Source of the DNA: an uncultured Rhodospirillales bacterium
GTDB lineage: Bacteria > Pseudomonadota > Alphaproteobacteria > CACIAM-22H2
Reading direction: 5' to 3'
Length of the DNA: 64,000 nt
Assembly (NCBI GenBank): GCA_937926175.1
Contig: CALANV010000058.1
Coordinates: 47,544-111,543 of the forward strand
Shown: piece after piece, positions 1 through 64,000 of the stretch
Layout: the number at the start of each line of letters is the position of its first letter
Numbering within the stretch: the first letter of the stretch is position 1
Position numbers and translations under genes: made by a program
The notes under the pieces: model-generated
The model's database searches: none
Seen by the model: only the letters and a program-made list of their open reading frames with translations
Told to the model about the DNA's origin: nothing

Positions 1-725
1 TCCTCGAGCGTGCGGGGACGCGGCAGGTCGATCGTGGTCCTGGACACGACGCGCCCGGGCCGGGCGCTGATCACGTAAACCGTGTCCGCGAGGTAGACGG
101 CTTCGCGCAGATCGTGTGTGACGAGGATGACGGTCGGCCGCTTTTCAAGCCAGAGTGTCTGCAGGATGCTCCACAGATCCTCGCGCGTGAACGCATCGAG
201 CGCGCCGAACGGCTCGTCGAGGAGGAGGAGATCCGGATCGTGGATCAGCGCGCGGCAGAGCGAGCTGCGCTGCTGCATGCCGCCGGAGAGCTGCCAGGGA
301 TACTTGTCCTCGAATCCCGCAAGGCCGACGGTGGCGAGCAGCTTCTTCGCGTGCGCGACGTACTTGTCGCGGTTGCGACGGAACTCGCTCGCATGCGGCT
401 CGACGATCTCCAGCGGCAGGAGCACGTTGTCGAGCGTCGTGCGCCAGGGCAGGAGCGTGGCGTTCTGGAACGCCATGCCGCAGATCTTGAGCGGCTTCGT
501 CACCGCCTGCCCGGCGACATGGACGGTGCCGCGCGTAGGCAGGTGCAGGCCCGAGACGAGCTTCAGCAAGGTCGACTTGCCGCAGCCGCTCGGGCCCACC
601 ACCGCCACGAACTCCCCCCTGTTGATGGTCAGGGAGGCATCCTGGAGAGCCAACGTGCCGGCGCCGTCCTTTCCGTAGACGAGGCTGACCTGATCGATAA
701 CGACGAACGGCGCAGTGCTGGACAT
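1..725 (-). CDS. ABC transporter ATP-binding protein, NitT/TauT (nitrate/sulfonate/bicarbonate) family; partial, C-terminus runs off window start
   Basis: Reverse translation begins MSSTAPFVVIDQVSLVYGKDGAGTLALQDASLTINRGEFVAVVGPSGCGKSTLL... with Walker A, LSGGMQQR signature and Walker B LLLDEPFGALD. ATG complement at 723-725. Confidence 0.9.
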   Translation of the reverse strand, partial: MSSTAPFVVIDQVSLVYGKDGAGTLALQDASLTINRGEFVAVVGPSGCGKSTLLKLVSGLHLPTRGTVHVAGQAVTKPLKICGMAFQNATLLPWRTTLDNVLLPLEIVEPHASEFRRNRDKYVAHAKKLLATVGLAGFEDKYPWQLSGGMQQRSSLCRALIHDPDLLLLDEPFGALDAFTREDLWSILQTLWLEKRPTVILVTHDLREAVYLADTVYVISARPGRVVSRTTIDLPRPRTLE

Positions 726-735
726 CGCAGAAGAC

Positions 736-1770
736 TCAGCGCTTGACCATCCGCTCCGCCGCCGGCGGCAGGAACTGTGCGGTGAAGACCTGCTCCGCCG
801 GAACCTTCCGGTCGAGGCCGAAGCCTTCGCTGACGAGGTCGATGTTCTGCTTCAGCCGTTCGACGTTCACGCCGCCCAGGCCTTCGCGCTTCACCTCGTC
901 GGTGAGGATGCTGGTGGCGATCGCCATCTCGAGGCGTTCGAGCTCGAGCGCTTCGTTGAGCAGCGGATCACGCTTCTTGATCGCGGCGATCGCGGCCTTG
1001 GGGTCGGCGATCGTGTCCTGGATGCCGCGGATCGTCGCGCGCACGAAGCCCTGCACGGCCTTGGGATTGTCCTTGAGCAGGGTAGGCGACGCGATGACGG
1101 CGTTGGAGTAGAGATCGACGCCGAGGTCCTTGTACATGAAGGTCTGGATGTTCTGCTCCGGGACGCCCAGGCCCTTGAGGGCGAGGATCGCCGTGAAGCT
1201 GAAGCCGGAGATCGCGTCGGTCTCGCCGCGCGCCAGCATCGGCTCGCGCAGCTGCGGGGCGACATTCGACCACTCCACCTTGGTTGCGTCGAAGCCGTTG
1301 ACCTTGGCGAAGATCGGGAACAGCCGGAACGGCGTGTCGAAGGACGGCGCCGCCGCCTTCTTGCCGACGAGGTCGGCGGGCTTGCTGATGCCCTTGTTCT
1401 TGAGCGTGATGATCGAGAACGGTGCCTGGTTGTAGACCATCAACACCGCCGGGATTTCCTTGCCGGGGTTCTTCGCGTTGAACTCGATCAGCGCGTTGAT
1501 GTCGCCGAAACCGATGTCGTAGGCGCCGCTCACCACGCGGTTCACTGTATCGGAGGAGCCGCGGCCGGCATCGATCGCCGTGACGTTCAGCCCCTCGGCC
1601 GCGTAGTAGCCCTTCTCCTGCGCGAGGAAGAACGGCGCCTGCGGTCCCTGCACCACGAAATCGAGCGTGAACTTGATGGGCGTCTGCGCGGCCGACGGCA
1701 TCGCACCGAGCGCGAGAGTGAAGCCCGCCGCCACCACGGCCGCAGTCCATGATGTCCGCATATTCAGCAT
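736..1770 (-). CDS. ABC transporter substrate-binding protein (NMT1/THI5-like, SsuA/TauA family)
   Basis: ORF 736..1869; likely start MLNMRTSWTAAVVAAGFTLALGAMPSAAQ (signal peptide) at 1770. Sits in an operon with the ATPase at 1-725. Confidence 0.8.
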   Translation of the reverse strand: MLNMRTSWTAAVVAAGFTLALGAMPSAAQTPIKFTLDFVVQGPQAPFFLAQEKGYYAAEGLNVTAIDAGRGSSDTVNRVVSGAYDIGFGDINALIEFNAKNPGKEIPAVLMVYNQAPFSIITLKNKGISKPADLVGKKAAAPSFDTPFRLFPIFAKVNGFDATKVEWSNVAPQLREPMLARGETDAISGFSFTAILALKGLGVPEQNIQTFMYKDLGVDLYSNAVIASPTLLKDNPKAVQGFVRATIRGIQDTIADPKAAIAAIKKRDPLLNEALELERLEMAIATSILTDEVKREGLGGVNVERLKQNIDLVSEGFGLDRKVPAEQVFTAQFLPPAAERMVKR

Positions 1771-1975
1771 GAGAAGGTCCCCATTGATTGCCTGACGCCT
1801 CGGCGTGCGCCGAGCCCCTGTCGCAAAGCCTCGCCGCCGATTGTCGCGACTCTTGCAAGCAAGCGGCATGCCGGACTGTGGTCGAACGCCTTGGCGGAGT
1901 CAACGTCGCCGAACGAGTCGGCGAGGGGGCGGTATTCCTTGCCGGACGGCGGTGGCCCGTCTATGTTCCGGCACC

Positions 1976-2494
1976 ATGCCGAAGCTGAAGGTTACCGAGC
2001 TCGACCACCTCGATGCGCCGGCGTTCATGGCCGCCTTGGGCCATGTCTTCGAGCACGCGCCGTGGGTCGCGATGCGGGCGGCGGCGCGCCGGCCGTTCGG
2101 CACGCGGGCGGCATTGCATCGCGCCATGATGCAGGTGGTGCAGGAGGCGAGCGAGGCGGAGCAGCTGGAACTCCTGCGCGGCCATCCGGAGCTTGCCGGC
2201 AAGGCGGCGCAAGCAGGCGATCTGACGGCCGATTCGGCGCGGGAGCAGGCGGGTGCCGGGCTGGATCGCCTGACGCCCGCGGAGTATGCGCGATTTCACG
2301 AACTCAACGACGCCTATCGCACCAAGTTCGGCTTCCCGTTCATCATGGCCGTGAAGGGCCGGACGAAGGACGAAATCCTGGCCGCTTTCGCGGCACGGCT
2401 CGACAACGACCGCGCGACGGAATTCGCGACCGCGCTCGAGCAGGTCGGCCGGATCGCCGCCTTCCGGCTTGCGGATCTGGTCGACGACTCGTGA
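1976..2494 (+). CDS. uraD: 2-oxo-4-hydroxy-4-carboxy-5-ureidoimidazoline (OHCU) decarboxylase
   Basis: [30 protein letters not shown]...GHPEL...[14 protein letters not shown] matches the OHCU decarboxylase family. ATG at 1976. Confidence 0.85.
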
Positions 2495-2513
2495 CGACCT
2501 GGAGGCAAACGCG

Positions 2514-2864
2514 ATGGGACGACTGACGACGCATGTCCTCGACACCGCGCGCGGCGTGCCGGCCGCCGGCATGTCCATCGAGCTCTTCTCGCTGGAGGGA
2601 ACGCGCACGCGGCTCAAATCCGTCGTGACGAACAAGGACGGGCGCACCGATGCACCGCTCCTCGAGGGCGACGCCCTCAAGGCCGGCCGATACGAACTGG
2701 TGTTCGCGGTCGCGGCCTATTTCCGCGCCGCGGGCCTGAATCTCGCCGACCCACCGTTCCTCGACGAGGTGCCGGTGCGGTTCGCGATCGCCGACCCCGC
2801 GGCGCACTACCACGTGCCGTTGCTCGCCTCACCATGGTCCTACACGACCTATCGGGGGAGCTAG
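2514..2864 (+). CDS. uraH: 5-hydroxyisourate hydrolase (transthyretin-like)
   Basis: [25 protein letters not shown]... with the C-terminal YRGS tetrapeptide diagnostic of HIU hydrolases. Confidence 0.9.
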
Positions 2865-2936
2865 AAGCCCTTGCATCCGTTCGGCCGGGCTGCGTGCTAG
2901 ACTTGCCGGGCCCTATCTGTTTGAAGCGAGTACGTC

Positions 2937-4355
2937 GTGGCCCCTGTCCGTTTCCTGCTCAACGGGACGCCGCGGACCGAGGATCGGGTTCCGCCGACGA
3001 CCACCGTTCTCGATTATCTGCGCACCGTCGCCCGTCTGACCGGCGTGAAGGAGGGGTGCGCGGAAGGCGACTGCGGCGCCTGCACGATCGTGCTCGGCCG
3101 GGCCGAGGGCGGCCGCATGCACTACCGCGCGGTGAATTCGTGCCTGATGATGCTGCCGCAGCTCGACGGCGCCGCCGTTCTCACCGTCGAGGGGCTTGCC
3201 CCGCCGGACGGCCCGCTCCATCCGGTCCAGCAGGCGATGATCGAAAGTGACGCGACCCAGTGCGGTTTCTGCACGCCCGGCTTCGTCATGTCGATCTTTG
3301 CCCTCGCGCAGGAAGACGCGCCGATGAGCGAGGACGACATTCACGAGGCGCTCGCGGGCAATCTCTGCCGGTGCACGGGCTATCGGTCGATCGTGGCGGC
3401 ATGCCGGCGCGTGGCCGGCCGCACCGAGGCACCCCGCATCGATGTCGCCGCCGTTCCGGCATCGCCGCGCTGCACACGCTATGAAGTCGACGGCCAGCGT
3501 TTCCTCGCGCCCGAGTCGCTCGACGAGCTGCTGGCCTTGCGCGCCGCGCATCCCGAAGCGTTGCTGCTCGCCGGCGGCACCGATCTCGGCCTTCTGGTCA
3601 GCAAGGAACGGCGCAAGCTGCCGCTCGTGATCGCCACGGCGAACGTGCCGGCGCTGCGGCGCATCGAACACGGTCCGGATTCGCTCATCCTCGGCGCCGC
3701 CGTGACCTATACCGAGGCGCTGCCGCATCTCGAAGCCGCGTTTCCCGCGTTCGCCCGGCTGGTGCGGCGGATCGGCTCGCGGCAGATCCGCAATCTCGGC
3801 ACGCTCGGCGGCAATCTCGGCACCGCATCGCCGATCGGCGACACGCTTCCCTGCCTGGTGGCGCTGGGGGCGGAGGTCCTGCTGCGGTCGCAGATCGGCG
3901 CACGGACCGTGCCGATCGAGGACTTCCTGCTGGGCTATCGCAAGACGGCGCTGCAGCCGACCGAGATCATCGAGGCGATTCGCATCCCGCGGCTCGCACC
4001 CGGCCAGCGGCTGTTCGCCTACAAGCTGTCGAAGCGTTTCGATCAGGACATCTCCTCGGTCGCCGCGGCATACCGGCTGACGGTCGAGGACGGCATCGTT
4101 CGCGAGTTGCGCGCCGCCTATGGCGGCATGGCGGACCGGGTGAAGCGGGCCCGCGCGGTCGAGGCGGCGCTCGTCGGCCGGCCCTGGACCGCGGCGACGC
4201 TGGCCGAGATCGATCGGGCGGTGGCCGAGGACTTCACGCCCCTCAGCGATCATCGTGCCGGTGCCGCGTACCGGCTGCGTGCGGCCGCAAATCTTCTGCG
4301 CCGCCTGCAGCTCGAAAGCACCGGTGCGGCGCTGTCGCGCTTGGAGGCCCTATGA
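2937..4355 (+). CDS. xdhA: xanthine dehydrogenase small subunit (2Fe-2S + FAD-binding)
   Basis: N-terminal ferredoxin-like CxxGxCGAC...C motif (GCAEGDCGACTIV), CRCTGY, FAD-binding domain. GTG start. Overlaps xdhB start. Confidence 0.9.
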   Translation: MAPVRFLLNGTPRTEDRVPPTTTVLDYLRTVARLTGVKEGCAEGDCGACTIVLGRAEGGRMHYRAVNSCLMMLPQLDGAAVLTVEGLAPPDGPLHPVQQAMIESDATQCGFCTPGFVMSIFALAQEDAPMSEDDIHEALAGNLCRCTGYRSIVAACRRVAGRTEAPRIDVAAVPASPRCTRYEVDGQRFLAPESLDELLALRAAHPEALLLAGGTDLGLLVSKERRKLPLVIATANVPALRRIEHGPDSLILGAAVTYTEALPHLEAAFPAFARLVRRIGSRQIRNLGTLGGNLGTASPIGDTLPCLVALGAEVLLRSQIGARTVPIEDFLLGYRKTALQPTEIIEAIRIPRLAPGQRLFAYKLSKRFDQDISSVAAAYRLTVEDGIVRELRAAYGGMADRVKRARAVEAALVGRPWTAATLAEIDRAVAEDFTPLSDHRAGAAYRLRAAANLLRRLQLESTGAALSRLEAL

Positions 4356-6682
4356 ACGCGCCGGTCGCCCGCCGCATCGAGGGTGGCGTCCACCAGTCGG
4401 TGCACCACGACAGCGCCGTCGGCCACGTCACCGGACGCGCACTCTATATCGACGACATCCCCGTGCCCGCCGGCACGCTGGAGGCGGCGCTGGTGCTGAG
4501 CCCGCACGCTCATGCCCGGATCGCCCGCATCGATACCGCGGCGGCGCTCGCCGCGCCCGGCGTGGTCGCGGTCGTTACCGCCGCCGACATTCCGGGCAAG
4601 AACGACATCGGGCCGATCCTGGGCGGCGAGCCGGCGCTCGCGGCCGGGGTCGTCGAATATGTCGGCCAGCCCGTGGCGGCCGTCGCGGCCCGCACCCTCG
4701 ACGAGGCACGCGAAGCGGCCAAGCTGGTCGCGATCGAGTATGAGGTTCTTCCGCCCGTGCTGACGATCGAAGAGGCGATGGCGCGCGAACAGTACGTCTC
4801 GCCGCCGCAGACCATCGCGCGCGGCGACGTTGCCGCCGGCATGGCGGCGGCGACGCATCGCCTGACGGGCGAAGTCCGCTGCGGCGGCCAGGACCATTTC
4901 TATCTCGAGGGGCAGATCGCCCTCGCGATGCCGGGCGAGGAGCGGGACATGGTGATCCTGAGCTCCACGCAGCATCCGACCGAGGTGCAGCGCGGCGTCG
5001 CGCATCTGCTGGGTCTGCCGTTCAACGCCGTCACCTGCGAGGTCCGGCGGATGGGTGGCGCCTTCGGCGGCAAGGAGAGCCAGGCGACGATTATCGCCGG
5101 CATCGCCGCCTTGCTCGCCTGGCGGACCAAACGTCCGGTCAAACTTCGCCTGCCGCGCGACGACGACATGCGCGCGACGGGCAAGCGCCATCCGTTCCTG
5201 ATCCGCTGGGACGTCGGGTTCGACGCCGAAGGGCGCATCCTGGCGCTCGATATGACGCTGGCGGCGAACGGCGGCAACGTCGCGGACCATACGCCGGCGG
5301 TCGTGACGCGCGCGCTATGCCATGCGGACAACTGCTACTGGCTGCCCAATGTCCGCCTGCACGGCCTGCCCTGCAAGACGAACACCGTCTCGAACACGGC
5401 CTTTCGCGGGTATGGCGGACCGCAGGGCATGCTGGCGATCGAGACCGTGATCGACGCGATCGCGCGCCATCTCGGCCTTCCGCTCGAGACTGTGCGGCGG
5501 CGGAACTTCTACGGCATCGGGCGAAACGACGTCACGCCCTACGGCATGACGGTGGAGGACAATATCATCGCCCGCGTGGTCGACGAGCTCGAGCGCAGCG
5601 CGGATCTCGCCCAGTGGCGCGAACAAGTCATCGCGTTCAACCGCACGAGTCCGGTGATCAAGAAGGGCCTGGCGACGATGCCGGTCAAATTCGGCATCTC
5701 GTTCAACAATCCGCGCCTCAATCAGGCCGGCGCGCTCGTCCACGTCTACACCGACGGCAGCGTCCATCTGAACCACGGCGGCACCGAGATGGGGCAGGGG
5801 CTGTTCGTGAAGGTGGCGCAGGTCGTGGCCGAGGTCTTCCAGATCGACCACGCCAATATCCGCGTCTCGGCGACCAGCACGGGCAAGGTCCCGAATACGT
5901 CACCGACCGCCGCCTCGTCCGGATCGGATCTGAACGGGATGGCGGCGCTCGCCGCGGCCGAGCAGATCAAGGGACGCATGACGGAGGTCGCTGCGGCGCA
6001 TTTCGGCGTTCCGCCCGGCGAAATCGTGTTCGCCGAGAACCGGGTGTTCGCCGGCAACCAGAGTCTCTCCTTCGCGGAACTGGCGCAGCTCTGCTGGGAA
6101 CAGCGCGTCTCGCTGTCGGCCACGGGCTATTACCGCACGCCCAAGATCCATTGGGACCCGAAGACGATGACGGGGCGGCCGTTCTTCTACTTCGTCTATG
6201 CCGCCGCCGCCGCCGAGGTCGCGGTCGACACGCTGACCGGCGAGACGCGGGTGCTGCGGGTCGACATCCTCGAGGATTGCGGGAACTCGCTCAATCCCGC
6301 GATCGACCTCGGTCAGATCGAGGGCGGTTTCGTCCAGGGCATGGGCTGGCTGACCACGGAGGAACTGTGGTGGGACGATCAGGGCCGTCTGCGCACCCAC
6401 GGCCCGTCGACATACAAGATTCCCGGCAGCCGCGACGTGCCGCCCGTCTTCAACGTGCGGCTGCTCGAGAACGCGCCCAACCGCGAGAACACGATCTTCC
6501 GCTCCAAAGCCGTGGGCGAGCCGCCGCTGATGCTGGCAATATCGGTCTGGCTCGCGATCCGCGACGCGATCGCGAGTCTTGCCGACTACCGTCTTGCGCC
6601 GAAACTCGACGCGCCGGCGACGCCGGAACGCGTGCTTGCGGCGGTCGACGATATCCGCGCGCGTGCCGCGGCCGAACGTTAG
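4352..6682 (+). CDS. xdhB: xanthine dehydrogenase molybdopterin-binding large subunit
   Basis: 776 aa aldehyde oxidase/xanthine dehydrogenase a/b hammerhead plus MoCo-binding domains (GGAFGGKE, PIHWDP-like regions). ATGA overlap with xdhA. Confidence 0.9.
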   Translation: MNAPVARRIEGGVHQSVHHDSAVGHVTGRALYIDDIPVPAGTLEAALVLSPHAHARIARIDTAAALAAPGVVAVVTAADIPGKNDIGPILGGEPALAAGVVEYVGQPVAAVAARTLDEAREAAKLVAIEYEVLPPVLTIEEAMAREQYVSPPQTIARGDVAAGMAAATHRLTGEVRCGGQDHFYLEGQIALAMPGEERDMVILSSTQHPTEVQRGVAHLLGLPFNAVTCEVRRMGGAFGGKESQATIIAGIAALLAWRTKRPVKLRLPRDDDMRATGKRHPFLIRWDVGFDAEGRILALDMTLAANGGNVADHTPAVVTRALCHADNCYWLPNVRLHGLPCKTNTVSNTAFRGYGGPQGMLAIETVIDAIARHLGLPLETVRRRNFYGIGRNDVTPYGMTVEDNIIARVVDELERSADLAQWREQVIAFNRTSPVIKKGLATMPVKFGISFNNPRLNQAGALVHVYTDGSVHLNHGGTEMGQGLFVKVAQVVAEVFQIDHANIRVSATSTGKVPNTSPTAASSGSDLNGMAALAAAEQIKGRMTEVAAAHFGVPPGEIVFAENRVFAGNQSLSFAELAQLCWEQRVSLSATGYYRTPKIHWDPKTMTGRPFFYFVYAAAAAEVAVDTLTGETRVLRVDILEDCGNSLNPAIDLGQIEGGFVQGMGWLTTEELWWDDQGRLRTHGPSTYKIPGSRDVPPVFNVRLLENAPNRENTIFRSKAVGEPPLMLAISVWLAIRDAIASLADYRLAPKLDAPATPERVLAAVDDIRARAAAER

Positions 6683-6692
6683 GGGGAACGCC

Positions 6693-7886
6693 ATGGACTT
6701 GGTTCTGACGGAGTGGCTCAGCATGCTCGTGCGCTGGCTGCACGTCATCGCCGGCATCGCCTGGATCGGCAGCTCGTTCTACTTCATTCATCTCGATCTC
6801 AGCCTGCGCAAGCGCGAAGGCCTGCCGCCCGGCGTACATGGCGAGGCCTGGCAGGTGCACGGCGGCGGCTTCTATCACATGATGAAGTACCTGGTGGCGC
6901 CGGCGCGCCTGCCGGACGAGCTAACCTGGTTCAAGTGGGAAGCCTATACGACATGGCTCTCCGGCTTCGGGCTGCTTGTCTTGGTTTATTACCTGGGCGC
7001 GGAGCTCTACCTGATCGATCGCTCCGTCCTCGACCTGTCGCCCGCCGCGGCGATCGGCCTCAGTCTCGGCGGCCTGATCGTGCCGTGGCTGATCTACGAA
7101 GCCCTGTGCCGCTCGCCGCTCGGCCGGCACCAGGTCGCCCTGGCGGCGGTCGGCTATGTGTTCCTGGTCGCGCTGACCTATGGCTTCACGCTGGTCTTCG
7201 GCGGGCGCGGCGCCTTCATCCAGATCGGCGCACTGATCGGCACGATCATGGTGGCGAACGTCTTCGTCGTCATCATCCCGAACCAGAAGAAGGTCGTGGC
7301 GGCACTCCTCGCGGGCGAGACGCCGGCCGAATGGCTCGGCGCGCAGGCCAAGCAGCGCTCGGTGCACAACAATTATCTGACGTTGCCGGTCATCTTCCTG
7401 ATGATCAGCAATCACTATCCGCTGCTGTTCGCCACGCGCTACAACTGGCTGATCGTCGCGATCGTGCTCGCGCTGGGACCCGTCATCCGCCACTTCTTCA
7501 ATTCGCGCCATGCCGGCAAGGGCAGTCCGTGGTGGACCTGGGCGGTCGCGGCCGCCGGCGTCATTGCGATCGCATGGCTTTCCGGGGCGGGACCGCGTGA
7601 AGGCGCGGCGGCGGCCGTCGAACGGCCCGACTTCGCGGCCGTGGAGGAGATCGTGACGGCCCGCTGCAGCATGTGCCATGCCGCCGAGCCCGTTTGGGCG
7701 GGCATCGCCGCAGCGCCCAAGGGCATCCGGCTCGACACGGCCGAGATGACCCGCCGCCACGCCGCGCTCATCGAGCTCAACGCCGTACGTTCGAACGCCA
7801 TGCCCCCGGGCAACGTGACCGACATGACGGCCGAGGAGCGCGCCGTGCTGGCGGCGTGGCGCGCGACCGACCCGGGCAACGAGTAG
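6693..7886 (+). CDS. puuD: urate hydroxylase PuuD (integral membrane cytochrome c urate oxidase)
   Basis: Multi-TM N-terminal domain (MDLVLTEWLSMLVRWLHVIAGIAWIGSSFYF...) plus a C-terminal mono-heme cytochrome c motif CSMCH. RBS GGGGGAA 6 nt upstream. Immediately downstream of xdhB. Confidence 0.75.
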   Translation: MDLVLTEWLSMLVRWLHVIAGIAWIGSSFYFIHLDLSLRKREGLPPGVHGEAWQVHGGGFYHMMKYLVAPARLPDELTWFKWEAYTTWLSGFGLLVLVYYLGAELYLIDRSVLDLSPAAAIGLSLGGLIVPWLIYEALCRSPLGRHQVALAAVGYVFLVALTYGFTLVFGGRGAFIQIGALIGTIMVANVFVVIIPNQKKVVAALLAGETPAEWLGAQAKQRSVHNNYLTLPVIFLMISNHYPLLFATRYNWLIVAIVLALGPVIRHFFNSRHAGKGSPWWTWAVAAAGVIAIAWLSGAGPREGAAAAVERPDFAAVEEIVTARCSMCHAAEPVWAGIAAAPKGIRLDTAEMTRRHAALIELNAVRSNAMPPGNVTDMTAEERAVLAAWRATDPGNE

Positions 7887-7900
7887 CGGCGGCCCGCCGC

Positions 7901-8926
7901 TTACGCGGCGCGCGCCGGCCGGCGTTCCAGGCTGAACGCTTCCGCGATCAGCTCGTAGGAACGCTTGCGGGCGGCGAAGTCGTAACAGATCGAGACGATG
8001 ACGAACTCGTCGACGCCATAGCGCGCGCCGAGCTCGAGCAGGCGCGCCTTCACCTGTTCGGGCGTGCCGACGATCTGGCGCCGGCGGTTGTAGGCGATGC
8101 GCGCGCGCTCCGCATCGCTGTAGGGATAGGCGAGCGCCTCCTCGACCGAGGGAACCGGGCTGATGATGCCCTGGTCGAGCCGCAGCCGCCAAAGATCGCG
8201 GCTGGCGGCGAGACGTTCCGCCTCGGCCTCGGTGTCGGCGCACAGCACGAAAACGCCGATGCTGCCGCGCGGCTTCGGATACGCGGCCGAGGGGCGATAC
8301 GAGTCGCGATAGGCCTGCATGATCTCGGGCCCCATGCGCTCGGTGATGAAATGCGCGAACGAGAACGGCAGGCCGAAATGCGCGGCATATGCAGCGCTCT
8401 GGTCGCTCGAGCCCAGGACCCAGAATTCCGGCACCGTCGGTCCGACCGGCATCGCACGGACGCCGGCGAAGGGGTGATCGGGCGGCACCGCGTCGTTGAG
8501 ATAGGCAAGGAGATCGGCGATCTGCGCGGGAAAGTACTCGATCGGCAACGCGCCAGGCCCGTGCCGGAGCGCCTGCGCCGTGCGCGGATCGCTGCCCGGC
8601 GCGCGGCCGATGCCGAGGTCGATCCGGCCGGGATAGAGCGTCTCCAGCATGCGGAAGGTCTCGGCGACCTTCAGCGCGCTGTAATGACTGAGCATGACGC
8701 CGCCGCTGCCGACGCGGATCGCGGTGGTCGCCGCCGCGATCCGCGCGATCAGGATCTCGGGCGCCGTTCCGGCAAGTCCTTCGGCGTTGTGATGTTCGGC
8801 AAGCCAGTAACGGTGATAGCCGAGCTGCTCGCAATACTGGGCCAGCTCGATGGTTTCGGCGATCGCCTGCGCCGGCGTTCCGCCGGCGCGGATCGGTGAC
8901 TGGTCGAGGACGCCAAGAATCGGCAT
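7901..8926 (-). CDS. LLM-class flavin-dependent oxidoreductase (luciferase-like monooxygenase, MsnO8-like)
   Basis: MPILGVLDQSPIRAGGTPAQAIAETIELAQYCEQLGYHRYWLAEHHN... The ORF extends to a GTG at 8983; the internal ATG (MPILGV) is the more typical family N-terminus. Confidence 0.8.
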   Translation of the reverse strand: MPILGVLDQSPIRAGGTPAQAIAETIELAQYCEQLGYHRYWLAEHHNAEGLAGTAPEILIARIAAATTAIRVGSGGVMLSHYSALKVAETFRMLETLYPGRIDLGIGRAPGSDPRTAQALRHGPGALPIEYFPAQIADLLAYLNDAVPPDHPFAGVRAMPVGPTVPEFWVLGSSDQSAAYAAHFGLPFSFAHFITERMGPEIMQAYRDSYRPSAAYPKPRGSIGVFVLCADTEAEAERLAASRDLWRLRLDQGIISPVPSVEEALAYPYSDAERARIAYNRRRQIVGTPEQVKARLLELGARYGVDEFVIVSICYDFAARKRSYELIAEAFSLERRPARAA

Positions 8927-9134
8927 TTCGTACACGGGACCGTCGATCAGCGCCCGAGCCCGGCGCGGCCGAGCGTCGGGCACGCGGCAATCAGATGCCG
9001 CCGGTCGAGCCGCATGTTCCCGAGCCCAATCCGCCGGACAGCGGTTTGACCTCCATGAAGATGCGCAAGCCCGCCGGCATCGACGGTCCTGATCGCCTTG
9101 CGCCCGCTCCCGGCGGGGATGAAGAGCAGCGATC

Positions 9135-9587
9135 TCATGCGGGGCGCCGCTTCATCAGGGCGCTGCGCCGGCAGATCGCCACCTGCTCGCCGCGCTGGTT
9201 GAGCGCGATGTGCTCGAACTCGACGATGCCGGCGTCAGGGCGCGACTTGCTCTCGCGCTTGGCCACGACCCGCGTCACCGTCCTGATGGTGTCGCCGTGA
9301 AAGACCGGCCTGGGGAACCGCACATCCGTCATGCCCAGATTGGCGATGGTCGTGCCCAGCGTGGTGTCGCCGACCGACTGGCCGATCATCAGCCCCAGCG
9401 TGAACAGGCTGTTGACGATGCGCTGACCGAACTCGGACTTCTCCGCGAACTCCGCGTCGATGTGCAGCGGCTGCGGATTCTGCGTCAGCAGCGAAAACCA
9501 CATGTTGTCGGTTTCGGTCACGGTCCGCGTCAGCGCGTGTTCGATCGTCTGGCCGACCTCGAACTCCTCGTAAAAAAGTCCTGGCAC
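9135..9587 (-). CDS. MaoC-like (R)-specific enoyl-CoA hydratase/dehydratase
   Basis: (V)PGLFYEEFEVGQTIEHALTRTVTETDNMWFSLLTQNPQPLHID... hotdog-fold MaoC signature. GTG start with a GGGGAAGG SD. ORF could extend to 9620. Confidence 0.8.
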   Translation of the reverse strand: MPGLFYEEFEVGQTIEHALTRTVTETDNMWFSLLTQNPQPLHIDAEFAEKSEFGQRIVNSLFTLGLMIGQSVGDTTLGTTIANLGMTDVRFPRPVFHGDTIRTVTRVVAKRESKSRPDAGIVEFEHIALNQRGEQVAICRRSALMKRRPA

Positions 9588-9713
9588 GCCCGCCTTCCCC
9601 CAGCAACTTTGGCGCGGCAAATCTGGGGGCTCGGGCGAAGCGAGTCAATGTCGCCGAAAACGAAAGGGCCCGCGCGGATCCGCGCGGGCCCGGGCTGATC
9701 GTGGCAGCGACCG

Positions 9714-9944
9714 TCAGGCGGGCTTGGCGTAGTCGCGTTCGATCTGCGGATCCTCTTCCTTGGCCTGCTGCTTGCCGGTCTTCTCGGCGCGCTCGAGCGC
9801 CTCGCGCTCGGTACCCTCGCGCGCCTTCATCGCTTCGTCGGCCTTCTTCTCGACCTGCCCGGATTCGACGAACTGGCGCGTGGCCTCGTTGTATTCCTTG
9901 GCGGCGGTCTTGTTGCCTTCGCCTTCGTTACGCTGCTTGGTCAT
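9714..9944 (-). CDS. small hydrophilic Lys/Glu-rich protein (76 aa), putative general-stress protein; nested in-frame in the 9714..10535 ORF
   Basis: MTKQRNEGEGNKTAAKEYNEATRQFVESGQVEKKADEAMKAREG... has its own SD GAGGAA 9 nt upstream of the ATG at 9944. High GC3. Confidence 0.45.
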   Translation of the reverse strand: MTKQRNEGEGNKTAAKEYNEATRQFVESGQVEKKADEAMKAREGTEREALERAEKTGKQQAKEEDPQIERDYAKPA

Positions 9945-10535
9945 GAGTGCTGGTTCCTCTGTTCGGGTCTGGCTGTGGGTCGCGCGTCGTCGACGCGGGC
10001 GCCGTACGGTTTCACCGGCGCCGACCGCCGCCCCGGCGTGCCCGGTTCCGTCGAACTCGAGTGCCGCGACCTGCCGGTAGGCCCGCCGGACCTGCTCGAA
10101 CTGCTGCTCGACGACCGTCCGCACCGCATGCGGCAGCACACGGTCGCTCGCGAGCAGCGATTCGAATTTCTCCTTCACGCGCTCCTCGCTGCGCTGGATC
10201 TCCTCGATCATGGCGCGCCGATCATTCGGCGAGAGCGCCAGCTTCACCTCGGTGTAGAGACGATGCGCCGATCCGACGACGGTGCCGCGATCTTCCGGTA
10301 CGCCGCCAAGACCGCGCACTTCTTCCTGCAGGCGCGCGGCGATCGCGTCATGTTCGGCGGCGAGCGCCGCGAGCAGGGATTTCACGCGCTGATCTCTTGC
10401 GGCTTCGGCGCCCTTGGAAAGCGCTTCGGCGCCATCCAGGACAATGGCGATCATTGCGTTGAGGGTATCAACGCCAGTCGGAAGGTTCATGCGACTCTGC
10501 CATCGGATCTCGTCTGCTATCGGATCTCGGTACAT
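9714..10535 (-). CDS. PA2169-family four-helix-bundle protein (DUF2383, ferritin-like); ORF continues in-frame without a stop through the small protein above
   Basis: MNLPTGVDTLNAMIAIVLDGAEALSKGAEAARD...RAYRQVAALEF is about 150 aa of DUF2383-like sequence, then a low-complexity linker, then the small protein. EcfG-type promoter upstream. Confidence 0.55.
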   Translation of the reverse strand: MYRDPIADEIRWQSRMNLPTGVDTLNAMIAIVLDGAEALSKGAEAARDQRVKSLLAALAAEHDAIAARLQEEVRGLGGVPEDRGTVVGSAHRLYTEVKLALSPNDRRAMIEEIQRSEERVKEKFESLLASDRVLPHAVRTVVEQQFEQVRRAYRQVAALEFDGTGHAGAAVGAGETVRRPRRRRATHSQTRTEEPALMTKQRNEGEGNKTAAKEYNEATRQFVESGQVEKKADEAMKAREGTEREALERAEKTGKQQAKEEDPQIERDYAKPA

Positions 10536-10540
10536 CAGTA

Positions 10541-10566
10541 AACGGCGCCGATGTCAGAACAGTTCC
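10541..10566 (-). promoter_or_regulatory. EcfG-type (general stress response) promoter, GGAAC-N17-CGTT, for the DUF2383 gene
   Basis: Minus-strand reading is GGAACtgttctgacatcggcgcCGTT. The -10 ends about 6 nt before the ATG at 10535, so the transcript may be leaderless or start at the MNLPTG ATG (10490). Confidence 0.5.
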
Positions 10567-10598
10567 GTCGCCCGGATGCTTGAGCGTCCGGCGGGCGC

Positions 10599-10624
10599 GG
10601 AACAACGGCCACGGTCGCGCGTAT
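10599..10624 (+). promoter_or_regulatory. EcfG-type promoter, GGAAC-N16-CGTA, for the DUF883-holin operon
   Basis: GGAACaacggccacggtcgcgCGTATATT, about 95 nt upstream of the ATG at 10721. Back-to-back with the promoter above. Confidence 0.45.
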
Positions 10625-10720
10625 ATTCGGGGACGGATCCGCGTAAAGCACCGCCTTGACCGCCGCGTTGCCGCGAACGGGTCGAATTGCGCGCCGGCAG
10701 AGCCGATGAGGAGGCCGCAG

Positions 10721-11068
10721 ATGAAAGCTGGTCTGACGAGGGACGATATCGATACGCTCCGCTCCGAGCTGAGAACGCTGCGCGACGATCTCAAGGACAT
10801 CGGCAACGAGGTCGGCCATCTGGCCACGCGCGTCGCACGGACATGGACCCGTCCCGCGCCGCGCGGCTGGATGCACCGGATCGCGCACGCGGGTCCGTTC
10901 CGGCGCGATACGGGCGAGCCGTGGTCGGATCTGCGCGCCCGCGGCGCGCATTCGGTCGACGCCGTACGGACGGCCGTTCAGGATTATCCCCTCGCCGTGG
11001 TTCTCGGCGCCTTCGCGCTGGGCTGGATGATCGCAGCCGCGATGAGATCGCGCCCGACCCGCGAATGA
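10721..11068 (+). CDS. DUF883 (ElaB/YqjD/YgaM-like) membrane-anchored stress protein
   Basis: MKAGLTRDDIDTLRSELRTLRDDLKDIGNEV... coiled coil plus a C-terminal TM helix PLAVVLGAFALGWMIAAA. SD GAGGAGG 6 nt upstream. Confidence 0.75.
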   Translation: MKAGLTRDDIDTLRSELRTLRDDLKDIGNEVGHLATRVARTWTRPAPRGWMHRIAHAGPFRRDTGEPWSDLRARGAHSVDAVRTAVQDYPLAVVLGAFALGWMIAAAMRSRPTRE

Positions 11069-11499
11069 CCCCGTTTGCCGTTCTCTCGGGCCTCGGGGTG
11101 CTGCAGCAGTTCCGTGCCACCCTCAATGGATGGGTGCGCCGCCTGACGACGGCAGGCGCCTATGGCGGCGTCGCGTTCACGCTCGTGATCGCCGCTATCG
11201 TGTTCCTCGGCGCGGCACTGTTCCTGTGGCTCGCCGAGAACATGTCGCCGCCGCTCGCGGCGCTTATCGTCGCGTTCGTGCTGCTGGTCTTGGCAGCTCT
11301 CGCCGTCGCGCTTGCCCGGCATGCGGTCAATCACGGCCGGCACGACCAACGTTCGCCGGTGCCGATGGCCGGACTCGACACGGATCTCGCCAAAGTCCTC
11401 GGGGGGGCCAACATGGGTCTCGCCTACGCGGTCATCGCCGGTCTTATCGGCGGTCTCCTCGCCACGCAAATGCGCTCGCGCAAGTCCAAGTCCGACTGA
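11065..11499 (+). CDS. phage-holin-family (Holin-X-like) small membrane protein, commonly paired with DUF883
   Basis: MTPFAVLSGLGVLQQFRATLNGWVRRL... with 2-3 TM helices. ATGA overlap with the upstream gene. Confidence 0.65.
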   Translation: MTPFAVLSGLGVLQQFRATLNGWVRRLTTAGAYGGVAFTLVIAAIVFLGAALFLWLAENMSPPLAALIVAFVLLVLAALAVALARHAVNHGRHDQRSPVPMAGLDTDLAKVLGGANMGLAYAVIAGLIGGLLATQMRSRKSKSD

Positions 11500-11604
11500 A
11501 ACGGCGGCGGTTCGCCTACGGAGCTGACCAAGGCAGCGCCCGCGGCGCCATTTGCGGCGCCGGCCCATCGTCTCTACGATGGGGGCGTATCTGGGCCGAC
11601 GTCC

Positions 11605-12912
11605 ATGATCTACCTGGAAATCCTGATCGTTCTGGCGCTCATCGTCCTGAACGGCTTCTTCGCCATGTCGGAGCTTGCGGTGGTGTCCGCACGCAAGTCC
11701 CGCCTGAAGGCGCTCGTCGCGGACGGCTCGTCTCGCGCCCGCGCGGCACTGCAGCTCGCCGAACAGCCCGGAATCTTCCTACCCACCGTCCAGATCGGCA
11801 TCACGCTCATCGGTGTGCTGGCGGGTGCCTTTTCGGGCGCGACGATCGCGGAGAAGCTGTCCGACTGGTTCGACCAGTTCACCAGCCTCCGTCCCGTGAG
11901 CGATGGACTTGCCATCGCGCTGGTCGTGGCCGCGATCACCTACTTGTCGCTCATCATCGGCGAACTCGTGCCGAAGCAGCTGGCCCTGCGCAACCCCGAG
12001 GCGATCGCAATGCGCGTCGCCCGGCCCTTGCGGCTGATCGCGCGTGCGACGAGCCCGGCCGTATGGCTTCTGCGCGTGTCGAGCGACGTCGTGCTTCGCC
12101 TCCTCGGCGTGCGCGGCGAGGCGACGACCGCCGTCACCGAGGAAGAGATCCGGGCCCTGGTCGCCGAAGGCACGCGGGCCGGCGTGTTCGAGGAGTCAGA
12201 GCGCGAGATCATCGAGCGTGCGCTGCGGCTCGATGATCGCTCCGTCCAGACGGTGATGACGCCGCGCCACGACGTCGTCTGGCTCGACGTCACCGACACG
12301 GCGGAAGAGGTGGCGCGCAAGGTCCGCGAGAGCGGGCATTCACGCTTTCCGCTCTGCAACCGTACGCCGGACGACGTCGTGGGCATCGTTCAGGTGCGCG
12401 ACCTGCTGCCCCTCTGTCTCGCCGGCGCGCCGTTCGACCTTCATGCGGCGGTGCGCCCGGCGCCGGTCCTGCACGAGCATGCAACGGCGCTGGAGGCGCT
12501 GGAACTCATCCGCAAGTCGCCGGTGCACATGGGAATCGTGGTGGACGAGTACGGGACCTTGCAGGGCGTGGTGACGATCACCGACATTACCGAGGCGATG
12601 GTCGGCACGATCAGGGAGAGCGATCGAGCGGAAGAACCCGAGGCGACCCGGCGCGACGACGGATCCTGGCTGGTCGACGGCCTGATGCCGATCCCGGAGG
12701 TGAAGCAGGTCATCGGTATGACCGACATCCCGGAAGACGAGGGCTTCCACACGCTGGCCGGCTTCATCATGTGGAAGCTCGGCCGCCTGCCCAAGACCGG
12801 TGACGCCTTCGACTGGAACGGCTGGCGCGTGGAGGTCGCGGACATGGATGGACGCCGCATCGACAAGGTCAGCCTGAGACCGCCGGTCGCAGCACCCACG
12901 TCGGAGTCCTGA
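11605..12912 (+). CDS. HlyC/CorC family transporter (DUF21-CBS pair-CorC_HlyC; TlyC-like)
   Basis: MIYLEILIVLALIVLNGFFAMSELAVVSARKSRL... DUF21 TM domain, CBS domains and C-terminal transporter-associated domain. Confidence 0.9.
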   Translation: MIYLEILIVLALIVLNGFFAMSELAVVSARKSRLKALVADGSSRARAALQLAEQPGIFLPTVQIGITLIGVLAGAFSGATIAEKLSDWFDQFTSLRPVSDGLAIALVVAAITYLSLIIGELVPKQLALRNPEAIAMRVARPLRLIARATSPAVWLLRVSSDVVLRLLGVRGEATTAVTEEEIRALVAEGTRAGVFEESEREIIERALRLDDRSVQTVMTPRHDVVWLDVTDTAEEVARKVRESGHSRFPLCNRTPDDVVGIVQVRDLLPLCLAGAPFDLHAAVRPAPVLHEHATALEALELIRKSPVHMGIVVDEYGTLQGVVTITDITEAMVGTIRESDRAEEPEATRRDDGSWLVDGLMPIPEVKQVIGMTDIPEDEGFHTLAGFIMWKLGRLPKTGDAFDWNGWRVEVADMDGRRIDKVSLRPPVAAPTSES

Positions 12913-13025
12913 GCAGGGCCGCGGATCGCGCGTTTCCCGGGCGATTGGTCACCACACACGTCGACGTTTCGTCGAACGGCAGGTCCCGTTGCGGGCGCGT
13001 ATCGTCCGCGCGGCCCCACGTGACG

Positions 13026-15062
13026 TCAGCGCCGACGCTCAGGGGCGCCCGAGTGCGGCTCCGGCAATTCGCCCTCCTGCACCTGCTCGCGCATGCGCGC
13101 ACGGATGTCGGTGACGAGACCGGTGCAGTCGCTGTCCTTGCCGAGACCGACGTCGACGAAGGCGAGCGGGGCCGCGAACGGCGTCAAGGTGACGCCGAGA
13201 ATGGTCGCGAGCCCGAGCCGGGCGATGAGCGGCACATACTGGATGCTGACAACAGGATCGGACAAGGTTCCCTCGATCGTGACCGGCGAGCGGCCGCTGA
13301 ACAGGCTGAGGTCCTTGGGCTGCGGCACGAAGCGGAAGAAGATCTCTTCGGGCGCGAACTTGATCGCGCCCTCGCCGGTGATCTTCGTGTCCGTCGTGTC
13401 GAAGACGATCGCCCGGCTGCCCATCGTGCCGTCGACGAAAGCGAAGTCGGCGATCATGCAGCGGATCGGGACGGGCTTGTTGCCGGTCGCAAGAAAGCCC
13501 AGCGCCTCTGTCGCGTCGAGCCCCGCGAGTTCGATGAACAAGGCGCCGATCGTGCCCTGCTCCATGGCGATGCCGAGCTCGCCTTGCGCGGAATTCAGCA
13601 TCTCCTGCACCGAATTGCCGCGCCCCTGGATCTCGGCGCGGCCGCCGATCGTGCCCGAACTCGATTGGGACTGCTTGAGGCGGCGCTCGAATGAGCGCAC
13701 GACCTGGCCGACCGGCAGGCGGCTCAGCGATACCACGGTCTTGTACGTCGCCGGCTTCGCATGCGTGTCGAGGTCGAACACGAGATCGGCATTGCCGTCG
13801 CCGATCCCGAAGCGCAGGGGCCCGACCCGGAGGCGCCCGTTCTCGAGCTGCACCTCCGTCGTGACCTGCTCGACCTCCAGCACCGGTGAGTTCACGCGAC
13901 GCCCGTCGAACGCGACGGTTGCATCGACGGTCTGGAGCGCACTGAAATCGATCGGGGTTTCGGGAATCACGCCCTGATCTTCGGATCTCGGCGACGGCTT
14001 GCGGGTCTCGATGCCCCGGGCCTGCTTCTCCTCGGTCCGGCGCTGGGCCTGTTCGTGGCCGGTCTCGCCGCGTTCCTTCCGGCTGGTGCCGACGAGATCG
14101 CCAAGATCGAGCAGGCGCGAGGTAAGGTCAGCCGTGATCTTCGGCCGCTCGCCGCGCGGGTCATAGGCGATCTCACCGGTCAGGTCGCTGTCGCCGATCT
14201 TCGCCTCGAACGGCGCAAGCCGCCAGACTTCGCCTTCGCGCACGATCCTGCCGTCGAACACGTAGGGCGGCGTCGGCGGTATGGTGATGCCGGTCAGTTG
14301 GTAGAAATCGCCCGCATCCTGCACATCGACATGGACCTGTGCTGCGAGGCCCGCGCCGCGCAGCGGCTCCTCGAGCGTGCCGTCGATCCGGCCCTGCGTG
14401 GAACCCACGTCGAAGGCCAGCTCGAAGGCATAAGACTTTTCCGTGTCGTCGAGGTCGGCGAGCGGATCGGCGTCGCCCGACAGGCGGATCTCCTGTTCGC
14501 CGATCCGGCCGCGCCCGTCGATGACGACGCGCCCGCCGCCGCGCTCATCCGCCGCGACGGTATCGATGCCGACCCCAAGATCGATCTTGGCGGCGGGATC
14601 GCGATAGATGACCTGTGCTTCGTTGATGACGACCTGCCGTACGGGGAAGGTGGGGGCAGTGTCGGTGGGCGGCTGCTGCTGACGGAATTGCCAGTTGCTG
14701 CGGCTTTCGGCGTCCTTCTCGGCGAGAAGCAGCGGCCGGTCGAGCGCGAGCCGGTGAACGTCGATGTGGCCGGTGAGAAGCGCGGTCAAGTCGAGCACAA
14801 CCTCGACGCGCGGTATCTCGACCATGTTGGGCGCGCTGCCCGTTTCGATGTTCGCGACCGTGAGGTCGGTGGCGACGATACGCGGGCGCGGCGTGAGATC
14901 GATGTCGAGACCGCCGATGCGCACGGCGCGGCCGAGGCGCTCGCCGGCCTGTCGCTCGGCGATCTGCCGGGGCAGATCCGATTTCAGGAACGCGACGCCG
15001 GCCAGTATCAGGACGGCGAGAACGGCGCCGACGATCGCGACGATCCGCGCAAGACGTGACAT
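13026..15062 (-). CDS. asmA: AsmA family outer-membrane biogenesis protein
   Basis: 678 aa, N-terminal signal anchor MSRLARIVAIVGAVLAVLILAGVAFL, long beta-rich repeat body typical of the AsmA/TamB-like family. Confidence 0.75.
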   Translation of the reverse strand: MSRLARIVAIVGAVLAVLILAGVAFLKSDLPRQIAERQAGERLGRAVRIGGLDIDLTPRPRIVATDLTVANIETGSAPNMVEIPRVEVVLDLTALLTGHIDVHRLALDRPLLLAEKDAESRSNWQFRQQQPPTDTAPTFPVRQVVINEAQVIYRDPAAKIDLGVGIDTVAADERGGGRVVIDGRGRIGEQEIRLSGDADPLADLDDTEKSYAFELAFDVGSTQGRIDGTLEEPLRGAGLAAQVHVDVQDAGDFYQLTGITIPPTPPYVFDGRIVREGEVWRLAPFEAKIGDSDLTGEIAYDPRGERPKITADLTSRLLDLGDLVGTSRKERGETGHEQAQRRTEEKQARGIETRKPSPRSEDQGVIPETPIDFSALQTVDATVAFDGRRVNSPVLEVEQVTTEVQLENGRLRVGPLRFGIGDGNADLVFDLDTHAKPATYKTVVSLSRLPVGQVVRSFERRLKQSQSSSGTIGGRAEIQGRGNSVQEMLNSAQGELGIAMEQGTIGALFIELAGLDATEALGFLATGNKPVPIRCMIADFAFVDGTMGSRAIVFDTTDTKITGEGAIKFAPEEIFFRFVPQPKDLSLFSGRSPVTIEGTLSDPVVSIQYVPLIARLGLATILGVTLTPFAAPLAFVDVGLGKDSDCTGLVTDIRARMREQVQEGELPEPHSGAPERRR

Positions 15063-15388
15063 GCCGTCGTAACGCGTCCCGTCGCGGCCACGTTCCGGCG
15101 ATACGCGGTCATCACCGGGCGGTTCCGTCCGGACGTTCGGTGCCGGTCAGGTTAACGATGACGGCAAGCCCGGCTCCGGGACACGGCTGTGGCGACCGGT
15201 TGAGCGCCGACGCGAGCGTCAGCGCGAGCGTCAGTACGCGAGTTCGCCCGCACGCGCCCTGCCAAGATGGTTGTCATCGTAGCGGTACGGACGCATGTTT
15301 GCCCTTGCGTTCGGTCCGGGCCGGTTCCGTTGGGCGCGCCATGAAGCGGTCCGGTCGACGCACGACGACGCTCATGTAAGTCTCAGCG

Positions 15389-16228
15389 ATGAACTACCGG
15401 CACGCCTTTCACGTCGGCAACTTTGCCGACGTCATGAAGCACGCGACGCTGACGCTCGTGCTCGAACACCTGAAGATGAAGGAAGCGCCGTTCTGCATGC
15501 TCGACACGCATGCCGGCGCCGGCCGCTATGACCTGTGGGCGGAGCCTGCGCAGAAGACCGGCGAGTATCGCGAAGGCATCATGAAGGTGCTGGGTTCACC
15601 GGCGTCGCCTTGGCTTGCGCCCTATCTCGCCGTCGTGCGCGCGTTGAACAAAGGAAGCGCCGAGATCCGCTGGTATCCCGGCTCGCCGATCCTCGCGTTG
15701 TCGTTGATGCGCCGTCGGGACCGGCTGGTTCTGTGCGAGCTGCATCCCGAGGATGCGCGCACGCTCGAACAGCATGTCGCGCGCGACCGGCGCGCGCGCG
15801 TATATCACGCCGACGGTTACATCGCGCTGAAGGCGTTGCTGCCGCCCAAGGAGCGGCGCGGGGTCGTCCTGATCGATCCGCCGTTCGAGGTGACGGACGA
15901 GTTTGCACGAATCATGCGCGGGCTCGGCCACGCGTATCGCCGCTGGGCGACCGGCATCTACCTGGTCTGGTACCCGATCAAGCATCGGGCGCCGGTGCGG
16001 GCGTTTCACGATGCGCTGACCGCCTCCGGCATCCGCCGCATCCTGGTCGCCGAACTTCTGCTACGGCCCGACACCGATCCCGAGCAGCTCAACGGCTCGG
16101 GCATGATCGTGATCAATCCGCCATGGCGGCTCGACGAGGCGCTTGCGGAGCTGCTGCCGGACCTGCTGCGGCGCTTCGATGTGACGCAGGACGGGAGCAC
16201 GCGCATCGAGATGATCGTGCCCGAATGA
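15389..16228 (+). CDS. rlmJ: 23S rRNA (adenine2030-N6)-methyltransferase
   Basis: MNYRHAFHVGNFADVMKHATL...VLIDPPFE matches the RlmJ/YhiR family. Confidence 0.9.
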   Translation: MNYRHAFHVGNFADVMKHATLTLVLEHLKMKEAPFCMLDTHAGAGRYDLWAEPAQKTGEYREGIMKVLGSPASPWLAPYLAVVRALNKGSAEIRWYPGSPILALSLMRRRDRLVLCELHPEDARTLEQHVARDRRARVYHADGYIALKALLPPKERRGVVLIDPPFEVTDEFARIMRGLGHAYRRWATGIYLVWYPIKHRAPVRAFHDALTASGIRRILVAELLLRPDTDPEQLNGSGMIVINPPWRLDEALAELLPDLLRRFDVTQDGSTRIEMIVPE

Positions 16229-16323
16229 ACGCAGCACCCCCGTTGCGAAACCGCATGCAAAGAGAGGATGCGTTCGCGCGTGACGAGCACCAGTCGCGGC
16301 GCGCGGCCTATGCCGCGCGGTGT

Positions 16324-16866
16324 TCAGGCGACGGGCGCGCTCTGTACCGGCGCGTTGCCGGTCACCTCGACCGCCACCGCCTCCGGTCCCTTGCGGGCCT
16401 GCACCACCTTCATGCGCACCGTCTGACCCGGGGTGAGTGAACTCAGTCCGGCATTGCGCAGGACGGTAATGTGCAGGAAGACGTCCTTGCCGCCGGCGTT
16501 GGGTGAGATGAATCCATAGCCCTTGAGGGCGCTGAACCACTTCACCACGCCGTCCATTTCCTCGGCGTTCTCGATCGGAAGCGGCGGCGCACCCGCCGGT
16601 CCCGTCGGCCGCGGCCGCGCCGGCCGCGGCTGCGCGCCGGCATCGACCTGAAGAACGCGGAGCACCTGCCGGCCTTTCGGGCTCTGCCCGATTTCGACCA
16701 GCATGCCGGCCCCTTCACCGACGGAGTCATACCCCGCCTGCCTCAGTGCCGACAGATGCAGGAAGGCTTCCGGTGAACCGTCGACGGGTGTAACGAAACC
16801 GAATCCTTTCGCTGCGTTGAACCATTTAACCGTGGCACGTATCGCGCCGTCCCCAGACGCTTGCAT
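16324..16866 (-). CDS. cold-shock protein with two tandem CSD domains
   Basis: Two copies of VKWFNAAKGFGFV/VKWFSALKGYGFI cold-shock RNP motifs. Long 5'UTR region with an AT-rich stretch upstream. Confidence 0.9.
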   Translation of the reverse strand: MQASGDGAIRATVKWFNAAKGFGFVTPVDGSPEAFLHLSALRQAGYDSVGEGAGMLVEIGQSPKGRQVLRVLQVDAGAQPRPARPRPTGPAGAPPLPIENAEEMDGVVKWFSALKGYGFISPNAGGKDVFLHITVLRNAGLSSLTPGQTVRMKVVQARKGPEAVAVEVTGNAPVQSAPVA

Positions 16867-17104
16867 ATCGATCCCCTAAGTCCTCCTCACCTGTTCCGAG
16901 GTTTTCATCGCCAGTTATTGTTCCGGAACAGTAAAGCTAACCCTATCATTCTCGTCCCCGAGCGACAAATCCTGTTTTTAATGACCTGGACAGGCACGGC
17001 CAGGCCGGTTTTCCTCCCAAATCCCGTCTTTTGACGCATTGCAACGTCGGAATTTCTGTGCTCCAAGGAGGCATCCGCCGAGTTTTTCATCAACTTTGTA
17101 AGCA

Positions 17105-18307
17105 ATGCCGATGACTAGTTTTGCGACCCTCGACGAATTGCAGGTGACCGGCAAGCGCGTGCTGGTCCGTGCCGATCTCAACGTGCCCATGCAGGACGGC
17201 CAGGTAACCGATGCGACCCGGATCGAACGCGTCGCCCCGACCATTGCCGAGCTGCGGCAGAAGGGCGCCAGGGTCATCGTGCTGTCGCATTTCGGTCGTC
17301 CCAAGGGAAAACCCGATCCGTCGATGTCGCTGCGTCCGCTCGTACCGGCGTTGAGCCGCGCGCTCGGTGGCGTGCCGGTCAGTTTTGCCGAGGATTGCAT
17401 CGGTCCGGCAGCGGCGGCGGTCGTCGACAAACTCAATGACGGTGACGTGGCGCTGCTCGAGAACGTGCGCTTTCATGCCGGCGAGGAAAAAAACGATGCC
17501 GCGTTTGCGCAGCAGCTCGCGCAGCTCGGCGATATCTACGTCAATGACGCATTCTCGGCCGCGCATCGCGCGCATGCCTCGACCGAGGCGATCGCGCGCC
17601 TCTTGCCCAGCGCGGCGGGACGGTTGATGCAGGCCGAGCTCGAGGCGCTGTCGAAGGCGCTCGAGCAGCCGGCCCGGCCCGTCGCCGCAATCGTCGGCGG
17701 CGCAAAGGTTTCGACGAAGCTCGACCTGCTCGGCAATCTGATCGGCAAGGTCGACATTCTGGTCATCGGCGGCGGCATGGCGAACACGTTTCTGTTCGCG
17801 AACGGCGTCGACATCGGCAAATCGCTGTGCGAGCGCGATCTGGCCGACACGGCGCGCCGCATCATGGCCGATGCGTCAGCCGCAGGACGCCGCATCGTTC
17901 TGCCGGTGGATGCCGTGGTCGCGCCGGCGCTGACCAGCGGTGCCGCAGCCGAGACGGTACCGATCGGGCGCGTTCCCGCCGACATGATGATCCTCGACAT
18001 CGGCCCGCGTTCGATCGAGGAGACGATCCAGACCATTTCGTCCTGCCGGACGCTGGTCTGGAACGGTCCGGTGGGCGCATTCGAGCATCCGCCCTTCGAC
18101 CAAGGGACTAATGCTTTGGCACAGGCGGTCGCGCGGCTGACCAAGGAAGACAAGCTGCTGTCGGTTGCAGGCGGCGGCGACACCGTGGCCGCTCTTGCCC
18201 ATGCCGGCGTGGAGAAGGACTTGTCGTATGTCTCGACGGCCGGCGGCGCGTTCCTCGAGTGGCTCGAGGGCAAGGAACTGCCGGGCGTCGCGGCGCTGAT
18301 GCGCTGA
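17105..18307 (+). CDS. pgk: phosphoglycerate kinase
   Basis: [10 protein letters not shown]...SHFGRPKGK...GGGMANTFL signature motifs. 400 aa. Confidence 0.95.
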
Positions 18308-18457
18308 AGACGCCGTTCCATCCACCGAACCGGCGCCGGCCTTGAGTCCGGCCGACGAGTCAATGCGTCATCCCGTCTGACGCGACCGGCGCCGCGCCCG
18401 TTCGCGGGACGGGTGGGACACTTGGGACAGCTCGCACGAACAGGGCCACTCCAAATG

Positions 18458-18490
18458 AAAACGCCCGCCGGGTTTCGACCCGGCGGGTGC
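18458..18490 (+). terminator. stem-loop terminator downstream of pgk (GC-rich hairpin, weak U-tract)
   Basis: aaaaCGCCCGCCGGGTttcgACCCGGCGGGTG has an 11-12 bp perfect stem. The U-run is on the complementary strand. Confidence 0.5.
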
Positions 18491-18725
18491 CGGAACGCAT
18501 AGGTCGGAAAGTCATGATGGATGCTGCGCTCCAGCGCCATCGTGCGACTTTCCCGCAAGCCGGATGGAATCTCGTACTACGACGATGCGCAATGCGGAAC
18601 TGTCCGGACTCGTGCGGTTCCGCAGGTCCTTTTGTCCCGCGACGCGGTCGTGCCGACATTGATCCGTGCCGGGACTCGCGACACACTGGCAACGTATCGC
18701 GCATGAAGCTTCTAGTTCGCGGAAG

Positions 18726-19103
18726 ATGGCACGCCGGCTCAAGATCACCGTCGATGGAATCGCGCTGACCGTGGATATGTTCGACACGCCGACGGCGGAT
18801 GCGCTGTGGCAGGCGGCACCGTTCGAGGCGCGGGCGCAGACCTGGGGTGACGAGGTCTATTTCACCACGCCGGTCAGCGTCGCACGCGAAGCATCGGCGC
18901 GCGACGTCGTCGCGCGCGGCGAGATCGCCTTCTGGCCGGACGGCGATGCGATCGCGATCGGATTCGGGCCGACGCCGATCTCGCGCGGCGACGAGATCCG
19001 GCTGGCGAGTCCCTGCAATCTGTGGGGCCGTACGGCGGACGACGTCACCCGCCTCAAGACCGTCAGGGCCGGGGCGAAGATCCGGGTCGAACGCGTCGAG
19101 TGA
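18726..19103 (+). CDS. cyclophilin-like fold protein (DUF3830-like)
   Basis: MARRLKITVDGIALTVDMFDTPTADALWQAAPFEARAQTWGDEVYF... conserved small beta-barrel family. Confidence 0.6.
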   Translation: MARRLKITVDGIALTVDMFDTPTADALWQAAPFEARAQTWGDEVYFTTPVSVAREASARDVVARGEIAFWPDGDAIAIGFGPTPISRGDEIRLASPCNLWGRTADDVTRLKTVRAGAKIRVERVE

Positions 19104-19106
19104 CGA

Positions 19107-19889
19107 TCACAGGCTGAGCTGGTCGTAGATGGCGCGGGCGAGGCGGAGCAGCTCCTCGCGCGGAAGATTGGCCGAGAGCGCATAGCCGAAGTGGCGGTCG
19201 ATCCAGTAGAACACGCTGACCCCGTTGCTCTCGACCTTGAAGTGGAACGCGGTTTCCTTCTGATCCGCGTCGGCGTTGCGGATGAACAGGGTGACGCGGG
19301 TGCCGCTCGCATTCTCGTACATGAACTGGCACGCCGCGCCGCCGTCGGCCGCCGGTAGCAGGCGCCCCCCCATCAGCCGGTAGCCGAGCGTCTGGAGATG
19401 GGGGGCCTTGACCTCGCGCCCCATGCGGTTCGACAGCCAGCGCATGAGGTGCGCCTCCTCGTCGGCGCCGACCTCGACGGGGTGGCGCACCTCCGCCGCG
19501 TAGATGGCATGCGCCATTGCCGCCTGCGCCGTCATCGGCACCGGCACCTGCACGACCCGTTCGACGATCTGCGGCGCACGAAGGGCCTGGTTCGCGAACC
19601 AGCCGCCGACGAAGCTGGCGACAAGGAGGCTCGCGGCGAGGGCGGCGCGCCCCATTGTCGCCGGCAGGCGCCGGCGCGACGGGTGCAGCATGGCCGGCGG
19701 CACCGGCTCGGAGAGGACGTGGTCGTAGCGCCGGTGCAATGCCTCGTTGAGCTGCCGGTAAAAGGTGACGCGGGCCGCCGCTTCGGGGTTGTCGGCGAGC
19801 CACGCCTCGACGTCGGCCCGGCGCACCGCCTCGAGCTCGCCGTCGACGAAGGCGTGAAGCTCGCCGTCGCTGACGGGCCGGTGAATCAC
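19107..19889 (-). CDS. anti-sigma factor (single-TM; cytoplasmic N-terminal sigma-binding domain, periplasmic C-domain)
   Basis: MIHRPVSDGELHAFVDGELEAVRRADVEAWLADNPEAAARV... then TM helix AALAASLLVASFVGGWFA. ATGA overlap with the ECF sigma gene. Confidence 0.75.
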   Translation of the reverse strand: MIHRPVSDGELHAFVDGELEAVRRADVEAWLADNPEAAARVTFYRQLNEALHRRYDHVLSEPVPPAMLHPSRRRLPATMGRAALAASLLVASFVGGWFANQALRAPQIVERVVQVPVPMTAQAAMAHAIYAAEVRHPVEVGADEEAHLMRWLSNRMGREVKAPHLQTLGYRLMGGRLLPAADGGAACQFMYENASGTRVTLFIRNADADQKETAFHFKVESNGVSVFYWIDRHFGYALSANLPREELLRLARAIYDQLSL

Positions 19890-20401
19890 TTGACCCTCCG
19901 CAGGGTCGGGCTGCCGGCCGCGGCGAGAAGCTGCCGCAACCGCTCGCGGCCGCGGTGCAGCCGGCTCATGACGGTGCCAATCGGCACGCCAAGGCTCGCG
20001 GCCGCCTCCTGGTAGCTCATGCCCTCGAGTCCGACGAGCAGGATCACCTGGCGCTGATCAGGCGGCAGCTGCGTGAGCGCGGCGTCGATCGAGGCGACCT
20101 CCAGCCCGTCCTCCTGCGCGGGGCGCGTCGGCGCAATCACGCCGGGTGCATCGACCGGCACCGTCGCCGGCCGCCGCGTCGCGTTACGGACCGCGTTGGC
20201 GTGGAGGTTGTGCATGATCGTGAACAGCCAGGTGCGCAAGTTGCTGCCTTCCCGCCACAGATGAAACCGGCTCCAGGCCCGCTCGAGGCAGTCCTGGACA
20301 AGGTCGTCGGCCAGGACCCGGTCGCCGATGAGCGCGCGCGCATAGCGCCGCAGATGCGGAATCTGCGCGATGATTGGATGCTCTGGCGGCACGCGGGTCA
20401 T
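19886..20401 (-). CDS. RNA polymerase ECF-subfamily sigma-70 factor
   Basis: Sigma-70 region 2 (DDLVQDCLERAW) and region 4 (MSYQEAAASLGVPIGTVMSRLHRGR). Confidence 0.9.
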   Translation of the reverse strand: MTRVPPEHPIIAQIPHLRRYARALIGDRVLADDLVQDCLERAWSRFHLWREGSNLRTWLFTIMHNLHANAVRNATRRPATVPVDAPGVIAPTRPAQEDGLEVASIDAALTQLPPDQRQVILLVGLEGMSYQEAAASLGVPIGTVMSRLHRGRERLRQLLAAAGSPTLRRVK

Positions 20402-20458
20402 ACGCCCGGGGGCGCAGCCCGACCGGATCCGTGGATCCGGCCGGGTGCGTGGCTGGCG

Positions 20459-20704
20459 CTATTGGATCTTCAGGATTTGCTTGGCCTCGCTGAGCTTCTG
20501 CATCGACTCGTCGTGCTTACCCGCCTTGTGCAGCTCCTCGCCTTCCTTGCGGAGCTGCGTCACCTTCTCTTTGTCCGCGGCGGACAATTGCGCGCTGGCC
20601 ATCGCCTGATCGATCTGGCGCATATTGGCCGGGCACTGGGTCGCAAAGGCTGGGGGCGCGAGCAGGGCCAGACCGACGGCGGCAAACAGGGTATGTTTGA
20701 TCAT
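20459..20704 (-). CDS. small secreted protein (signal peptide, 81 aa), first gene of the ECF sigma operon
   Basis: MIKHTLFAAVGLALLAPPAFATQCPANMRQ... with SD GGGAGA. ECF-like promoter and a perfect 9-bp-stem palindrome in the 5'UTR. Confidence 0.6.
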   Translation of the reverse strand: MIKHTLFAAVGLALLAPPAFATQCPANMRQIDQAMASAQLSAADKEKVTQLRKEGEELHKAGKHDESMQKLSEAKQILKIQ

Positions 20705-20838
20705 CGTTGCGTCTCCCATTCTCGGCCGCCACCCGGTTTCTCGTGGCGGCCGAGCATACTAACACGGACGCATCGGCCTTATTCCGGCCCGTCGGTGTTA
20801 ACGATCGATTAGGAGAGATCCCGCCAGACTTGCGGCGT

Positions 20839-21153
20839 ATGCAGATTCCGCCCAGCACATCGCTGCTTCACGCCCTCTCCCGGCTCGCCGAAACGCAGGC
20901 GAACGCCGCGCCGCATCAGGCCGCTGCGCAGCAGCCGGCGGCATCGTCCGCGCCCGCCCGCCCGGTGACGCCGCCCGAGGCGGCCCGCGCCGCGGCGAAG
21001 GCTGCCTTCCAGAACCTGAAGGCATCGTCCGCGGCATCGGCTGCGACCAGCAAACCGGCGGCCGATCCGTCGGCAGCGCCGAGTGCGGCGCCGAACGCGC
21101 CGCCGACGGCCAAGGTCCTGCCGCGCGGCAGCTTCATCAACATGGTCGTCTGA
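20839..21153 (+). CDS. hypothetical Ala/Pro-rich protein (104 aa), low confidence
   Basis: MQIPPSTSLLHALSRLAETQANAAP...PRGSFINMVV. High GC3 consistent with coding, but low complexity and a weak SD. Confidence 0.3.
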   Translation: MQIPPSTSLLHALSRLAETQANAAPHQAAAQQPAASSAPARPVTPPEAARAAAKAAFQNLKASSAASAATSKPAADPSAAPSAAPNAPPTAKVLPRGSFINMVV

Positions 21154-21245
21154 CCGGGCGCGTTCGTCCCCGGCGCCGGCGTACGTTCAAACGGGGCATG
21201 CCGACCGGCTTGCGGAGGCATCCTGCCTCGCGCCAGATTAATCGC

Positions 21246-21782
21246 ATGACCGCGAAGCCCGCCGGCCCTTCCGTCCGCGCCGTGCCCGACGGCGACACGC
21301 GCGAGCGCCTGATCTGCCCCGACTGCGGGTTCGTTCAGTACGACAATCCGAAGATCGTCGTCGGTTCCGTCGTGCGCTGGCAGGACAAGGTGCTGCTGTG
21401 CCGCCGCAGCATCATGCCGCGCAAGGGATTCTGGACACTTCCGGCCGGTTATCTCGAACTCAACGAAAGCGCGATGGACGGGGCACGGCGCGAGGCCTGG
21501 GAAGAGGCGCGCGCCCGCATCGTCATCGACGGGCTGCTCGCCGTGTACAACATCCCGCGCCTCAGCCAAGTGCAGCTCATCTTCCGCGCCCGGCTCGAGA
21601 CGCCCGATATCGCCGCGGGACCGGAAAGCGAGGAAGTCGGCCTGTTCAGCTGGGACGAGATACCGTGGGACGACCTGGCGTTTCCGTCGGTCCACTGGGC
21701 GCTCAATCACTGGCGCGAGGTCGGCGAGGCGCGCGAGTTCTGCGCCCGCACCAATCCGCCCGGCGAGACGGGCGGCCACTGA
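21246..21782 (+). CDS. NUDIX hydrolase with N-terminal zinc-ribbon
   Basis: CPDCGFVQYDNPK zinc ribbon, then a NUDIX box region (GYLELNESAMDGARREAWEEA). Confidence 0.85.
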   Translation: MTAKPAGPSVRAVPDGDTRERLICPDCGFVQYDNPKIVVGSVVRWQDKVLLCRRSIMPRKGFWTLPAGYLELNESAMDGARREAWEEARARIVIDGLLAVYNIPRLSQVQLIFRARLETPDIAAGPESEEVGLFSWDEIPWDDLAFPSVHWALNHWREVGEAREFCARTNPPGETGGH

Positions 21783-21800
21783 GAAATCACGGCGCCGCCG

Positions 21801-22652
21801 CTACAACGGTATGTGCATCAGGAGGAGGCCGCCGACAATGAGCGCGGCGGCAATGACACGTCGGGCGCCGAAGGCTTCGCGCAGCAGAACGGTGCCGATC
21901 ACGGCCCCGAACAGGGCGGACGTCTCGCGCAGCGCCGCGACATGCGCCATGGCGCCGAGGCTGAGCGCCCAGATGGCGATGCCGTAACCGATCGTCGCGA
22001 TGACGCCGCCGGTGATGCCGCGCCAGGCGTGGTTGCGCAGATAGGGCACGATGGCGCGGCCGCGCTGCATGATCGCGACGATCATCACCCACGGTCCCTC
22101 GAGCACGTTGAGCCAGGCGATGTAGCTGAGCGCGTCGTTCGAGGCGCGGGCGCCGAGGCCGTCGACGATCGTGTAGGCGGCGATCGTGGCACCGGTCGCG
22201 ATCGCATAGAGCGTGGGCCGCCATTCCGCCGCGCGGGGCAGACCGTTCGACAGCGCGAGCGCGATGATGCCGACGGAGACGAGGCTGACACCCGCTGCCT
22301 CGCCGGCCGTCAGATGTTCGCCGAGCAGGGCGGCGGACGGGAGGGCGACCAGGAGCGGTCCGAGGCCGCGTGCAATCGGATAGACGTGACTGAGATCGCC
22401 ATGCGCGTAGGCGCGCAGCAGGAAGAAATAGTAGGCATTATGGATCAGGGTGGACGCGATCAGGAAGGGCCACGCCGCGGCATTGGGCAGGGGCAGAAAC
22501 GGGGCCACGATCAGGCCCATCACGGTGCCGACGAACATGACGAGCGCGAACGAAACCAGCTGATCCTTGTCGGACTTGACGATGGCGTTCCAGCTCGCGT
22601 GGATGAGCGCCGACAGCAGGATGAGAGCGACGACGAGGAGATCGAGTTTCAT
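21801..22652 (-). CDS. EamA/DMT-superfamily transporter
   Basis: MKLDLLVVALILLSALIHASWNAIVK... 10-TM EamA-like repeats. The upstream in-frame ORF extension to 22826 is Arg/Ser-rich junk. Confidence 0.75.
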   Translation of the reverse strand: MKLDLLVVALILLSALIHASWNAIVKSDKDQLVSFALVMFVGTVMGLIVAPFLPLPNAAAWPFLIASTLIHNAYYFFLLRAYAHGDLSHVYPIARGLGPLLVALPSAALLGEHLTAGEAAGVSLVSVGIIALALSNGLPRAAEWRPTLYAIATGATIAAYTIVDGLGARASNDALSYIAWLNVLEGPWVMIVAIMQRGRAIVPYLRNHAWRGITGGVIATIGYGIAIWALSLGAMAHVAALRETSALFGAVIGTVLLREAFGARRVIAAALIVGGLLLMHIPL

Positions 22653-22677
22653 TGCGGACGTTTGCGTTCCGTCCGCG

Positions 22678-23619
22678 TCAGACCGGCGCGGGCATCGCGT
22701 CGGCCGGGATGATGGCGCCGCGATGCTGGACGACCGCACCCGCGACCGCATGGCCGTGTCCGACGGCCGCGTCGATCGGCAGGCCGGCGATGCGTGCGGC
22801 GAGATAGCCGCCGTTGAATGCGTCACCGGCCGCGGTCGTGTCGACCACGTTCGCGACAGGTTGTGCCGCGACCTCGATCACCGCGCCGCCGTCGGAGGCC
22901 AGTACCGGCTCGCTGCCGTTCTTGACGGCGATCTCGCCGACGCCGAGGGCCTGGAGCCGGGCGATGGTCGCGCGTGGATCCGCATCGCCGAACAGCATCT
23001 GTTCGTCGCCGAAGGTCGGTAACGCCACATCGGTTCGCCGCAGAACCTCGACATAGGCACGGCGCGCGGCCCCGGGATCCGGCCAGTTGCGCGGCCGGTG
23101 ATTGCTGTCGAACACGACCCGGCCGCCGCGGGCGCGGGCGCGATCGAGCGTCGCCAGCAGCCGCGCACGACCCGCCTCGTCGAGGATCGAGACGGTGATG
23201 CCCGACAGGTAGAGCCAGTCATAGCCGGCGAGCGCCGCCGACAGCTCCTCGCCGGCCGTGCCGTCGAACATGGCGCGCGCTGCCGCCTCGCGCCGCCAGT
23301 AGTAGAACGTGCGCTCGCCCTTGGCGTCGGTGCGGATCGCATAGAGGCCCGGCAGGCGATCGGGCCGCGTGCCGACGAGGTCGGTTCCCACACCCTCGCG
23401 CGCGAAGAAGGCCCGCATCGCCGCGCTGTAGGGATCGGTGCCGAGTGCAGTGGCGTAATCGACCTTGAATCCGCGCGCGCGCCCGGCGCGCACGAGATAG
23501 ACGGCGGTGTTGAACGTGTCGCCGCCGAAGGCGAGCTCCAGACGATCCTCGGACAGATGACGCAGTTCGATCATGCATTCGCCGATGGCGGCGATGCGGG
23601 GCGAGGCGGATTGCGGCAC
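22678..23619 (-). CDS. kdgK: PfkB-family sugar kinase, 2-dehydro-3-deoxygluconokinase-like
   Basis: Ribokinase-fold motifs: GGDTFNTAVYL at the N-terminus, DTTAAGDAFNGGYL near the C-terminus. Confidence 0.8.
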   Translation of the reverse strand: MPQSASPRIAAIGECMIELRHLSEDRLELAFGGDTFNTAVYLVRAGRARGFKVDYATALGTDPYSAAMRAFFAREGVGTDLVGTRPDRLPGLYAIRTDAKGERTFYYWRREAAARAMFDGTAGEELSAALAGYDWLYLSGITVSILDEAGRARLLATLDRARARGGRVVFDSNHRPRNWPDPGAARRAYVEVLRRTDVALPTFGDEQMLFGDADPRATIARLQALGVGEIAVKNGSEPVLASDGGAVIEVAAQPVANVVDTTAAGDAFNGGYLAARIAGLPIDAAVGHGHAVAGAVVQHRGAIIPADAMPAPV

Positions 23620-23860
23620 GGGCTCTCCTGGGCGATGCGACCATGAAAGAATACGCGCTCCGCTTGCGGAACGCGCGCACGGCGAACGGCGTGCCGCTAC
23701 GGTTTAGGGCGATCGGGCAAATCTGACAACTGCATGGTCGGTGCGGCTGATGGTTCCGCCGGCGCATGGCCGGCGGACGTACGTGGCAGGCAGGTCGGCG
23801 CAGGCCCGGGTGGGACGCAACCTTGAAGTCCCGTACGGCCGCCGTTTATCTAGGGGCCGG

Positions 23861-23908
23861 CGCGGGGACGACCCCGCGTTCCGTTCTTTGCGGCAGGGAC
23901 GACCCTGC
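23861..23908 (+). promoter_or_regulatory. guanidine-II (mini-ykkC) riboswitch: two hairpins with ACGA tetraloops
   Basis: Hairpin 1 CGCGGGG-ACGA-CCCCGCG (23861-23878), a 14-nt linker, hairpin 2 GCAGGG-ACGA-CCCTGC (23893-23908). About 20 nt upstream of the sugE SD and TTG start. Confidence 0.8.
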
Positions 23909-23928
23909 ACCACTGGCGAGGTGCATCA

Positions 23929-24246
23929 TTGGCCTGGATCGTCCTGATTCTCGCAGGTCTTTTCGAAGTCGGCTGGGCCGTGGGGCTCAAGTTCACCGAC
24001 GGGTTTACGCGGATCATACCGACGCTCGCGACGGTGCTGTCGATGATCGCCAGTCTCGGTCTGCTCGGGCTCGCGCTCAAGGAACTGCCGCTCGGCACGG
24101 CCTACGCGGTCTGGACGGGCATCGGCACGATCGGTACGGCGCTGGTCGGCATCGTGCTGTTCGGCGAGGCGGCGACGGTGGCCCGTCTCACGTCGATCGG
24201 TCTCATCGTCGCCGGCATCGTCGGGCTCAAGCTCGCCAACGGTTGA
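23929..24246 (+). CDS. sugE: SMR-family guanidinium/quaternary-ammonium exporter
   Basis: (M)[25 protein letters not shown]... 4-TM SMR with the conserved Glu. TTG start with SD GGCGAGG. Confidence 0.9.
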
Positions 24247-24272
24247 GCGGCATCAGCGAAACGCCGCAGCCC

Positions 24273-24320
24273 AAAAAAGGAAATGCGTTGGGTGGTGTGG
24301 CCGCCCAACGCATTCTGTAG
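24273..24320. terminator. bidirectional Rho-independent terminator (11-bp stem) between sugE and the micro-ORF
   Basis: aaaaaaGGAAATGCGTTGGGtggtgtggccgCCCAACGCATTctg. An A-run lies on the plus side and TCCTTTTTT on the minus side. Confidence 0.75.
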
Positions 24321-24368
24321 GTTAACCTATAGTGCAAATTGCTTATTCTAACGCACCGAACGAAGAAG

Positions 24369-24419
24369 TTACTTCTTCTTCTTCGCGGTCTTCTTCTTTG
24401 CTTTCTTCTTCGCTGCCAT
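24369..24419 (-). CDS. 16-aa poly-lysine micro-ORF MAAKKKAKKKTAKKKK
   Basis: Canonical SD AAAGGAG 8 nt upstream of the ATG, rare in this GC-rich genome. TAA stop. The terminator above lies about 50 nt downstream. Embedded in an AT-rich island. Confidence 0.4.
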   Translation of the reverse strand: MAAKKKAKKKTAKKKK

Positions 24420-24761
24420 GTTTGAGACTCCTTTTTCCGATGTGCCGGATCGACGCGGGCGCGAGAGGAGACGGATTTGTGGGTGCGAAGCGATGATGTT
24501 CCCGTCCGATCGAACGACGCCCACCCCTACGGATCGATCCGAACGCGTATAGAGCATCAGCAAAATCAACCCGGTGTCAACTAAATTCAATATGCAGGGG
24601 CTTGACAAAAGCCATCTACAATATCGTGCGGCCGCCACGAAACCTGGGCCCTGCCGGCCAGTGGAACTCAAGATGCGGGTAGAGCCGCGCCGGACGGAAA
24701 AGGGGAAAGTCGCGCCAACCTCCAGGCTTTGGCCACAGGCGCTGGATGAGGGGGCGACGCC

Positions 24762-25673
24762 TCAGGACAGGCCGAGCAGACCCTTGGCGAACTCTTCCGG
24801 CGTGAACGGGGCGAGATCCTCGACCCCTTCGCCGACGCCGACGGCGACGACGGGGATCGCGAATTTCTCCGCGATCGCGACGAGGACGCCGCCGCGCGCG
24901 CTGCCGTCGAGTTTCGTCACGACCAGTCCGTTGACCTCGACCATCGACTTGAAGGTCTCCACCTGGGCCAGCGCGTTCTGGCCGGTCGTCGCATCGAGCG
25001 TCAGCAGCACGCTGTGCGGCGCGCTCGGGTCGAGCTTGCGCAGGACGCGGATGATCTTCTGGAGCTCCGCCATCAGGTCGGCCTTGTTGTGGAGCCGTCC
25101 GGCGGTATCGATGAACAGCAGGTCCATGTTCTCGGCGCGTGCCCGTTCGAGCGCCTGATAGGCGAGGGCGGCCGGATCGCCACGCTCCGGCCCGGTGACC
25201 ACGGGAACGCCCGCGCGCTCGCCCCAGATCTTGAGCTGGCTCACCGCCGCGGCGCGGAAGGTGTCGCAGGCGGCGATCATGACGCGCCAGCCGGCATTGC
25301 TGTAGCCGTAGGCGAACTTGCCGATGGTGGTCGTCTTGCCGGTGCCGTTGACGCCGACGACGAGAACGACATGCGGCTTGCGCGTCTCGTCGGGATCAAA
25401 GGTCTTCGCGACCGGCGCGAGGATCTTGGCGATCTCCTCGGCGAACACGCCGCGCACCGCGGCCGGGTCGACGTTCTCGAAGCGGCGGCCGCGCAGACCG
25501 TCGACGACGCGCCGTGCGACGGCAGGACCGAGATCGGCGGCGATCAGGGCCTCCTCGAGTTCCTCCAGCGCGGCGTCGTCGAGCTTGCGTCCGCCGAGCA
25601 CCTGGTTGATGCCGTCGACGAGGCGGTTGGAAGACCGGGACAGTCCGTCTTTGAGGCGTTGAAACCAACTCAT
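24762..25673 (-). CDS. ftsY: signal recognition particle receptor
   Basis: MSWFQRLKDGLSRSSNRL... NG domain with GVNGTGKTTTIGK and DTAGR motifs. Short alphaproteobacterial form. Confidence 0.95.
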   Translation of the reverse strand: MSWFQRLKDGLSRSSNRLVDGINQVLGGRKLDDAALEELEEALIAADLGPAVARRVVDGLRGRRFENVDPAAVRGVFAEEIAKILAPVAKTFDPDETRKPHVVLVVGVNGTGKTTTIGKFAYGYSNAGWRVMIAACDTFRAAAVSQLKIWGERAGVPVVTGPERGDPAALAYQALERARAENMDLLFIDTAGRLHNKADLMAELQKIIRVLRKLDPSAPHSVLLTLDATTGQNALAQVETFKSMVEVNGLVVTKLDGSARGGVLVAIAEKFAIPVVAVGVGEGVEDLAPFTPEEFAKGLLGLS

Positions 25674-26974
25674 GAAAGATGTCCGATCAGGCCGTCGGCG
25701 TCGCCGCCGACGATGCGGGTTGAAACGATGGCGCCTCGGGGCGCCGTTCCGTTGAGGCGCACGCGGACGAAGTGCTCGCAATAGCCCTCGCGGCCGCTGC
25801 GCTCGACGAGGACGCGCGCCGTCGTGCCAATGCGCCTCGCGGCGAAACGCGCGCGCGCCGCCCGCGCCGCCGCACGCAGCCGTTCGGCCCGCGCGCGCAC
25901 GACCCGGCCCGGGAGCTGCGGCATCCGCGCCGCCGGGGTGCCGGGCCGCGGCGAGAACGGAAAGACGTGCACGAAGGCGAGGTCCATTTCCTCGATGAGG
26001 CGCAGCGTGTTCGCGAACATCGCCTCGTCCTCGGTCGGGAAACCGGCGATCAGATCCGCGCCGAGCGCCACATCGGCCCGCGCGGCCCGCGCCCGTGCCG
26101 CGACGGCCAGTGCCTGGTCCCGGGAATGGCGCCGCTTCATGCGCTTCAGGATCAGATCGTCGCCGGCCTGGAGGCTCAGGTGCAGGTGCGGCATCAGGCG
26201 CGGCTCGTCGGCGAGCAGCGCGAACACGTCGTCGTCGATCGCAGCGGGATCGAGTGAGGAGAGTCTGAGGCGGCGCAGTTCCGGCACCTCGGCGAGGATG
26301 CGGCGGGCGAGCGCGCCGAGGCGCATGCGGCCAGGCAGGTCGGCGCCGTAGGACGTCAGGTCGACGCCGGTGAGGACGACCTCGGCGTGACCGGCGTCGA
26401 CGCAGGCACGCACCCGCCGCACGACGTTATCGGCGGGAACCGAGCGGCTGGGACCGCGCGCGAAGGGAATGATGCAGAACGTGCAGCGGTGGTCGCAGCC
26501 CTGCTGCACCTCGACGAAGGCGCGCGTCTGGGCGGCATCGGCGGTGACGGCAAGATCGGCGTCGGCCTCGCGTGCCGTCATGACGTCGCCGACGGCAACG
26601 CGTCGGGCCGCGGCATCCGGCCGCCACGTCTCCGGTGTCAGTTTTTCGATGTTACCGACGACGCGGTCGATCTCGGGCATGGCGGCGAACCGGTCCGGAT
26701 GGATCTGCGCGGCGCAGCCCGTGACGACGATGCGGACCCCGGGCCGCTCGCGCCGCAGGCGCCGGATCGTCTGCCGCGCCTGCCGTTCGGCTTCCGCCGT
26801 TACGGCACAGGTGTTGATGACGACCGTGTCGGTGGCGCCGGCTTCGCGGACGAGCGTGGCGATGCGCTGCGACTCGCGCATATTGAGCCGGCAGCCGAAG
26901 GTGATGACCTGCGGCGCCGTGCGCTCGTCGCGATCGGGAAGCGGAGAGTGAACGGCGGCCGCGGCGTGGTCCAT
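25670..26974 (-). CDS. mtaB: tRNA (t6A37) methylthiotransferase
   Basis: Radical-SAM CxxxCxxC (CDHRCTFC), N-terminal MTTase domain, TRAM domain. ATGA overlap with ftsY. Confidence 0.85.
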   Translation of the reverse strand: MDHAAAAVHSPLPDRDERTAPQVITFGCRLNMRESQRIATLVREAGATDTVVINTCAVTAEAERQARQTIRRLRRERPGVRIVVTGCAAQIHPDRFAAMPEIDRVVGNIEKLTPETWRPDAAARRVAVGDVMTAREADADLAVTADAAQTRAFVEVQQGCDHRCTFCIIPFARGPSRSVPADNVVRRVRACVDAGHAEVVLTGVDLTSYGADLPGRMRLGALARRILAEVPELRRLRLSSLDPAAIDDDVFALLADEPRLMPHLHLSLQAGDDLILKRMKRRHSRDQALAVAARARAARADVALGADLIAGFPTEDEAMFANTLRLIEEMDLAFVHVFPFSPRPGTPAARMPQLPGRVVRARAERLRAAARAARARFAARRIGTTARVLVERSGREGYCEHFVRVRLNGTAPRGAIVSTRIVGGDADGLIGHLS

Positions 26975-27002
26975 GGTCCTCGATGCGTGATGCGCTGCCC
27001 GG

Positions 27003-27839
27003 TCAGGCGGCGCGTTGCGGCAGTTCGCCGGTGAAGCTGACTGCGACGGGCCCGGTCATCAGCACGTGGCCGTTCTCGAGCCACTCGATCTCGAGTTCGC
27101 CACCGTCGAGCACGAGGTTCGCCCGGCGGCCGGTAAGCCCGCGCCGTACGGCGGCAACGAGTGCGGCGCATGCGCCCGAGCCGCAGGCGCGTGTGATGCC
27201 GGCGCCGCGTTCCCACACGCGCAGGCGCACGCGATCCGGCGCCAGGACCTGTGCCACGCCGATGTTCGCGCGTTCGGGAAAGATCGGGTGATGCTCGAGC
27301 ACGGGACCGAGACTGGCGAGGTCGATGCGCGCGACGTCGTCGACGAAGAACACGGCGTGCGGATTGCCCATGCTGACGGCAACCGGATTCCGGAGCGGGC
27401 CGAGCTCGAGCGGAACGTTGTTCGTGTCGGCCGGCTCCTTCAGCGGAATGTCGCGCCAGTCGAGCCGCGCCGGTCCCATGTCCACGGTGACGCGCCCGCC
27501 CGTCGCCCGGGTCGCATCGAGCAGCCCGGCCCGGGTCTCGACGACGAGACGATCGCGCCCGTTCTCCTTCATCAGGAGATCGGCCACGCAGCGGGTCGCG
27601 TTGCCGCAGGCGCCGACCTCGCTGCCGTCGGCGTTGAGGATGCGCATGAACACGTCGGCAACGGCCGGATTCTTCGGCCGCTCCATGATGATGACCTGGT
27701 CGCAGCCGATCCCCGTATGACGGTCGGCGATCGCGCGCGCCTCCTCCTCGCTGAGCGCGAACGGATGCTCCCGGGCATCGAAGACGACGAAATCGTTGCC
27801 CAGGCCGTGCATCTTGATGAAGGAGCGGGCGCGGCTCAT
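27003..27839 (-). CDS. dapF: diaminopimelate epimerase
   Basis: [21 protein letters not shown]...GNPH...CGSGACA catalytic Cys motifs. The upstream part of ORF 27003..29117 is non-coding artefact. Confidence 0.9.
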
Positions 27840-28605
27840 GCCCGCGATATATGGCACCGGCGGGCGGGAAAGCCAATGGAGGTGCGGCGCCGCGTCGTAG
27901 GCACGCGGCGCCGCAGCAGGGACGGTCCGGCCGATTCTGGAGGCGAAGGGGACGAAAGCGGCCGGGGCCCCGAAGGAAACGGGATCGGTCTTCGGTCCGG
28001 GTGCTACATCATGCCGGCGATCGTTGCTATGACGACGAAGAGCGGCGCCAGCATCGAGGCGCGCCACATGGCATCCGCGCGTTCGGCCGATTGAGCTTTG
28101 CGCATATGACCTCCTCTCTCGTCCGAGGTCCCGCGCCGGAAGGGAGCACGGCGCGGGACGCTTCGGCCGCGATATTGCGGAAAGCGTGCCAGGCCGGGGG
28201 CGGCGCTGCCGGCCGGGATCAAGTGCCGGGAACGGCAGCGGTTTGCGCCGGTCGCGAAAATACCGCTCAAATCCGGTGCGGCGGCGCGTCCGTCGCAATT
28301 TGCAGCGGGGCCGTTGCGAAATGCGGTGCGGCGGGATTTGTTCGATTTCGTCCGGTATTTTCGTCGACCGACGCGGACTTGACGGCCGCCGGCCCGGCGG
28401 GTAGGGTCCGCGCCGTTCAAGGGACAATCGAGCCCCTTGGGCCCAGTCTCTCCTGAGCGAGACGGGTCTCCCCCAGTCCGCGAGTGTCGCGCACTGGGGC
28501 GCTCGTGTTTGTGCAGGTCCCCTCGCCGCGGCAAGCGCGGCACGGGGACCGGAACCAAGGTCCTCGCCATCCCTGCCGGCGGGCGAGGACGACAGGTAGG
28601 ACCGA

Positions 28606-29955
28606 ATGTTCGAGAGCTTGACGACGAAACTGGGCGAGGTCTTCGACCGGCTGCGCAAGCGCGGCGCCCTGTCGGAGTCCGACGTCGATGCGGCGCTGCG
28701 CGAGGTACGCGTGGCCCTGCTCGAGGCCGACGTCGCGCTTCCCGTCGTCAAGGACTTCATCGCGGGCGTGCGTCTCAAGGCGATCGGCCAGGAGGTGATC
28801 AAGAGCGTCACGCCGGCGCAGATGGTCGTGAAGATCGTGCACGACCACCTGGTCGAGACGCTGGGCTCGACTGCGTCCGAGGTGAACCTGCGCGCGAACC
28901 CGCCGGTGCCGATCCTGATGGTCGGGCTGCAGGGTTCGGGCAAGACGACGACCACGGCCAAACTCGCGCTGCGCCTGACGAACCGCGAGAAGAAGAAGGT
29001 GCTGATGGCCTCGCTCGACACGCGGCGGCCTGCGGCGCAGGAGCAGCTGGCCGTGCTCGGCCAGCAGACGCGCGTCACGACGCTGCCGATCGTGCCCGGC
29101 CAGGGGCCCGTCGACATCGCCCGGCGCGCGATGGATACGGCGTCGCGCGAAGGCTATGACGTCGTGCTGCTCGATACCGCAGGCCGCCTCGCGATCGACG
29201 AGGAGCTGATGGCCGAGGCCGCCGCCGTCCGTGATGCGGTCAAGCCGGTCGAGACGCTGCTCGTCGCCGATGCCATGACCGGCCAGGATGCGGTCAACGT
29301 CGCGCGCGCCTTCAACGAGAAGATCGGCATCACCGGCATCGTGCTGACGCGCGTCGACGGCGATGCGCGCGGCGGTGCCGCGCTGTCGATGCGCGCCGTG
29401 ACCGGCCGGCCGATCAAGCTGATCGGCACCGGCGAGAAGCTGGATGCGCTCGACGTCTTTCATCCCGACCGCATCGCCGGCCGGATTCTGGGCATGGGCG
29501 ACATCGTCGGCTTGGTCGAACGCGCCGCCGAAACGGTCGAGCGCGAGGAGGCCGAGAAGCTCGCCAAGAAGGTTCAGAAGGGGCAGTTCGACCTCGACGA
29601 CATGGCGGCGCAGCTCCGGCAATTGCGCAAGATGGGCGGTCTTTCGGGCGTCATGGGCCTGCTGCCCGGCATCGCCAAGATGAAGAAGCAGCTTGCCGGG
29701 GTCGAAATCGACGACCGCATCGTCAAGCGTCAGGAGGCGATCATCAACTCGATGACCAAGGCCGAACGACGCGACGTGCGACTGCTGAACGCGAGCCGCA
29801 AGCGCCGCATCGCCGCGGGATCCGGCACCACGGTCGAGGACGTCAACCGTCTGGTGAAGCAGTATCTCGAGATGCAGCGGATGATGAAGCAGGTCTCGAA
29901 GCTTGGCCAGAAGGGGCTCATGCGTTCCGGCATGGGCGCCCTGTTCCGGCGATAG
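28606..29955 (+). CDS. ffh: signal recognition particle protein
   Basis: [20 protein letters not shown]..., [15 protein letters not shown], and a Met-rich M domain. Confidence 0.95.
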
Positions 29956-30044
29956 GTGCGACATGATCGGCCGCGTCGTCTGCTGGGATCGCCCCGACCG
30001 ACTTTCGTGAATCCATAACCGTTCGAGAAAACCAAGGAGACAAG

Positions 30045-30398
30045 ATGGCACTCAGGATCCGCATGGCACGGGCCGGCGCGAAGAAGCGGCCTTTCTATCA
30101 CATCGTCGTTGCCGACAGCCGCAGCCCGCGCGATGGGCGGTTCATCGAGCGGCTCGGCACCTACAATCCGATGCTGGACAAGGGGCATCCCGATCGCGTC
30201 ACGCTGAAGATCGACCGCATCAAGCACTGGCTGTCGGTCGGCGCGAAGCCATCCGATCGCGTGCACCGGTTCCTCGCCGATGCCGGCGTGCTGCCGAAGC
30301 CCGAGATCCGGGAGACGCCGAAGAAGAGCGCGCCCAAGGCCAAGGCCCAGGAGCGGATGAAGGCCGCTCAGCAGGCCGCCGAAGGCGCCTCGGCGTAA
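30045..30398 (+). CDS. rpsP: 30S ribosomal protein S16
   Basis: [35 protein letters not shown]. Confidence 0.95.
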
Positions 30399-30431
30399 GG
30401 TACCCTGGCCGGGACCACGCGCCGCATCCTG

Positions 30432-31001
30432 GTGGGGACCATCGCCGCCGCGCATGGCGTGCGCGGCGAGGTCCGCATCAAGAGCTTCACCGCCGACCCG
30501 ACCGCGATCGGCCGTTACGGCCCGGTCGAGGACGAGACCGGCGAGCGGCGGCTGACGCTCAAGGTGCGCGGCCAGGTGCGCGGACTCGTCATCGCGCGGA
30601 TCGACGGCGTCGTCGACCGCAACCAGGCGGAAGCGCTCAGGGGCCTCAGGCTCTACATTCCGCGCGACCGGCTGCCGAAGGCGAAGCGCGGCGAGTGGTA
30701 TGTCGCGGACCTGATCGGGCTCAAGGTGGTGACGTTGGACGGTGCCGCGTTCGGCACGGTGAAGGCGGTGCACAATTTCGGCGCCGGCGACGTGCTGGAG
30801 ATCGCGCGGAACGGCACGACCGAGTTTCTGCCGTTCACCAAGCGCGTGGTGCCGGAAGTCGATATCGAGGGCGGCAGGCTGATCGTCGACCCGCCCGTGG
30901 AGATCGAGGCGAGACCGGACGAAGAAGACGACGAGAGCGCCGAGACCGGGAAGGCTGGGCGAGAGAAGGTCGGGCGAGAGAGGTCGAGAGCGACGAGATG
31001 A
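30432..31001 (+). CDS. rimM: ribosome maturation factor RimM
   Basis: [19 protein letters not shown]...PRBC domain. GTG start. No other in-frame start between the rpsP stop and this codon. Confidence 0.85.
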
Positions 31002-31140
31002 TCCACCGGGACACCATGTTCGCCGACGGGATGGCGCATGCGGGCGCTCGGCGCCGGCATCGTCCGCCGTGCGCGCCTGCCGGTTGCGGTGTTCCGGCGA
31101 CGTCGGGTGCCGGCCTGCGCCTCGTCATGGGGGGACGGTC

Positions 31141-31860
31141 ATGAGGCAGCCCTGGACGGCGACCGTGCTGTCGATTTTCCCCGACATGTTTCCGGGGCCG
31201 CTCGGTTATTCGCTGGCCGGCCGCGCGCTCGAGAACGGCGTGTGGAAGCTGATCGCCATCGACATCCGTGACTTCGCGACCGATCGGCATCGCAGCGTGG
31301 ACGACGCGCCGTTCGGCGGCGGACCCGGCATGGTGATGCGGCCCGACGTCGTCGATGATGCGCTGGCGGCGGCGTTCGAGCGCGCGCCCGCGGGCGCGCC
31401 GGCCATTTATCTGACGCCGCGCGGGCGATTGCTCAATCAGGCCCGCGTGCGCGAGCTGGCGGCAGGACCGGGCGTCACGCTGCTGTGCGGACGCTTCGAG
31501 GGCGTCGACCAGCGCGTGATCGAGGCGCGGAACCTTGAGGAGATCTCGCTCGGCGACTTCGTGCTCTCGGGCGGCGAGCCGGCTGCGCTGACGCTGATCG
31601 ACGCCTGCGTGCGGCTCCTGCCGGGCGTCGTCGGCGAGGCGGGCTCGCTCGAGGAGGAAAGCTTCGAGCGGGACCTGCTCGAATATCCGCACTACACGCG
31701 CCCCCAGGTGTGGCAGGGGCGCCCGGTGCCCGAGGTCCTCGTTTCCGGTCACCACGAAAAGATCCGCGCTTGGCGTCTGGCCGAGGCCGAGCGCATCACG
31801 CGCGAACGGCGGCCCGATCTTTGGGCCCGCTATCAGGCCCGGACGCACATGCCGCATTGA
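31141..31860 (+). CDS. trmD: tRNA (guanine37-N1)-methyltransferase
   Basis: [30 protein letters not shown]...TPRGRLL...[10 protein letters not shown]. Confidence 0.9.
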
Positions 31861-31910
31861 GTGCGCACCGCCCCCGAAACCGCTAAAATGAAATTCAAGG
31901 AGAGATCACC

Positions 31911-32330
31911 ATGAACATAATCGAGCAGATCGAAAAGGAGCAGATCGCGAAGCTCACGGCCGAGCGGGCGGTGCCCGAGTTCGGGCCGGGCGACACGCTG
32001 CGCGTCAACATCAAGGTCATCGAGGGCAACCGCGAACGCATCCAGGCCTTCGAAGGCGTGTGCATCGCGCGTCGCAATGCCGGCATCAACTCGTCGTTCC
32101 GGGTCCGCAAGATCTCGTTCGGCGAGGGCGTCGAGCGCGTGTTTCCGCTCTACAGCCCGCGCATCGCCTCGATCGAGGTCGTGCGCCGCGGCGACGTGCG
32201 GCGGGCGAAGCTCTATTACCTGCGTGGCCGTACCGGCAGGAAGGCCCGCATCACCGAGAAGACGGGCACCGCGACGGCCGCCGAGCTGACCGGCGCCGAG
32301 ACGACGCCGGAAAGCCAGGCGCAGGAGTAA
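31911..32330 (+). CDS. rplS: 50S ribosomal protein L19
   Basis: [15 protein letters not shown]...[21 protein letters not shown]. Confidence 0.95.
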
Positions 32331-32424
32331 GCAACCCACGGCAGCCGCCATCCGCGGGCGGGCGAAGCGGCCCGCCCGGGACGGTCCGGTCGCCGCGACA
32401 AGTCGAGGGGGAAAGGACGAAGCG

Positions 32425-33834
32425 ATGGTGAAGCCGCGCACGCTGTTCGACAAGATCTGGGAGAGCCATGTCGTCCACAGGCAGGACGACGGCACCTGCC
32501 TGCTCTATATCGACCGGCATCTCGTGCACGAGGTCACCAGCCCCCAGGCCTTCGAAGGGCTGCGCATGGCAGGCCGCAAGGTGCGTCGTCCCGACGCCAC
32601 CCTCGCCGTCGCCGACCACAACGTGCCGACCACGGACCGCAGCAAGGGCATCGCGGACCCCGAGAGCCGGGTTCAGGTCGAGACGCTCGAGGCGAACTGC
32701 AAGGAGTTCGGCGTGCCGTATTTCGGCATGGACGACATCCGGCAGGGCATCGTCCACATCATCGGGCCGGAGCAGGGGCTGACGCTTCCCGGCATGACGA
32801 TCGTGTGCGGCGACAGCCACACGGCAACGCACGGAGCGTTCGGCGCGCTTGCCTTCGGCATCGGCACCTCGGAGGTCGAGCACGTGCTCGCGACGCAGAC
32901 GCTGATCCAGCGGCCGGCGAAGAACATGCGCATCACGGTCGATGGCGTGCTGCCGTTCGGCGTGACCGCCAAGGACGTGATCCTCGCCATCATCGGCAAG
33001 ATCGGTACGGCTGGCGGCACCGGCCACGTGATCGAGTTTGCCGGCAGCGCCATCCGCGGTCTCACCATGGAAGGCCGCATGACCGTGTGCAACATGGCGA
33101 TCGAGGCCGGGGCCCGCGCCGGTCTGATCGCACCGGACGAGACGACGTTCGAGTACCTCAAGGGACGGCCGTATGCGCCGAAGGGTGCAGCGTGGGAAGC
33201 CGCCGTCGCGTACTGGAAGACGCTGCCGTCGGACGAAGGGGCGACCTATGACCGCGAGGTGAAGCTCGATGCCGCCGAGATCGAGCCGCAGGTCACCTGG
33301 GGCACGTCGCCGCAGGACGTGCTGCCGATCACCGCACAGGTGCCCGACCCGGCCGACGAGTCCGACCCGAACCGGCGCGCGGCGATGGAGCGCGCGCTCA
33401 GCTACATGGGGCTGAAGCCGGGCACGAAGCTCAGCGACATCACCATCGACCGCGTCTTCATCGGCTCGTGCACCAATGCGCGCATCGAGGATCTGCGCGC
33501 CGCAGCCGCCATCGCCAAGGGGCGCAAGGTCGCCCCCAACGTGCGCGCGATGGTCGTGCCGGGTTCAGGCCTGGTGAAGCATCAGGCGGAATCGGAAGGG
33601 CTCGACCGCATCTTCCGCGAGGCCGGATTCGAGTGGCGCGAGCCGGGCTGCTCGATGTGCCTGGCGATGAACGCCGATCGTCTCGAACCCGGCGAGCGCT
33701 GCGCCTCGACCTCCAACCGCAACTTCGAGGGACGGCAGGGTCGCGGCGGGCGCACGCACCTGGTGAGCCCGGCCATGGCGGCGGCGGCGGCCGTCACGGG
33801 CCGGCTCACCGATGTGCGCGAGCTGATGCGCTGA
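32425..33834 (+). CDS. leuC: 3-isopropylmalate dehydratase large subunit
   Basis: Aconitase-family domains with Cys ligands. [17 protein letters not shown]... Confidence 0.95.
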
Positions 33835-34127
33835 GGACCGGTCGCCCGGGCATGGCGGCGCTGGCCTCATCGGCGGGTTGCGAAGACGCGCCATTCGGGC
33901 CGCGCGTCGCGGATCGGGACGGGGGCCACCTGTCGCCGTTGCGCGCCGTCTTCCGGCCGCCGCGGAAGCAGCTCGAGCTATCTCCAGGCGTGACCGCCCG
34001 TCTCATCGCCGCCTTCATCCCGCGCCACCAGGCGTTGCACGACACGCCGGCCGGCACCTACGTCGTCCGCATCTCTTCGGTCGCGGATACGGCGCGCGTC
34101 CGGCCTTGCCCCTGTTAGGAGGAGACA

Positions 34128-34739
34128 ATGGAAAAGTTCACCACGCTGACGGGCGTCGCGGCGCCGCTGCCGATGATCAATGTCGACACCGACATGATCA
34201 TTCCCAAGCAGTATCTCAAGACGATCAAGCGGACGGGGCTCGGCAAGGCGCTGTTCGACGAACTGCGCTACACGCCCGACGGCAAGGAGAACCCGGATTT
34301 CGTGCTGAACAAGCCAGCGTACCGCAACGCCAAGATCCTGATCGCCGGCGAGAATTTCGGTTGCGGCTCGAGCCGCGAGCACGCGCCGTGGGCGCTGCTC
34401 GACTTCGGCATCCGCTGCATCCTCGCGCCGTCCTTCGCCGACATCTTCTACAACAACTGCTTCAAGAACGGCATTCTGCCGATCAAGCTGCCGCAGGAGA
34501 CGATCGACAGGCTCATGGAGGACGCGAAGAACGGCGCCAATGCGACGTTCACGATCGACCTCGCCAACCAGGAGATCACCCGGCCCGACGGCGGGAAGGT
34601 GCGTTTCGACATCGACCCGTTCCGCAAGCACTGCCTGCTGAACGGGCTGGACGACATCGGCCTCACGCTCGAGAAGCGCGACGTCATCGACGCCTTCGAG
34701 GCGAAGCAGAAGGCAAGCCAGCCTTGGCTCTACGCCTGA
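34128..34739 (+). CDS. leuD: 3-isopropylmalate dehydratase small subunit
   Basis: [31 protein letters not shown]... SD GGAGGAG. Confidence 0.95.
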
Positions 34740-34848
34740 TCCGGAACTTTTAGGCGTGTGACGCGCGGCACTCCCCCGCCAGGGGAGGCTCGAGGAGATG
34801 CCGCCGGTTACGCGATCACGACAGGAACGATCGACAAGGGAGAACAAC

Positions 34849-35958
34849 GTGCCCGCGAACAAGAAAGTCCTCGTGCTGCCCGGTGACGGTATCGGGCCCG
34901 AGACCATGCGCCAGGTGCTGCGCGTCATGGAGTGGATGGACAAGCACAGGGCCATCCGGTTCGATATCCAGGAGGGTCTCGTCGGCGCCGCGGCGCTCGA
35001 GAAGAAGGGCGTGCCGATCACGGACGAGACGATGGCCGATGCGCTCGCCGCCGATGCCGTGCTGTTCGGTGCGGTCGGCGACCCGAAATGGGACAACGTC
35101 GCGTTCGACAAGAAGCCCGAGCGCGCCATCCTCCGCCTGCGCAAGGAGATGGGCCTGTTCGCGAATCTGCGGCCGGCCGTCGTCTTCGACGAGCTTGCCG
35201 ACGCCTCGACGCTGAAGCGCGAGGTCGTGGCCGGCCTCGACATCCTGATCCTGCGCGAGCTCACGGGCGGCGTGTATTTCGGCGAGCCGCGCGGGATCGA
35301 GACCCTGCCCGACGGCACCAAGCGCGGCGTCGACACGCAGGTCTACACCACGCCCGAGATCGAGCGCATCGCGCGCGTCGCCTTCGAGCTGGCGCGCAAG
35401 CGCAAGCGCCGGATCTGCTCGGTCGAGAAGGCGAACGTCATGCACACGGGCGTGCTGTGGCGTGAGACGGTGACGAAGGTTCACGCCGACTACAAGGACG
35501 TCGAGCTTTCCCACATGTACGCGGACAACTGCGCCATGCAGCTCGTGCGCAATCCGCGCCAGTTCGACGTGATCGTCACCGACAACCTGTTCGGCGACCT
35601 CCTGTCCGATCTCGCCTCGATGCTGACGGGCTCGCTGGGCATGCTGCCCTCGGCTTCGCTCGGTGAGCCGGATGCGACCGGGCGGCGCAAGGCGCTCTAC
35701 GAGCCGATCCATGGCTCGGCACCCGACATCGCCGGCAAGGACATCGCCAATCCGCTGGCGATGCTGCTCTCGTTCGCGATGATGCTGCGCTACTCGTTCG
35801 ACCTCGCCGAGGAGGCGGATCTCGTCGAGCGCGCGGCGAAGAACGTGCTGGCGCGCGGCATCCGCACGGCCGACATCATGCAGCCCGGCATGACGAAGGT
35901 GTCGACGACGCAGATGGGCGACGAGATCCTCAAGGAACTCGGACGGCTTACGGGCTGA
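34849..35958 (+). CDS. leuB: 3-isopropylmalate dehydrogenase
   Basis: [14 protein letters not shown]...[29 protein letters not shown] start with SD AAGGGAGAA. Confidence 0.9.
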
Positions 35959-35963
35959 TACGG

Positions 35964-35996
35964 AAAACGGGCGGCCCGGCCGGGCCGCCCGTCAAA
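35964..35996. terminator. GC-rich hairpin between convergent leuB and methyltransferase genes
   Basis: aaaacGGGCGGCCCGGCCGGGCCGCCCgtcaaa. Confidence 0.5.
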
Positions 35997-36037
35997 TCGC
36001 CCCTCGACTGTGGCCGGCGCGTCCGGCCTCTTCCCCT

Positions 36038-36649
36038 TTAGGCCGCCTGTTGCGCCGGCCCGACCCGCTCGTAGCTCCATACCCAGGCCGGCGGAACGTT
36101 GAGGACCGCGAGACCCTTGCGGGTGCCCTTGAGCCCCAGCTTCGCTTCCGGCAGCGGCGAGAACAGCGAGTAGGTGTATTGCAGCAGCCGCCCCCCGGGG
36201 GCGAGCACGCTGAAATAGGAGTTGACGAGCCGCTGCTGGACCTCGATCGGCAGGGTGATCATCGGAATGCCCGAGATCACCGTCGAAACCTTGCCGTGCC
36301 ACTTCGACGGAATGAGCTCCGGCAGGCGACCGGCATCGCCGTGAATGACCTGCACCTGCGGCAACTGCTTGCGCAGGAAAGCGCATAGATCGGCATCGAT
36401 CTCGACGACGAACAAGCGTTCGGGCGAGATGCCGGCCGCGAGCAGGGCCTTGGTGATCGATCCCGTGCCGGCGCCAAGCTCCACGACCGCCTGATCCGGC
36501 TGGTTCGGCACCTGCTTGGCCACGAGCCGTGCCAGGGCAGGTGACGACGGCAGGACGGCACCGACCTTGAGCGGGTGCGCAAGCCAGCGCCGAAGGAACA
36601 GAAGACCTTCTTCGGCGGCGGAGGACTGCGTTGCGGTTGAGGATTTCAT
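36038..36649 (-). CDS. class I SAM-dependent methyltransferase (Rhodobacter-type phospholipid N-methyltransferase-like)
   Basis: VELGAGTGSITKALL (motif I) and VISGIP. 203 aa. Confidence 0.65.
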   Translation of the reverse strand: MKSSTATQSSAAEEGLLFLRRWLAHPLKVGAVLPSSPALARLVAKQVPNQPDQAVVELGAGTGSITKALLAAGISPERLFVVEIDADLCAFLRKQLPQVQVIHGDAGRLPELIPSKWHGKVSTVISGIPMITLPIEVQQRLVNSYFSVLAPGGRLLQYTYSLFSPLPEAKLGLKGTRKGLAVLNVPPAWVWSYERVGPAQQAA

Positions 36650-36814
36650 GATCGTTGTGGGCTAGTTGTCGGGGCGGGGACAATATATGGGGATTTCCGA
36701 CTTTATAATATAGGGCGAATTTCGAATACGGCCGCTTGCAAAGCGGAGCGGGCAGGCGTAATTCATGCCGGATGTGCCCTTCGCGGGTGCGAAATTCGGT
36801 TTAGGGGCTGGATC

Positions 36815-37840
36815 ATGGGCTACAGGGTTGCGGTCATCGGTGCCACGGGCAATGTCGGTCGCGAGATGCTGACGACGCTGGCCGAGCGCAAATTCCCCGT
36901 CGATGACATCGTCGCACTTGCCTCCGAGCGTTCGGTCGGTCACAAGGTGTCGTTCGGCGACCACGAGCTGAAAGTCCAGGACCTCGCCAAGTTCGACTTC
37001 AAGGGCTTCGACATCGCGCTGTCATCCCCGGGTGCCAAGGTGTCGTCGGTCCATAGCCCGCGTGCGGCGAAGGCGGGCTGCGTGGTCATCGACAACACGT
37101 CGTATTTCCGCATGGAACCCGACGTGCCGCTGGTCGTGCCCGAGGTCAATCCGCACGCGATCGCGGGCTATACCAAGCGCAACATCATCGCCAACCCGAA
37201 CTGCTCGACGATCCAGATGGTCGTCGCGCTGAAGCCGCTGCACGATCTCGCGAAGATCAAGCGCGTCGTCGTCGCGACGTATCAGTCCGTCTCCGGCGCC
37301 GGCAAGGAGGCCATGGACGAGCTGTTCAACCAGACGCGCGCGATCTACGTGAATCAGCCGGTCGAGCGGATGAAGTTCACCAAGCAGATCGCCTTCAACG
37401 TCATCCCGCACATCGACGTCTTCATGGACGACGGCTTCACCAAGGAAGAATGGAAGATGCGGGTCGAGACGCGGAAGATCCTCGATCCCGACATCAACGT
37501 CGTCGCCCATTGCGTCCGCGTGCCGGTGTTCGTCGGTCATGCCGAGGCGGTGTTCGTCGAATTCGAGAAGCCGATCACCGAGGCTGAGGCGCGCCGCGTC
37601 CTGCGCCAGGCGCCCGGCATCGGCCTGGTCGATCACCGCGCCGACGAAGGCTACGTCACGCCGGTGGAGGCAGCGGGCGAGGACAAGGTCTATGTCAGCC
37701 GTCTGCGCGCCGATCCCACCGTCGAGAACGGGCTCGTGTTCTGGTGCGTCGCCGACAACCTGCGCAAGGGGGCGGCGCTCAACGCGGTGCAGATCGCCGA
37801 GGTTCTGGTCGACCGGTACATGCGCAAGAAGGCGGCTTGA
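36815..37840 (+). CDS. asd: aspartate-semialdehyde dehydrogenase
   Basis: MGYRVAVIGATGNVGREML... catalytic region NPNCSTIQMVVAL. Candidate promoter TTGCAA-17-TAATTC upstream. Confidence 0.95.
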   Translation: MGYRVAVIGATGNVGREMLTTLAERKFPVDDIVALASERSVGHKVSFGDHELKVQDLAKFDFKGFDIALSSPGAKVSSVHSPRAAKAGCVVIDNTSYFRMEPDVPLVVPEVNPHAIAGYTKRNIIANPNCSTIQMVVALKPLHDLAKIKRVVVATYQSVSGAGKEAMDELFNQTRAIYVNQPVERMKFTKQIAFNVIPHIDVFMDDGFTKEEWKMRVETRKILDPDINVVAHCVRVPVFVGHAEAVFVEFEKPITEAEARRVLRQAPGIGLVDHRADEGYVTPVEAAGEDKVYVSRLRADPTVENGLVFWCVADNLRKGAALNAVQIAEVLVDRYMRKKAA

Positions 37841-37899
37841 CGCGCCGCCGGCCGGCGAACATCCGGTCCGTGTAACGGCGGGCGCGGTGCTGCTCGCCG

Positions 37900-38529
37900 T
37901 CAGATCCGCCAGATCCGCAAAGCCTCGATCGAGACGACGGCGGCGGCGGCGAGCAGGAGCACGCCGGTGATGCGGTTCGCCCACATCAGGCCGGTCTCCG
38001 TGAAACGGCCATGGAACAGGCCGACCAGGCTGGTCAGGATCAGCCACCATCCCATCGACCCGGAAAAGACGCCGAGCAGCACCACCCAGTCGCTGAGCCC
38101 GACCTGATCGTCGGCGTCGAGCCCGAACGCGGCGAACACGCCGACGAACGAGATGATCGTGATCGGGTTGCTGAGGGTGAGGAACAGAGTCGAGGTAAAG
38201 TCGCCGATCAGACTGCTAGGGTCGCGCCCGGAGACGAGCTTGGGCGGAGGCTTGACCAGCGCCCGAACGCCGAGCACGACCAGCAGCACGATGCCACCGA
38301 TCGTCAGCCACAACCGCTCCGCCTCGAGGAACGCGGTGGCGAAGGCGAGACCGAACACGGCGATCGCGCCCAAGAGCGTGTCGGCCGTGGCTGCACCGAA
38401 GCCGGAGACGAGGCCGGCGAGGCGTCCATGCACGATCGTCCGCCGCACGCAGATGATGTTGATCGGACCGACGGGCGCCGCGATCACGAAACCGACGGCA
38501 AGTCCTTTGAGGAACAGCCAGAAAAGCAT
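37900..38529 (-). CDS. LysE/RhtB family amino-acid exporter
   Basis: MLFWLFLKGLAVGFVIAAPVGPINIICV... 6 TM helices. Confidence 0.85.
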   Translation of the reverse strand: MLFWLFLKGLAVGFVIAAPVGPINIICVRRTIVHGRLAGLVSGFGAATADTLLGAIAVFGLAFATAFLEAERLWLTIGGIVLLVVLGVRALVKPPPKLVSGRDPSSLIGDFTSTLFLTLSNPITIISFVGVFAAFGLDADDQVGLSDWVVLLGVFSGSMGWWLILTSLVGLFHGRFTETGLMWANRITGVLLLAAAAVVSIEALRIWRI

Positions 38530-38632
38530 GCGGCGCGCGTGCGGATCTCGCGTTGGATGGAGTGCGTGCTGTCTTAGCCCGCACGATCGGCGAATACAAA
38601 CGTTCCCGGTGCCCGGTCCTAGCCGACCGGTA

Positions 38633-39493
38633 CTAGCCGACCGGTATCGGTTTGAACCAGGAACCGGGACGGACCAGCTGGTCCTGCGCCTCGATCAAGC
38701 ACAGCTCGTCCGAGCCGGCCGCGGCGCTGGCTGCGATGATGGCGTGGACGGCCGAGGTTGCAGCGGCGAGCGCGGTCGCGACATCGTCGCGCGCGGTCAG
38801 CAGCCGGGCGGTGAGCAGTGCCGCGAACACGTCGCCCGCACCGTAAGACGGATGCACGATGCGCGGGACCGTGACCCGCCAGGCGGCGGTCGCCGTGACG
38901 GCGAGGGTGGTGAGCGTGTCCGGTCCGAACTCGGCGAGGTCCAGACCTGTCACGACCACGAGCCGCGCGGGCGCGGATCCCGCCGTCCGCAGGCGTTGCG
39001 CCGCCGCCAGCGCCGCGGCGAGCCCGGTCAAACGCATCCCGGTCAGGAATTCGAGCTCGAACGCGTTGGGTGTCAGCACGTCCGCGTGCGGTGCAGCGAC
39101 GTTGCGGATGAACTCGGGAATGCCGGGGTTCACGAACACCCGGCCGCGGTCGCCGATGACGGGGTCGAGAACCCAGAACGCACGCGGATTGACCTCGCGT
39201 ACCCGGGCCGCCGTCTTGACGGCGACGGGGCCCTGATCGGCGGCACCCAGGTAGCCCGTGAGCACGGCATCGGTGCGGCCGAGCCAGCCCCGCTCGGCGA
39301 GCCCCTCGATCAGGTCCGCCATGTCGGCAGCCGGCGTCACGCGTCCGCGCAGGCCGCCATGCCCCGGATGGTTCGAGAAGCGGACGGTATCGACGGGCCA
39401 CACCTCATGGCCGAGGCGCTGCAACGTGAACACGGCGGCCGAATTGCCGACGTGGCCGTAAACCACGCCCGATTGGATCGAGAGAACGTTCAT
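38633..39493 (-). CDS. pdxY: pyridoxal/pyridoxamine kinase
   Basis: MNVLSIQSGVVYGHVGNSAAVFTLQRLGHEVW...DPVIGD...VTGLDL. Confidence 0.85.
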   Translation of the reverse strand: MNVLSIQSGVVYGHVGNSAAVFTLQRLGHEVWPVDTVRFSNHPGHGGLRGRVTPAADMADLIEGLAERGWLGRTDAVLTGYLGAADQGPVAVKTAARVREVNPRAFWVLDPVIGDRGRVFVNPGIPEFIRNVAAPHADVLTPNAFELEFLTGMRLTGLAAALAAAQRLRTAGSAPARLVVVTGLDLAEFGPDTLTTLAVTATAAWRVTVPRIVHPSYGAGDVFAALLTARLLTARDDVATALAAATSAVHAIIAASAAAGSDELCLIEAQDQLVRPGSWFKPIPVG

Positions 39494-39596
39494 CCGGATG
39501 TTCCTGCGGGCGGAGAGGCTGTGCTTGCGAAGTTCACATCACTTTCCTAGATCAAGGCGCACGCAAAAGCTACGTCAGTTACGGCCACGACCGGAT

Positions 39597-40451
39597 ATGG
39601 AAGACATGATGATGACCGCCCGCCAACCGGTATCCGGCGGCTGGCGGGCGCGACTGCGTGCCTGGGTCGAGTCGGATCGGTTTCAGCGCGCGATCACGCT
39701 GCTGATCGTCATCAACGCCGTCACCCTCGGGCTCGAGACCGTCGACAGCGTCGTCGCCGCATGGGGCGATGCCATCGCGGCCGCCGATCTCGCGATTCTA
39801 GCCATCTTCGTCGTCGAACTGGCGACGCGGGTCGCCGCGCATGGGCCGCGGTTCTTCCTGAACGGCTGGAATCTGTTCGATGCGGCCGTGGTCGGCGTGG
39901 CGCTCCTGCCGTCGAGCGACGGACTGTCGATCCTGCGGGCGCTGCGCGTGCTGCGGGCGTTTCGCCTGATCTCGGTCGTGCCGGCGATGCGGTCGATCAT
40001 CGAGGCCCTGCTCAAGTCGATCCCGGGGCTGTCGTCGATCATCCTGCTGATGTTGCTCCTTTTCTACGTGTTCGCCGTGATGGCGACCCGGCTCTATGGC
40101 GAAACCACCCCGGATCACTTCGGCAGTATCGGCGCCTCGATGTATGCCCTGTTCCAGATCATGACGCTCGAGGGCTGGACCGAAATCGTCGACGCGGTGC
40201 GCGCGCATCATGACTGGGCGCTGATGTTCTTCATTCCGTTCATGATGCTGTCGACCTTCACCGTACTCAATCTGTTCATTGCGCTGATCGTCGATTCCAT
40301 GCAGAAGCTGCACAAGGTCGAGGTGGTGGATGCCGAGGTCCGCACCGCCGAGATCTCGGCGGAAACCGCCATGGCACGGGAATTGAAGGCGCTCGCCGCC
40401 GAAATTCGGGATCTGCGTGCGACCGTCGAACGGTTGCGCCGGGCCTCATGA
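39597..40451 (+). CDS. voltage-gated ion channel, bacterial NaV-like (single 6-TM domain)
   Basis: S4 segment with Arg every third residue (RALRVLRAFRLISVV). Pore FQIMTLEGWTEIV. C-terminal coiled coil. Several possible ATG starts between 39597 and 39612. Confidence 0.8.
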   Translation: MEDMMMTARQPVSGGWRARLRAWVESDRFQRAITLLIVINAVTLGLETVDSVVAAWGDAIAAADLAILAIFVVELATRVAAHGPRFFLNGWNLFDAAVVGVALLPSSDGLSILRALRVLRAFRLISVVPAMRSIIEALLKSIPGLSSIILLMLLLFYVFAVMATRLYGETTPDHFGSIGASMYALFQIMTLEGWTEIVDAVRAHHDWALMFFIPFMMLSTFTVLNLFIALIVDSMQKLHKVEVVDAEVRTAEISAETAMARELKALAAEIRDLRATVERLRRAS

Positions 40452-40473
40452 TCACCTGATCGGGGAGAGGGGA

Positions 40474-41349
40474 ATGCCAGAGATCGCCGTCCGCCCGCGC
40501 CGCAGCGCGCTCTACGTACCCGGCTCGAACACCCGCGCGCTCGAGAAGGCGCGCACGCTCGACGCCGACGTTCTGATCTTCGACCTCGAGGACGGCGTCG
40601 CGCCCGACCGCAAGGTCGAGGCGCGCGAACAGGTCCTGGCGGCCCTCAAGGCCGGCGGCTACAGGGCCGAAACCGTCATCCGCATCAATCACCCCGGCAC
40701 CAAGCTCGGCGCCGCCGACCTCAAGGCGGTCGCGACGTCCGGCTGCGATGCGGTGCTTCTGCCCAAGGTCGAGACCGCGCAGGAGGTGCGCGATGCGGCG
40801 CTGCGCCTCGCCGCGGCCGGCGCACCCGCCGCAATGCAGATCTGGTGCATGATCGAAACGCCGCTCGGCGTGCTTCGCGTCCAGGACATCGCCTTCTCGA
40901 GCCCGCACCTCACCTGCCTCGTCATGGGTACGTCGGACCTCGCCAAGGACCTGCGCGCGCGGCATACGCCGGACCGGCTTCCCGTGCTCACGTCGTTGTC
41001 GTTGTGCGTGCTGGCGGCGCGCGCGGCGGGGCTTACGATCCTGGATGGCGTTCATCTCGACCTCGAGGACGAGGCCGGATTCCTCGCCGCGTGCCGGCAG
41101 GGCGCGGAGCTCGGCTTCGACGGAAAGACGCTGATCCATCCGAAGACGATCGACGGCGCAAATGCCGCGTTCGGGCCGACGCCAGAAGAGGTGGCGCTCG
41201 CCCGGCGCATCATCGACGCGCATGCCGAGGCGTTGAAGAAAGGCCAGGGTGTCACGGTCGTCGACGGCAAGCTCGTCGAACAGCTTCACGTCGAAAGCGC
41301 CAAGCGCACTGTTGCGCTTGCCGAAGCGATCGCTGCGCGCAAGGCCTGA
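40474..41349 (+). CDS. HpcH/HpaI-fold CoA-ester lyase, CitE-like (malyl-CoA/citramalyl-CoA lyase or thioesterase family)
   Basis: MPEIAVRPRRSALYVPGSNTRALEKARTLDADVLIFDLEDGVAP...MIETPLG...LIHP. SD GGGGAGAGGGGA. Confidence 0.8.
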   Translation: MPEIAVRPRRSALYVPGSNTRALEKARTLDADVLIFDLEDGVAPDRKVEAREQVLAALKAGGYRAETVIRINHPGTKLGAADLKAVATSGCDAVLLPKVETAQEVRDAALRLAAAGAPAAMQIWCMIETPLGVLRVQDIAFSSPHLTCLVMGTSDLAKDLRARHTPDRLPVLTSLSLCVLAARAAGLTILDGVHLDLEDEAGFLAACRQGAELGFDGKTLIHPKTIDGANAAFGPTPEEVALARRIIDAHAEALKKGQGVTVVDGKLVEQLHVESAKRTVALAEAIAARKA

Positions 41350-41527
41350 GCGCACACAATCCCGTGCGTCGTCGGCGCGGGCAAACCTGGCGTCCCCGAA
41401 AGAGGTTCCCCGGCGGGAGAGCGGGACCTTGCCCGGATGGCGAGGTCGGACGCCACGTGCGCCGATCCGCACCACCTGTGCAACGGTAAATGGCAATGCG
41501 TCCGTGATAACGTGATCGGGCGTTTAG

Positions 41528-42283
41528 CCCGAGCTCACGTCGATACTCGAACTTCGCCGGATCTCCAAACGCTTCAGCGCGATCGAGGCGCTCGCGGATG
41601 TCGATCTGACGCTCGCGCCCGGCGAGATTCTCGGCCTGATGGGCGACAACGGCGCCGGCAAGTCGACCCTGGTCAAGATCATCGCGGGGAACTTCCCGCC
41701 GTCGTCGGGCGAAATCCTGCTCGACGGCCGGCCGGTGCATTTCCATTGGCCGACCGATGCGCGCCATGCCGGGATCGAGGTCGTCTATCAGGACCTGGCT
41801 CTCTGCGACAACCTGACGGCTGCGGCGAATGTCTTTCTCGGCCGCGAGGTGCGCCGGTCCTTCGCCGGCATGTTCAGGTGTCTCGACAACGCCTACATGT
41901 ATCAGCGCGCGCGCGAGCTGTTCGCCGAACTCAAGTCCGATACGCGGCCCGCCGACCTCGTGCGCACCATGTTGGGCGGGCAGCGTCGGGCGGTGGCGAT
42001 CGCGCGCACGCGGCTCGCCCGGGCACGGACCGTGCTGATGGATGAGCCGACGGCGGCGATCAGCGTGCGCCAGGTGGCCGAGGTGCTCGATCTCATCCGC
42101 CGTCTGCGCGACCAGGGCATCGCCGTCATTCTCATCAGTCACCGCATGCCCGACGTCTTCGCCGTGTGCGACCGCATCATGGTGCTGCGGCGCGGCCGCA
42201 AGGTCGCCGAGAAACCCGTCGCGCAGACGTCGCCCGAGGAGATCACCGGCCTGATCACGGGCGCGATCGAGAGGGTGCCATGA
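41528..42283 (+). CDS. sugar ABC transporter ATP-binding protein (single NBD, CUT2/FrcA-like); N-terminal start codon unresolved
   Basis: PELTSILELRRISKRFSAIEALADVDLTLAPGEILGLMGDNGAGKSTL... An in-frame TAG lies at 41525 and there is no ATG, GTG or TTG before the conserved A-loop region. First ATG is at 41639. Confidence 0.7.
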   Translation, partial: PELTSILELRRISKRFSAIEALADVDLTLAPGEILGLMGDNGAGKSTLVKIIAGNFPPSSGEILLDGRPVHFHWPTDARHAGIEVVYQDLALCDNLTAAANVFLGREVRRSFAGMFRCLDNAYMYQRARELFAELKSDTRPADLVRTMLGGQRRAVAIARTRLARARTVLMDEPTAAISVRQVAEVLDLIRRLRDQGIAVILISHRMPDVFAVCDRIMVLRRGRKVAEKPVAQTSPEEITGLITGAIERVP

Positions 42284-43320
42284 CGACCGAGCACACGCTG
42301 GTCGCACCGCGGTCGCATCCGGAACGGAGCTTCGGTTTCGGCGCGCGCCTTCTCGGCAGCCAGGCGTTCTGGGCCAGCGTCGCCACGCTGATCATCTGCG
42401 TCGCGATAACGACGATCAGCGGCACCGTCGCAACGTATGAAAACGTCTTCAACACGACGCGCAACTTCGCATTCATCGGCATCATGGCGCTGGGACAGAC
42501 CGCCGTGATCATCACCGGCGGCATCGATCTCGCCGTCGGCTCGGTGATGGGGCTTTCCGGAATCGTGTTCGGGCTGATGATGACGTCCGGCTACTCCCTC
42601 TGGTCCAGCATCCTGGTCGCGCTCGCCGTGGCGCTCGCCTGCGGCGCGGTCAACGGGTATCTCGTCGCCTATCTGCAGCTGTCGCCGTTCGTCGTGACCC
42701 TGGGCATGCTGTCGATCGCGCGCAGCCTCGTGCTCGTCGTGTCGAACAACCGCATGGTCTATCAGTTCGGACCGGACGAGGAGCTGCTGTTCGCGCTCGG
42801 CGGCGGCGGTCTGTTCGGCATTCCCAATCCCGTGCTGGTGCTCGTCGGGTTGACGCTCGTGCTCGGCGCGTTGCTCAACTTCACCGCCTGGGGCCGGCAT
42901 CTCTACGCGATCGGCGGCAACGAGCAGGCGGCACGCCTCACCGGCGTGCCGGTCAATCGCATCAAGCTGTCGGCGTATCTCCTCAGCAGCCTCATGGCCG
43001 GCATCGCCGCGATTCTGATGATCGGCTGGCTCGGATCGGTCACCAATGCGCTCGGCCTGACCTACGAGCTGCGCGTGATCGCGGCGGCGGTGATCGGCGG
43101 TGCCAATCTTGCCGGCGGCGAAGGCACGGCCTACGGCGCGCTCATCGAGGCAGCCCTGCTCGAGATCATTCGCAACAGCCTGCTGCTCGCGGGCGTCGAT
43201 CCCTACTGGCAGGGCACGTTCATCGGTCTGTTCATCATCTTCGCGGTGCTGTTGGAGCGGGTTCGCGGCAAACGCGATACGGCGCTTTTCGAGCGGATCC
43301 GCGGCAAGAGGTCCGGCTGA
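42280..43320 (+). CDS. sugar ABC transporter permease (RbsC/FrcC-like)
   Basis: MTTEHTLVAPRSHPERSFGFGARLLGSQAFWASVATLIICVAI... about 10 TM. ATGA overlap with the ATPase. Confidence 0.85.
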   Translation: MTTEHTLVAPRSHPERSFGFGARLLGSQAFWASVATLIICVAITTISGTVATYENVFNTTRNFAFIGIMALGQTAVIITGGIDLAVGSVMGLSGIVFGLMMTSGYSLWSSILVALAVALACGAVNGYLVAYLQLSPFVVTLGMLSIARSLVLVVSNNRMVYQFGPDEELLFALGGGGLFGIPNPVLVLVGLTLVLGALLNFTAWGRHLYAIGGNEQAARLTGVPVNRIKLSAYLLSSLMAGIAAILMIGWLGSVTNALGLTYELRVIAAAVIGGANLAGGEGTAYGALIEAALLEIIRNSLLLAGVDPYWQGTFIGLFIIFAVLLERVRGKRDTALFERIRGKRSG

Positions 43321-43349
43321 CCGGACCCGGAGCAGGGAGGAAGAAAGCC

Positions 43350-44339
43350 ATGTTACGTCCTTTGCTTGCGGCGGCAGCAATGGTGCTGACGGCCGCGCCT
43401 GTCGTCGCGCAGACGGAGTACACGTTCGCGCTCGTCCCCAAGGCGATGAACAATCCGTTCTTCGACCTCGCCCGCGACGGCTGCATGAAGGCGCAGCAGG
43501 AGCTGAAAGGCGTGAAGTGCCTCTATATCGGCCCCAGCGAACACACCGAAACCGAACAGGTGCAAATCGTTCAGGACCTGATCAGCCGCCGGGTCGACGG
43601 CATCGCCGTCTCGCCGTCGAACGCGGGTGCGATCGGCCGCATCCTGAGAGCCGCCAAGGAGGCCGGCATCCCGGCCATCACCTGGGACGCCGATCTCGAG
43701 CCGCGCAACAAGGCGAACCGCATCACCTATATCGGCACCAGGAACTACGACATCGGCGCCAACCTGGCGAAACTGGCACAGGCCCGCAAGCCGAACGGCG
43801 GCAAGATCTGTCTGCAGTCCGGCGGCGCTGCGGCGGCCAATCATAACGAGCGCCTGCAGGGCATCGGCGACACGCTGGGTGGGATGACCGGCACGACGCC
43901 GCCGGGAACGCGGCTGACGGGCCAGAACGGGTGGACCGAGGTCGACGGCTGTCCGCTGTTCACCAACGACGACAGTGCCGTCGCCGTCCAGCAGTTCCAG
44001 GACATCCTCAACAAGTTCCAGGATCTCGACGTCTACATCTCGACCGGCGCGTTCACGCAGTGGTCGGACAATGCCTACCGGCAGGCGATCCGCCCGCACA
44101 TGGCTTGGGTGAAGAGCGGCAGTCTCGTCGTTGTCATGGCTGATACGCTGCCGATGCAGATGGCGCAGCTCGAGGACGGCCTGAGCCAAGGCCAGGTCGG
44201 CCAGCGGCCGTTCCAGATGGGCTATCTCGCGATGGAGAAGCTGTTCGCGATCAAGGGCGGCCAGACGGTCGAGGATCCGATCTACACCGGCCTCGACGTC
44301 TGTACGCCGGAGAACGCAACGATCTACCTGGACAAGTAA
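43350..44339 (+). CDS. sugar ABC transporter periplasmic substrate-binding protein (RbsB/LacI-fold)
   Basis: MLRPLLAAAAMVLTAAPVVAQTEYTFALVPKAMNNPFFDLARDG... signal peptide plus type I PBP. Confidence 0.85.
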   Translation: MLRPLLAAAAMVLTAAPVVAQTEYTFALVPKAMNNPFFDLARDGCMKAQQELKGVKCLYIGPSEHTETEQVQIVQDLISRRVDGIAVSPSNAGAIGRILRAAKEAGIPAITWDADLEPRNKANRITYIGTRNYDIGANLAKLAQARKPNGGKICLQSGGAAAANHNERLQGIGDTLGGMTGTTPPGTRLTGQNGWTEVDGCPLFTNDDSAVAVQQFQDILNKFQDLDVYISTGAFTQWSDNAYRQAIRPHMAWVKSGSLVVVMADTLPMQMAQLEDGLSQGQVGQRPFQMGYLAMEKLFAIKGGQTVEDPIYTGLDVCTPENATIYLDK

Positions 44340-44541
44340 ACCCTACGCACCGACCGCCCATCCTTTCGCGCGACCGGCCGCCTCGAGCCCCCTTGCCGGA
44401 CCCCCGGAAGGGGGCGCTTTTTGCGCCCGGTTCCCATGGCCCAGACATCGGTTGGCAAGGCGAAAGGCGGCGCGCTATTCCATTTCCGTCGCGGCCGCCC
44501 CGACGCCGCGGCCCATCGACGCGAAAGGGAGAGAAGAACGA

Positions 44542-45565
44542 CGTGCTCGGCAACTTCTTCGAGGACTTCCGTATCGGACAGAAGTTCCGGCACGCCAGTC
44601 CCCGCACCGTCACGACCGGCGATGTAGCGCTCTACACCGCGCTGACCGGCAGCCGCTTCGCCGTCAATTCCTCGACCGCGTTCGCGCGCATGATCGGGTT
44701 CGCCGATGCGCCCGTCGACGATTTGCTCGTCTTCCACATCGTCTTCGGCAAGACGGTACCGGACATCTCTTTCAACGCGGTCGCCAATCTCGGCTATGCC
44801 GAGCTGCGCTTCGGGGTGCCGGTCCATCCGGGCGATACGCTCGCCGCCGAATCCGAGGTGATCGGCCTCAAGCCGACATCGGACGGTCGTAGCGGGATTG
44901 TCTGGGTCCGGAGCCGCGGCATCAATCAGCGCGGCGAGATGGTCGTCGAGTTCGTGCGGTGGGTCATGGTGATGTGCCGCGCGCCCGGCCCGCGCGCATC
45001 GGCGGACGCGGTGGTGCCCGTGCTCGCCGAGGCCGTCGCCGTGCAGGACCTGATCGTGCCGGCGCTGGATCTGCGGGGCTACGATTTCGAGCTTGCCGGG
45101 GATACGCGGCGCTGGGCCGACTACGCGCCCGGCATGCGTCTCGATCACGTCATCGGGACGACCGTCGAGGACGCCGAGCATCAGCTCGCCACGCGCCTCT
45201 ATCAGAACACGGCGCGCGTTCATTTCGACGCCATCTTTGCCGCGGCGGGGCGTTTCGGCCGCCGTCTTGTGTATGGCGGCCACGTCATCAGTCTGGCGCG
45301 CGCCGCCTCGTTCAACGGCCTCGCCAATGCGTTTCGCATCGCGGCGATCAACGGCGGGCGCCACGCCGCGCCGGTCATGGCGGGCGACACGGTCTATGCC
45401 TGGACCGAGGTTCTGGATCGCCTCGATCTGCCGACGCGCACCGATCTGGGCGCGCTGCGCCTGCGCACGATCGCGACCAAGAACCAGCCTTGCGCCGATT
45501 TTCCGCCGCCGGATCATCCGGCCGTCGTTCTCGATCTCGACTACACGGTGCTCGTTCCGCGCTGA
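44542..45565 (+). CDS. MaoC-family double-hotdog hydratase (mesaconyl-CoA / itaconyl-CoA hydratase-like)
   Basis: (V)LGNFFEDFRIGQKFRHASPRTVTTGDVALYTALTG... Two hotdog halves, 341 aa. GTG start with SD AAAGGGAGAGAAG. Confidence 0.75.
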
Positions 45566-45752
45566 ACGCCAGCCGTAGGATCAAGGCGTCGACGATTCCA
45601 CCAAATATTGTTTGCGCGGCGCGAGTCCGCCGTGATAGGGAACGCGCGTCAGGTGTGCTGGACCGAGCACGAACACCGACACATCGACGGGTCATCCTGA
45701 CGCGAGGCCCGCTGCCGTCCGTCCGGGCGGGACGGACGGATCCTGCTTTCAA

Positions 45753-45791
45753 GCACCGGCGATGACGTCATCGCCGGTGCGGCTGTTTTTG
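45753..45791 (+). terminator. Rho-independent terminator: 28-nt perfect palindrome followed by a T-run
   Basis: GCACCGGCGATGACGTCATCGCCGGTGC-ggctgTTTTTg. Confidence 0.6.
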
Positions 45792-46821
45792 CGCCATGTC
45801 GTTCCGACGATGCGGGACCCGGAAATAAGAGAGGCGTCAGGCGCGCTGGACCGAGATCCGACGCTTAACGTGTTCGGGCGGAACACGACCTGACGCCTCG
45901 GAGCGCCGGGGCACGAAACCCATGCGACTCCCTGGCCTCGCGACAGCTCGGGCGTACCTTCGTCATGCGGTGCGACGTCGCGGCCGATACGTCGCCCGAT
46001 GCACGACGGCGGGACCGGGAGATCCCGAGCCCGAGGGAGAAGCGCCAGACCCTGCCGTCCCGCACTGCCGACCGGCTGGTCTCCGGCAACGATTGGTACA
46101 ATCGCCGCGGAAGGACCCGATGCGACGGGCGCAGCATCCGGTACCGCGCCTCATGCATCGCCCGGCGATCCGCCTTGCGGCGAATCACCGGCCGTCCGGA
46201 CGCGTGCGGCTGGGGCGAGCCTGTTGCCGGCTCCCGCCCGACAAACGGCGCCATCCGGCAACGGCGCCTCATGCCGGGCCGACGGTGCGCCCGCACCGGA
46301 TCCGTTCGGACCCGGGAGCGCGATCCGCCCCGGAAAGGTCGTTCCGCCTGCGTCCGCCGACCGTCTCCCGTGCGGGACACGGCGCCCTTGGCCCAGGGCC
46401 TTCGGGCGGCGCCGCGGAGCCTTGCATGCCTTTCCGCGCTTTCGCGTGCCGTGGAAATGCTCGCAGAAATTTTTTCGCCGATAAACAATAAAAGCGCCGG
46501 GCGCTGAAAATTTCTGTTGATAGAATCCTTAATTCCACACAATTCATCCCCGCATTATCCCCGGAATTCTCCACAGTTTGCGGACGAACCCGTTCGGGGC
46601 GTGGCCATGACCAAATCGTGGGCACCGGCCGGTCCGGGTTCGCGCCCGATTCAAGTGAGGTCGGTGCCGCGCGAAGGCTATCGGCCCGGCATTTCGCACT
46701 TGCGTCCGGCAACGTTGACGGGACGGGGGCACAGGGTCTAAATCAGCGGCGCATCACAACAATTCCGCCGGGGCGGTGCTTGTTTGCGCCGCGCGACCGG
46801 TTCCAAGCCACTTGAGGCGAC

Positions 46822-47259
46822 ATGCCGAACGATCCGTCGATGGCGCGCGGAAGCCCACATCCGACTCGATCCGCGCGACCGCTTTCGCCGCATATTCAGA
46901 TCTACCGTCCGCAGCTCACGTCCGTCCTTTCCATCAGCCACCGTATCACCGGTCTCGTGCTGGTGGTCGGAACGCTGATGCTGGTGTGTTGGCTGATCGC
47001 CGCTGCGACCGGACCCGAAGCGTTTGCCGGGGTACAGGCCTTTCTCGGATCGTGGATCGGCCTGGTGCTGCTGTTCGGCTGGAGCGTTGCGCTGTTCTAC
47101 CATCTTAGCAACGGCATCCGGCATCTGTTCTGGGATGCGGGCTACGGCTACGAGATCGCGACGGCCTATCGCTCGGGCTGGGCGGTCGTGGGCGCTACCG
47201 TGGTGCTGACGCTGCTCGCCTGGGGCGTCGGGCTTGCGGTTCTGGGGGGGCGGCCATGA
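46822..47259 (+). CDS. sdhC: succinate dehydrogenase cytochrome b556 subunit
   Basis: RPLSPHIQIYRPQLTSVLSISHRITG. 3 TM. Confidence 0.9.
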   Translation: MPNDPSMARGSPHPTRSARPLSPHIQIYRPQLTSVLSISHRITGLVLVVGTLMLVCWLIAAATGPEAFAGVQAFLGSWIGLVLLFGWSVALFYHLSNGIRHLFWDAGYGYEIATAYRSGWAVVGATVVLTLLAWGVGLAVLGGRP

Positions 47260-47651
47260 GCAACCGCGCCAATACCCTGCGCACGCAGCTCGGTCGCGTG
47301 CGCGGCCTGGGTGCGGCTCACCACGGCGTCGGCCACTGGTGGGCGCAGCGGGTCACCGCGGTCGCGCTGGTGCCGCTCGCCGTCTGGTTCGTCGCCTCGA
47401 TCGTAGCCCTAGCCGGCGCCGACCACGCCGCCGTCGTCGACTGGATCCGGAACCCGGTCTCGGCCGTCCTGTTGGTCGCGCTGATCGCGGCGGTTTTCCA
47501 CCACGCGCAGCTTGGCGTCCAGGTCGTCATCGAAGACTACGTCCATCACGAAGGGGTGAAAATCGGGAGCCTGCTGGCGGTGAAGGCTGTCCTGCTTCTG
47601 CTTGCGCTGGCTGCAGTTTTTGCCGTCCTGCGGATCGCCCTCGGAGGTTGA
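47256..47651 (+). CDS. sdhD: succinate dehydrogenase hydrophobic membrane anchor
   Basis: [45 protein letters not shown] overlap with sdhC. Confidence 0.9.
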
Positions 47652-47658
47652 GAACACC

Positions 47659-49482
47659 ATGCCTGAATCAACGAAAGTGACGACGCATCGCGTCACACCG
47701 GCCTATCCGATCATCGACCACACCTACGACGTCGTCGTGGTCGGTGCCGGCGGTGCCGGCCTGCGGGCGACGTTCGGCATGGCGATCGCCGGCCTCAAGA
47801 CCGCGTGCATCTCGAAGATCTTCCCCACGCGCAGCCACACCGTGGCGGCGCAGGGCGGAATCTCGGCCGCGCTCGGCAACATGGGACCGGACGACTGGCG
47901 CTGGCACATGTACGACACCGTCAAGGGCTCCGACTGGCTCGGCGACCAGGACGCGATCGAGTACATGTGCAAGGAGGCGATCCCGGCGATCATCGAGCTC
48001 GAGCACTATGGCGTGCCGTTCAGCCGCACGCCCGACGGCAAGATCTACCAGCGGCCGTTCGGCGGCATGACGACGGAATACGGCAAGGGTGTCGCGCATC
48101 GCACCTGCGCCGCGGCCGATCGCACCGGCCACGCCATCCTTCACACACTGTATCAGCAGTCGTTGCGGCACAACGCGGAGTTCTTCATCGAGTACTTCGC
48201 GCTCGACCTCATCATGGACGACGAGGGCACCTGCCGCGGCGTGATGGCCTGGAATCTCACCGACGGCACCATCCACCGTTTCCGCGCGCATCTGACGGTG
48301 CTTGCGACCGGCGGCTACGGCCGCGCCTATTTCTCGTGCACGTCCGCCCATACCTGCACGGGCGACGGCAACGCCATGGTGCTGCGCGCCGGGCTGCCGC
48401 TCCAGGACATGGAGTTCGTGCAGTTCCATCCGACCGGCATCTACGGCGCCGGCTGCCTCATCACCGAAGGCAGTCGCGGCGAGGGCGGATATCTCACCAA
48501 CTCCGAGGGCGAGCGGTTCATGGAGCGCTACGCGCCGTCGGCCAAGGATCTTGCCTCGCGCGACGTCGTCTCGCGTGCGATGACGATCGAGATCCGCGAG
48601 GGCCGCGGCTGCGGACCGCAGAAGGACTACATCCTGCTGCACCTCGAGCATCTGGGCGAGGACGTGCTGCGCGAGCGCCTGCCCGGCATCTCGGAGACCG
48701 CCAAGATCTTCGCCGGCGTCGACGTGACGAAGGAGCCGATCCCGGTGCTGCCGACCGTGCACTACAACATGGGCGGCATCCCGACGAACTACCGCGGCGA
48801 GGTCGTCACCCTGAAGGACGGCAATCCGGATGCGGTCGTGCCGGGCCTGATGGCGATCGGCGAAGCGGCCTGTGTGTCGGTCCACGGCGCCAACCGTCTG
48901 GGCTCGAACTCGCTGCTCGACCTCGTCGTCTTCGGCCGCGCGGCCGCCAAGCGCGCGGCGGAACTGGTCAAGCCGGGCACGCCGCACCCGCCGCTTCCGC
49001 GCGATGCGGGCGATGCGGCGCTGGCGCGCTTCGACCGCCTGCGCCACGCCAACGGCAGCACGCCGACCGCGGCACTCCGGCTCGAGATGCAGAAGGTGAT
49101 GCAGAACCACTGCGCGGTGTTCCGCACCGAGCAGGTGCTCGCCGAGGGCATACAGCTTCTCGAAGAAACGCGGAAGAAGAGCGCCGATATCCGCGTCAAC
49201 GACCGTTCGCTGGTGTGGAACTCGGACCTCGTCGAGACGCTCGAGTACGACAACCTGATCGCGCAGGCGATCGTCACCATGCATTCGGCGTACAACCGCC
49301 GGGAAAGCCGAGGCGCGCACGCGCGCGAGGACTTTCCGGAGCGCGACGACGTCAATTGGCTGAAGCACACCGTGGCGTGGCTGGACGACAACGGCAAGGT
49401 CCGGATCGACTACCGGCCCGTGCACCTCAATCCGCTCACGAACGAGGTTCAGAGCTTCCCGCCGAAGGCGCGCGTGTACTGA
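47659..49482 (+). CDS. sdhA: succinate dehydrogenase flavoprotein subunit
   Basis: [15 protein letters not shown]...[10 protein letters not shown]... FAD covalent His region. SD GGAGG. Confidence 0.95.
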
Positions 49483-49578
49483 GGTTTCAACCGTCGGCGG
49501 CCAGCCGTCAGCCTGACCGCCCAGGCGGCATCACAACCGTGCTGACAGCTGGTTGCTGAACGCTGAGAGCATCATCAG

Positions 49579-50355
49579 ATGGCCGAATTCGCACTTCCCG
49601 CCAACTCGAAGGTCACCGAGGGCAAGACCTGGCCGGCGCCCAAGGGCGCCACGCGCATCAAGACCTTCAAGATCTACCGCTGGGATCCGGACTCGGGCGC
49701 GAACCCGCGCATCGACACCTATCAGGTCGATCTCGATTCGTGCGGGCCGATGGTTCTGGACGCGCTGATCAAGATCAAGAACGAGATCGACTCGACGCTG
49801 ACCTTCCGGCGCTCGTGCCGCGAGGGCGTGTGCGGCTCGTGCGCCATGAACATCCAGGGCACGAACACGCTGGCCTGCACCAAGGCCATCGAGGACTGCG
49901 CGGGCGACGTGAAGATCTATCCGTTGCCGCATATGCCGGTGATCAAGGACCTTGTGCCGGACCTGAGCGGGGCGTTCGCGCAGTACCGGATGATCGAACC
50001 GTGGCTGAAGACCGAGACGCCGCCGCCCGACCGCGAGCGCCTGCAGACGCCGGAGGACCGCGCGCGGCTCGACGGGTTGTGGGAATGCATCCTGTGCTTC
50101 TGCTGCTCGACGAGCTGCCCCAGCTATTGGTGGAACGGCGATCGCTATCTCGGACCCGCCGTGCTGCTGCAGGCGTATCGGTGGATCGCCGACAGCCGCG
50201 ACGAGGCGACGGGCGAGCGGCTCGACGCGCTCGAGGATCCGTTCCGCCTCTATCGCTGCCACACCATCATGAACTGCACGCGGACGTGCCCGAAGGGCCT
50301 CAATCCGGCCAAGGCGATCGGCGAAATAAAGAAGCTGATGATCGCACGCCGCTGA
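49579..50355 (+). CDS. sdhB: succinate dehydrogenase iron-sulfur subunit
   Basis: [41 protein letters not shown] clusters. Confidence 0.95.
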
Positions 50356-50401
50356 TCTTCAGAAAGGCGGCGCTCTTCCGAATCGCGCGGCCGACCGCCG
50401 G

Positions 50402-50815
50402 TCAGCCGCGCTCTTCGTCCGTCCGGCGACGGACCTTCAGGACGGTGATGCGCCTGATGTCGCCGTCGAGACCCTCGAACTCGATCGACTGTCCTTCCGA
50501 CAGACCGATCAGTGCCGCACCGAGCGGAGTCAGAACCGACAACGTGTCCTCGCCCGAGTTGCGCTCGGACGGATAGACAAGCGTGACGGTGCGTTCGCGT
50601 CCGCTCGCTTCGTCCCGGAACAGGACCTGCGTATGCATGGTCACGGTGCCGGGTGGAATCTCGGCATTGTCCACGACCGTCGCCCGCGTAAGTTCTCGCA
50701 GCAGCAGATCGGCCGCCTTGGACAGCTTCCCGCCGCCGTAGGTCGCCAGCAGGTGATCGAGCCGGGCGAAGTCGTGCCGGCTGATCCGGATCGCGGGAAG
50801 GTCTTCGGACGTCAT
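50402..50815 (-). CDS. GreA/GreB-family regulator, Rnk (nucleoside diphosphate kinase regulator)-like
   Basis: 137 aa. C-terminal FKBP-like GreA domain (VTLVYPSERNSGEDTLSVLTPLGAALIGLSEGQSIEF). Confidence 0.75.
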   Translation of the reverse strand: MTSEDLPAIRISRHDFARLDHLLATYGGGKLSKAADLLLRELTRATVVDNAEIPPGTVTMHTQVLFRDEASGRERTVTLVYPSERNSGEDTLSVLTPLGAALIGLSEGQSIEFEGLDGDIRRITVLKVRRRTDEERG

Positions 50816-50863
50816 GTCTTTTCGCCTCGTGGAAATTCGAGCAAAGTCGGGTCGTGACGGCGG

Positions 50864-51523
50864 TCAGGCCGCCCTGTTCGGACCGGGGTCGTCGTCACCG
50901 TCCGGCAGGTTGGGGTTGCGTATCGGTCTTGGACGCAGCGGGATGACCCGCCGCTCGTCTCTGTCGTCGTCGGGGGCGCGCCGTTTTTCCTGGTCGTCGG
51001 TTGCGCTGGGGCGCGGCCAGTAACGGTACGGTGCGCGAAGGAAACGGCCTTCCGCTTCGGGTTGATAGGCGACCCGTTCGACGGTTGCGATCCAGCGCAT
51101 GCCCTCCCGGGCCGTGTAGGCCATCGCGCTTCCCGCCCGAAGCCCGAGCAGGGCCGCGCCAAGCGGCGACAGGACCGGAATCGCCGTACCGACGGCCCAA
51201 TGCGTCTCGTCGTAGACGAGCGTGCCGGATTCGACCGGATGGGTTATGTGGCGGCGGAAGAAGACCCGCGAGTTCATCGTGACCACGTCAGCGGGAATCA
51301 CGCCCGGGCGGCAGATGGTCGCACGGTCGAGTTCGTCGGAGAGAAAGCGCAGGATGGCCTCGTCGACATGGTCGCGCGACCGGTCGATCAACGAACGCAG
51401 CCGATCATGGTCATGGCAGGTGATCAGCAGCGGCGGCAGATCGGACGCCGATATCTTGGTACGCTCGCCGGTCGGTTGCGCGTCGTTCGGCGTGCGAACG
51501 TCCGTATCGGCTGAATTGATCAT
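50864..51523 (-). CDS. second Rnk/GreAB-family paralog with Asp/Pro-rich C-terminal extension
   Basis: MINSADTDV...GTLVYDETHWAVGTAIPVLSPLGAALLGLRAGSAMAY... then an acidic, Pro-rich tail of about 70 aa. SD GGAGGAAGGAAG. Confidence 0.7.
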   Translation of the reverse strand: MINSADTDVRTPNDAQPTGERTKISASDLPPLLITCHDHDRLRSLIDRSRDHVDEAILRFLSDELDRATICRPGVIPADVVTMNSRVFFRRHITHPVESGTLVYDETHWAVGTAIPVLSPLGAALLGLRAGSAMAYTAREGMRWIATVERVAYQPEAEGRFLRAPYRYWPRPSATDDQEKRRAPDDDRDERRVIPLRPRPIRNPNLPDGDDDPGPNRAA

Positions 51524-52227
51524 GGCAGACTTCCTTCCTCCTGACCTCTTGCTTCGCGGCAAGGCGGGGCCGGATCGAAACGGGCCGGCCTTGTTCCGGC
51601 CACGCGCAACCGCATCGCCGTCGCACGCGGCGGGACCGCCGAAACGCAGATGGACGATCTGGGGGAATTAGGTTTGGCCCCGGAGGCGGCACACGACCCT
51701 AAAGCGCATCAGCCGCACGGCGGGGCAAACGTCGGTTTGACGCAACCCGCTCCCTGGATGATCCAGCGCCGGGGGCGCGGAAGTCCAGAAAGGATCGAAG
51801 TCCGAAACATCGCATCGTTACTATATGGTCGCGCCACGGCAAGTTCAACGTGGCGCGGACGTCGCCGAAGGTTCACGCTTCTGCTGTCGTGACGGACGGC
51901 AATCGCGCGCCACGCGGTGTTCGTCCGGACGTGAACGGTCGGGAGCAGCTTTCGCTTGCGCGACGCGGGACGGCTGCCGATCATCGCCTGACACGTGCCC
52001 GGATTCCGCGTCACGATACGAGTCGATCGATTGCGGACATTCGCGCCGAGGCGCCATCGGCGTTGAAGCAGCGCGTGGAACATGGAATGAGGTGTGTGAT
52101 CGGCTCGAGCAGACGATGGCATGGCCCGATGATCAACCGGCGCGTCCCGAGAAGTCTCGGCCGACCGAAAGCGGCCCATCGCCGACGGCGTGACGCGCAG
52201 GCGTTCGGCGTCGGAGGGAACCGCCCG

Positions 52228-53229
52228 TTGACGGCACGCGCCCTCAGGCGGTCGCTGGCCGCGGCCGGCGGCCTTCTGCTGGCCGTGGCGGCGCAGCCCG
52301 TCGCGGCATTCGATGCGCAGGGCCATCGCGGCGTGCGGGGCCTGATGCCGGAGAACACGCTGCCGGCCTTCGCGACGGCGCTGTCGATCGGCGTGACGAC
52401 GCTCGAGTTCGACGTCGGCATTACCAGGGACGGGGCGGTGGTGATCGCGCATGACCGGCGTCTCAATCCCGACATCGCGCGGCGCGACGGCGTCTATGTC
52501 GAGGCGCCGGGACCGGCAATTCACACACTCACGCTTGCGGAACTCCGGAACTACGACGTCGGCACGCTGCGCCCCGGTTCGCGCTATGCCGCGCAATGGC
52601 CGCAGCAAAAGCAGCTTTCGGGCGTGCGGATTCCGACCGTGGGCGAGCTTGCCGCGCTCGTGCGCCGGGCCAACAATGCGCAGGTCCGATTCAATGTCGA
52701 GACGAAGATTTCCCCGCTCGCACCGGACGAGACCGTCGATCCGGAGGTCTTCGCATCGACGCTCGTCAAGGCGCTGCGCCGGGAGGGGATCGCGGCGCGC
52801 AGCACCGTTCAGTCGTTCGATTGGCGCACGCTCAGGGCCGTGCAGCGACTGGCGCCCGAAATCGCCACCGTCTGCCTGACCATCGAGCGCGGCGAGAACG
52901 ATAATGTCCAGCGGGGAAAGGATGGCGCCAGTCCCTGGCTTGCCGGGCTCGATGTCGACGATTATGCCGGCTCGGTCCCGCATGCGGTCGACGCGGCCGG
53001 CTGCCGCATCTGGTCGCCGTTCCATCGCGATCTCACACCCGACGCGCTGGCGACGGCTAAGGCGCTCGGCCTTGCGGTCGTCACCTGGACCGTCAACGAG
53101 CCCGCCGAGATGCGGCGCCTGATCGACAACGGCGTCGACGGAATCATCACCGACTATCCTGATCGCTTGCGCGCGGTCATGGCCGAGCAAAACATGCCAC
53201 TTCCTCCAGCAACACCGGTTGAACCATGA
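52228..53229 (+). CDS. glycerophosphodiester phosphodiesterase (GDPD/UgpQ-GlpQ family), secreted
   Basis: Signal peptide LTARALRRSLAAAGGLLLAVAAQPVAA, then FDAQGHRGVRGLMPENTLPAF...EFDV GDPD motifs. TTG start with SD GGAGGGAA. Alternative ATG at 52126. Confidence 0.75.
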   Translation: MTARALRRSLAAAGGLLLAVAAQPVAAFDAQGHRGVRGLMPENTLPAFATALSIGVTTLEFDVGITRDGAVVIAHDRRLNPDIARRDGVYVEAPGPAIHTLTLAELRNYDVGTLRPGSRYAAQWPQQKQLSGVRIPTVGELAALVRRANNAQVRFNVETKISPLAPDETVDPEVFASTLVKALRREGIAARSTVQSFDWRTLRAVQRLAPEIATVCLTIERGENDNVQRGKDGASPWLAGLDVDDYAGSVPHAVDAAGCRIWSPFHRDLTPDALATAKALGLAVVTWTVNEPAEMRRLIDNGVDGIITDYPDRLRAVMAEQNMPLPPATPVEP

Positions 53230-53894
53230 GCGGACCTCGCATTGCCCTCATCCACGCCCTGCCCGAATCCCCCGAACCGGCGAACAAGGCCTTCGCCGAA
53301 CTGTGGCCGGATGCGGCGCGCTTCAATCTCATGGACGACTCGCTGGCGCCCGATGTCGCGGCCGCCGGGTCGGTCACGCCGGCGATCGTCCAGCGTTTTC
53401 TCGATCTGTCGCACTATGCGGCGGGCACTGGCGCCGAGGCCATCCTGTTCACCTGTTCGGCCTTCGGCACGGCGATCGACGCGTGCAAGAAGGCGCTGTC
53501 GATTCCGGTGCTGAAGCCGAACGAGGCCGCCCTCGAGGAGGCGCTTGCCGCCGGTCCGCGCATCGCACTTCTCGCGACCTTCGGGCCGACCATTCCTTCG
53601 ATGACGGCGGAACTCGAGTCGATGGCCAAGGACCGCGGCATCGTGCCGACGATCATCACCCGCGTCGTCGAGGGCGCGCTGGACGCACTCAAGGCCGGCC
53701 GCGGCGACGAGCACGACCGGCTGATCGCCGAGGCCGCCGCCCAGCTGCCGCCGGTCGATGCGCTCGTACTCGCGCAATTCTCGATGGCCCGTGCGGCGCG
53801 CGCGATCGCGCCGGTCGAGGGCCGCAAGGTGATCACGACGCCGGCCAGCGCCGTCGCCAAGCTGCGGCAGTTGGTGGAGAAACGGTCGGCCTGA
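53226..53894 (+). CDS. Asp/Glu/hydantoin-racemase-superfamily protein
   Basis: MSGPRIALIHALPES...ILFTCSAFG... two-Cys racemase-fold pattern. ATGA overlap with the GDPD gene. Confidence 0.65.
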   Translation: MSGPRIALIHALPESPEPANKAFAELWPDAARFNLMDDSLAPDVAAAGSVTPAIVQRFLDLSHYAAGTGAEAILFTCSAFGTAIDACKKALSIPVLKPNEAALEEALAAGPRIALLATFGPTIPSMTAELESMAKDRGIVPTIITRVVEGALDALKAGRGDEHDRLIAEAAAQLPPVDALVLAQFSMARAARAIAPVEGRKVITTPASAVAKLRQLVEKRSA

Positions 53895-54050
53895 CGGTCG
53901 CCGCATCGAGCGCGCACGTCGCGCCACGCCACTTCCGCCGGAGGAAAGGGATGGTACATGCCACGCGCGTGGGCCGTCCCTCCGGCGCGAGAGGGGAAAT
54001 GCGAGACATGCGGGTGAAGAGCGGGCGTATCGGCCTGGCTATCGCCGCCG

Positions 54051-54239
54051 TCAGCTCACCGTTTCTTCGTCCCGGATCGCGCTCCGAACCTTGGCGCGCA
54101 ATTCGTTCGACATGCGCTCGATACCGTGGACGGTGCGTGCGTGCTCAGCCGCCTTCATCATCACGTCTTCCTCGTTATCGCCGCGCGCGACGTAGTCGCA
54201 CCCGGGCACGATCGCACCGCATTCGATCCGTTTGCGCAT
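54051..54239 (-). CDS. DUF1059 small metal-binding protein
   Basis: MRKRIECGAIVPGCDYVARGDNEEDVMMKAAEHARTVHGIERMSNELRAKV. The ORF allows an earlier start at 54290. Confidence 0.65.
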   Translation of the reverse strand: MRKRIECGAIVPGCDYVARGDNEEDVMMKAAEHARTVHGIERMSNELRAKVRSAIRDEETVS

Positions 54240-54378
54240 CGCGGATTCCCTCTCTGCAGATCTGTTCATTTCGTCCGATTTCAGGGACATGAACGCAGCA
54301 GCCGGCCCGAGGTTGCAGGACGGGGGCGATGAACGGAGCCGCTACCCGATCGGCGGCCGGGTCGCGGGGTGACGACCA

Positions 54379-54876
54379 ATGCCGGCCTGCTTCGTGATTT
54401 TCGGGGCGCGGTTGCGGCCCGACGGGTCGCCGGGACCGGCCCTGCGTCGTCGCGTCGCGGCCGCGCTTGAGGCGGCGCGCGGCATGCCGGATGCCGTCTT
54501 CCTCGTCACCGGCGGTCAGCCGCGGGCACACCGCACCGAAGCCGCGGTGATGCTTCATCTGCTGGAAGAGGCCGGCATCCCGCGCGCGCGCATCATCGTC
54601 GAAGACAAGGCGGCGAATACCCGGGCCTCCGCCTATCTCTGCGCCGCGATACTGCGCGCGCGGGGCGATCTGTCCCCGGTGTTTGCCTGCTCCGACCGCT
54701 TTCATCTGCCGCGCTGCGTGTGGCTGCTGCGGCTGGCCGGCGTTCGGGCCACGGCAGCGCGCGTGCCGGACGAACGGCGGCAGATGCGGCCGGCGCTGTG
54801 GGGCTTCCATGTCGCGCGCGAGATCGCGGCGATCGTCTACGACACCCTCGCGATGGGATTGCGTCGACGCGGGTAA
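54379..54876 (+). CDS. YdcF/DUF218 (ElyC/SanA-like) family protein
   Basis: MPACFVIFGARLRPDGSPGPALRRRVAAALEAARGMPDAVFLVTGGQP... DUF218 fold motifs. Confidence 0.7.
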   Translation: MPACFVIFGARLRPDGSPGPALRRRVAAALEAARGMPDAVFLVTGGQPRAHRTEAAVMLHLLEEAGIPRARIIVEDKAANTRASAYLCAAILRARGDLSPVFACSDRFHLPRCVWLLRLAGVRATAARVPDERRQMRPALWGFHVAREIAAIVYDTLAMGLRRRG

Positions 54877-54892
54877 ACGGCCGCGCGCCGGT

Positions 54893-55099
54893 TCAGGCGA
54901 GGGCGATCTCACCGTCGACGGTGTGGTGCAGGTCGGTGCCTTCCAGGGTCAGCACGACCCGTGCCTTCAGCTTTTCGTCGCCCTTCAGCCGGCCGGCTTT
55001 CACGGCCGCATGCACGGCGTTCTCGATCTCGCGCTGCGACGTCACGCCGACCAGCTTCAGGAACTTGCGCAGCTCCATGTTGAACACGTCCTCGTTCAT
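54893..55099 (-). CDS. small conserved hypothetical protein (68 aa)
   Basis: MNEDVFNMELRKFLKLVGVTSQREIENAVHAAVKAGRLKGDEKLKARVVLTLEGTDLHHTVDGEIALA. SD GGAGGG. Confidence 0.6.
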   Translation of the reverse strand: MNEDVFNMELRKFLKLVGVTSQREIENAVHAAVKAGRLKGDEKLKARVVLTLEGTDLHHTVDGEIALA

Positions 55100-55222
55100 G
55101 CCTTCGCCCTCCATTGCTTGACCGGTAGCGCCAGCGTGGCACGCGGCGTCCGTCTTTACAAAGGTCCGTCTGTGGTCCACCCGGCACCCTGATGGGAGGC
55201 CGGTTGCCTGATGGTCGGCTCG

Positions 55223-55241
55223 TTTGTATTCTGTATACAAA
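55223..55241 (+). promoter_or_regulatory. candidate GntR-family operator (7-5-7 inverted repeat containing the TGTATACA core)
   Basis: TTTGTATtctgTATACAAA ends 2 nt before the GntR start codon. Confidence 0.5.
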
Positions 55242-55243
55242 CG

Positions 55244-55954
55244 ATGGAACGCTTGTCCCTGCATCCTCCGCTGGCCGAGCGCGTCTATGCGGCGATCCGC
55301 GATGCGATCTGCAGCGGCGAGCTGCCGCCCGGCGCCCGGCTCACGCAGGAGCAGCTCGCCGCCCGTCTCGACGTGTCGCGGCAACCGGTACTGCAGGCGC
55401 TCATTCTCCTGAAGAAGCAGGGCTTCGTGCGCGAGGTCGGCCGCCGCGGCGTCGTCGTGGCGCCGCTCGACCCGGTCTTCGTCGCGCAGCTCTACGAGGT
55501 GCGCGCCGCGCTCGACGGGCTCGCATGCCGTGCGGCCGCGGCGCGGCGCCCGGACGAGGCGCGTCGGCACGGTCCCGCCTTGATCGAGGCCGGGCGCGCC
55601 GCCGTGCGCTCGGGCTCGGTCGCGCAGATGGTCGAGGCCGATATCCGCTTCCATCAGTTTCTCTACGAGCTGTCCGGCAACCCGCTGATCGCCGAGACGG
55701 CGGCGCTTCACTGGCTGCACATACGCCGCGTCATGGGAGGCTACCTGCAGCGGGACCGCGCGCGCGACGACATCTGGGACGAGCACGCCGCCATTCTCGG
55801 GGCCGTGGCCGACGGCGCCGCCGAGCGGGCCGAGCGTCTGGCGCGCGAGCATGCCGAGACGTCGGCGCGCAAGCTCACCGGCGCGCTCGCAGCCGAACAC
55901 GCGCCGCAACACGATCTTCGCGAAGATGCGCAGAAAGGGAGGAACGCACGATGA
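55244..55954 (+). CDS. GntR-family transcriptional regulator (FadR/FCD subfamily)
   Basis: N-terminal wHTH (ERVYAAIRDAICSGELPPGARLTQEQLAARLDVSRQPV), FCD C-terminal domain. Confidence 0.9.
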   Translation: MERLSLHPPLAERVYAAIRDAICSGELPPGARLTQEQLAARLDVSRQPVLQALILLKKQGFVREVGRRGVVVAPLDPVFVAQLYEVRAALDGLACRAAAARRPDEARRHGPALIEAGRAAVRSGSVAQMVEADIRFHQFLYELSGNPLIAETAALHWLHIRRVMGGYLQRDRARDDIWDEHAAILGAVADGAAERAERLAREHAETSARKLTGALAAEHAPQHDLREDAQKGRNAR

Positions 55955-56757
55955 AACTGAGCGAGCAGCAGATCCGCGAGTTCGAGGAGTTGGGATACCT
56001 GTTCCTGCCCAACGTCTTCACGCCCGAGGAAATGGATATCCTCAACGCCGAGGTCCCCGGGATCTTCGCCCAGAGGCGGGACGAGGTGATCCGCGAGAAG
56101 GGATCCGACGCGCCGCGCTCGGCGTTCTACGTGCAGACATGGAACGAGGTCTTCGGCCTCGTTGCCCGTCATCCGCGCCTGGTCGAGCCCGCGATGCAGC
56201 TTCTCGGCTCCGACAAGCTCTACATGCATCAGTTCAAGATCAACGCCAAGGCCGCTTTCGACGGCGCCGTGTGGCAGTGGCATCAGGATTACGCGACCTG
56301 GTACAACGACGACGACATGCCCGAGCCCAAGGCGATGAACATCGCGCTGTTCCTGGCCGAGGCGAACGAGTTCAACGGCCCGTTGATGTTCATTCCGCGG
56401 AGCCACCGCAAGGGCCGGCTCGAGGCCGGGCACGACACGACGACGACGAGCTATCCGCTATGGACGATCGACAACGACACGATCACCAGGCTCGTCAACG
56501 AGGGCGGGATCGTCGCGCCGAAGGGGCCGCCGGGCTCCGTGCTCCTGTTCCACGGCAACATCGTGCATGCGTCGGGCTCCAATCTGACGCCGTGGTCGCG
56601 GTGGATCCTGTATCTTTCGCTCAATCGCTGCGACAATGCGATCCGGCGGTTCAAGCGGCCGACCTGGATCGCCAACCGTGATTTCACGCCGATCGAGATG
56701 CTGCCGGATGACTGTCTGATCCAGTACGCGCGGTGGCGCGCGAGCGCGGCGGAATGA
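55951..56757 (+). CDS. PhyH-superfamily Fe(II)/2-oxoglutarate dioxygenase, ectoine-hydroxylase (EctD)-like
   Basis: WQWHQDYATWYNDDDMPEPKAMNIALFLAEANEFNGPLMFIPRSHRKG resembles the EctD signature (WHSDFETWH...NGPLM..PGSH). ATGA-coupled to GntR. SD AAAGGGAGGAA. Confidence 0.75.
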   Translation: MKLSEQQIREFEELGYLFLPNVFTPEEMDILNAEVPGIFAQRRDEVIREKGSDAPRSAFYVQTWNEVFGLVARHPRLVEPAMQLLGSDKLYMHQFKINAKAAFDGAVWQWHQDYATWYNDDDMPEPKAMNIALFLAEANEFNGPLMFIPRSHRKGRLEAGHDTTTTSYPLWTIDNDTITRLVNEGGIVAPKGPPGSVLLFHGNIVHASGSNLTPWSRWILYLSLNRCDNAIRRFKRPTWIANRDFTPIEMLPDDCLIQYARWRASAAE

Positions 56758-56810
56758 GGTGACCTGATCCTCTCCCGCCGGAAAGGGAATCGGAGCGAAG
56801 GAAGGGACAC

Positions 56811-58178
56811 ATGAATCTGCACCGTCTCCTCAGCCGGCGTGCCGCCGAGGGCAAGCCGCTGCGCGTCGGCCTGATCGGTGCCGGCAAGTTCGGCACGATG
56901 TATCTCGCCCAGGCGCTGCGCACGCCAGGCGTGCACGTGCTCGGCATCGCCGACCTGTCGGTGCCGCGCGCCCGCGACGCGCTGACGCGCACCGGCTGGC
57001 CTGCCGAGCGGATCGGCGCCCGCAGCCTCGACGATGCGCTGAAGACCGGCGCCACGCATGTCGGTGACGATGTCGAGGCGCTGATCAAGGCGCCCGGTCT
57101 CGACATCGTCATCGAGGCGACCGGCAATCCGCCGGCGGCGGTGAGCCACGCACTCAAGGCGTTCGCCGCCGGAAAGCACGTGATCATGGTGACGGTCGAG
57201 GCGGACGCCTTTTGCGGTCCGCTGCTCGCCCGGCGTGCCGCCGCGGCCGGCGTCATCTACAGCCTGGCCTATGGCGATCAGCCGGCGCTGATCTGCGACC
57301 TCGTCGACTGGGCGCGCGCCGCCGGCTTCGACGTCGTCGCGGCGGGCCGCGGCCACAAGTGGCTGCCGCACTATCACCAGTCGACGCCGGACACGGTGTG
57401 GGAACACTGGGGCCTGAGCGCCGAGCAGGCCAAACTCGGCGGCCTCAATCCGCAGATGTTCAACTCGTTCCTCGACGGCTCCAAGCCGGCGATCGAGAGC
57501 ACGGCGGTGTGCAACGCGACCGGACTGGTGCCGCCGCCGCACGGGCTTGAATTTCCGCCGTGCTCGATCGCCGACATGCCGTTCGTCTGCCGCCCGAAAT
57601 CCGAAGGCGGTCAGCTTCACGTCAAGGGCCAGGTCGAAGTCCTGTCGTCGCTGGAGCGCGACGGACGGCCCATCCCCGACAACATCCGTTGGGGCGTGTT
57701 CGTCGTGTTCGAAGGCGACAGCGAATATGTGCGCCGTTGCTTCAAGGAGTACGGGCTCGTCACCGATCCGAGCGGCCGCTACAGCGCGATGTACAAGCGC
57801 TGGCATCTGATCGGGCTCGAGCTCGGTATCTCCGTCGCCTCGGTGGGGTTGCGCGGCGAGCCGACCGGCTGTCCGGACGGGTTCCGTGCCGACGTCGTCG
57901 CGACGGCGAAGCGCGATCTCAAGGCCGGCGAAATTCTCGACGGCGAAGGCGGCTACACGGTATATGGCCGGCTGATGCCGGCGGTCGACAGCCTCGCCCT
58001 GGGCGGCCTGCCGCTTGGTCTCGCGCACAAGGTGAAGCTCGTCAACCCGATCAAGGCGGGACAGCCGGTGCGATGGGCCGACGTGCAGGTCGACGACAGC
58101 CTCGAGGCCGTTCAGATCCGCCGCGAGATGGAGACGATCTTTCGCGCCGAGATCGGCGCGCGCCACGCCGCCGACTGA
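56811..58178 (+). CDS. NAD(P)-binding oxidoreductase, homoserine-dehydrogenase-like with C-terminal SAF domain (COG4091-type)
   Basis: LRVGLIGAGKFGTMY Rossmann N-terminus. 455 aa. Confidence 0.65.
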   Translation: MNLHRLLSRRAAEGKPLRVGLIGAGKFGTMYLAQALRTPGVHVLGIADLSVPRARDALTRTGWPAERIGARSLDDALKTGATHVGDDVEALIKAPGLDIVIEATGNPPAAVSHALKAFAAGKHVIMVTVEADAFCGPLLARRAAAAGVIYSLAYGDQPALICDLVDWARAAGFDVVAAGRGHKWLPHYHQSTPDTVWEHWGLSAEQAKLGGLNPQMFNSFLDGSKPAIESTAVCNATGLVPPPHGLEFPPCSIADMPFVCRPKSEGGQLHVKGQVEVLSSLERDGRPIPDNIRWGVFVVFEGDSEYVRRCFKEYGLVTDPSGRYSAMYKRWHLIGLELGISVASVGLRGEPTGCPDGFRADVVATAKRDLKAGEILDGEGGYTVYGRLMPAVDSLALGGLPLGLAHKVKLVNPIKAGQPVRWADVQVDDSLEAVQIRREMETIFRAEIGARHAAD

Positions 58179-58186
58179 ATGTCAGC

Positions 58187-59146
58187 ATGACCTTCTCGAC
58201 CGCGATCACCGAACGACTGGGTATCCGTCATCCGATCATCCTTGCGCCGATGGGCGGTGTGGCCGGCGGCGAACTCGCAGCGGCGGTGACGCGCGCCGGT
58301 GGCCTCGGCCTGATCGGCGCCGGCTATGCCGACGAGGACTGGATCGGTCAGCAATTCGATGCCACCGGTGACGTGCAGGTCGGCATCGGATTCATCACTT
58401 GGCATCTCGCCAAGCATCCGGCACGGCTGGAGGCGGCACTTGCCCGCAAGCCCCGCGCCGTCATGCTGTCCTTCGGCGACGCTGCGCCGTTCACCGACAG
58501 GATCAAACGGGCTGGCGCGGCGCTGATCATGCAGGTGCAATCGCCGGCCGAGGCGGTCGAGGCGAAGCGGCTGGGCGCCGACGTCATCGTCGCCCAGGGC
58601 AGCGAGGCGGGCGGGCACGGCACGACGGCCCGCGGGCTGCTGCCGCTGTTGCCTGCCGTCGTCGATGCGGTCGCACCGACGCCGGTCGCGGCCGCGGGCG
58701 GCATCGTCGACGGGCGGGGATTGGCGGCGGCGCTGGCGCTCGGCGCCGCGGGCGTCCTCGTCGGTACGCGGTTTTACGCTGCGCGCGAATCGCTCGGCCA
58801 TGACGAGGCGAAGGCACGCATCGTTGCAGCGCGTGCCGAGGAGACGGTGCGCACGCACGTCTTCGACGTGGTGCGCGGACTCGACTGGCCGAAGCAGTAC
58901 ACCGGGCGCGCCATCCGCAATGACTTCACCCGGCGCTGGCACGGGCGCGAAGCGGCGCTTGAGGCCGCGCTCGCTGACGAGCGCGTGCGCTATGCCGACG
59001 CCGCTGCGGCGGGCGATTTCACGACCGCCGTGGTGTGGGCGGGCGAAGGCGTCGACCTGATCGACCGTGTCCTTCCCGCCGCCGACATCGTCCGGCAGAT
59101 GATCGAACAGGCCGAGGCGGCGCTCGCGCGCATCAAACGGGCCTGA
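58187..59146 (+). CDS. NMO-family FMN-dependent oxidoreductase (nitronate monooxygenase / 2-nitropropane dioxygenase-like)
   Basis: MTFSTAITERLGIRHPIILAPMGGVAGGELAAAVTRAGGLGLIG...AQGSEAGGHG. Confidence 0.85.
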   Translation: MTFSTAITERLGIRHPIILAPMGGVAGGELAAAVTRAGGLGLIGAGYADEDWIGQQFDATGDVQVGIGFITWHLAKHPARLEAALARKPRAVMLSFGDAAPFTDRIKRAGAALIMQVQSPAEAVEAKRLGADVIVAQGSEAGGHGTTARGLLPLLPAVVDAVAPTPVAAAGGIVDGRGLAAALALGAAGVLVGTRFYAARESLGHDEAKARIVAARAEETVRTHVFDVVRGLDWPKQYTGRAIRNDFTRRWHGREAALEAALADERVRYADAAAAGDFTTAVVWAGEGVDLIDRVLPAADIVRQMIEQAEAALARIKRA

Positions 59147-59322
59147 CGTCGGCCGACGGCCGTCCGGCGCGGTACCACTGGCGAAGACGCGCCGCATCGG
59201 CTAGCTGTTGACGCCGATCGGTCCCCCGACCATCCCTCGGCTGATTTCTCCTGCGCGAGCGGCAGGGGGGCTCTGTTCCAGGGGCCAGGGCACGGATTGT
59301 TGCGGCCCCGAGCGAAGCGGTA

Positions 59323-60171
59323 GTGATGATGAGTGCGACCAGTCGGAACGTCCGGATCACCACGCGGGATCTGCGTGCGCGCAAGGGGGCCGTACCGATC
59401 ACGGCGCTCACGGCCTACACCACACCGATCGCACGATTGCTCGATCCGCACTGCGACCTGCTGCTGGTCGGCGACTCCCTCGGCATGGTGATCTACGGCA
59501 TGGAGAGCACGCTCGGTGTCACGCTCGATATGATGATCCGCCACGGCGCGGCGGTGATGCGCGGGTCGCAGCGCGCCTGCGTCATCGTCGATCTGCCGTT
59601 CGGCTCGTATCAGGAATCGCCACAGCAGGCGTTCCGCAGCGCGGCGCGGGTGATGGCCGAGACCGGTTGCGCCGGCGTCAAACTCGAGGGTGGAGCGGAG
59701 ATGGCGGAAACGATCGCGTTCCTGGTCGAGCGCGGCATCCCCGTGCTGGGTCATATCGGCCTGAAGCCGCAATCGGTGCACAGCCACGGCGGCTTCCGCG
59801 CCCAGGGGCGCGAGAAGTCCGAGGCGGATCGGATCATGGCCGATGCCGACGCGGTCCAGGCGGCAGGCGCGTTTGCCACCGTGCTGGAAGGTACGATCGA
59901 GCCGGTCGCGCGCGCGGTCACCGAGCGGCTCGACATTCCGGTGATCGGCATCGGGGCATCGCCCGCCTGCGACGGTCAGATCCTCGTCACCGACGACATG
60001 ATCGGACTGTTCGCCGACTTCACGCCGAAGTTCGTGAAACGCTACGCGGCGGTCGGCGAGGCCATCGTCCGGGCGGCAGAGGCCTATGCCGCGGACGTAC
60101 GCGCCCGACGGTTTCCCGCGGCCGAGCACTGCTTCGGATCGCGCACCGAGACCTCTTCCCAGCAAGTCTGA
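59323..60171 (+). CDS. panB: 3-methyl-2-oxobutanoate hydroxymethyltransferase
   Basis: ITALTAYT...VGDSLGMV...VKLEGG. Confidence 0.9.
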
Positions 60172-60177
60172 ACCACC

Positions 60178-61062
60178 ATGACCGGCATTGATGCCAAGTC
60201 GCGGCCGCTTACCGTCGTCCGTCGGATCGATGAATTGCGGGCGCTCGTGCGCGGGTTCCGCGCCGCCGGCGAAACAGTCGCCCTGGTGCCGACGATGGGC
60301 GCGCTGCATGCGGGCCATCTCGCGCTGGTGCGTGCCGGACAGGCGGAATGCCGCCGCGTCATTGCGACCATCTTCGTCAATCCGACCCAGTTCGGCCCGA
60401 ACGAGGATTTCCACAGCTATCCGCGCGACGAGCCGGGTGACATCGCCAAACTCGAAAGCGTCGGCGCCGATGCGGTCTTCATCCCCGCGGTCGAGGAGAT
60501 GTACCGGCCGGGCGCCAGCACCACCGTGACGGTGGCGGGCCTCACCGAGGATCTGTGCGGCCGTTTTCGTCCCGGTCACTTTGCCGGCGTCGCCACGGTG
60601 GTGACCAAGCTGCTGCTGCAGGCGTTGCCCGACGTGGCGCTGTTCGGCGAGAAGGACTATCAGCAGCTTCTGGTGATCAAACGTCTGGTCCGCGATCTCG
60701 ACATTCCGGTGCGCGTCATCGGCGTCCCGACGGTGCGCGAGGAAGACGGCTTGGCGCTGTCCTCGCGCAACGCGTACCTGTCGCCCGAGCAGCGGCAGAT
60801 CGCGCCTGTACTGCATCGGGTGCTGACGCGGATCGCGCAGCGTCTCGCGCAAGGGGCGGAGGCCGCACCCCTTCTCGCCGACGGGCGAGCCGAACTCGAG
60901 CGCGCCGGCTTCGGACCCGTGCAGTATCTCGAGGCGCGGGATGCCGAGACGCTCGAGCCCATCGCCCACGCGGTGCGGGATGCACGCGTCCTGGCTGCCG
61001 TGTATCTCGGCAAGGTCCGGCTGATCGACAACGTGCCGGTCCCGGCGCATGACGGCGGCTGA
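60178..61062 (+). CDS. panC: pantoate--beta-alanine ligase
   Basis: LVPTMGALHAGHLALV...IFVNPTQF...GEKDYQQ. Confidence 0.95.
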   Translation: MTGIDAKSRPLTVVRRIDELRALVRGFRAAGETVALVPTMGALHAGHLALVRAGQAECRRVIATIFVNPTQFGPNEDFHSYPRDEPGDIAKLESVGADAVFIPAVEEMYRPGASTTVTVAGLTEDLCGRFRPGHFAGVATVVTKLLLQALPDVALFGEKDYQQLLVIKRLVRDLDIPVRVIGVPTVREEDGLALSSRNAYLSPEQRQIAPVLHRVLTRIAQRLAQGAEAAPLLADGRAELERAGFGPVQYLEARDAETLEPIAHAVRDARVLAAVYLGKVRLIDNVPVPAHDGG

Positions 61063-61131
61063 AAGGGCATGCCGGGCGCATCGATGCTCGGCCTTTACAT
61101 CGCGCCATCCATCGCTTAAGTCCCGCGCGCG

Positions 61132-62265
61132 ATGACGTCGGACACTGGCGAGGGCCCTCTCGCCGCCTATCGGGCACGGCTGGCCGCAGGCCGGCTCAGA
61201 CACGATCCCGCTCAGGCGCTTGCCGCAGAGAAGCTCGAGAGCCTCCATCGGGCTCTGAAAGGCTATCGGCCGGGAGCCGAGGCCGGCGGCTGGCGCGCGC
61301 GTCTCGGTCTCGCCCGCCGGCCCGATCCGGCCCCGAACGGCCTCTACATCTTCGGCGGGGTCGGGCGCGGCAAGTCGATGTTGATGGACCTGTTCTTCGC
61401 GACCGCGCCGGTCGAGAAGAAGCGGCGGGTGCATTTCAACGCCTTCATGCTCGAGATTCACGACCGGCTCTACATGGGCCAGAAGGCGTCGGCGCCGCGC
61501 GCGGGCGTGCATCCGCTGATGCCGCTCGCGACCCGCATCGCGGAGGAGGCGTGGCTCCTCTGCTTCGACGAATTTCAGGTCACCAACATCGCCGATGCGA
61601 TGATCCTGGGGCGTCTGCTGGAGGCGCTGTTTGAGCGTGGCGTGGTGATCGTCATCACATCGAACACCGCGCCGGACGATCTCTATGCCGGCGGCCTGCA
61701 GCGGGAACGTTTCCTGCCGACGATCGACCTGATCAAGTCGCGGCTCGACGTGCTGGAGCTCGATGGCGGAATCGACTATCGCCGCGAGCGGGTCAAGGGC
61801 ACGCCGGTCTACTACACGCCGCTCGGGCCCGAGGCGACCGCGGCGCTCGAATCGATGTTCCTCTATCTGACGGACGGCGAGGTCGGATCACCGCGGAAGA
61901 TCCGGGTGCAGGGACGCGAGCTGATCGTGCCACGTGCCGCGCGCGGTGTTGCCATGGCGTCGTTCGCCGATTTGTGCGAGCGGCCCTTGGGCCCCGCCGA
62001 CTTCGTCGCCCTTGCGACGCATTTCGAAGTGCTCATCCTCGACGGCATCCGCGTCATGGGCCCCGACGATCGCAACGCCGCCAAGCGGTTCATCACGCTG
62101 ATCGACGAGCTCTACGAGCATCGCGTCAATCTGATCTGCGCCGCCGAGGCGGCGCCGGAGGCCCTTTACCCGCAAGGGGACCACGCGGTGGAGTTCCGCC
62201 GCACGGTCTCGCGGCTGCACGAGATGCAAAGTGAGGACTATCTCGGCAGTCCGCACCTGACCTGA
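61132..62265 (+). CDS. zapE: cell division protein ZapE (AFG1-like ATPase)
   Basis: GLYIFGGVGRGKSMLMDLFF Walker A, CFDEFQV Walker B. Confidence 0.85.
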   Translation: MTSDTGEGPLAAYRARLAAGRLRHDPAQALAAEKLESLHRALKGYRPGAEAGGWRARLGLARRPDPAPNGLYIFGGVGRGKSMLMDLFFATAPVEKKRRVHFNAFMLEIHDRLYMGQKASAPRAGVHPLMPLATRIAEEAWLLCFDEFQVTNIADAMILGRLLEALFERGVVIVITSNTAPDDLYAGGLQRERFLPTIDLIKSRLDVLELDGGIDYRRERVKGTPVYYTPLGPEATAALESMFLYLTDGEVGSPRKIRVQGRELIVPRAARGVAMASFADLCERPLGPADFVALATHFEVLILDGIRVMGPDDRNAAKRFITLIDELYEHRVNLICAAEAAPEALYPQGDHAVEFRRTVSRLHEMQSEDYLGSPHLT

Positions 62266-62392
62266 CACGCGAATCAGGGCAGGAATTCCGTTCCCGCATG
62301 GAACCCGCGGCCATCCGGCCGCGTGAATTGGGGCGGCGGTACCGTCGGATGTCGACGGGGCCGGCAATCCCGTAACACTTCCGAGAGGACAG

Positions 62393-62644
62393 ATGAATTC
62401 GAGATCGAACCGCCTGACGGTCGTCGGCCTTGCCGTCCTCGTCGGGGCCTGCGCGGCTGGCGGTCACGCCGGGTATACGCAGACGCGTCCGGACGCGACG
62501 CCGTGGCCGGAGGCCCGGGCGCTGTGCTGGCGCGAGTCGATGGGAAGTGGCGGCAGCGGCCAGGACTACACCAACCGGCAATGGGTCGTTTACAACGCCT
62601 GCATGGCCCGAAACGGTTGGGCCGATATGAGAAGCCTGTTCTGA
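62393..62644 (+). CDS. small putative lipoprotein (83 aa)
   Basis: MNSRSNRLTVVGLAVLVGAC signal peptide with a lipobox-like VGAC. Function unknown. Confidence 0.5.
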   Translation: MNSRSNRLTVVGLAVLVGACAAGGHAGYTQTRPDATPWPEARALCWRESMGSGGSGQDYTNRQWVVYNACMARNGWADMRSLF

Positions 62645-62736
62645 CATCCGGGGCGACATTCCGCCCGGCATCGCGCCGTTTTTGCCCCGGGCCCCCGCCG
62701 CGGGCCTGCTCCGATGGTGGGACGGGCCCCGAATGA

Positions 62737-63792
<1,056 letters not shown>

Positions 63793-63966
63793 CGGAACGG
63801 CGGCGCCCCGGCGTTTACGTTCGGTTCGTCGAGGGCGCCGTCAGGTGCGGTTGCAGGCTCGGGTCATAATGCTAAATTACGCGGCACTTCTACGCACGCG
63901 ACATCGGACGACCCGCCCGGGCGGGCCGGGGCGACCGTCCTCTTCTTCCGAGTACCGGGGAGCGTC

Positions 63967-64000
63967 ATGAACATCCATGAGTATCAGGCCAAGTCCCTGC
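63967..64000 (+). CDS. sucC: succinyl-CoA synthetase beta subunit, N-terminal fragment (runs off window)
   Basis: MNIHEYQAKSL... is the canonical SucC N-terminus. SD GGGGAG. Confidence 0.8.
   Translation, partial: MNIHEYQAKSL

Follow-up and report, generated by a model that had tools for sequence, protein, structure and literature searches.

The guanidine-II (mini-ykkC) class of riboswitches and its association with sugE/gdx genes have been in print since 2007-2017, and pairing of the linker between its two hairpins with the Shine-Dalgarno (SD) sequence is what is usually drawn for it. Each ACGR loop of such an element binds one guanidinium ion, and the C and G of both loops pair, so that hairpins P1 and P2 dock head to head. 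This docking exposes the SD, making the element a translational ON switch for genes of guanidine detoxification (PMC5558903, PMC9300104, PMC12186494). The structure has a linker of 7-40 nt, and each tetraloop is closed by two conserved G-C pairs, with 16 conserved nucleotides in total (PMC5558903). An element of this class has been described for E. coli sugE (PMC9300104), and the function of Gdx has been reviewed (PMC12186494). The guanidine-I, -III and -IV riboswitches have the same ligand and are associated in part with the same genes, SMR/Gdx among them (PMC12186494). Their architectures, however, are unrelated to that of the guanidine-II element.

Here we consider a leader found in a window of 64 kb (the whole stretch of DNA that was analysed). 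We propose that it is a canonical guanidine-II riboswitch at the 5' end of the mRNA for an SMR guanidinium exporter of the Gdx/SugE type, a reading to which we give a probability of about 93%. The assignment of the aptamer is firm, while what we say below of the expression platform is a hypothesis.

All parts of the leader lie on the plus strand. P1 (23861-23878) consists of CGCGGGG and CCCCGCG around an ACGA loop at 23868-23871, and P2 (23893-23908) of GCAGGG and CCCTGC around a second ACGA loop at 23899-23902. Both hairpins are present in the minimum free energy (MFE) fold and in the covariance-model alignment. In each of them GG-ACGA-CC reads GGGACGACCC, which therefore occurs twice, with both tetraloops closed by two G-C pairs. 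The linker UUCCGUUCUUUGCG (23879-23892) has 14 nt, or 12 nt if the G.U pairs G23860.U23879 and G23859.U23880, by which P1 can be extended, are counted into P1. Either length falls inside the guanidine-II range, and 14 nt exceeds the approximately 7 nt that are enough to span the docked hairpins (PMC5558903). The SD region GGCGAGG (23915-23921, with GAGG at 23918-23921) is followed, after a spacer of 7 nt, by the start codon TTG (23929-23931), which lies 20 nt from the end of P2. A preliminary description of this DNA had claimed two ACGA-capped hairpins 14 nt apart, and these are in the sequence exactly as claimed. It had also placed an SD and a TTG start about 12 nt beyond the hairpins; both are present, but the gap between P2 and the SD is 6 nt.

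This layout is that of the leaders of E. coli sugE/gdx and P. aeruginosa SugE, with which our leader shares the tandem ACGR hairpins, the linker range and a site immediately before the SD of an SMR/Gdx gene. Two enterobacterial loci, L077 and L078, have this layout too. No defining difference separates the present leader from those of E. coli and P. aeruginosa; what sets it apart is its UUG start and a P1 that apparently begins at the inferred transcription start.

A search with the Rfam covariance model for guanidine-II (RF01068) matches 23860-23907 over the full length of the model (positions 1-48 of 48) at 47.1 bits, with an E value of 3.3e-6, 15 bits over the gathering score of 32 and with maximal posterior probabilities throughout the alignment. 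It is the sole RNA family match at gathering level in the window, and the guanidine-I (ykkC), -III and -IV models find no match there or in the 40 homologous loci scanned. The class, which had been named earlier from the arrangement of the hairpins, is supported by the covariance model, by the homologous leaders and by the SugE/Gdx-type gene downstream. Two hairpins, ACGR loops, G-C closing pairs, linker, covariance-model score, gene context and covariation are all found as in guanidine-II.

The gene itself (23929-24246, plus strand, from the list of open reading frames) encodes a predicted SMR guanidinium exporter of 105 aa. Its designation as sugE/gdx, also proposed in the preliminary description, holds: the protein scores 143.8 bits with the NCBIfam SugE equivalog NF008512 (cut-off 126) and falls far under the respective cut-offs of the Qac, EmrE and Mdt models. 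Pfam PF00893 matches residues 1-93 over profile positions 1-93 of 93 (E 1.3e-28). Gdx-Clo (6wk5) is the best solved relative, at 107 bits versus 53 bits for EmrE. Like Gdx-Clo (PDB 6wk5/6wk8) the protein has 105 aa, aligned over residues 1-103, and the alignment keeps the central E13 together with W16, S42, Y59 and W62, which we take, following the literature on Gdx-Clo, to be residues of the binding site. By sequence the gene belongs to the Gdx subtype, and guanidinium/proton antiport is its predicted activity. The database name of the protein, 'quaternary ammonium compound efflux', is an older annotation; the association with a riboswitch suggests that the inducing substrate is guanidinium (PMC12186494).

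The start codon deserves a comment. It is TTG in the window and in all 13 contigs of the same species that were fetched, and since all of these share it, it is not a sequencing error. The next relatives outside the species have ATG (L092) and GTG (L093), and the window carries one extra T at the start of gdx (CATCATTGG versus CATCA-TGG in the nearest relative). Two observations concern gene calls in this region. A database protein, P0002 (140 aa), matches the SMR protein at a near-identical 196 bits and is 35 residues longer; its extra length may come from a gene call that was extended upstream across the riboswitch leader. In the window itself, an open reading frame of 184 aa in another frame (23766-24320) overlaps the leader.

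The exact Gdx protein is known solely from metagenome contigs of one species, whose leaders (L081-L091 and L094) are identical to that of the window and are therefore uninformative for covariation. Among GTDB genomes, the best species representative is 75-77% identical. Outside the species, L092 is the closest relative, with 91% protein identity, followed by L093 with 80%. The two retain both hairpins, GAGG and the stretch in between, with P2 and GAGG invariant in the window, L092 and L093, whereas the linker and the sequence 5' of P1 diverge. Further away, two ACGR-capped hairpins stand no more than 200 nt upstream in 43 of 80 homologous SMR loci, each from a different species in the genome collection. 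They are seen in Hyphomicrobiales, Rhodospirillales, Burkholderiales, Pseudomonas, Xenorhabdus, Citrobacter and Enterobacter. Among the loci that bear the riboswitch, the end of P2 is mostly 17-23 nt from the start codon. The Rfam gathering score is reached in 14 of the 40 homologous loci scanned.

Changes in the stems of these homologues are compensatory. We aligned gapless hairpin cores from 41 loci, anchored on the loops only. In this alignment 84% of stem cells are paired, versus 41-54% with slid partners, and changes on both sides occur in 12 of 15 stem pairs (seven of eight columns in P1 and five of seven in P2), the inner three pairs of the stems being demanded by the rule by which loci were selected. 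Every one of the eight tested P1 columns is paired in the majority of homologues. The covariation score is 0.51 versus 0.19 for shuffles, none of which (0/500) reaches 0.51. The fourth P1 pair, which is free of the selection rule, is paired in 41/41 loci and shows 13 changes on both sides. Next to the loops, three pairs are invariant G-C in the 41 homologues, namely the one that closes P1 and the two loop-proximal ones of P2; the second P1 pair is G-C in 35 of 41. Covarying stems together with invariant loops point to selection on RNA pairing.

Comparison of the three close leaders also suggests where transcription of gdx may begin. The putative -35 hexamer TTGAAG (23823-23828, plus strand) contains TTGAA, which is invariant in the window, L092 and L093 while its flanks diverge. 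The putative -10 hexamer TTATCT (23846-23851, plus strand) lies 17 nt past it and has T-A-T-x-T (23847-23851) in common with both relatives; L092 has TTATCT as well, and in L093 the two hexamers are TTGAAC and CTATAT. The spacer is heavily substituted. A scan with the E. coli-type sigma-70 consensus finds no promoter in 23550-24450, and the one proposed here comes from the phylogenetic footprint. If it is correct, the foot of P1, at about 23857-23860, would be where transcription starts.

The gene is monocistronic and converges on ftsY. It is divergent from a pfkB kinase gene (22678-23619, minus strand), which comes after an EamA transporter gene and whose product resembles 2-dehydro-3-deoxygluconokinase, scoring 369.8 bits with the equivalog model for this enzyme (under its cut-off of 400). 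A G+C-rich hairpin of 14 bp (24282-24314) lies 36 nt past the gdx stop codon and is not called by the terminator scan. Its U-tract is on the minus strand, which makes it the terminator of a small convergent ORF; it may also end the gdx transcript. That stand-alone ORF has 16 codons (MAAKKKAKKKTAKKKK, 24372-24422, minus strand), is preceded by a strong SD, AAAGGAG, 7 nt upstream, and is followed on its own strand by the same clean 14-bp hairpin with a T6 terminator. Metagenome contigs of the same species contain in-frame length variants of it, shorter by 15 nt in L083, L088 and L091 and by 3 nt in L085; slippage on an AAG repeat would likewise yield multiples of 3. The region of this ORF has no Rfam match. 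A permissive RNA-family scan of the window adds one match only, a sub-threshold ffh sRNA (RF01793) at 28455-28507 on the plus strand, which spans the full model length at 31.7 bits (gathering score 35, E 0.046).

Published work on the class (PMC5558903, PMC12186494), rather than the sequence, is the source of the claim, made in the preliminary description too, that the loops dock around guanidinium and so turn translation on; by analogy the same would hold for gdx. What would hide the SD when guanidinium is scarce is a matter for hypothesis. Our preferred candidate for the OFF state is a hairpin between the tail of P2 and the SD (23906-23925, plus strand), in which UGCACC (23906-23911) would pair with GGUGCA (23920-23925) across the loop ACUGGCGA. 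We prefer it because it is common to the folds of the window and of L093. Present in MFE folds, this hairpin takes up U23906-C23908, which belong also to the 3' strand of P2. In the free ensemble its pairs have probabilities of 0.54-0.81, and G23920 and G23921 of the SD are paired with a probability of 0.81. Neither arm varies in L092 or L093, hence there is no covariation here. The tail of P2 is the best local partner of the SD in our leader, whereas the proposal made for P. aeruginosa gives this role to the linker or P1's 5' side (PMC5558903).

The following sequence of events can be suggested. Without ligand, P2 would be marginally stable, and its 3' strand and tail (UGCACC) would pair with GGUGCA, burying the GG of the SD. 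Other partners may compete: CUUUGC of the linker with GCGAGG, and UCGUCCU of codons 4-6 with GGGACGA of P2. Ligand would cause P1 and P2 to dock, locking P2 and stretching the 14-nt linker. With its anti-SD partners lost, the SD would be freed together with the weak UUG start, and more exporter would be made as guanidinium accumulates in the cell. A fully formed P2 (all six pairs) has a probability of 0.37 in the free ensemble of the window and of 0.000 in that of L093; a hairpin formed in just 37% of the ensemble fits one that needs ligand-dependent docking to lock.

Opening the ribosome binding site (RBS; positions -13 to +3) in free RNA costs 7.2-9.0 kcal/mol, no more than with a shuffled aptamer (12/30 and 87/100 shuffles are at or above the window). 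Imposing the docked state lowers the cost by 1.1-1.6 kcal/mol only, in folding tools that represent neither kissing loops nor ligands. Over the 41 loci, sequestration of the RBS exceeds that of shuffles only weakly (Wilcoxon p 0.03). None of the three candidate SD pairings rises above chance in thermodynamic or comparative tests.

The linker was one of these candidates. CUUUGC (23886-23891) is complementary to GCGAGG of the SD, and the helix between them appears when P1 and P2 are enforced, and also in the MFE fold of L092. In the window the duplex has -9.6 kcal/mol versus -8.0 for shuffled linkers, which is not significant (z -0.77), and in the 41 loci all 300 cross-locus permutations give stronger pairing than is observed, so we rejected the linker as the anti-SD of the published model. 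Complementarity between linker and SD in these 41 SMR loci is weaker than that of shuffled linkers too (mean z +0.45). It seems that in this set such pairing is avoided rather than selected. A closing helix over the start codon, GGGCCG (23854-23859) with UGGCCU (23930-23935), was seen in the first fold and was dropped because the conserved promoter footprint sets the start at about 23857-23860, leaving most of the 5' arm probably untranscribed.

A different relation between SD and aptamer is seen in Bradyrhizobium. At five loci (L035, L043, L049, L053 and L066) the SD region directly before the ATG, positions -12 to -1, is GGAGGGTCGTC, the exact complement of the loop and 3' strand of P2, GACGACCC. 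L037 has a matching variant, GGCCGTCC versus GGACGGCC. Judged from these complementary sequences, this points to an OFF state specific to the lineage, in which the SD would pair with the ligand-binding loop itself.

Could the hairpins of our leader be something other than a riboswitch? In a genome of 67% G+C they might be G+C-rich palindromes that arose by chance, or an inverted repeat in DNA bound by a protein, with no role in regulating gdx. Single GG-ACGR-CC hairpins do occur at other sites in the window, and the sequestration of the SD in silico is not significant. However, GGGACGRCCC is found three times in the window versus 0.78 expected, and the tandem pair is found once, at the gdx leader, when hairpins with stems of at least 5 bp spaced 7-40 nt apart are searched for, and in 0/143 dinucleotide-preserving shuffles, so the arrangement is no by-product of base composition. 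Its recurrence before SMR genes of many genera, the covarying stems and invariant loops, and a covariance-model score so far above gathering make an accident or a DNA feature exceedingly improbable. Slightly less remote, and still very unlikely, is the suggestion that P1 is an intrinsic terminator or attenuator and that the control is over transcription instead of translation. P1 can be seen as a 9-bp G+C-rich hairpin followed by UUCCGUUCUUUG, a terminator-like scan flags 23859-23880 with the tail CCGTTCTTTG, and L092 retains a T-rich tail after P1. But this U-tract is weak and has interruptions, P1 is followed by CTTCCCCATATAT in L093, and over 41 homologous loci the linkers are rich in C (38% C, 23% U) and not in U; it is this lack of conservation and this composition that lead us to assign transcriptional attenuation a low probability. 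Moreover, published descriptions of the class are of a switch that acts on translation (PMC5558903, PMC12186494), and a P2 ending 6 nt short of the SD, with its spacing to the start codon conserved, is what control of initiation would lead one to expect.

Another alternative accepts the guanidine-II aptamer as genuine and departs from the published linker/anti-SD model in its expression platform. Here the OFF state would dismantle P2: its 5' strand and loop would pair with codons 4-6, its 3' strand and tail with the SD, and sensing of the ligand would be in direct competition with a clamp, internal to the mRNA, that covers the start site. Such a fold, in which GGGACGA (23896-23902) pairs with UCGUCCU of codons 4-6 and encloses the UGCACC/GGUGCA hairpin, is the MFE structure of the window from the inferred 5' end (-40.8 kcal/mol, z -2.2). 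In L093 this fold is much stronger: it has -42.3 kcal/mol and a z of -4.6 (0/200 shuffles) and makes up 50% of the ensemble. The low probabilities of a complete P2 in both leaders and the want of family-wide support for linker-SD pairing agree with it as well. Against it, the MFE fold of L092 has the linker-SD helix instead, and the cost of opening the RBS in the window is not above that of shuffles. A complement to the loop in the early codons, tried as a conserved OFF element, was rejected: it is as common in SMR genes without a riboswitch (14/42) as in those with one (11/40; Fisher p 0.64), and may simply follow from the M-A-W-I/V-V-L codons. P2 is invariant among the close relatives, for which reason no compensatory change accompanies the fold. 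On balance we consider a platform of this kind unlikely, though far from negligible. The narrower proposal, that in this alphaproteobacterial lineage the platform is a P2-dismantling clamp that includes coding sequence, with the derived UUG keeping basal expression low, is a shade more doubtful still. If it is true, guanidinium-driven docking of P1 and P2 must out-compete mRNA-internal structure that includes the gdx coding sequence.

Returning to the guanidine-II riboswitch as we read it, the element is already of a known kind; its class, ligand, type of mechanism and gene association have all been published, and routine Rfam annotation would label it. It has little significance beyond correct annotation. 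A by-product of the analysis is that the 41 SMR-associated guanidine-II leaders give linker-SD pairing no statistical support, and the expression platform of the class is still poorly defined. For the gene, the result marks the SMR protein as an exporter induced by guanidinium, and not as a generic 'quaternary ammonium/multidrug' pump. For its host, it implies that an uncultured alphaproteobacterium with 67% G+C meets guanidine stress.

Follow-up and report, generated by a model that had tools for sequence, protein, structure and literature searches.

The 1.25 kb before sdhC most likely hold two non-coding RNA genes that are absent from the RNA family library

What occupies the 1.25 kb of DNA that precede sdhC? 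In the window, by which we mean the whole 64-kb stretch of DNA analysed here, this spacer lies between a mesaconyl-CoA hydratase-like (MaoC) gene (44543..45565, plus strand; Pfam PF19315 and PF01575), whose start we adopted from genes called in identical contigs, and sdhC (46822..47259, plus strand; PF01127), the first gene of sdhCDAB, exact copies of which were found in 69 blocks of the collection. An earlier note, made from the letters of the window, had described the spacer as free of credible ORFs and rich in hairpins, with two look-alike repeat elements, and had offered small RNAs, REP/MITE-like repeats, a structured leader of the sdh operon or a decayed pseudogene as explanations. The features reported for the spacer exceed chance. 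We conclude that it most likely contains two non-coding RNA genes that are missing from the RNA family library, and that it is probably made up of a large RNA on the minus strand, a small RNA on the plus strand that would be antisense to it in trans, and the sdhC promoter. A search for tRNA and tmRNA genes found none.

The spacer does not encode a protein. The four candidate ORFs have no Pfam match, in line with the earlier note. An ORF of 189 amino acids is publicly annotated here, and a search of 5.8 billion proteins returned only the ORF itself; compared with the 91%-identical relative L091, the same stretch carries five 1-nt indels. Substitutions relative to L091 number 14, 7 and 19 in the three phases, the fewest falling in the GC-richest phase, which would be codon position 3, and 26 of the 27 indels between closely related pairs of the family are not multiples of three. 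When the open frames of 54 related mch-sdhC spacers were compared with the window spacer, only noise was obtained, and the all-against-all comparison of open frames from 14 homologous spacers showed similar stretches whatever the frame or strand, which is what homology at the DNA level predicts. A protein-coding gene was therefore rejected, there being no homologue, no conserved frame and no third-position bias in the substitutions. The spurious 189-residue "hypothetical protein" of the public annotation overlies a structured RNA. The stretch is also strongly conserved: positions 45566-46540 are 92% identical to L091, compared with 86.5% at the third codon positions of the flanking genes and 54-88% in the other intergenic regions, with the exception of the 96-nt sdhA-sdhB spacer (98%).

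The two repeat elements are real. The direct repeat was confirmed at 45646-45667 and 45834-45855, where 20 of 22 nucleotides are identical; the first copy has the 8-bp stem GCGTCAGG/CCTGACGC visible in the sequence, and in the second a perfect inverted repeat of 11 bp (45831-45841 with 45889-45899) forms the closing stem. Scanning the 64-kb window for further copies with the 19-nt core and up to three mismatches gave exactly these two. Outside the window, a metagenome scan with the same core returned 69 contigs, about 31 of which belong to the family; both copies are present in 12 of them, separated by 196-283 nt. The copies precede sdhC by 0.9-1.5 kb, on the same strand of the DNA, and do so even in loci with a different opposite flank (the MaoC gene is the left flank in the window lineage only, and most relatives have an HpcH/HpaI lyase gene there), and in the 21 loci that reach sdhC their order and orientation are the same. 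A scan of a genome collection with Mch found no close relative, the best being 69%; it did show the linkage of mch and sdhC and was the source of L011 and of the distant members. A covariance model (R1) placed the second element 0.6-1.6 kb upstream of sdhC in these distant genome assemblies, several of which are labelled Rhodospirillales or Rhodospirillaceae. In all, the comparison set comprises about 35 related loci, taken from metagenomes and from assemblies of uncultured genomes, and the locus is always head-to-head with sdhCDAB, within a Rhodospirillales-like group. L001-L010 come from the same strain as the window and are 100% identical, so they are uninformative; this strain is common in metagenomes.

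This distribution bears on whether the elements are REP/MITE-type mobile repeats or the region a decayed gene, two readings which we regard as effectively refuted. Terminal inverted repeats of 8-11 bp around each element would suit a mobile repeat, but only two copies exist in 64 kb, both at this locus, and both recur at the same, orthologous place in dozens of distant contigs and genomes and throughout the roughly 35 loci. Similarly, all three frames of the plus strand are open for about 480 nt, as a former gene might leave them, but the search for a disrupted gene found no protein similarity in any frame, and the stretch tolerates indels of 1-2 nt while being more conserved than synonymous sites; moreover its helices covary, as described below.

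Most of the spacer appears to belong to a large structured RNA of about 650 nt on the minus strand (45820..46478, both ends being predicted). Eleven other loci contain homologues, which nhmmer aligns over 750-940 nt with E values of 1e-16 to 1e-53. In the minus-strand alignment of 13 relatives we obtained 158 pairs in 26 helices, and 97.6% of the paired cells can pair, compared with 93.3% in shuffled alignments (none of 500 reached 97.6%) and 40-50% in slid controls. Pairs changed on both sides number 31, against 19.1 in shuffles and 3-10 in slid controls; because the relatives fall into few clades, the shuffle test overstates the significance and the slid controls are the safer comparison. 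Within the window lineage the alignment predicts 220 pairs, 45 of them with compensatory changes. Most of the RNA is enclosed by a long-range helix, which was found in the window-lineage consensus as well as in the minimum-energy fold of the window's own copy of the RNA. Its 5' strand GGCACGCGAAAGC (46438..46450, minus strand) is invariant in the window lineage and marks the start of the structured core, its 3' strand lies at 45934..45947, and the distant L079 has the same motif as GCACGCGAAAGCG. The palindrome CGATTGgtaCAATCG at 46090..46104, of the form 6-3-6, is present as the earlier note described it, but it is not the -10 element that it was said to resemble; it forms a short hairpin of the large RNA (minus strand) that aligns with a longer hairpin with a GCAA loop in L101, L169 and L119 (alignment columns 471-494).

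The second repeat copy is the 3' domain of this RNA; the first reading of the sequence had missed the RNA as well as this part played by the element. At 45831..45899 the minus strand folds into a three-way junction ("type 2") with an outer stem P1 of 11 bp and the helices P2 and P3. P1 and P2 are almost invariant in sequence, and in distant members the junction folds more stably on the minus than on the plus strand, by 8-17 kcal/mol. In the comparison of 29 copies, the 11-bp stem is conserved and an A-rich run on the plus strand precedes every one, distant ones included; a typical run is AAAATAAAAG, which on the minus strand reads CUUUUAUUUU and is thus a U-rich run directly 3' of the junction stem. 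In the window this run is UCUUAUUUCC (45821..45830, minus strand), which is weak. The interior of the junction, 47 nt with two conserved hairpins, makes it branched, unlike the typical intrinsic terminator. Rho-independent terminators share with P1 on the minus strand a GC-rich stem followed immediately by a U-run, and have a loop of 3-8 nt where the junction has a "loop" of 47 nt; a standard terminator scan misses the junction because this loop forms the two conserved hairpins.

The types of base pairs assign the long structured RNA to the minus strand. Helices that both strands are predicted to form contain 91 cells with A·C on the plus strand, and hence G·U on the minus strand, against 23 with G·U on the plus strand. 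The same holds within the junction, where all seven non-Watson-Crick cells of P1 are A·C on plus, and those of P2 are A·C on plus in 41 cases and G·U in 14. The loops GCAA, GGGA and C(UUCG)G exist in the minus-strand reading only, and on the plus strand become UUGC, UCCC and CGAA. The minimum free energy of the window's copy of the large RNA is -379.8 kcal/mol (z -5.8) on the minus strand and -340.3 kcal/mol (z -3.0) on the plus strand, a comparison limited by the fact that G-rich strands fold better from composition alone, the plus strand being C-rich here (244 C, 186 G).

These observations also bear on the structured sdhC leader that the earlier note had considered. Such a plus-strand leader or upstream RNA read in the direction of sdhC, perhaps as a tandem riboswitch-like pair with a long 5' untranslated region behind it that controls sdhCDAB, is unlikely in our judgement, though several features would fit it. 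The repeat copies are paralogues in the same orientation, the first being clearly on the plus strand, so that its terminator could be an attenuator; the locus keeps to the sdhC side and to one orientation throughout; the plus strand, too, folds better than its shuffles; and a promoter-like sequence, TTGGCC or TTCTCA followed after 18 nt by AATAAT, occurs in the AT-rich block of relatives. The pair types, however, with all of P1 and three quarters of P2 being A·C on the plus strand, the tetraloops and the strong C-richness of the plus strand contradict it, and in L101 the two copies are separated by a minus-strand gene of 712 amino acids. In addition, sdhCDAB seems to have its own promoter, TTGACG-N17-CTAAAT (46715..46743, plus strand), the only block between sdhC and the variable spacer that every family member keeps; it lies downstream of the conserved block, beyond 120-200 nt of poorly conserved DNA.

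Of the options in the earlier note, a small RNA agrees with the first element, its hairpin and its terminator. This predicted "type 1" small RNA is about 180 nt long (45610..45791, plus strand), its 3' end being the terminator and its 5' end a predicted one, and has homologues in 20 loci. RNAalifold on 17 sequences gave 32 pairs, 17 of which have compensatory changes, with many G·U pairs on the plus strand, and the window sequence folds with -91.9 kcal/mol (z -2.8). It begins with the covarying 5' hairpin P0 (45617..45632), in which one pair is GC in seven sequences and CG in six, another is CG in eleven and UA in four, and L113 has another palindrome in place of the entire stem. The conserved 22-nt segment GCGTCAGGTGTGCTGGACCGAG of the first repeat copy follows (45646..45667). 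No type-1 copy deviates in the 19-nt core, which the search itself required; the flanks outside the search pattern are conserved as well. The hairpin P3 at 45715..45739 was correctly recognised in the earlier note, but its invariant loop is GGGCG, five nucleotides rather than four; most of its seven pairs covary (e.g., CG in ten sequences and UA in six), its outer stem is compensated in L011, and the change A45736G of L091 gives a U·G pair on the plus strand. The RNA ends with a perfect palindrome of 14+14 nt (45753-45780) followed by GGCTGTTTTT, which was confirmed and scored as terminator-like. This intrinsic terminator (45753..45791, plus strand; a stem of 12 pairs and the T-run TTTTT) would stop the small RNA as well as read-through from mch; across the 17 sequences its stem shows covariation, no relative lacks the T-run, and the changes in L091 fall in the loop or give G·U pairs. 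A small peptide (MCWTE...) in this element was considered and rejected, as neither its frame nor its length is conserved.

Candidate promoters could be assigned to both RNAs from conservation. Upstream of the small RNA, CAAAAT-N-TGGTTG is conserved in all type-1 copies, with TTGAGC 17 nt further upstream in groups C and D, and CAAATA (45602..45607, plus strand; CAAAAT in relatives) is the candidate -10 element of the window, which falls below the threshold of a consensus promoter scan. For the large RNA, TATTGT (46485..46490, minus strand) is the candidate -10, with no good -35; TATTGT or TATTAT is conserved on this strand in nearly all members, and L079 has TTGATT-N18-CATTGT just upstream of the conserved core. 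The promoter scan of this region reported none for either RNA, both candidates being poor matches to the consensus.

How would the two RNAs be related? The earlier note had taken the repeat copies for two versions of one hairpin. Both copies are real, but as RNAs they are complementary: they are paralogues in the same orientation in the DNA and apparently expressed from opposite strands, which makes the small RNA complementary to the large one in its 3' domain. Two T/C positions are the sole differences between the copies, and between the RNAs each gives a U·G pair; the complementarity thus amounts to 22 bp with two G·U pairs, between the 22-nt segment and positions 45855-45834 of the minus-strand RNA, plus the loops GGGCG and CGCCC. 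Duplexes computed for five genomes have energies between -91 and -107 kcal/mol, and those with a shuffled small RNA between -67 and -72 kcal/mol (sd 5-6.5). Since this complementarity follows automatically from paralogy and opposite strands, it is no independent evidence of pairing, and the copies could be mere paralogous binding sites of one factor. The small RNA of the window lineage hides part of its 22-nt segment in a stem of its own, 8-9 bp long. In the distant members L079, L069, L042 and L045, no second copy of the junction motif was found within the DNA examined, so that the antisense partner is not universal.

Production of the two RNAs, their ends, their pairing in the cell and their function are deduced from sequence, and the following mechanism is a proposal. 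The RNA of about 650 nt, with about 25 helices, would begin at ~46478, inside the AT-rich block and head-to-head with sdhCDAB, and would end at the junction (45899-45831); the 11-bp outer stem and the U-run there should work as an intrinsic terminator and shield the 3' end. The small RNA, with its own 5' hairpin and terminator, would be made from the plus strand just beyond this end, pointing toward the large RNA, and would be antisense in trans to the 3' domain. A kissing contact of the GGGCG and CGCCC hairpin loops could initiate the pairing, and the 22-nt contact would take up the 3' strand of P2 and that of P1, in competition with the junction stem. The competition would either alter termination or read-through or leave the 3' end open to double-strand-specific cleavage, and in both cases the small RNA would set the level of the large RNA. 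The fixed position beside sdhCDAB suggests a role of the large RNA in the expression of complex II or in central carbon metabolism.

Convergent RNAs of this kind are known from type I toxin-antitoxin loci such as txpA/RatA, bsrG/SR4 and fst/RNAII, in which an antisense RNA acts on a 3' end. As in those loci, the two RNAs here are convergent, complementary at the 3' end or terminator of the longer one, and have complementary loops suited to a kissing start. The minus-strand RNA might then be the mRNA of a small peptide and the plus-strand RNA its antitoxin pairing with the 3' end. In four sequences of the window lineage, a short minus-strand ORF with its ATG at 46547 (MNCVELRILSTEIF..FYCL) stays in frame over 22 codons. 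We nevertheless consider such a pair very improbable: groups C and D read the homologous nucleotides in another frame (MWRFR...) and share no ORF start and frame with the window lineage, the ORF length varies from 22 to 124 codons with poor Shine-Dalgarno spacing, the peptide is not hydrophobic, and the ATG lies upstream of the best candidate -10. Unlike those systems, the locus has no conserved toxin ORF, its long RNA is structured throughout, with about 600 nt of covarying structure that go far beyond what such an mRNA would need, and the small RNA is a nearby paralogue that would act in trans without overlapping its target. The locus is also single-copy and syntenic with a housekeeping operon.

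The AT-rich block at 46533..46575, near the start proposed for the large RNA, contains the DnaA-box-like 9-mers AATTCCACA, TTATCCCCG and TTCTCCACA. Relatives have three to five such boxes (up to two mismatches) within 60-130 nt, some being the perfect TTATCCACA, against a background of 0.30 per kb in the window; in the window only one box is good (46567-46575, a single mismatch). The block is not a replication origin, because GC skew, positive to the left of 46.5 kb, does not switch there and the genes run rightward on both sides. The whole spacer could still be conserved at the DNA level, as a region bound by DnaA or other proteins or as a site of DnaA titration or reactivation with divergent promoters, its hairpins being incidental. 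The boxes of relatives adjoining the conserved AT-rich CAATAATAATCG block and the near-invariance of P1 and P2 would agree with this, but the boxes fill only about 100 nt, and DNA binding fails to explain the other 600 nt, which evolve by compensatory and G·U-compatible changes. With the uniform skew and gene direction and the single good box of the window, we find this quite improbable. If the large RNA is real, the box cluster at its promoter could couple its synthesis to the replication initiator.

Does the large RNA belong to any known class? Rfam 15 (4227 covariance models), searched over the whole window at the gathering threshold, gave a Guanidine-II riboswitch (23860-23907) and nothing else; scanned permissively, 45400-47000 reached at best 23 bits against a threshold of 43, seven other family loci had no match to Rfam 15, and a literature search found no description of such an RNA. 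The candidate spans more than 500 nt, covaries in many helices and has no ORF, as is characteristic of large ornate bacterial RNAs, whose size and character have been described (PMC11109978, PMC9723947). Like OLE, GOLLD, ROOL, HEARO, raiA and the smtA "Soda Lake" motif, it is an RNA of at least 600 nt without an ORF, has many covarying helices, GNRA and UUCG tetraloops, invariant stretches and a narrow phylogenetic range, and was discovered by comparing GC-rich intergenic regions. It differs from them in that it does not match their covariance models, is found in alphaproteobacterial, Rhodospirillales-like hosts, is fixed head-to-head with sdhCDAB, ends in a three-way junction with a U-run, and has a dedicated, partly complementary small RNA. 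Tentatively, and at somewhat less than even confidence, we propose a new class of large (~650 nt) ornate RNA, confined to Rhodospirillales-like alphaproteobacteria, always head-to-head with the sdh operon, with a three-way-junction terminator, an antisense small RNA that arose in the nearer clade from a duplicated terminator domain, and a possible tie to DnaA.

Large, intricately folded bacterial RNAs are rare. To our knowledge, OLE, GOLLD, ROOL, HEARO and raiA each opened a line of work, because an RNA so large and so conserved is usually a catalyst or part of a ribonucleoprotein machine. If the proposal is correct, the size and sequence conservation of the present RNA would leave room for a catalytic or ribonucleoprotein role tied to complex II. 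The candidate stands apart in lying beside a core respiratory operon, in having a built-in genetic handle in the form of the small RNA and in its possible link to DnaA; with such an operon neighbour, a predicted small-RNA partner and this link, its function would be directly testable. The locus also illustrates that two look-alike "hairpin repeats" can prove to be a sense-antisense pair.

In enterobacteria sdhCDAB is controlled by the small RNAs RyhB, Spot 42 and RybB, which are short, encoded elsewhere and act on the translation start of sdhC. The present locus likewise connects non-coding RNA with succinate dehydrogenase, here genetically. In some members, the 3' arm of the junction together with its U-run, UGACGCCUCUUUU, is complementary to the ribosome-binding region of sdhC, AAAAGAGGCGUCA; the match extends over 13 nt in group D and L146, is partial in the window and is absent in L101 and L169, which sets the locus apart from the enterobacterial RNAs. 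We considered the 5' arm of the junction as a mimic of the sdhC ribosome-binding site, or the 3' arm as an anti-ribosome-binding site, and rejected both because the match is not general; the complementarity may be a by-product of the Shine-Dalgarno-like stem.

The spacer at 45566-46821, which lies between the MaoC/mesaconyl-CoA hydratase gene (mch, 44543-45565) and sdhC (46822-47259, followed by sdhD, sdhA and sdhB), most likely encodes a large structured minus-strand RNA that has not been described previously (~46478 down to 45820) and a small plus-strand antisense partner (~45610-45791), beside the sdhC promoter. The whole model, antisense step included, seems to us reasonably probable in its main lines, and any specific function for either RNA is proposed with low confidence. 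All the sequence features that the earlier note listed for this region were present. The direct repeat, counted there as 22 of 24 nt, lies at 45646-45667 and 45834-45855 with 20 of 22 nt identical; its first copy belongs to an element in the small RNA gene (hereafter type 1), and its second to the 3' domain of the large RNA (type 2, 45831-45899), a three-way junction with stems P1, P2 and P3 that is closed by an 11-bp inverted repeat. The palindrome at 45753-45780 is perfect (14+14), is followed by a T-run and was scored as a terminator, and the 10-bp hairpin at 45715-45739 is present with a loop that reads GGGCG. Further copies of the repeat were sought, and the 19-nt core was found at these two sites only in the 64-kb window.

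The nearest relative found, L091 from an assembly labelled "Alphaproteobacteria bacterium", is 91.3% identical over 16.4 kb with full synteny. Between the window and L091, identity is 95.5%, 97.1% and 86.5% at codon positions 1, 2 and 3, and 54-88% in other intergenic regions with a single exception (98% over 96 nt). The spacer is 92% identical over 45566-46540 and 79% over 46540-46821; the former value, set against that of codon position 3, argues that some 1 kb of non-coding sequence evolves under tighter constraint than synonymous sites. The earlier interpretation of the spacer, as small RNAs, repeat elements, a structured sdhC leader or a decayed gene, was partly right. On the plus strand, reading rightward, type 1 ends in its terminator, and a variable stretch of 40-130 nt separates it from an A-rich run that is conserved and precedes type 2. 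Next come GC-rich sequence conserved over ~600 nt, an AT-rich block that is likewise conserved, 120-200 nt of poor conservation, the conserved block CGTTGACG-N-GGTCTAAAT, and a ~70-nt 5' UTR before sdhC. In the window that block reads TTGACG (46715-46720), 17 nt and CTAAAT (46738-46743) on the plus strand, and we read it as a candidate sdhC promoter. Because the conserved blocks stand in this order, the conserved kilobase sits upstream of the promoter and not within the leader, so that the leader reading did not hold.

A protein-coding explanation fared poorly, as the earlier note had expected in finding no credible ORF: candidate spacer ORFs had no Pfam match. The window and L091 spacers differ by five indels, each of a single base, and by 14, 7 and 19 substitutions in the three phases, with the minimum in the GC-richest phase. 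Seven closely related pairs from the wider family have 27 indels in all, of which 26 measure 1-2 nt, and their substitutions showed no phase bias. Public gene calls of identical metagenome contigs, and an NCBI record, place a 189-aa "hypothetical protein" at 45922-46491 (+); a search of 5.8 billion proteins returned only the ORF itself. Since it lacks a homologue and overlies the structured minus-strand RNA, this call is almost certainly spurious. All three plus-strand frames are free of stop codons over ~480 nt (45999-46484), a span in which this composition predicts roughly 8; the C-rich, T-poor plus strand of the RNA gene probably accounts for their absence. A minus-strand ORF from the ATG at 46547 (MNCVELRILSTEIF..FYCL) has a frame that is conserved over 22 codons among four sequences of the window lineage (including L091, L101 and L169); family groups C and D use another frame of the same nucleotides, and the ORF ends at widely differing positions.

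The mch-sdhCDAB linkage is widespread among Alphaproteobacteria, with spacers of ~100 nt to 5 kb; in many Hyphomicrobiales the spacer is merely 100-280 nt, and others carry inserted genes (loci L012-L090). A spacer profile search of 80 genome loci having mch matched only L011, directly 3' of mch, where CGTCAGGTGTGCTGGACCGA and the GTCCGGGCGGGAC hairpin are invariant and the outer stem carries compensatory changes. Scanning metagenomes with GTCAGGYGYGCTGGACCGA gave 69 contigs. Contigs whose degenerate positions read TGCG or CGTG are unrelated coding matches; the family consists of copies with TGTG at these positions (type 1) and copies with CGCG and a preceding GAGGC (type 2). Twelve contigs have both, 196-283 nt apart. 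Wherever the contig is long enough, sdhC is found on the same strand as type 2 and 0.9-1.1 kb downstream of it (1.5 kb in L107). SdhC in these contigs is just 61-77% identical to that of the window. The left flank varies, being mostly an HpcH/HpaI lyase gene instead of mch; therefore the elements travel with sdhC. With nhmmer, 45831-46585 aligned to its counterpart in each of 11 further contigs, at E-values of 1e-16 to 1e-53. R1, a covariance model built on type 2, found distant copies 0.6-1.6 kb upstream of sdhC in L079, L069, L042, L045 and L095, and one at a contig end (L068); several carriers are assemblies labelled Rhodospirillales or Rhodospirillaceae. It found no copy in Hyphomicrobiales-type loci, where the mch-sdhC spacers are short or occupied by other genes. 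Two weak R1 matches in the window, at 31384-31452 (+; 25.7 bits, E 0.025) and 18330-18395 (-; 23.4 bits, E 0.084), both within gene-dense sequence, are probably due to chance.

That the region is conserved, structured and non-coding is highly probable. For 13 relatives (66-94% identical), the RNAalifold consensus of the minus strand has 158 pairs in 26 helices, in which 97.6% of cells were paired, compared with 93.3% after shuffling and 40-50% when partners were slid by 1-3 columns; 31 pairs were changed on both sides, compared with 19.1 and 3-10, and none of 500 shuffles reached either observed value. In the five-sequence alignment of the window lineage (window, L091, L101, L169 and L119; ~58% identity between sub-lineages), 45 of 220 predicted pairs showed compensatory changes, and a predicted long-range helix of GGCACGCGAAAGC (46450-46438) with GCUGUCGCGAGGCC (45947-45934) encloses most of the RNA. 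Its 5' motif is also present in L079, a distant member that shares with the L069 group a junction-adjacent hairpin GGAGCCUGGCCGGCUCC and a conserved block AUCUCUGCCCAGGGUGCG. The 6-3-6 palindrome at 46090-46104, which had been likened to an extended -10, is present and appears in this alignment as a shortened GCAA-capped hairpin of the minus-strand RNA.

Several lines of evidence make it likely that the large RNA is read from the minus strand. The single-sequence fold of 46478-45820 is -379.8 kcal/mol (z -5.8) on the minus strand versus -340.3 kcal/mol (z -3.0) on the plus. Over the long stretch, C outnumbers G on the plus strand (244 vs 186 in L103), and the recurrent hairpin loops there, CTTGCG and CCCCCGAAGGGG, become GCAA (GNRA) and C(UUCG)G tetraloops on the minus strand. 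Folding of both strands of the 13-sequence alignment predicted 121 base pairs in common; in these, A·C cells on the plus strand (G·U on the minus) number 91 and G·U cells 23, against a ratio of 1.3 expected from composition alone. In 22 distinct type 2 sequences, non-Watson-Crick cells on the plus strand are all A·C in P1 (7/7) and 41 A·C vs 14 G·U in P2; independent variants (L146; L069/L042/L045/L068; L095; group D P3) are all plus-strand mismatches and minus-strand wobbles, and distant copies fold more stably on the minus strand by 8-17 kcal/mol. An A-rich run precedes type 2 in 29 of 29 copies; read on the minus strand, it is a U-run immediately 3' of the 11-bp P1 stem, which by its sequence is an intrinsic terminator signature. 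Type 1 is opposite, having a canonical terminator on the plus strand and helices with G·U pairs there, and L091 substitutions at 45736 and 45755 also yield G·U on the plus strand. In L101, the terminator of the small RNA is separated from the junction by a putative inserted 712-aa PAS/chemoreceptor-like ORF (919-3057, -), which has the same orientation as the large RNA, so that read-through past the junction would enter it.

Types 1 and 2 are DNA paralogues in the same orientation, and because they are read from opposite strands, the two RNAs would be complementary. Predicted pairing joins 45646-45667 with minus-strand 45855-45834 over 22 bp, with U·G pairs at the two sites where one copy has T and the other C, and the P3 hairpin of the small RNA exposes GGGCG and that of the large RNA CGCCC; in groups C and D the complementarity extends over most of the junction. 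Predicted duplexes in five genomes reach -91 to -107 kcal/mol vs -67 to -72 (sd 5-6.5) with shuffled small RNA. Because the predicted target includes the 3' strand of both P2 and P1, binding of the small RNA would be in competition with formation of the terminator-like stem. Paralogy and strand assignment are what suggest this sense-antisense pairing, and that it is functional is a tentative proposal, somewhat short of an even chance. In distant members no second copy was found near the junction. In group D and L146 (L109, L110, L117, L132, L146) the junction 5' arm nearly reproduces the sdhC ribosome-binding region AAAAGAGGCGUCAUG, whose complementarity to the 3' arm and U-run thus extends over 13 nt; the window has a partial match (UUGAGGCGACAUG; 46808-46826 vs 45821-45841), and L101 and L169 have none. 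C and D loci (L103, L104, L117 and others) also conserve TTTTCGCAGTTTTCCGCCAACGACGCG ~165 nt upstream of type 1, directly 3' of the HpcH/HpaI gene. In these loci AAAACCYAGGTTTTGAGCCAAAAA, ~55 nt ahead of the small RNA, is conserved as well and may contain the -35 of the small RNA promoter.

No Rfam 15 family matched the spacer locus or seven other members, and we found no report of a comparable RNA in the literature. The closest kinds are large ornate RNAs of unknown function and the 3'-end antisense pairs of type I toxin-antitoxin systems, from which this locus differs in having no conserved toxin ORF. The sole Rfam gathering-level match in the 64-kb window is a Guanidine-II (mini-ykkC) riboswitch at 23860-23907 (+; 47.1 bits, threshold 32 bits).

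The AT-rich block carries DnaA-box-like 9-mers, 3-5 within 60-130 nt in relatives, some of them perfect (TTATCCACA in L113, L140 and L157); the window has one good box (46567-46575; background 0.30 per kb). A replication origin (oriC) at this block was excluded, as there is no GC-skew switch, and by gene orientation. The cluster lies at 46533-46575 in the window, where it is weak, and ~660-790 nt past the type 2 start in L103, L113, L146, L104 and L157, and adjoins a conserved CAATAATAATCG block. It is situated between the two putative divergent promoters, either of which the boxes may regulate.

Follow-up and report, generated by a model that had tools for sequence, protein, structure and literature searches.

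A conserved pair of dioxygenase and DRL-like oxidoreductase genes as a candidate cassette for hydroxylation and oxidation of a free amino or imino acid in an uncultured Rhodospirillales bacterium

What reaction sequence is encoded when a GntR regulator, a PhyH-type dioxygenase, a dehydrogenase with a SAF domain, and a flavoenzyme lie in one row of genes? This question is raised by a locus in a 64,000-nucleotide stretch of DNA (the window) from an uncultured Rhodospirillales bacterium (contig CALANV010000058.1). A previous sequence-only reading proposed a four-gene operon for catabolism of a cyclic or modified amino acid or an osmolyte-like compound, proceeding by hydroxylation, oxidation, and then reduction or oxygenation. 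Here, the families, conservation, and gene neighborhoods of the four genes were analyzed.

Gene organization and putative operator

Four open reading frames on the forward strand were confirmed at 55244–59146, and the domains previously assigned to them were borne out by Pfam matches. The features of the locus are as follows.

55220..55244, no strand: inverted repeat with perfect 10-nt arms, putative operator of the GntR regulator
55244..55954, + strand: GntR regulator of the FadR/FCD subfamily, 236 aa (PF00392, 57.9 bits; PF07729, 88.9 bits)
55951..56757, + strand: PhyH-superfamily Fe(II)/2-oxoglutarate (2OG) dioxygenase, 268 aa (PF05721, 109 bits)
56811..58178, + strand: DRL/DXR-II-like NAD(P)-dependent oxidoreductase, DLO2-type, 455 aa (PF21135 DRL_cat, 190.6 bits; PF01408; PF03447; PF08666)
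58187..59146, + strand: NMO-family FMN enzyme, 319 aa (PF03060, 164.3 bits)

The ATG of the dioxygenase gene (55951–55953), preceded by GGGAGG, overlaps the TGA of the regulator gene (55952–55954) as ATGA, in agreement with the translational coupling of a FadR-subfamily (FCD) GntR regulator to a PhyH dioxygenase noticed before. The oxidoreductase gene starts 53 bp past the dioxygenase stop codon, behind a GGAAGGG ribosome-binding site, and the NMO gene starts 8 bp past the oxidoreductase stop codon; the latter gene is probably co-transcribed in the window. Homologues backed 55244 as the start of the regulator gene, and 59146 is the end of the NMO stop codon. Position 55223, formerly given as the start of the locus, is inside the inverted repeat and outside the coding sequence.

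The inverted repeat consists of TCGTTTGTAT-tctgt-ATACAAACGA and includes GTATTCTGTATACAAA, and its last base is the A of the regulator ATG. In a motif scan allowing at most 2 mismatches, 38 of the 50 loci that contain the regulator gene had a TCTGTATACAGA-type palindrome upstream of its start, mostly about 2–50 bp away. The palindrome was also detected in 1 of the 84 loci that lack the regulator gene and in 2 of 820 windows of 225 bp drawn at random from the same loci. In 24 of 76 genome loci, a regulator homologue with 40–66% identity was encoded immediately before the dioxygenase, and such homologues were also found upstream of it in many metagenome loci. The regulator did not reach any NCBIfam equivalog, the top match being phnR_burk (101 bits; cut-off, 271.5). 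The regulator is probably a repressor of its own operon.

The dioxygenase and its relatives

The pattern WHxDxxTW...NGPLM...PRSH, on which the label "EctD-like" had been based, was found in the dioxygenase (WQWHQDYATW and NGPLMFIPRSH). The label was tenable at the superfamily level but not as an assignment to ectoine hydroxylase, which was rejected: ectoine_ThpD (TIGR02408) was the sole NCBIfam model with a sizeable match, but the score of 171.7 bits was about half of the equivalog cut-off of 336.5. The dioxygenase shares with EctD the superfamily, an HxD...H iron site, and a related signature region, and its loop RSAFYVQ is closer to RSIFEIH of EctD than to RGVHGCH of the proline hydroxylase H11. 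On the other hand, it fits 8 of the 15 fixed positions of the EctD signature FxWHSDFETWHxEDG(M/L)P, a consensus that was compared with the S. alaskensis EctD sequence. In addition, ect, eut/doe, ehu/ueh, and tea genes were not found beside the cassette in the window and 112 related loci, and the proposed catabolism of an osmolyte-like compound was not backed by any adjoining ectoine, transport, or catabolic gene. It is thus highly unlikely that breakdown of ectoine, hydroxyectoine, or another osmolyte is initiated by an ectoine-hydroxylase-like enzyme at this locus.

The closest solved relatives were hydroxylases of free amino acids rather than ectoine hydroxylase. The trans-3/4-proline hydroxylase H11, the leucine hydroxylase GriE, and EctD matched the dioxygenase with 215, 167, and 134 bits and 42.6%, 35.3%, and 32.8% identity, respectively, EctD being the most distant of these three characterized relatives. 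The predicted iron ligands, H111, D113, and H206, were aligned to H110, D112, and H210 of GriE, and R236 was aligned to R242, the carboxylate anchor of GriE (PMC5676206); R236 is the presumed anchor of the substrate carboxylate, and R217 is the presumed 2OG-binding arginine. These residues were invariant across 25 dioxygenase orthologues. The dioxygenase had 7912 homologues at E ≤ 1e-20, with 79–87% identity among the top 120. More distant homologues occur within NRPS clusters of Nostocales. From these alignments, the dioxygenase is predicted to be a member of the PhyH clade that hydroxylates free amino acids.

The loop RSAFYVQ of the dioxygenase corresponds to RGVHGCH in H11 and RALYASH in GriE, and its lid region contains an invariant HD..TTSYPLW, which is specific to the orthogroup and differs from H11. 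The corresponding loops close over the substrate in GriE (PMC5676206). Because the loop and lid differ from those of H11, the substrate may not be proline. A structure model had a low-confidence mean pLDDT of 65.6 and was uninformative on the binding pocket.

The oxidoreductase belongs to the DRL/DXR-II-like family

The third gene was predicted to encode a Rossmann domain (GLIGAGKFG) at the N-terminus, followed by a DRL catalytic domain and, at the C-terminus, a SAF domain (Pfam PF21135 DRL_cat, GFO_IDH_MocA, NAD_binding_3, and SAF). The earlier recognition of an NAD(P) oxidoreductase downstream of the dioxygenase, homoserine-dehydrogenase-like at its N-terminus and ending in a SAF domain, was correct. 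The label of a COG4091-type dehydrogenase was right as to the domains but missed the membership in the DRL/DXR-II-like family (PF21135; 3UPL/3UPY), which is the most interesting point of the locus.

The best structural relative was Brucella DRL (PDB 3UPL/3UPY; 206 bits, 32.6% identity). At the diagnostic positions of DXR-II, Gly121, Thr229, and His250 are replaced by Ala, Pro, and Glu, respectively. The residues defining DXR-II have been described, and Ala at 121 and Pro at 229 are the changes seen in DLO2, a family without known function (Carretero-Paulet et al. 2013, PMC3847144). K228 is invariant, Arg or Lys is retained at 191, and Lys is mostly retained at 193. As judged from these residues, the oxidoreductase fits the uncharacterized DLO2 branch of the DRL/DXR-II-like family and not true DXR-II; it and its orthologues are hereafter called DLO. 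No paper characterizing DLO2 was found in a literature search.

The structural match and the DRL catalytic domain would also suit a true DXR-II (DRL) producing methylerythritol phosphate for isoprenoids next to unrelated genes. The betaproteobacterial DLO gene is located after ftsB, as are ispD and ispF in E. coli. However, the identity to Brucella DRL is modest, the three diagnostic residues are replaced, and the MEP pathway offers no reason for a nearly obligate linkage to a dioxygenase. Moreover, tested DLO1 and DLO2 representatives failed to complement a dxr mutant (PMC3847144). We regard a role as true DXR-II as extremely unlikely.

Conservation of the dioxygenase–DLO pair

Of the 71 genome loci with sufficient downstream sequence, 49 had the DLO gene directly after the dioxygenase gene. 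In a reverse search of metagenomes with DLO alone as the query, the dioxygenase gene was directly before the DLO gene in 56 of 61 loci. The median spacer was 14 bp, and one contig (L001) contained an in-frame dioxygenase–DLO fusion ORF of 732 aa. The absence of DLO from the remaining 22 of the 71 genome loci counts against a paired cassette. Overall, the linkage of the first three genes was far above chance, and the conserved unit is the dioxygenase and DLO, often with the regulator. This pairing provides a first testable function for the orphan DLO2 family, a sister of an isoprenoid enzyme.

The cassette is present in numerous Alpha- and Betaproteobacteria of soil and fresh water as well as in other phyla, with 60–87% identity. 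It is surrounded by unrelated, lineage-specific neighborhoods: sdhAB...zapE-mdh in alphaproteobacteria resembling the window, pyrG-kdsA-eno-ftsB in betaproteobacteria, and LemA/HtpX...def/argB in Reyranella-like genomes. Among the 112 cassette loci, the pair had no other constant partner, and no conserved transporter, third enzyme, or downstream catabolic gene was found beside it, in line with the earlier remark that a pathway partner was not evident. In betaproteobacteria, the pair is located close behind eno-ftsB without a dedicated regulator, and this arrangement resembles constitutive housekeeping genes more than an inducible catabolic operon. At the same syntenic sites, solo genes were also observed, namely the dioxygenase gene in L014 and the DLO gene after ftsB in L100 and L137, which fits a hydroxylated intermediate that could also come from, or go to, other routes.

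The NMO gene was found in none of 80 genome loci, and in the metagenome set it was found only in four close relatives with 66–68% identity, about 300 bp after the DLO gene in two of them (L089 and L090) and about 5 kb away in the other two (L095 and L096). Its product scored 164.8 bits against the FabK equivalog (cut-off, 453.1), and its best PDB matches were FabK-type enoyl reductases (126 bits). The slot after the DLO gene is variable, containing an SDR gene in five loci and the NMO gene in the window. The NMO gene is a lineage-specific addition outside the conserved cassette; either NMO or SDR may process the carbonyl product, and neither belongs to the core. Thus, of the four-gene module, the dioxygenase and DLO, often with the regulator, were co-conserved and NMO was not. 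The proposed hydroxylation followed by oxidation fits the very tight linkage of the pair, but the further step of reduction or oxygenation has no comparative support, since NMO is absent from the 80 genome loci and present in few relatives.

DLO orthologues without the dioxygenase also exist at 60–63% identity. That of Phaeobacter adjoins genes for an IlvD/Edd dehydratase, an SMP-30 lactonase, and a hydroxyacid-dehydrogenase-like protein, and that of Chelatococcus adjoins genes for a LysR regulator, a TRAP transporter, and an ABM protein; both fall inside the same tree clade. More distant DLOs occur in clusters of DLO, ABM, dehydrogenase, TRAP transporter, and gluconokinase genes. These contexts suggest that DLO may act on sugar-acid-like compounds. 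If so, the substrates of DLO would be sugar acids or other hydroxy-carboxylates, supplied by the dioxygenase through hydroxylation of a deoxy or alkyl carboxylate. The retained basic residues at 191 and 193, which bind the fosmidomycin phosphonate in DXR-II, likewise suggest an anionic substrate. Against this, the closest characterized relatives of the dioxygenase all have ectoine or free amino or imino acids as substrates, and no sugar-acid gene was linked to the cassette itself in the 112 cassette loci. We consider a non-amino-acid substrate distinctly unlikely. The sugar-acid contexts also leave an imino acid possible, because one dehydrogenase family, L-KDFDH/BDH2, accepts both 4-hydroxyproline and ring-form 2-keto-3-deoxy sugar acids (PMC11199699), and such dual acceptance could explain the DLO orthologues in sugar-acid-type clusters.

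Proposed function of the cassette

We propose, with about even confidence, that the locus is an autoregulated cassette of two enzymes, the first for hydroxylation of a small free amino or imino acid and the second for oxidation of the new hydroxyl group. Homology points to proline or a close cyclic analogue as the foremost candidate for the substrate. As suggested by the conserved operator, the FadR-type GntR protein would bind the palindrome at its own start codon and repress the operon until released by a small carboxylate ligand, either substrate or product. The dioxygenase, with Fe(II), 2-oxoglutarate, and O2, would hydroxylate an unactivated carbon of a substrate held by its carboxylate on R236, as expected from the homology to H11 and GriE. 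From the operon coupling and the enzyme family, we infer the direction of the DLO reaction: DLO would oxidize the hydroxyl to a carbonyl with NAD(P)+, yielding a product such as an oxo-proline, or an amino-acid aldehyde able to cyclize or open. A hydroxylase followed by a dehydrogenase acting on a free amino acid has a precedent in GriE/GriF (PMC5676206).

The physiological role may be other than catabolic. The product of the cassette could be a modified amino acid (for example, an oxo-amino acid or an aldehyde-derived cyclic imino acid) serving as a signal, antimetabolite, protectant, or building block. Biosynthesis of this type is known for GriE/GriF(/GriH), leading to 4-methylproline, and for the isoleucine dioxygenase and dehydrogenase pair of Bacillus thuringiensis. 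A biosynthetic role is favored by the similarity to GriE, whose partner dehydrogenase acts on the hydroxylated product, by the Nostocales homologues, and by the lack of a transporter or downstream catabolic gene beside the cassette; the variable gene after DLO (SDR or NMO) could provide an imine- or keto-reducing third step. However, no linked NRPS, exporter, or tailoring gene was found in the 112 cassette loci, and the wide spread of the cassette at the identities given above is unusual for specialized metabolism. In addition, FCD-type GntR repressors with a self-operator typically govern the use of carboxylate nutrients. We consider a biosynthetic role unlikely.

Comparison with known systems

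Similar to FadR-subfamily GntR repressors, the regulator has a wHTH GntR domain, an FCD domain, and a putative palindromic operator that has a GT...AC core and overlaps the promoter and start region of its own gene, and it differs from those with equivalog models in matching none of the models. Brucella abortus DXR-II/DRL (3UPL, 3UPY) and DLO share the Rossmann, DRL catalytic, and SAF domains, K228, and basic residues at positions 191 and 193, whereas Thr229, Gly121, and His250 are replaced in the window protein.

H11 (PDB 7DZZ, 7E01, 7DT0, 8H7T, and related entries), a bacterial hydroxylase of free L-proline, shares with the dioxygenase the PhyH-type Fe/2OG fold, a length of 266–268 aa, identity across the whole protein, and the motifs FKINAK, W-x-W-H-Q-D-Y, and EFNGPL and the R-P-x-W arginine. 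The two differ in the substrate-covering loop and the lid segment, each version of which is conserved inside its own group. The linkage to a DRL-like dehydrogenase was examined for the orthogroup of the window dioxygenase.

In griselimycin biosynthesis, the leucine 5-hydroxylase GriE is followed by the dehydrogenase GriF, which acts on the hydroxylated product, and then by a reductase (GriH). The proposed roles in the cassette are similar, with a homologous Fe/2OG hydroxylase, matching GriE in the alignment at the iron ligands and at the arginine that binds the carboxylate, and an adjacent dehydrogenase, which is NAD+-dependent in gri. GriF, unlike DLO, is a zinc-dependent alcohol dehydrogenase of an unrelated family. 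The gri genes are located within an actinomycete NRPS cluster, whereas the cassette is freestanding, includes a gene for a GntR repressor, and is distributed widely among Proteobacteria.

Gene organization of the region

Four genes encoding a GntR/FCD-type regulator, a PhyH-type Fe/2OG dioxygenase (DIOX), a DRL/DXR-II-like NAD(P) oxidoreductase (DLO; DRL is the DXR-II of Brucella), and an NMO-family flavoenzyme (NMO) were found on one strand of the window, and the sequence-only reading, which had described an operon of regulator, dioxygenase, SAF-domain dehydrogenase, and NMO flavoenzyme, was therefore correct in this observation. The GC content of the region was about 68%.

Features of the region (window positions)
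47584-50355: sdhA and sdhB, upstream of the cassette
50402-50815 and 50864-51562, − strand: two tandem genes, each encoding Rnk_N and GreA/GreB C-terminal domains
51850-53229 and 53226-53894, + strand: glycerophosphodiester phosphodiesterase (GDPD) gene and Asp/Glu/hydantoin-racemase-family gene, with a 4-bp overlap
54893-55099, − strand: small DUF6494 gene (68 aa; 110 bits)
55220-55244: perfect inverted repeat with 10-nt arms, putative operator
55244-55954, + strand: GntR and FCD regulator, from domain matches
55951-56757, + strand: DIOX, PhyH-type Fe/2OG dioxygenase; its ATG overlaps the TGA of the regulator gene (ATGA)
56811-58178, + strand: DLO oxidoreductase, with Rossmann, DRL catalytic (PF21135, 190.6 bits), and C-terminal SAF domains
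58187-59146, + strand: NMO-family flavoenzyme, beginning 8 bp past the end of DLO
59323-61062: panB-panC, downstream of NMO
61132-63792: zapE and mdh, downstream of panB-panC

Upstream of the regulator gene, the DUF6494 gene (− strand) was accompanied by a DUF218 gene, the racemase-like and GDPD genes, the two Rnk/GreA-like genes, and sdhA/sdhB, and the genes downstream of NMO were identified as panB, panC, zapE, and mdh by domain or family matches. The tandem Rnk/GreA-type pair, located between sdhB and the GDPD gene, was nucleoside diphosphate kinase regulator-like. Among the other retrieved loci, the racemase-like gene was again found just 5′ of the cassette in L007, L017, L089, L090, L092, L094, and L095, and a GDPD-like gene was again found near it in L007 and L027. 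No Rfam or riboswitch-type RNA element was detected at E ≤ 0.1 between 53000 and 60500. A promoter and terminator scan, which was uninformative, returned no promoter-like sites and no terminator past NMO.

Co-conservation of DIOX and DLO

Scanning one genome per species with DIOX yielded 80 loci with 60–86% identity, distributed among Stellaceae, Dongiaceae, Reyranella, Skermanella, and many Burkholderiales, as well as Rokubacteria, Methylomirabilota, Poribacteria, and Latescibacterota. In 71 loci the sequence continued for 1.5 kb or more past DIOX, and 49 of these encoded DLO directly 3′ of it; the regulator was encoded upstream of DIOX in 24 of 76 genome loci. In the reverse search of metagenome contigs, with DLO as the only query, 61 loci extended far enough upstream to be scored, and 56 of them had DIOX directly 5′ of DLO. 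The median spacer between the two genes was 14 bp. On a Stellaceae MAG contig (L001:3724-5919), DIOX and DLO formed one in-frame ORF of 732 aa with a short linker (...AVAEGSRMNLS...), a single case that could be a natural fusion or a stop codon lost in assembly. DIOX homologues at 37–39% identity were accompanied instead by NRPS genes, LysR regulators, or another gene of the PhyH type, and the DIOX-DLO coupling is specific to this orthogroup. The cassette was common among Proteobacteria from soil, groundwater, and freshwater, as well as among several candidate phyla; there, its genes are given the wrong labels "ectoine hydroxylase" and "homoserine dehydrogenase / Gfo-Idh-MocA oxidoreductase" by annotation pipelines. 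Cultured bacteria that carry it include Reyranella soli NBRC 108950, Skermanella aerolata KACC 11604, Dongia deserti, and Indioceanicola profundi.

Three loci showed one-off arrangements: an opposite-strand CMD/AhpD-like ORF between DIOX and DLO (L054), an FAD-dependent aromatic-ring-hydroxylase-like monooxygenase of 489 aa between them (L128:6507-7976), and a Fic-like insertion with DIOX absent (L106).

NMO was missing from every one of the 80 genome loci. Among the metagenome loci it was confined to four that are closely related to the window, lying about 300 bp past DLO in L089 and L090 and about 5 kb away in L095 and L096. Thus, of the conserved four-gene operon proposed earlier, the co-occurrence of regulator, DIOX, and DLO held, but a conserved four-gene module was rejected, and NMO is a local passenger outside the conserved cassette. 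The NMO protein matched PF03060 (164.3 bits) and scored 164.8 bits against the FabK model TIGR03151, below its cut-off of 453.1; it is assigned at family level.

Dioxygenase DIOX

DIOX matched PF05721 with 109 bits, and its H111, D113, and H206 aligned with the iron ligands H110, D112, and H210 of GriE, a leucine 5-hydroxylase. The iron ligands and R236 were invariant among 25 orthologues, as was R217, which we infer to be the 2OG-binding arginine. By these residues, DIOX is assignable to the Fe(II)/2-oxoglutarate dioxygenases of the PhyH superfamily with the HxD...H triad. Its identities to H11 (trans-3/4-proline hydroxylase), GriE, and EctD (ectoine hydroxylase) were 42.6%, 35.3%, and 32.8%, respectively. 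The predicted structure, which had a mean pLDDT of 65.6 from a shallow alignment, was used solely to fetch PDB entry titles; the nearest solved relatives carried the molecule name "phytanoyl-CoA dioxygenase" in the PDB sequence search and the entry titles "Trans-3/4-proline-hydroxylase H11". R236 aligned with the arginine in the TRPEW of H11 and with R242 of GriE, which holds the bound amino acid by a salt bridge to its carboxylate (PMC5676206). One loop and the lid region differed from both H11 and GriE and were strongly conserved inside the DIOX orthogroup; the equivalent loops of GriE shut over the substrate (PMC5676206). By its identities to H11 and GriE and the alignment of R236, we place DIOX in the clade of free-amino-acid hydroxylases, where its predicted substrate is a free L-amino or imino acid. 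This clade also attracts interest for its proline and leucine hydroxylases, which are wanted as biocatalysts.

A role in ectoine metabolism was one alternative reading. The family comprised 7912 matches at E ≤ 1e-20, and the best 120 of these 7912, at 79–87% identity, were automatically named "ectoine hydroxylase" or "proline hydroxylase"; the sequence-only reading had likewise called DIOX EctD-like. The EctD signature consists of 17 residues, FxWHSDFETWHxEDG(M/L)P. The corresponding region of DIOX, WQWHQDYATWYNDDDMP, matched 8 of the 15 fixed positions of this consensus, and the same region in EctD of S. alaskensis is FYWHSDFETWHVEDGMP. DIOX scored 171.7 bits against the EctD NCBIfam equivalog TIGR02408, whose cut-off is 336.5. 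With equivalog score, signature, and gene context all against it, the EctD identity was rejected. Bordetella and Pseudomonas have genes reported as "P4H" (PMC4055215); at 918–924 bp these are longer than the DIOX gene and, judged on length alone, were taken as ectoine-hydroxylase-sized, not as orthologues, and set aside.

Oxidoreductase DLO

DLO had the Rossmann, DRL catalytic, and SAF architecture, with matches to PF01408, PF03447, and PF08666 in addition to PF21135. Its sole solved relatives were two entries for the Brucella DXR-like enzyme, 3UPL and 3UPY (DXR-II; 206 bits, 32.6% identity), which raised the alternative that DLO is a true DXR-II. DXR-II is a deoxyxylulose-phosphate reductoisomerase (DXP to MEP) and serves as an alternative enzyme in the MEP pathway of isoprenoid synthesis. 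Carretero-Paulet et al. divided the family in 2013 into true DXR-II and the uncharacterised DLO1 and DLO2, and the tested DLO1 and DLO2 representatives did not complement a dxr mutant (PMC3847144). The function-linked residues conserved in DXR-II are Thr229, which anchors the substrate or fosmidomycin, Gly121, and His250 (PMC3847144). These diagnostic residues were replaced by Pro229, Ala121, and Glu250 in the DLO of the window, and the true DXR-II alternative was rejected on these residues.

Two of these replacements, Pro229 and Ala121, are those given for DLO2 (PMC3847144). DLO2 membership was defined as homology to DXR-II with one of Pro, Ser, or Ala at position 229, either Ala or Ser at position 121, and grouping with proteobacterial DLO2. 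At the two residue positions the window DLO agreed with this pattern, which makes it a candidate DLO2 member. Position 229 was Pro in 34, Ser in 20, and Ala in 3 of 57 aligned DLO sequences. A DLO homologue with 63.6% identity was found on a replicon of Cupriavidus necator N-1, a strain that appears under DLO2 (PMC3847144). K228 was invariant, and a basic residue was kept at 191 (R/K) and 193 (mostly K), so that an anionic substrate is still likely for DLO, as judged from these positions. A literature search on DLO2, COG4091, and PF21135 found nothing past the 2013 paper, with no later function assignment for DLO2, and no bacterial DLO-type hydroxyproline dehydrogenase was found in the literature.

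Regulator and putative operator

The regulator matched PF00392 (57.9 bits, residues 10–72) and PF07729 (88.9 bits, residues 82–205), both above the gathering cut-offs. These matches bear out the earlier assignment to the FadR subfamily: the protein belongs to the FadR/FCD subfamily of the GntR family, with a winged-helix GntR N-terminal domain and an FCD ligand-binding C-terminal domain.

The inverted repeat consisted of TCGTTTGTAT, 5 nt, and ATACAAACGA, its last base being the A of the regulator's ATG. The putative operator (55220-55244) has the palindromic form of FadR/FCD-type operators, which carry a GT-N-AC core and lie close to the promoter under control. A related motif, TCTGTATACAGA, counted at up to 2 mismatches, was found ahead of the regulator start codon, usually by about 2–50 bp, in 38 of 50 regulator-bearing loci, compared with 1 of 84 loci lacking the regulator and 2 of 820 random windows. 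Its retention at this position argues for autoregulation of the regulator-DIOX-DLO transcript via the putative operator, and its placement favours 55244 over 55211 as the regulator start codon. The DUF6494 gene is divergent from the regulator gene, and the 144-bp intergenic region common to both holds the palindrome.

Phosphonate metabolism was considered as a function and dropped, since the scores for a PhnR-like regulator and for the weak likeness of DIOX to methylphosphonate hydroxylase were both far below the cut-offs and no phn gene was linked.

Genomic neighbourhoods

Clustering of neighbours over 112 cassette loci revealed no constant further partner, transporter, or third enzyme; lineage-specific housekeeping genes recurred. 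The only recurrent same-strand enzyme directly past DLO was an SDR, in 5 loci. In alphaproteobacteria like that of the window, the cassette lay between sdhAB and zapE-mdh-sucCDAB, and in Reyranella-like genomes it lay between LemA/HtpX and def/argB. The window-type site is a conserved TCA-cycle backbone, with sdhA/sdhB on the 5′ side and zapE, mdh, and, in related loci, sucCDAB on the 3′ side; panB-panC and NMO were inserted into it only in the lineage of the window. A link to pantoate metabolism via the adjoining panB-panC was dropped, as these genes were in none of the related loci.

In betaproteobacteria, the pair, or DLO alone, lay 20–90 bp past pyrG-kdsA-eno-ftsB without the regulator (L022, L024, L046, L080, L100, L106, and L137). 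The position after ftsB is held by ispD-ispF in E. coli, and its occupation by the pair may be accidental or may point to a housekeeping role. The eno-ftsB linkage without the regulator weakens a purely "inducible catabolism" reading. Either gene was also retained singly in the same syntenic position: L014 had only DIOX, and in L100 and L137 DLO alone lay right after ftsB.

Some DLOs without a linked DIOX fell within the same clade of the neighbour-joining tree. Their gene order was a hydroxyacid-dehydrogenase-like gene, an IlvD/Edd dehydratase, DLO, and an SMP-30 lactonase on a Phaeobacter plasmid, and LysR, TRAP transporter, DLO, and ABM protein on a Chelatococcus plasmid; more distant clusters combined DLO, ABM, a dehydrogenase, a TRAP transporter, and gluconokinase. 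In L084, L085, and L086, plasmids of Sinorhizobium, Mesorhizobium, and Limimaricola, DLO homologues with 53–55% identity occurred in a recurrent cluster whose other members were a hydroxyacid-dehydrogenase-like oxidoreductase and a small protein of the ABM ("quinol monooxygenase") type, near a LysR regulator. TRAP transporter genes came next in L084 and L086, gluconokinase was present in L084, and the record annotation gave no function for this cluster.

From these sugar-acid and TRAP-type contexts, DLO enzymes seem to be dehydrogenases acting on small anionic compounds that bear a hydroxyl group. A cassette substrate other than an amino acid is the alternative to be considered at this point. 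The SDR enzymes L-KDFDH and BDH2 take both cis-4-hydroxy-L-proline and furanosyl 2-keto-3-deoxy sugar acids because these substrates are shaped alike (PMC11199699). This precedent, an analogy and not evidence, could reconcile the sugar-acid contexts of DLO with a proline-type hydroxylase.

Proposed pathway

Starting from what was observed, namely the gene families, coupling, spacing, and operator, we infer what kind of substrate is used, which way DLO works, and what the cassette does physiologically. The resulting scheme leads from a repressor through hydroxylation by DIOX to oxidation by DLO, and we give it about an even chance; a biosynthetic cassette is a rival reading. The repressor would hold the palindrome until a carboxylate ligand frees it. 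DIOX would then hydroxylate a free amino or imino acid with 2OG and O2, and DLO would convert the new hydroxyl group to a carbonyl with NAD(P)+. The carbonyl product would enter general metabolism or, in some genomes, pass to an additional enzyme of reductase type, which is NMO in the window and an SDR in other loci. That the DIOX substrate is proline-like is a tentative and rather doubtful assignment.

With a probability well short of even, DIOX and DLO may constitute an undescribed, widespread two-step route: hydroxylation of an imino or amino acid by an enzyme resembling proline hydroxylase, followed by oxidation of the hydroxylated product by a DLO2 enzyme. If true, this would be the first function for the orphan DLO2 family and would suggest that dehydrogenases of small hydroxy-carboxylates, for example hydroxyproline or ring-form keto-deoxy sugar acids, were the source from which the alternative isoprenoid enzyme DXR-II was recruited. 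More speculatively, 4-oxoproline so formed could undergo ring-opening by beta-elimination and yield 5-aminolevulinate via an ene-reductase like the FabK-like NMO. Naming the DIOX product and the DLO activity would identify both enzymes and bear on the evolution of DXR-II.

The cassette is a conserved, apparently autoregulated pairing of a hydroxylase with an orphan dehydrogenase. GriE and GriF likewise form a hydroxylase-dehydrogenase pair, whereas the dehydrogenase of the cassette belongs to an unrelated, uncharacterised family.
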